Both the position numbers and the translations under genes were made by a program. From the NCBI GenBank assembly GCA_005191425.1, contig SUPR01000107.1:1-10383 (forward strand): a stretch of DNA of 10,383 bases, in the 5' to 3' direction. This document shows positions 1-10,383 of this stretch, one piece after another (position 1 is the first letter of the stretch; each line of letters starts with the position of its first letter). The notes beneath the pieces are model-generated. The model did not search any database. It had not been told where the DNA came from and saw only the letters and a list, made by a program, of their open reading frames with translations. The stretch comes from Candidatus Helarchaeota ASGARD archaeon Hel_GB_B. GTDB taxonomy: Archaea; Asgardarchaeota; Lokiarchaeia; Helarchaeales; HEL-GB-B.

Positions 1-137
1 TAAGCTTTATATTATAAAAAATAACCTAAAAATTCAAAATATATGTTATATTATTATTAAATCAATATTATTTCGTTTATTAATAACTAAATTGTGATTG
101 ATATACAAATCTATTTAATATTTATTAGTAAAATAAT

Positions 138-1001
138 TCAATAAATTATTGTAGCTTGGTTAATAAAACTTAATAGACTTTGAAAGAAATATCGAGAAGT
201 AATCAAACTTGGTTCCCACACGCAAGAATAATAACATTTTGAGCAATCATTACAAAAATAGCAATTATCTGGTCTTGTTGGTAATATATTTCCTGATGTA
301 CCTATAGAAATATTTGTCCAAGTATATCTACACTTATTTTTATGTCCATTGATGAGTATTTTTAAGTATGGCTGAGTATTCACAAGAAATCTCGATTTAT
401 TTTCTATAAGAATTTTTCCCAGCTTTTTTCTCAGACTTGGCTCAGTTGGTGCACATGGCTGAATATTTATCGGCACATGAAGTTCATTTGCAAGTTTTAT
501 TAAATTCGGAACGTGTTTAATATTCCCTTCAGGTAGTTCTTCCAGATAATTCTTATCAAAAACTGTTGTTGCAAACCCAAATGGAATTCTTTTTTTCTTA
601 TATTCCACAATTGATTTCATAATACTCTTAAATAATCCTTTATGCCCTCGTATTATATCATGGTCTTCATTAGATGCATCTAATGATATTCCTATAATTG
701 GCCTTTTCCTAAATGGGATTTTTAATAAGACTGGAATTATTTTTTTAAGTAAAACACCATTTGTCGAAATTTGAGTTTTAATTGAATTATTCACCCCAAT
801 ATTTACAATCTTCTCAAATTCTGGGTGTGTAGTCGCTTCTCCACCAGTAATTTGTAGATATAATGGTCTATACCTTTTTAATATATTCTCAAACACTTCT
901 GGACTTATATGCTTCTTTTTTCGTCTTGTTTTCTCATAACAAAAGCTACAATTTAAATTACAAAAATCTGTAACTTCACAAATCACACTCAATATTACCA
1001 T
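138..1001 (-). CDS. Radical SAM protein with a short Cys-rich (twitch/SPASM-like) C-terminus; substrate unknown
   Basis: CNLNCSFC (CxxxCxxC) near the N-terminus, followed by ITGGEA, ISTNG and ISLD core motifs. The C-terminus carries C...G-NILP...CYFCNDCSKCYYSCVWEPS. Confidence 0.9.
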   Translation of the reverse strand: MVILSVICEVTDFCNLNCSFCYEKTRRKKKHISPEVFENILKRYRPLYLQITGGEATTHPEFEKIVNIGVNNSIKTQISTNGVLLKKIIPVLLKIPFRKRPIIGISLDASNEDHDIIRGHKGLFKSIMKSIVEYKKKRIPFGFATTVFDKNYLEELPEGNIKHVPNLIKLANELHVPINIQPCAPTEPSLRKKLGKILIENKSRFLVNTQPYLKILINGHKNKCRYTWTNISIGTSGNILPTRPDNCYFCNDCSKCYYSCVWEPSLITSRYFFQSLLSFINQATIIY

Positions 1002-1276
1002 ATATATATTATATTAAATAATCAACTATAAAAATCAATAAGGTTTTAATTTATGATTCTTTTTCTGACAAAAGATCTTTGATTTTTTTTCTTTTTAACA
1101 AACTATTATTAATAAACATTAAATTTTAACTTCAGATTATAATATCGTAATGCTAAAAATTTAAATTTTTTAATTTGTAAGAGTTTAAATTCTAATATCT
1201 ATTAATTATAATTAGTATTTTAAATAAATTAAAAGAGTTTTTATACTTTTAATAGTTGATTTAGGGATGTTTTTAA

Positions 1277-1705
1277 ATGATTGATTTAATTAAAGAGAAT
1301 GTTCCATATTTAGAAATTAAAGAAAAACAAAAAAGTTCCATTGATCCGACAACTATTGACCAATTTATGATTCCACGAGCAAAATCAATGGAATTAGAAG
1401 GATTGGAAGACCTAATAAATTTAATAAGTACTGTAATGGTAAATAATTTTTCACTCTATCATTATAAGCAAAATGATCGCCACATTTATTTTGTTTATGT
1501 TGTTATTCACGATTTTTATAATTTTAGAGGAATTCCTTTATTAATATATACTTTCTCTGATTATGAACCTGATCTATTTCTAAAATATCAACCAAACCGA
1601 AACCCAATAATCAAAATGACCTCTAAATTCGAAGATGCAAATGCTGTTTATATAAAAATCATTAAAGTTAAAAAATTACCTCAATGCTTGAACTTTTCTT
1701 ATTAA
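1277..1705 (+). CDS. Conserved hypothetical archaeal protein, 142 aa, soluble alpha/beta
   Basis: Long ORF in AT-rich DNA with normal protein composition, AGGGA upstream and a T-run after the stop. The pattern LEGLEDL..LYHY....HIYFV...PLLIY...P..F..Y...YI.IIKV resembles small TACK/Asgard 'cren protein'-type hypotheticals (from memory, low certainty). Confidence 0.75.
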   Translation: MIDLIKENVPYLEIKEKQKSSIDPTTIDQFMIPRAKSMELEGLEDLINLISTVMVNNFSLYHYKQNDRHIYFVYVVIHDFYNFRGIPLLIYTFSDYEPDLFLKYQPNRNPIIKMTSKFEDANAVYIKIIKVKKLPQCLNFSY

Positions 1706-1745
1706 TTTTTATTGTTTTAATTCAATCACAAAAAATATTTTTTTT
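1706..1745 (+). terminator. Candidate archaeal oligo-T terminator
   Basis: T5 immediately after the stop (1706-1710) and T8 at 1738-1745. T-runs are common at this base composition, so support is weak. Confidence 0.35.
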
Positions 1746-1948
1746 CAATTGGAAATATTTTCGCAATTTAATATATTATATTATATTTTTAGGGCTCTGA
1801 TTTATGGAAAAAATAATTTATAATATAATTTTTTCATAGAAACAAAATTTGTATCGTCCATTATTTTTAAAAATGTAATTTTCTAATATTTATCAATAGA
1901 TTTTAATTAAAAAAAATTGTGAATTAAAAAATTTTAGCGAAAAACAAA

Positions 1949-2338
1949 ATGGTAGAAAATGCTTTAAATTGGCTAAGACAAGCAGAAAAAGATTTACTAC
2001 ATGCAGAAAAGAGTATAATCAATAAAGATTATGAATGGGCTTGTTTTGCATCTCAACAAGCAGTAGAAAAAGCTATTAAAGCTCTATATAAGACTATTAA
2101 TATTGATGCTTGGGGGTATTCTGTTTCCCAATTATTACAAAACTTACCAAATGACTTAATTCCTAATAATAATCTAATAGATATGGCTAAAGAACTCGAT
2201 AAACATTATATACCCGCAAGATATCCAAATGCTCATCCATCAGGAGCCCCAATGGATTATTATACAAAAAAAGAAGCTGAAAGAGCTGTTGAATATGCAA
2301 GGACGATCATCAAATATTGTAAAAATAAAATTGTTTAA
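1949..2338 (+). CDS. HEPN domain protein (COG2250/PF05168-type), putative toxin component
   Basis: WLRQAEKDL..A, YEWACFASQQAVEKAIKAL and LDKHYIPARYPNAHPSGAP..YYT..EAE.A match the HEPN consensus. An Rx4H pattern (RYPNAH) is present, and the gene overlaps the downstream MNT. Confidence 0.92.
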   Translation: MVENALNWLRQAEKDLLHAEKSIINKDYEWACFASQQAVEKAIKALYKTINIDAWGYSVSQLLQNLPNDLIPNNNLIDMAKELDKHYIPARYPNAHPSGAPMDYYTKKEAERAVEYARTIIKYCKNKIV

Positions 2339-2756
2339 ATTAGATTATGATAAAATAATTCGCGAATTAAGAAACGAGATAGATATCTGGAGAAAAAAAT
2401 GTAATTTAAAATTAGTTATTTTATTCGGCTCTCTTGCGAAAGGGTCATATTCATGTGGTAGTGATGCAGATTTATTAATAATAGCTGATAATATACCACC
2501 TACTTACTCTTCCAGAATTGATTTATTTTTTTCACCAAAAATATCCGCAGGACTACATCTTATTATTTATACTCAAGATGAATTGTTTAATGAAATACAA
2601 GAAATAAATACTTTTGTTTTTGAAATTTTTTATAAGTTTAAGTTGCTCTATGGCAATAAGAATTTATTAAATAAAATATTAAAAGAAATAAAACATAAGA
2701 TTAGCGAGAAAAAAGCAATAAGACATAACTACGGCTGGGAAATACTAAATAAATAA
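2295..2756 (+). CDS. Minimal nucleotidyltransferase (MNT, Pol-beta superfamily), putative antitoxin
   Basis: VILFGSLAKGSYSCGSDADLLII (GS...DxD). I prefer the ATG at 2295 (MQGRSSNIVKIKLF...) to the ORF-track start at 2229. This gives a 44-nt overlap with HEPN and an N-terminus typical of this MNT type. Confidence 0.88.
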   Translation: MQGRSSNIVKIKLFKLDYDKIIRELRNEIDIWRKKCNLKLVILFGSLAKGSYSCGSDADLLIIADNIPPTYSSRIDLFFSPKISAGLHLIIYTQDELFNEIQEINTFVFEIFYKFKLLYGNKNLLNKILKEIKHKISEKKAIRHNYGWEILNK

Positions 2757-3003
2757 GGCATTTTTAATATTATAGGAAAATAATAGAAAAAAAAAGAAAA
2801 AAATAATATATTAATTATTTCCTATATTGTTATTATAAATTGGTCTCTAAATTCAATGAATATTTATCCTAAAAATGATATTTATAAACTTTTAATGTAT
2901 CATATTAGTTTAAAGATTTAATAAAATTTAGTCCCTTTTTAAAAATATCAAAATATATTAATTAAAAAGATCTTTTTTCTTTTTTATATACGGTAAACCT
3001 ATC

Positions 3004-3675
3004 ATGATGGATAAAATGACTCGTATAAAAAATAAATATTTTATAGATTTTAAATTACCAAAAACGGAAATAACCATCAATATCAATGCAATAAAGAAAA
3101 TTATGCTACATACTATTGAATTTTCTAACCCAACAAAATCAAATTGGCGATGGAAGGAAGTTATGGGTATTTTAGGGGGTAAAATTAAGGATGAAAATAA
3201 TATTTATGTAAATGATAGTTTTGCAATAACACATGGTAATCATTATTCTGTTCAATATAACAAAAAAAATTATATAATAGCAACTCAAATCAACGATCTT
3301 CTTTTTAAAAAAAATGAGTTTTTCGTAGGTTGGTATCATTCTCATCCTGGACTTGGATTTTTCTATTCGCATACCGATATAATTAACCATTTAGGGTACC
3401 AAGATGTTAATCCCCACGCTATTGGTATTGTTTTTGACCATAAAGGATATGATCGTGAACGTAAATTTTTCGAAATTTACAAATTACGATATTCTAATTA
3501 CGGTTATATAAGTTATGAATCAGTCCCTTATATAATAGAATCAGTCAGTAAAAAGGATGAAATTAAAACCTTAAAAAAAATCTATGATGAGATTTTATTC
3601 TATTGGAAAATTGGTCTAGTTGAATCTGCAGAAAAAACAATCAAAAAATGGTTAAAAGAATTTAAAAAAATGTAG
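3004..3675 (+). CDS. JAMM/MPN+ (Mov34) zinc isopeptidase, Rpn11/CSN5-like
   Basis: EVMGILGG (catalytic Glu, codon 3157-3159) and VGWYHSHPGLGFFYSHTD (H-S-H-x7-S-x2-D intact, 3337-3378), followed by YQDVNPHAIGIVFDH. Alternative in-frame ATGs lie at 3007 and 3016. Confidence 0.92.
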   Translation: MMDKMTRIKNKYFIDFKLPKTEITININAIKKIMLHTIEFSNPTKSNWRWKEVMGILGGKIKDENNIYVNDSFAITHGNHYSVQYNKKNYIIATQINDLLFKKNEFFVGWYHSHPGLGFFYSHTDIINHLGYQDVNPHAIGIVFDHKGYDRERKFFEIYKLRYSNYGYISYESVPYIIESVSKKDEIKTLKKIYDEILFYWKIGLVESAEKTIKKWLKEFKKM

Positions 3676-3690
3676 AAAATAAATCAAATC

Positions 3691-4179
3691 TTACGTATAT
3701 ATTGGTGAATTATATGTGTCTACCTTTTTTATTTCATTAGAAATCGATGGAATAATTTTATTAAAAAATAAATCAATAGCAAAAACAATCGATCCATATT
3801 CACTTTTAAAATTTGCAAAATCAGTATCTAAAGGTTGGTCTGCTTCTGCATAAATATTTCCTTCATTATCAATACTGAAGGTGATTTCAGCATAATTAAA
3901 ATTTGCTTCTAATATTTTTTTATGTAAAATTGGCTCAATTTCGAGCATGTCTGATATTGACTTTTTAAAAAGTAATAAACATTTCGTTTCAATCCATTTA
4001 GAACCTATTCGCGTATCTACTAAAAAATTTATTACTTTTTTATCTGGAAATTCATATTTAAATGGAGAAATTATTTGATATTTATCTCGATGTTCTTCTA
4101 TTGTTGGAGGGTTTAAGTCCTTTATAAATCCTAAAACTTTGTCATAAATTTTTTCTAAATCAACATTTTTTTCTGTCAT
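3691..4179 (-). CDS. YbjN / type III secretion chaperone-like fold protein (putative)
   Basis: 162-aa acidic protein. LHKKILEANFNYAEITFSIDNEGNIYAEAD followed by an amphipathic C-terminal helix resembles the YbjN/CesT/DUF2299 pattern. The fold call is by pattern recall only. Confidence 0.55.
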   Translation of the reverse strand: MTEKNVDLEKIYDKVLGFIKDLNPPTIEEHRDKYQIISPFKYEFPDKKVINFLVDTRIGSKWIETKCLLLFKKSISDMLEIEPILHKKILEANFNYAEITFSIDNEGNIYAEADQPLDTDFANFKSEYGSIVFAIDLFFNKIIPSISNEIKKVDTYNSPIYT

Positions 4180-4215
4180 AATTAAAAAATTTTAATATTA
4201 TCATTTATTAATTTT

Positions 4216-4255
4216 TATTCAAAATTATAGATATTCAAAATTATAGAACTAGAAC
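4216..4255. repeat. Perfect 16-bp tandem duplication TATTCAAAATTATAGA x2, with an overlapping TAGAAC x2
   Basis: Copies at 4216-4231 and 4232-4247, and TAGAAC at 4244-4249 and 4250-4255, read directly from the sequence. Confidence 0.9.
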
Positions 4256-4290
4256 ACAAATTAATTATTTAATTTTTAAATTATTACTAA

Positions 4291-5052
4291 TCAAGTACCA
4301 TATTTTTCCAAAAAACTATTTATTTCAGAAGGTGTTATTGCACCATTATGTAAAGCCGTGGCAATCAATACTCCATCGACTTGTATTTTTATTAAATTTT
4401 GAATATCCTTAATAGAATTTATACCGCCACCTGTTATTATTTTTGAATTTGTCTCATTAATGATTTCATAAATTATTTCACTAACTCCTCCTAGTTTTGA
4501 ACCCACTCTAAATAAATCTAAGATAATAAACTCGTTAATATCAAATTGTTCAAAGTATTTTATAATTTCAAGAGCGTTTAAACCTTTTATTTCTTTGCAT
4601 TTACTTATATTATTATTTTTATATAAATCTACGCTTATTATTAAATTTGTTTGATCATTTTTCAATACTGATTGTAATTCTTTAATAAAATTAACAGAAG
4701 TTAAAGTTTCAGTCCCAATGATTAAGTTTTTAATATTGTGTACTAAGATTTTTCTGGCTCTTTTTATATTAGAAATACCTGCATCAATCATAATATCTAT
4801 ATCATAAATTTTCAAAATTTCATTAAGATAATTAAAATTTTCAATGTTTTTAGTTATTGCATCAAGGTCGGCGATATATAATTCTTTAAATCCGAACAAA
4901 TTAACAAATTTATCAATAATATCTATTATGTTTGCAGAATTACTAATGACAGACTTAATTGGATAATATTTATCTCTTTCTCCTTGGATACCGTGGACTA
5001 CTTTTGAATTAAGAATATCTATAACTGGAATTATTCTCATTTTCTGATACAT
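4291..5052 (-). CDS. HisA/HisF-related TIM-barrel protein (hisAF-related, MJ0703/Orf17-like), probably not true HisA
   Basis: RIIPVIDI...VVHGIQGERDKYYPIKS, ELYIADLDAI, MIDAG, IIGTETL, ISVDL, IILDLFRVGS, ITGGGI and GVLIATALHNG. The start may instead be the ATG at 5040, which has GGATG upstream. Confidence 0.85.
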   Translation of the reverse strand: MYQKMRIIPVIDILNSKVVHGIQGERDKYYPIKSVISNSANIIDIIDKFVNLFGFKELYIADLDAITKNIENFNYLNEILKIYDIDIMIDAGISNIKRARKILVHNIKNLIIGTETLTSVNFIKELQSVLKNDQTNLIISVDLYKNNNISKCKEIKGLNALEIIKYFEQFDINEFIILDLFRVGSKLGGVSEIIYEIINETNSKIITGGGINSIKDIQNLIKIQVDGVLIATALHNGAITPSEINSFLEKYGT

Positions 5053-5074
5053 CCAAATTAACTAAATTTTTAAT

Positions 5075-6049
5075 TCAATTAATATCTACAATACCATCAT
5101 TCGTTAATCTAAAAACTGCTTCTCCTTCAGGTAAGACTGGGCTATCAATAAGTCTGGCTAATCTTTGATCTCCTCTAATTACGCGTAGATAAACTCTTGT
5201 TTGACAGATATGGGCTATTATATTACCACCAACAGCCTTAATCGGGTCGCCCATTATTACTGAAGGGTCGTCAATAACTTGATTGGTTATAATAACTGCA
5301 CAATTGTTAATATCTGCGATTCTTTCTAGTTGATGCAAATGTTTATTCAGGTTTTGTTGACGCGACTTTATAGATTCATTTCCGATATATTCAGCTCTAA
5401 AATGAGTTGAAATAGAATCAATAATTAAAAGTCGAATATTACTATTGTTTATTATTTCTTCTGCATCATTAACCAATTCTATTTGGTGTTCACTATTATA
5501 TGCTCTTGCCACTTTAATATTTTTTAAAGCTTGTCCTGGGTCTAAATGCATTGCAATAGCCATAGAAACAATTCTTTCGGGTCTAAATGTCCCTTCACTG
5601 TCAATATAAAGTGCATTTCCTTCAAGTCCACCGACATCTTTTGATAATTGTACATTAACTGCTAATTGGTGTGCTAGTTGTGTTTTCCCGGATTTAAAAG
5701 CTCCATAGAACTCTGTTATCGACCCTGTCTCGACCCCTCCTCCTAATAAATTATCTAATTGTATTGATCCAGTTGTAATTTTATCGATTTTAATTCTTCT
5801 ATCATATAGTATATCTGCTGATATAAACCCCATATTACAAATTTTACGGGCTTTTGAGATTATTTTACCCGAAAAAGTCTTATTCAAACCCAATTTCTCT
5901 ACAAGTTCCTTCACAGTTAATGTAGCTATCTGCTCAAATCTTTTATAGCCGGCAGACCATAACTGTTTTGCAGTTGAAATACCTATATTTAATTTACTGG
6001 CGAATTTTTTCAACTCTTCTTTGTCATTTTCACCATTATTCTCAGTCAT
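5075..6049 (-). CDS. radA: RadA/Rad51-family recombinase, full length, probably a divergent paralog
   Basis: N-terminal HhH-like domain, MGFISA (FxxA polymerisation motif), TTGSIQLDNLLGGG.ETGSITEFYG, Walker A GAFKSGKT (5681-5704), YIDSEGTFRPER, Walker B LLIIDS, RQQNLNKHL, TNQV, GGNIIAH and DSPVLPEGEAVF. Confidence 0.95.
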   Translation of the reverse strand: MTENNGENDKEELKKFASKLNIGISTAKQLWSAGYKRFEQIATLTVKELVEKLGLNKTFSGKIISKARKICNMGFISADILYDRRIKIDKITTGSIQLDNLLGGGVETGSITEFYGAFKSGKTQLAHQLAVNVQLSKDVGGLEGNALYIDSEGTFRPERIVSMAIAMHLDPGQALKNIKVARAYNSEHQIELVNDAEEIINNSNIRLLIIDSISTHFRAEYIGNESIKSRQQNLNKHLHQLERIADINNCAVIITNQVIDDPSVIMGDPIKAVGGNIIAHICQTRVYLRVIRGDQRLARLIDSPVLPEGEAVFRLTNDGIVDIN

Positions 6050-7548
6050 TAAATTTCCTCCCGATTTTTTATAATCAAATTTAACTCATTTGATGTAAAT
6101 TCATGAATTTGATCATTCATATCCCGACACGATAAGATTATTTCTTTAATTATTGCTTTTCCAGGCCTTAAAGCTTTAAATTTATAACTCATTTTTATAT
6201 TTTCACTCGGAACAAATTTGAAAACTTGGAATGGTCCTTGTTCAACTATTTCGATTAAATTTTTTGGCTTATAAGATATCTTTTTTATTTCTAAATTATT
6301 AAATGTATTCTTACTTTTATTTGTAATCCGAACTTCTATTTCAAAAATAGTTTGTTCGATAATTTCTTTTCTGGGAGAAATTAATTTTACTTCTATTAAA
6401 CTATTTCTAATAAATTTAATTACCAAATTGATCAAATTTTTAAATTTTTTATCCGTAATTTTTAAGTTATGAGCAATAATTTCAATTTCTGCCCAATCAA
6501 AATCATAAATTGCCCTAAATAATGCCCCTAATTCCTTATTTTTTACCTTATCAATTAATACTAAAATTGAATCAAAATCTTGGGCTAAAATATAATAACA
6601 AATTGTATATTCCAAATAAATTTCTTTTTTATATTCATCTGTCATATCTAAATTAGAGTACATCACCTTATAAATTTTAGAAAAAAGTTTGTTCAAATTT
6701 TGAGTTCCAAGGTTTTCCATCAATAATTTAAGAAATTCCTTGCTTTCCTCCTCATTAAACAGGACAATATTATATCTATCAAAATTTAATATCAATTTTA
6801 TTATTTTCAAAATCTTTTCTTTGTTAAATAAATTTAAATCATAAGGAATATCCTCAACTGAATACCAAATTTCTTTTAATTCATCTTTTTCTCCTTCTTT
6901 TAAAAAATGAAATGTCGCTAAAAGACAGACCTGTAATTTTATTTTTTCAGACAGGAAATTAGGGACAAATAGCATAAATACTTCTCGATATAATATAATT
7001 TTTAGTTTATTATTTAAATATTCATCACTTAAAATAATCTCATCGCTTTTTACTTCAATAATACCAAATCTTAAGTTGTTTAATGATTGACCATTAAGAA
7101 AAGAAATATACGGTAAATTTTTAATTTTAATATCTAAAAATTTGGAAACTTGATGATATATTTTATGGAAATCTTGGTTAATTTGATTTCTTATATCATC
7201 AAATGTTATAACTTTTGGTTTTGGTCTAACAATCTTATATATAATATCTGTATACTTCTTAATCTTTTTTTCAATCGGCCCAAACTCCTTTTTAGAATAA
7301 TTTTGACCTCCAACTATCCTGGCATCCTCACTAATCTGATAAATCCTATATTCTGTTTCGTAATTTAATACCATTAAATATGGAATTCTTTTCTCCCTCT
7401 TAAGGACCCTAACTTTAGGCCCAAAACCGCGCCTTAATATCTGCATATTTTTTGCTCGTCTAATTTCTAATCTGTCTGGGCGCTTATTTTTAAATTCTTT
7501 AATTGCTATCTCTTTTAAAATTTTAGGTATATCTCTACTTTTAATCAT
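6049..7548 (-). CDS. Hypothetical multidomain protein (499 aa): basic N-terminal domain, helical middle region, C-terminal Ig-like beta-sandwich
   Basis: 1.5-kb open frame with GTGA upstream of the ATG and a stop that overlaps the radA start. The last ~110 aa show alternating beta-strand patterns (FEIEVRITNKS..., MSYKFKALRPGKAIIKEIILSCRD...SNELNLII). No signal peptide or TM segment is apparent. Confidence 0.85.
   Translation of the reverse strand: MIKSRDIPKILKEIAIKEFKNKRPDRLEIRRAKNMQILRRGFGPKVRVLKREKRIPYLMVLNYETEYRIYQISEDARIVGGQNYSKKEFGPIEKKIKKYTDIIYKIVRPKPKVITFDDIRNQINQDFHKIYHQVSKFLDIKIKNLPYISFLNGQSLNNLRFGIIEVKSDEIILSDEYLNNKLKIILYREVFMLFVPNFLSEKIKLQVCLLATFHFLKEGEKDELKEIWYSVEDIPYDLNLFNKEKILKIIKLILNFDRYNIVLFNEEESKEFLKLLMENLGTQNLNKLFSKIYKVMYSNLDMTDEYKKEIYLEYTICYYILAQDFDSILVLIDKVKNKELGALFRAIYDFDWAEIEIIAHNLKITDKKFKNLINLVIKFIRNSLIEVKLISPRKEIIEQTIFEIEVRITNKSKNTFNNLEIKKISYKPKNLIEIVEQGPFQVFKFVPSENIKMSYKFKALRPGKAIIKEIILSCRDMNDQIHEFTSNELNLIIKNREEI
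6057..6061 (-). promoter_or_regulatory. Shine-Dalgarno GGAGG for the radA paralog
   Basis: The minus strand reads GGGAGGAAATTTAATG. GGAGG lies 7 nt before the ATG, and the ATG overlaps the TAA of the upstream gene. Confidence 0.75.
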
Positions 7549-8003
7549 TTATATTCACATTTTATAATTTTAATCGTCCATAAAATAAATGCAATTAAAG
7601 GTCTAAATTATTCTAAATAAACTCAATTTTAAATAAATATTATTGAATTGCTTCATTTTAATTTATAATCTTCATATTTAATTTTGATTAAAAAAATCTT
7701 CAATATGAAATAAATGTGATAAAAAAATTTTTTTCTTATATTAATAATCAAATATTCTAAAATTTTTTAATATTTTTTAATTTAGAAAAACATCTGATTA
7801 GTTTTCAAATTACAAGATTTTATAATCGTTTATAAAATAATATTTTCAAATAAATTAATTCAAATCACATAATTATTAAAAAATTTTCAAAAAATCTTTT
7901 AATTTGTTATCAAAATAATATTAACATCATATCTATTCATATTAATACTAATCAAATATAACAATAAAGCTCTATTTTAGGATTTTTACCATCTTATAAC
8001 TGT

Positions 8004-8008
8004 GTGAT
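8004..8008 (+). promoter_or_regulatory. Shine-Dalgarno-like GTGAT before the TTG start of the kinase
   Basis: GTGAT, part of the archaeal GGAGGTGAT consensus, ends 4 nt before TTG 8013. The first in-frame ATG is well inside PAS domain 1. Confidence 0.5.
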
Positions 8009-8012
8009 TTAA

Positions 8013-9548
8013 TTGTTAAACGAGCCAACAATTTCGTCAGAATTAGAATCGGTTTTCGGTGATTTAGAAAACAGTTTAGATGGTATTTTTGTATTGGACA
8101 TAAATAATCATACCTTAATTTATGTAAATAAAACTTTTGCGGATTTAATTGGTTTTAGTAAAGAAAGTTTAATCAATATAAATTTCTTGGATTTAATTCA
8201 CCCACATGATAAGAAAAAATTTTTGAAGTTCATCACAAAAATAAATAAATTAAATATGCGACAGAAATATTTTTCCCTCAAAGTATTAAATTCTTTAAAA
8301 AATACGATTGATGTAGAAATTGTGGGGACATTATTTGGTTCAAGAAAGAAGAAGACTCTTTTTTTTGGTATTATGAGAGATATTACTAAGACTAAACGCC
8401 TTGAAACAGCTTTTATAAAGCGAGAAATCGACTTTAAAGATATAAGCGAATCAATTAACGATGCTATTTGTATTATAAAAACAAATGGTAAGTTTATTTA
8501 TGTTTCCCCTCGTCTGCCAGTCATTTTAGGGGGTAAAACTATTGGGGACGATTTCTATAAATTAATCCATCCTGATGACCTTTCATATGTTGTTAAAAAA
8601 TTGAAGAATTCAATAAAAAATAAGAATTTGATCTATTTAGAGAGTATTCAATTTAGGGCAACTCACTCAAAATTAGGATATATCTGGTTAGAAGCTAATA
8701 CAAGAAAATATTTTGAAAATAATGAAATTCTAATTGGTTTTTTAATAGTATTAAGAGATATCCATGAAAGAAAATTACTTGAAGAAGAATTAAAAAGATA
8801 TCATAGAGAACTTGAAGAAAAAAATAGGGCACTTAGAGAAGCTGATGAATTAAAATCTAATTTTCTAAGTAATTCAGCTCATGAACTATTAACTCCTCTT
8901 ATTTCCATCAAGGGATTCACTGAATTGTTTTTAAAATATAACAAATTAACCGAAGACCAAATAAATGATATATTAACCATTCAAAGAAATACTGAACGCC
9001 TTATTTTTTTAGTAAATAATATATTAGATGTTTCAGAATTGGAGTCTGATAAAGTCATCATTAAAAAAGATAGGTTTGATATTAAAAAACTAGTTCTAGA
9101 ATGTCTTGATGAGGTTAAATTTAAATTAGAAGATAGGAAACAAAAAATTAACCTAGAATTACCTGAAAATGAAGTAATGGTCGTTGCTGACAATAAAAGA
9201 ATACGTCAATTACTGATTAATTTAATGGATAATGCCATTAAATTTACTCAATATAATGGGAATATAGGGATATGTCTAAGAGAAGAGGACGATAAAGTCC
9301 ATTTTTGTATTAAAGACACTGGAATTGGTCTCACCAGTAATGAAATAAACAAATTATTCAGACGATTTGGGAAAGTTTATTCAACTGATTGTAATTTTAA
9401 AGTCGATTCTAGCGGCACTGGATTAGGTCTTTTTATCTGTAAACATATTGTTGAAAAACATAACGGCAAAATATGGGCATTTTCCGATGGTAAAAATAGA
9501 GGAGCTGAATTTCATTTTCTTATTAACAAATTTCTTCCACAATTATAA
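8013..9548 (+). CDS. Cytoplasmic PAS-PAS sensor histidine kinase (HisKA + HATPase_c)
   Basis: Two PAS domains (LIHPHD...RDIT and IHPDD...RDIHERK) and a coiled-coil linker. H-box SAHELLTPL (His codon 8880-8882), N-box INLMDNAIKFT, G1 DTGIG, G2 GTGLGLFIC..IVEKHNG. No TM helices. TTG start. Confidence 0.95.
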   Translation: MLNEPTISSELESVFGDLENSLDGIFVLDINNHTLIYVNKTFADLIGFSKESLININFLDLIHPHDKKKFLKFITKINKLNMRQKYFSLKVLNSLKNTIDVEIVGTLFGSRKKKTLFFGIMRDITKTKRLETAFIKREIDFKDISESINDAICIIKTNGKFIYVSPRLPVILGGKTIGDDFYKLIHPDDLSYVVKKLKNSIKNKNLIYLESIQFRATHSKLGYIWLEANTRKYFENNEILIGFLIVLRDIHERKLLEEELKRYHRELEEKNRALREADELKSNFLSNSAHELLTPLISIKGFTELFLKYNKLTEDQINDILTIQRNTERLIFLVNNILDVSELESDKVIIKKDRFDIKKLVLECLDEVKFKLEDRKQKINLELPENEVMVVADNKRIRQLLINLMDNAIKFTQYNGNIGICLREEDDKVHFCIKDTGIGLTSNEINKLFRRFGKVYSTDCNFKVDSSGTGLGLFICKHIVEKHNGKIWAFSDGKNRGAEFHFLINKFLPQL

Positions 9549-9553
9549 TAACA

Positions 9554-9561
9554 TTTTTTTT
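9554..9561 (+). terminator. Candidate oligo-T terminator of the kinase gene
   Basis: T8 run 5 nt after the TAA stop. Confidence 0.5.
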
Positions 9562-9749
9562 AATTATTTAATTGACTCACAATTTCTTAAATATCTTATA
9601 TAATTAGATTTCTAAGTTCTATCTATTCTATATTTTAAATTAAAATTCCCCTCTTCTTTCTTATATTTTAACGACAAATAAATTTAATAATTGTATTTTA
9701 AAAATTGTCTATCATAATTTTCATTAAATATAAATCAAACTTTCCTTAG

Positions 9750-10383
9750 ATCAATTTTAGTATTCAATCAAAAAACTTCAGAATATTTATAGAATGGGTC
9801 TATGTAGACTTTATAGACTTGGAATTGCCATATATAAGTCGAAGTGCATCAAAAAATGGAGAAATTGGATATTATGAAAAACAACCTGTAATGCTTGGAA
9901 ATTCCTATTATTCAGAAAATACTGACATAGAGGTCTCTGATTTAAAAAATTACACTAACGAAGATAATTCTTCTGAACCACCTGAATCTATTACCGATGA
10001 GGAACTATCATCATTTATAACTGGCATGGACTTAAGTCTTACTATTTTCACAATTTTATTTGGTATCTTGGGCATAGCTTCCGATATTAATGAAAAGTGG
10101 GGTAAAATTACACTCGGTATCCTTATTTTATCTGCTGTTTTATTAGGCATAGGAATTTTATTACCGCTGGTGTCGCTACACCAGGAGCTGATAACTTCTG
10201 ACAAGATTTTTCTGTTAGGCGGTATTATTCTCGGGATGATCATCGCCGGAATAATAATGCGTGGTTTCATGAAAATAGGATACCATGAGGTCAAAGATAA
10301 GATAAAGGCAACCGCAAATTTAGCGGCGGTAATTTTGGGGTTAATTTGTGAGGTCATCAATATTATATTTAGACCATTGATAA
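9750..10383 (+). CDS. Multi-pass membrane protein, 3'-partial, start uncertain (not in the ORF track)
   Basis: The frame is open from 9750 (after TAG 9747-9749) to the window end: ...IEWVYVDFIDLELPYISRS...NEDNSSEPPESITDEELSSFITGMDLSLTIFTILFGILGIAS...ITLGILILSAVLLGIGILLPLV...IFLLGGIILGMIIAGIIM...NLAAVILGLICEVINIIFRPLI. It has four hydrophobic segments. Possible starts are TTG 9819/9825 or ATG 9891. Confidence 0.75.
   Translation, partial: MNFSIQSKNFRIFIEWVYVDFIDLELPYISRSASKNGEIGYYEKQPVMLGNSYYSENTDIEVSDLKNYTNEDNSSEPPESITDEELSSFITGMDLSLTIFTILFGILGIASDINEKWGKITLGILILSAVLLGIGILLPLVSLHQELITSDKIFLLGGIILGMIIAGIIMRGFMKIGYHEVKDKIKATANLAAVILGLICEVINIIFRPLI

Follow-up and report, generated by a model that had tools for sequence, protein, structure and literature searches.

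A radA gene on the 10,383-nucleotide stretch of Hel_GB_B DNA analyzed here (the whole stretch is referred to as the window) encodes a RadA that keeps the ATPase and polymerization motifs but has changed DNA-contacting residues. The clade to which it belongs comprises six protein clusters (72-79% identity), every one of them from a Helarchaeota-like genome, and the protein is probably not the main recombinase of its host, judging from the sequences of the gene and of its companions in the genome. We give roughly even chances to the reading that this is an A-type RadA, remodeled beside canonical copies, that acts as a filament-capable ATPase with poor strand exchange and is auxiliary to the B-type RadAs.

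Family membership and architecture

The gene and the features of its product are as follows.

5075..6049, minus strand: remodeled radA coding sequence, 324 amino acids (P0001), from the open reading frame listing and translation
5840..5995, minus strand: N-terminal domain of the HhH type, residues 19-70, in which the HhH signature is weakened (HHH_5, 22.3 bits)
5816..5827, minus strand: FxxA polymerization motif, F75-I-S-A78; both F75 and A78 are shared by all clade members
5681..5704, minus strand: Walker A GAFKSGKT, residues 116-123; K119 corresponds to R130 in site II of human RAD51
5354..5392, minus strand: loop L1 EYIGNESIKSRQQ, residues 220-232, with Asn224 in place of the Arg equivalent to RAD51 R235
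5234..5284, minus strand: loop L2, residues 256-272 (256-269 = NQVIDDPSVIMGDP), pattern NQV[ILM][DE]DPSV..GD, acidic and without aromatics
5171..5188, minus strand: LRVIRG, residues 288-293, with R289 (R303 equivalent) kept and V290 in place of the K304 equivalent

The remodeled RadA scored 414.1 bits on NF003301 (cutoff, 259) and 395.7 bits on TIGR02236 (cutoff, 361.15), above the cutoff in both cases; the canonical RadA copies of the same genome reached 459-462 and 433-441 bits, respectively. On Pfam Rad51, it scored 293 bits. It stayed below the cutoffs of the RadB models (138.7 versus 172.4 bits on TIGR02237 and 108.6 versus 278 bits on NF006861) and of the eukaryotic RAD51/DMC1 models (322 versus 478 bits on TIGR02239 and 307 versus 448 bits on TIGR02238), and its L2 has the archaeal length, without the three extra residues of eukaryotic RAD51/DMC1. 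With phmmer, canonical archaeal RadA was matched over the whole length with E = 1e-87 to 1e-88. E values were 1e-79 to 1e-88 against RadA/RAD51 but 1e-21 to 1e-23 against RAD51C/Rad57, and the protein is thus much nearer to RadA/RAD51 themselves. A search of representatives clustered at 50% found no separate one for the remodeled clade itself; its top matches were intein-containing and canonical RadAs, and its sole use was in sampling diversity and in locating a eukaryotic RAD51 (P0174). The AF2 model (pLDDT, 88.9) superposed on human RAD51 filament protomers with a TM score of 0.85-0.92 and an rmsd of 2.0-2.6 Å over about 310 columns, and it has the RadA/Rad51 fold with an N-terminal HhH domain, an FxxA linker and a RecA core.

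The ATPase, polymerization and site II residues are kept

The preliminary description had called the ATPase and polymerization motifs intact, and this was borne out by motif alignment and by conservation in the clade. Indeed, all of the motifs it quoted were found in the translation of 5075-6049 (GFISA, 74-78; DSEG, 150-153; GGNIIAH, 274-280; DSP, 302-304; and HLHQL). The ATPase residues K122, T123, E152, D211, Q257, H280 and D302-S303-P304 are all present. Residue frequencies were taken from a comparison with 196 RadA/Rad51 sequences: at K122, E152 and H280, at least 98% of these homologs have the same residue, and at D302, S303 and P304, 90-95% do, while T123, D211 and Q257 were invariant in the homolog alignments made. 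The Phe of FxxA was found in 155 and the Ala in 161 of the 196 homologs.

Residue numbers convert to those of human RAD51 with an offset of +11 before L2 and +14 after it. In human RAD51, the secondary DNA site (site II) consists of R130, R303 and K313 (PMC6764946). The equivalents K119, R289 and R299 are all basic, and site II is thus intact, in contrast to that of the engineered mutant human RAD51-II3A. A loss at the secondary DNA site had been proposed earlier; what stands of it is the K304 equivalent, position 290, which is Lys or Arg in 94% of the 196 homologs and Val throughout the clade of six, but site II proper is still basic.

DNA-contacting residues are changed

Codon 5378-5380 of L1 reads AAT and encodes Asn224, which aligns with human RAD51 R235, as had been described. 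The position is Arg in 182 of the 196 homologs (93%). Across the clade it is N, R, T, S, M and M, and Arg is absent in five of the six members; since the closest relative of the remodeled RadA (P0002) retains the Arg, its loss does not define the clade. Conservation of L1 compared with the rest of the protein was 0.64 versus 0.76 in the clade, and this relation was reversed in canonical pairs of similar divergence (0.81 versus 0.73).

The L2 pattern, by comparison, is kept in all six clade members despite differing codons. Position 266 is Met, Leu or Ile in the clade versus Phe, Tyr or Trp in 92% of the 196 homologs. An acidic residue at position 260 was found in just 4% of the homologs and Asp at position 261 in 8%, and the clade has D/E-D at these positions. 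Residues 265-275 are disordered in the AF2 model, which is usual for L2. The earlier claim of an acidic, aromatic-free L2 was confirmed, and the pattern is fixed in the clade, but acidity by itself is no proof of lost DNA binding, because acidic L2 residues are also present in other RadA copies of related genomes and L2 of DMC1 likewise carries one, D273.

In the N-terminal domain, the hairpin motifs KLNIG (residues 19-23) and GLNK (residues 54-57) were confirmed. On Pfam HHH_5 (cutoff, 27 bits), the N-terminal domains of the remodeled clade scored 14-25 bits, below the cutoff, compared with 45 bits for the genome's own canonical copy, 41 bits for eukaryotic RAD51 and 59 bits for Odin RadA; the helices of the domain were nevertheless modeled by AF2 with a pLDDT above 90. 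Of the reported loss of Gly from the hairpins, the motifs, the scores below the cutoff and the fixation in the clade hold. The Gly at position 56 is, however, variable among RadA/Rad51 (Gly in just 51%, Ser in 31%), and the eukaryotic RAD51 representative has one Gly per HhH hairpin. Judged from the alignments, the deviations of the remodeled RadA exceed chance. That they are conserved in a clade holds for L2, LRV and HhH, which are fixed in the six clusters, but not for the variable L1 Arg position (N/R/T/S/M/M).

The remodeled RadA coexists with canonical copies

A second, canonical radA was sought in the genome and two were found, on contigs C147 and C182, both full length and with canonical L1, L2 and LRK residues. 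The remodeled gene is thus not the sole full-length radA, which excludes that its product is the sole recombinase. The genome also contains one divergent full-length RadA copy and three short RecA-like genes. A mediator role could instead be filled by these four further paralogs. The same RadA set is present in a sister genome from this genus, which makes contamination unlikely. The earlier view that the protein is probably not the main recombinase is supported by the coexisting canonical copies, the changes fixed in the clade and the intact ATPase and polymerization motifs of a gene under purifying selection.

In the maximum-likelihood tree, the remodeled clade (support, 100/100; stem branch, 1.17 changes per site) fell apart from the eukaryotic clade and within a group (100/98) that also contains the RadAs of Odin and TACK and, from the sister families f2 and f3, the A-type copies; the genome's own canonical copies fell in a separate group (100/98). 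Identity was 53-58% to Odin/TACK RadA versus 46-48% to the own canonical copies. In AU tests, the clade was constrained to lie beside the A-type copies of f2 and f3 (p = 0.16) or beside the B-type copies of the order (p = 0.12, ΔlnL 22), and neither placement was rejected. Since the B-type placement is not rejected, the A-type assignment leans on bootstrap support and synteny, and it is synteny that tips the balance. By tree and synteny, the remodeled RadA appears to be the lineage's ortholog of classical archaeal RadA ("A-type"), and the sequences indicate that the two canonical copies form a separate, order-specific clade ("B-type"). The term "paralog" used in the preliminary description is apt in so far as other copies coexist, but the gene is not a recent duplicate and is apparently a classical RadA ortholog.

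The remodeled radA is under purifying selection (dN/dS of 0.03-0.12), and the clade-specific residues persist through synonymous codon turnover. Across the two genomes of the genus, identity was 74% for the remodeled RadA versus 87-89% for the B-type copies, and the gene changes at about twice the rate of the canonical copies. RadA is, however, the best-conserved protein of its gene block (73-79% identity versus 36-74% for the neighbors).

Neighboring genes

The following features adjoin radA.

6049..7548, minus strand: orphan gene for a 499-amino-acid protein, upstream of radA; its TAA stop and the radA ATG share one base (TAATG)
6057..6062, minus strand: GGGAGG, a Shine-Dalgarno-like sequence 7 nt before the radA start, within the end of the 499-amino-acid gene
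4291..5052, minus strand: HisA/HisF-family gene, 22 nt downstream of radA (Pfam His_biosynth, 2.4e-38)

The 499-amino-acid protein had no Pfam or NCBIfam match. Four protein clusters of it were found in all, each adjoining a remodeled-clade RadA and always encoded directly upstream; the gene is confined to genomes or contigs with the remodeled clade, and in family f2, whose A-type RadA is near-canonical, it was not detected in the 1.5 kb that precede this radA. The protein evolves fast (36-50% identity among carriers), and no FxxA or BRC-like motif was found in it. Its predicted fold is a helical domain with a CARDB/TRAP-beta-like sandwich, for which fold searches gave generic matches, with the Brr2 Sec63 unit and AlkC at TM scores of ≤0.22. 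Complex prediction with the remodeled RadA scored 0.01 against a mark of 0.32, a result that speaks neither for nor against binding. From its sequence and position, GGGAGG is inferred to act as a putative Shine-Dalgarno sequence for radA. No RNA sequencing runs containing positions 4291-7548 were listed, which has no bearing on expression.

The HisA/HisF-family gene scored 139 bits on TIGR00734 (hisAF_rel), below the cutoff. It adjoins the A-type radA of each of the families f1, f2 and f3 and was not seen in the approximately 0.5- to 1.5-kb flanks of the B-type loci checked; it is a synteny marker of the A-type RadA lineage. As a functional partner of RadA, it was considered and rejected, being absent beside one RadA gene from Asgard and one from Verstraetearchaeota; it appears to be unrelated in function and linked to radA by synteny in this order.

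Discussion

Compared with canonical archaeal RadA (Saccharolobus solfataricus, PDB 2bke; Pyrococcus furiosus, PDB 1pzn), the remodeled RadA has the same architecture, Walker A/B, catalytic Glu, NQV, His280 and DSP. It differs in the L1 Asn, an acidic L2 with aliphatics replacing FF/FY, LRV for LRK, an HhH signal below the Pfam cutoff, the two canonical copies alongside and an approximately twofold rate of change. Some Asgard archaea have been reported to carry two RadA clades (Matsuo et al. 2025, Genome Biol Evol, PMC12722695) and, like the genome studied here, have more than one full-length RadA lineage per genome. The accessible part of that paper treats the phylogeny and timing of the RAD51/DMC1 duplication and describes neither a remodeled-loop lineage nor Helarchaeales.

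Under the reading that we prefer, the B-type canonical copies most likely do the routine recombinase work, and the A-type copy would have gone through a burst of change in the genus and its closest relatives, followed by purifying selection. What would have been kept are Walker A/B, the catalytic Glu, the Gln sensor, His280, the DSP cap, FxxA and the three basic site II residues, and what would have been altered are the L1 Arg (lost or unconstrained), L2 (acidic, without aromatics), the K304 equivalent (Val) and the weakened HhH. Such an ATP-dependent protomer could form its own filaments or enter RadA filaments via FxxA. With site II intact and L2 conserved in the clade, DNA is probably still the substrate, and full recombinase activity may even have been retained, which tells against this reading; under it, ssDNA binding would probably be retained, and the protein alone would be poor at strand exchange. 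In Schizosaccharomyces pombe, Rad51-R257A, the mutant in the R235 equivalent, forms presynaptic filaments but has lost nearly all strand exchange (PMC7289862). The remodeled RadA can be regarded as its natural counterpart, with the Arg missing and the remaining filament machinery kept, except that several further positions are changed and that one clade member has the Arg.

There is precedent for relatives with the RecA fold that assist recombinase filaments (PMC5480776), and RAD51 filaments are capped by RAD51 paralog complexes (PDB 9svx, 9q29). By analogy to the RAD51 paralogs (RAD51B/C/D, XRCC2/3; Rad55-Rad57), RadB and SsoRal1, with which it may share a mode of action as a filament helper or cap and not as the main strand exchanger, the remodeled RadA may have a mediator or capping role. 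It would then nucleate, stabilize or cap filaments of B-type RadA, much as Rad51 paralogs do. RadB consists of the core only; the remodeled RadA, in contrast, retains the N-terminal domain and FxxA.

A competent recombinase with altered fidelity or substrate preference, loosely as RAD51 differs from DMC1, is the alternative that we take most seriously, although we consider it unlikely. It fits with both RadA equivalog cutoffs being passed, with the basic site II and the intact ATPase and FxxA motifs, with the conservation of L2 in the clade and with the L1 Arg of P0002; moreover, the "DPS" of L2 resembles "DPG" in the triplet-gate region of DMC1, where P274/G275 has been linked to mismatch tolerance (PMC7809202). 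However, an Arg found in 93% of homologs is gone in five of six members, and the corresponding S. pombe mutant is nearly without strand exchange. L1 appears unconstrained in the clade, the L2 aromatic and the K304 equivalent are lost too, and evolution is about twice as fast as in the canonical copies. We rate it as improbable that the remodeled RadA and the translationally coupled 499-amino-acid protein form a two-protein module, an ATP-driven polymer or scaffold serving, for example, fork protection or a non-DNA role. The TAATG overlap with the upstream GGGAGG, the exclusive and always directly upstream association with the remodeled clade and the failure to detect the gene over 1.5 kb before the f2 near-canonical A-type radA would agree with such a module; but the carriers are all close relatives, so the gene order is possibly just inherited, the partner is fast evolving (36-50% identity) and without an FxxA-type motif for binding RadA, and its helical and CARDB/TRAP-beta-like fold offers no functional clue. 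We would be surprised if the protein were a strand-exchange-dead, filament-forming accessory with the 499-amino-acid protein as its partner, be it as an independent full-length stage toward RAD51 paralogs or as a polymer outside recombination.

A redundant copy drifting to loss under relaxed selection could account for the long stem branch, for the faster change than in the canonical copies and for the variable L1 Arg position, but it is very unlikely in view of the low dN/dS, the standing of RadA as the best-conserved protein of its gene block, the intact reading frame in all members and the clade-specific residues held despite synonymous codon turnover. Pseudogenization was rejected on account of the dN/dS, the frames and the conserved residues. 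Still less credit is due to foreign DNA, whether present as a contaminating contig or transferred recently from a TACK/Odin-like archaeon or a virus, as might be suspected from the greater identity to Odin/TACK RadA than to the own canonical copies and from the estimated contamination of the assembly (4.9%). The GC content is approximately 25% all along the window, the neighboring genes are typical of the lineage, the same gene and context recur both in the sister genome and on a 467-kb contig of Helarchaeota, and the HisA/HisF-family synteny reaches two sister families. On the grounds of GC content, neighbors, recurrence in the sister genome and synteny, contamination was rejected.

RAD51 paralogs are essential helpers in eukaryotic recombination. 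If the remodeled RadA is indeed a filament-capable accessory, it would be a natural separation-of-function recombinase and a tractable early stage of paralog specialization, in a host that is a close relative of the lineage of the eukaryotic ancestor. The automatic annotation "RadA" would then hide functionally distinct copies in Asgard genomes, and such hidden variants would bear on studies that date the origin of RAD51/DMC1 from RadA gene counts.

A full-length RadA with altered DNA-binding loops

The RadA of the window, P0001, is encoded by a complete open reading frame.

5075-6049, minus strand: P0001, ATG to stop, 324 aa

Every motif quoted in the preliminary description was found in its place, and the residue numbering, which we checked by phmmer alignment of P0001 to human RAD51, proved right. 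Alignment to solved structures of human RAD51 was ungapped up to the DNA-binding loop L2, with an offset of +11 before and +14 after L2; K119, N224, H280, R289, V290, R299 and D302 correspond to human R130, R235, H294, R303, K304, K313 and D316, respectively. P0001 scored above the cut-offs of Pfam Rad51 (293 bits, cut-off 22) and of the RadA models NF003301 (414 bits, cut-off 259) and TIGR02236 (396 bits, cut-off 361), and below those of TIGR02239 (RAD51; 322 bits, cut-off 478), TIGR02238 (DMC1; 307 bits, cut-off 448) and TIGR02237 (RadB; 139 bits, cut-off 172). The closest solved structures, matched over the full length, were the RadA proteins of P. furiosus (E = 1e-88) and S. solfataricus (1e-87). 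An AlphaFold2 model (pLDDT 88.9) superposed on human RAD51 filament protomers with a TM of 0.85 to 0.92, and its disorder was confined to L2 (residues 265 to 275), as is usual for this loop. Judged by sequence and predicted fold, P0001 is a full-length RadA.

A word-indexed search returned five more 90%-identity clusters (P0002 to P0006), 72 to 79% identical to P0001, from MAGs named Helarchaeota, Lokiarchaeota or Promethearchaeota archaeon at NCBI; the six together are referred to as the remodelled RadA clade. Beyond it, identity was at most 58%, and the matches were ordinary RadAs of Odin-, Verstraete-, Nezha- and Bathyarchaeota. The clade was compared with 196 aligned RadA/Rad51 sequences of 280 to 450 aa, taken from two database searches.

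Residues of the DNA-binding surfaces (P0001 numbering)
Position; 196 homologs; remodelled RadA clade
224 (L1); Arg in 93%; N/R/T/S/M/M
260 (L2); D/E in 4%; D/E throughout
261 (L2); Asp in 8%; Asp throughout
263 (L2); Ser in 4%; Ser throughout
266 (L2); aromatic in 92%; M/L/I
290; K/R in 94%; Val throughout

Score and fold place P0001 in the RadA family, although it lacks two DNA-loop features found in almost every member. It retains the ATPase motifs, FxxA and a basic secondary DNA site (site II). The arginine of loop L1 is indeed replaced: codon 5378-5380 is AAT, and Asn224 aligns with RAD51 R235. L2 is acidic and without aromatics, as had been described, but an acidic residue at the "triplet gate" is nothing unusual. 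DMC1 reads D-P-G at this point, with D273 as the Asp, and other RadA copies of related genomes read MDSPG or QSDPG; P274/G275 of DMC1 are discussed in PMC7809202. Loss of the secondary DNA site had been proposed from the missing K304 equivalent, which is in fact gone (V290), but site II proper, R130/R303/K313 in the human protein (PMC6764946), is kept, its equivalents K119, R289 and R299 all being basic. The missing glycines of the N-terminal hairpin (HhH) domain carry less weight than was given to them: the second is Gly in only 51% of the 196 homologs, and eukaryotic RAD51 likewise has one Gly per hairpin. The HhH signature is nevertheless weakened, with the six clade members scoring 14 to 25 bits on Pfam HHH_5, all under the 27-bit cut-off, compared with 45 for a canonical RadA of this genome, 41 for eukaryotic RAD51, 47 for a sister-family ortholog and 59 for an Odin RadA.

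Conservation and selection within the clade

The preliminary description had asked whether the substitutions are conserved in a clade. The L2 pattern (consensus NQV[ILM][DE]DPSV[IV][MLI]GD[PS]), an invariant LRV and the HhH changes (K-L-[NG]-[IT]-[GT] and [LIV]-[NS]-K) are common to all six clusters. The L1 arginine is absent in five members but kept in P0002; the residues are N, R, T, S, M and M, with the codons AAT, AGA, AGC, ATG and ATG (without P0003, for which there was no DNA). Constraint on this site seems to have been lifted; no single new residue has taken over. Within the clade no core region is less conserved than L1 (0.64 vs 0.76 overall), and in canonical RadA pairs of like divergence L1 is above average (0.81 vs 0.73); conservation of L2 is roughly average in both.

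By the Nei-Gojobori method, pN was 0.06 to 0.20 and pS 0.64 to 0.78 within the clade, giving dN/dS ratios of 0.03 to 0.12, which are rough because synonymous sites are near saturation. The clade-specific residues are encoded by synonymous codons that differ from member to member, which points to their being held by selection rather than by recent common descent. Between this genome (G000) and a sister genome of the same genus (G001), P0001 is 74% identical, compared with 87 and 89% for the two canonical copies. Within its gene block P0001 is the best conserved protein (73 to 79% identity); values were 72 to 74% for a radical SAM gene, 60 to 68% for a JAB gene, 58 to 62% for a HisA/F-like gene, 56 to 64% for a 162-aa gene, 53 to 55% for a kinase gene and 36 to 50% for a 499-aa gene. 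To all appearances P0001 is a working gene, constrained though faster-evolving than the main RadAs; it is unlikely to be a drifting copy or one of foreign origin.

Neighbourhood of P0001

Several genes of the window surround radA.

6049-7548, minus strand: orphan gene, 499 aa, directly upstream of radA, its TAA stop overlapping the radA ATG (TAATG)
4291-5052, minus strand: HisA/HisF-family gene, 22 nt past radA, TIGR00734-like, below the TIGR00734 cut-off
3004-3675, plus strand: JAB/MPN domain protein (Pfam JAB, 2.1e-15)
1949-2756, plus strand: two overlapping open reading frames, 129 and 175 aa

A GGGAGG lies 7 nt ahead of the radA start. Neither Pfam nor NCBIfam has a family matching the 499-aa protein, and among 5.8 billion proteins it has just three other clusters (4 in all); the homologs whose context was seen (P0272 and the L074/L015 homolog) are directly upstream of a remodelled-clade RadA. 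In its AlphaFold2 model (pLDDT 80) the basic N-terminus is poorly ordered and is followed by a helical domain and, at the C-terminus, a sandwich of CARDB/TRAP-beta-like type. The spot expected for a zincin HExxH is taken by an R-E pair (REVFM) that is invariant. The HisA/F-like gene may be metabolic and merely linked to RadA. Every contig with the remodelled RadA clade has kept the JAB/MPN gene, always on the other strand. The 129- and 175-aa frames have a HEPN-type and a nucleotidyltransferase-type look (RYPNAH and GS...DADLL motifs) and could form a toxin-antitoxin-like module.

Other RadA copies in the genome

The assembly of G000 (3.54 Mb, 182 contigs, 93.7% complete, 4.9% contamination) has seven Rad51-family matches: two canonical RadAs, P0001, one divergent full-length copy and three core-only proteins. 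Those besides P0001 are on contigs C147, C182, C106, C8 and C113 (loci L009, L010, L011, L005, L006 and L007).

C147 (L009:604-1821), minus strand: long canonical RadA, up to 405 aa, its N-terminus extended by a Lys/Ser-rich stretch of ~85-100 aa
C182: short canonical RadA, 318 aa
C106: divergent full-length copy, 365 aa, 33% identical to P0001
Three short core-only proteins, 231-247 aa; the one on C8 is without Walker A and starts near the linker region

P0001 is therefore not the sole full-length radA, and the second canonical gene sought turned out to be two. Both canonical copies carry EYIGRGTLSDRQQ, NQVQSSPGVFFGDP and LRKSKANKR, and both outscore P0001 on the RadA models. Contamination is an unlikely source of the extra copies, since G001 has the same set. 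It also has a fifth full-length RadA (L046, on contig C133; 315-aa open frame, end branch 0.81, SELSP for GVGP), of which no counterpart was found in G000. Nearly every related Lokiarchaeia genome has such a pair, one RadA long (open frame of ~405-440 aa) and one short (~320-345 aa). Within this order the pairs cluster together by family in the tree, which suggests that duplication or gene conversion has occurred repeatedly. The short canonical RadA has a Ras/Rab-like small GTPase gene immediately downstream (L010:2629-3141, minus strand), typical of Asgard archaea.

Origin of the remodelled RadA

In a maximum-likelihood tree of 77 sequences (LG+C20+F+G4 PMSF), the remodelled clade was recovered at 100/100 with a stem of 1.17 changes per site. 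It nests in a 100/98 group of 26 sequences with Odin and TACK RadAs, which also takes in one RadA per genome from several genomes of the sister families f2 (L016, L018) and f3 (L022) of the same order. The two canonical copies of G000 fall in a separate 100/98 group made up of this order's RadAs only, with its own pair per family. Two other Lokiarchaeia families (f4 and f5; 99/98) and the eukaryotic RAD51/DMC1 clade (100/99), recognised via P0174 (569 bits on TIGR02239), stand apart. AU tests rejected neither of two placements: grouping the remodelled clade with the f2/f3 copies cost 8.5 lnL (p = 0.16), and grouping it with the canonical RadAs of the order cost 22.4 lnL (p = 0.12). The HisA/HisF-family gene is immediately downstream of this RadA in f2 and in the Helarchaeota-like family of P0001 (f1); in the two f3 genomes (L022, L054) it is again an immediate neighbour, in divergent orientation. 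It was not found in the ~0.5-1.5 kb flank around the canonical copies checked, nor beside one Asgard and one Verstraetearchaeota RadA. From the bootstrap-supported tree position and the HisA/F gene order we conclude, on sequence grounds, that P0001 is the order's ortholog of classical archaeal RadA (A-type) and not a recent duplicate of the order-specific canonical copies (B-type). PMC12722695 has already described a pair of RadA clades from part of the Asgard archaea, which its accessible text treats by phylogeny only.

In f2 the A-type orthologs remain near-canonical and keep Arg, FF and KK. Those of f3 (L022 in G005, L054 in G003) are both long-branched and altered: L1 Arg became P or K, L2 reads SY or IV (fewer aromatics), and LRR or LRE follows, so that the surfaces altered in the remodelled clade have loosened here in parallel. 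Across the order the A-type copy has apparently been released from its standard role, and the f1 clade is its most thoroughly and most stably remodelled form.

Possible function

S. pombe Rad51 carrying R257A, a change at the position of R235, is all but devoid of strand-exchange activity, although its presynaptic filaments are close to normal (PMC7289862). Archaeal mediators include RadB and SsoRal1 (PMC5480776), and RAD51 paralog complexes cap RAD51 filaments, according to PDB titles. We propose that P0001 would polymerise, or co-polymerise with B-type RadAs through FxxA, and would bind ssDNA; it would itself be poor at driving strand exchange and would serve as an auxiliary filament component. 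We regard this proposal as an even call. The main rival, that P0001 is a still active recombinase with altered properties, draws support from three features: site II is intact, L2 is conserved and P0002 keeps its L1 arginine. We consider it possible, if rather doubtful. That P0001 and the 499-aa protein encoded directly upstream form a dedicated module strikes us as improbable. The earlier interpretation stands in part: P0001, which coexists with two canonical RadAs, is probably a non-primary paralog, but several of its residue-level arguments (site II, acidic L2, HhH Gly) had to be corrected.

That Asgard archaea can carry several RadA copies is already in print. In P0001, an Asgard archaeon provides a full-length natural RadA that resembles a separation-of-function form and is biochemically easy to test.
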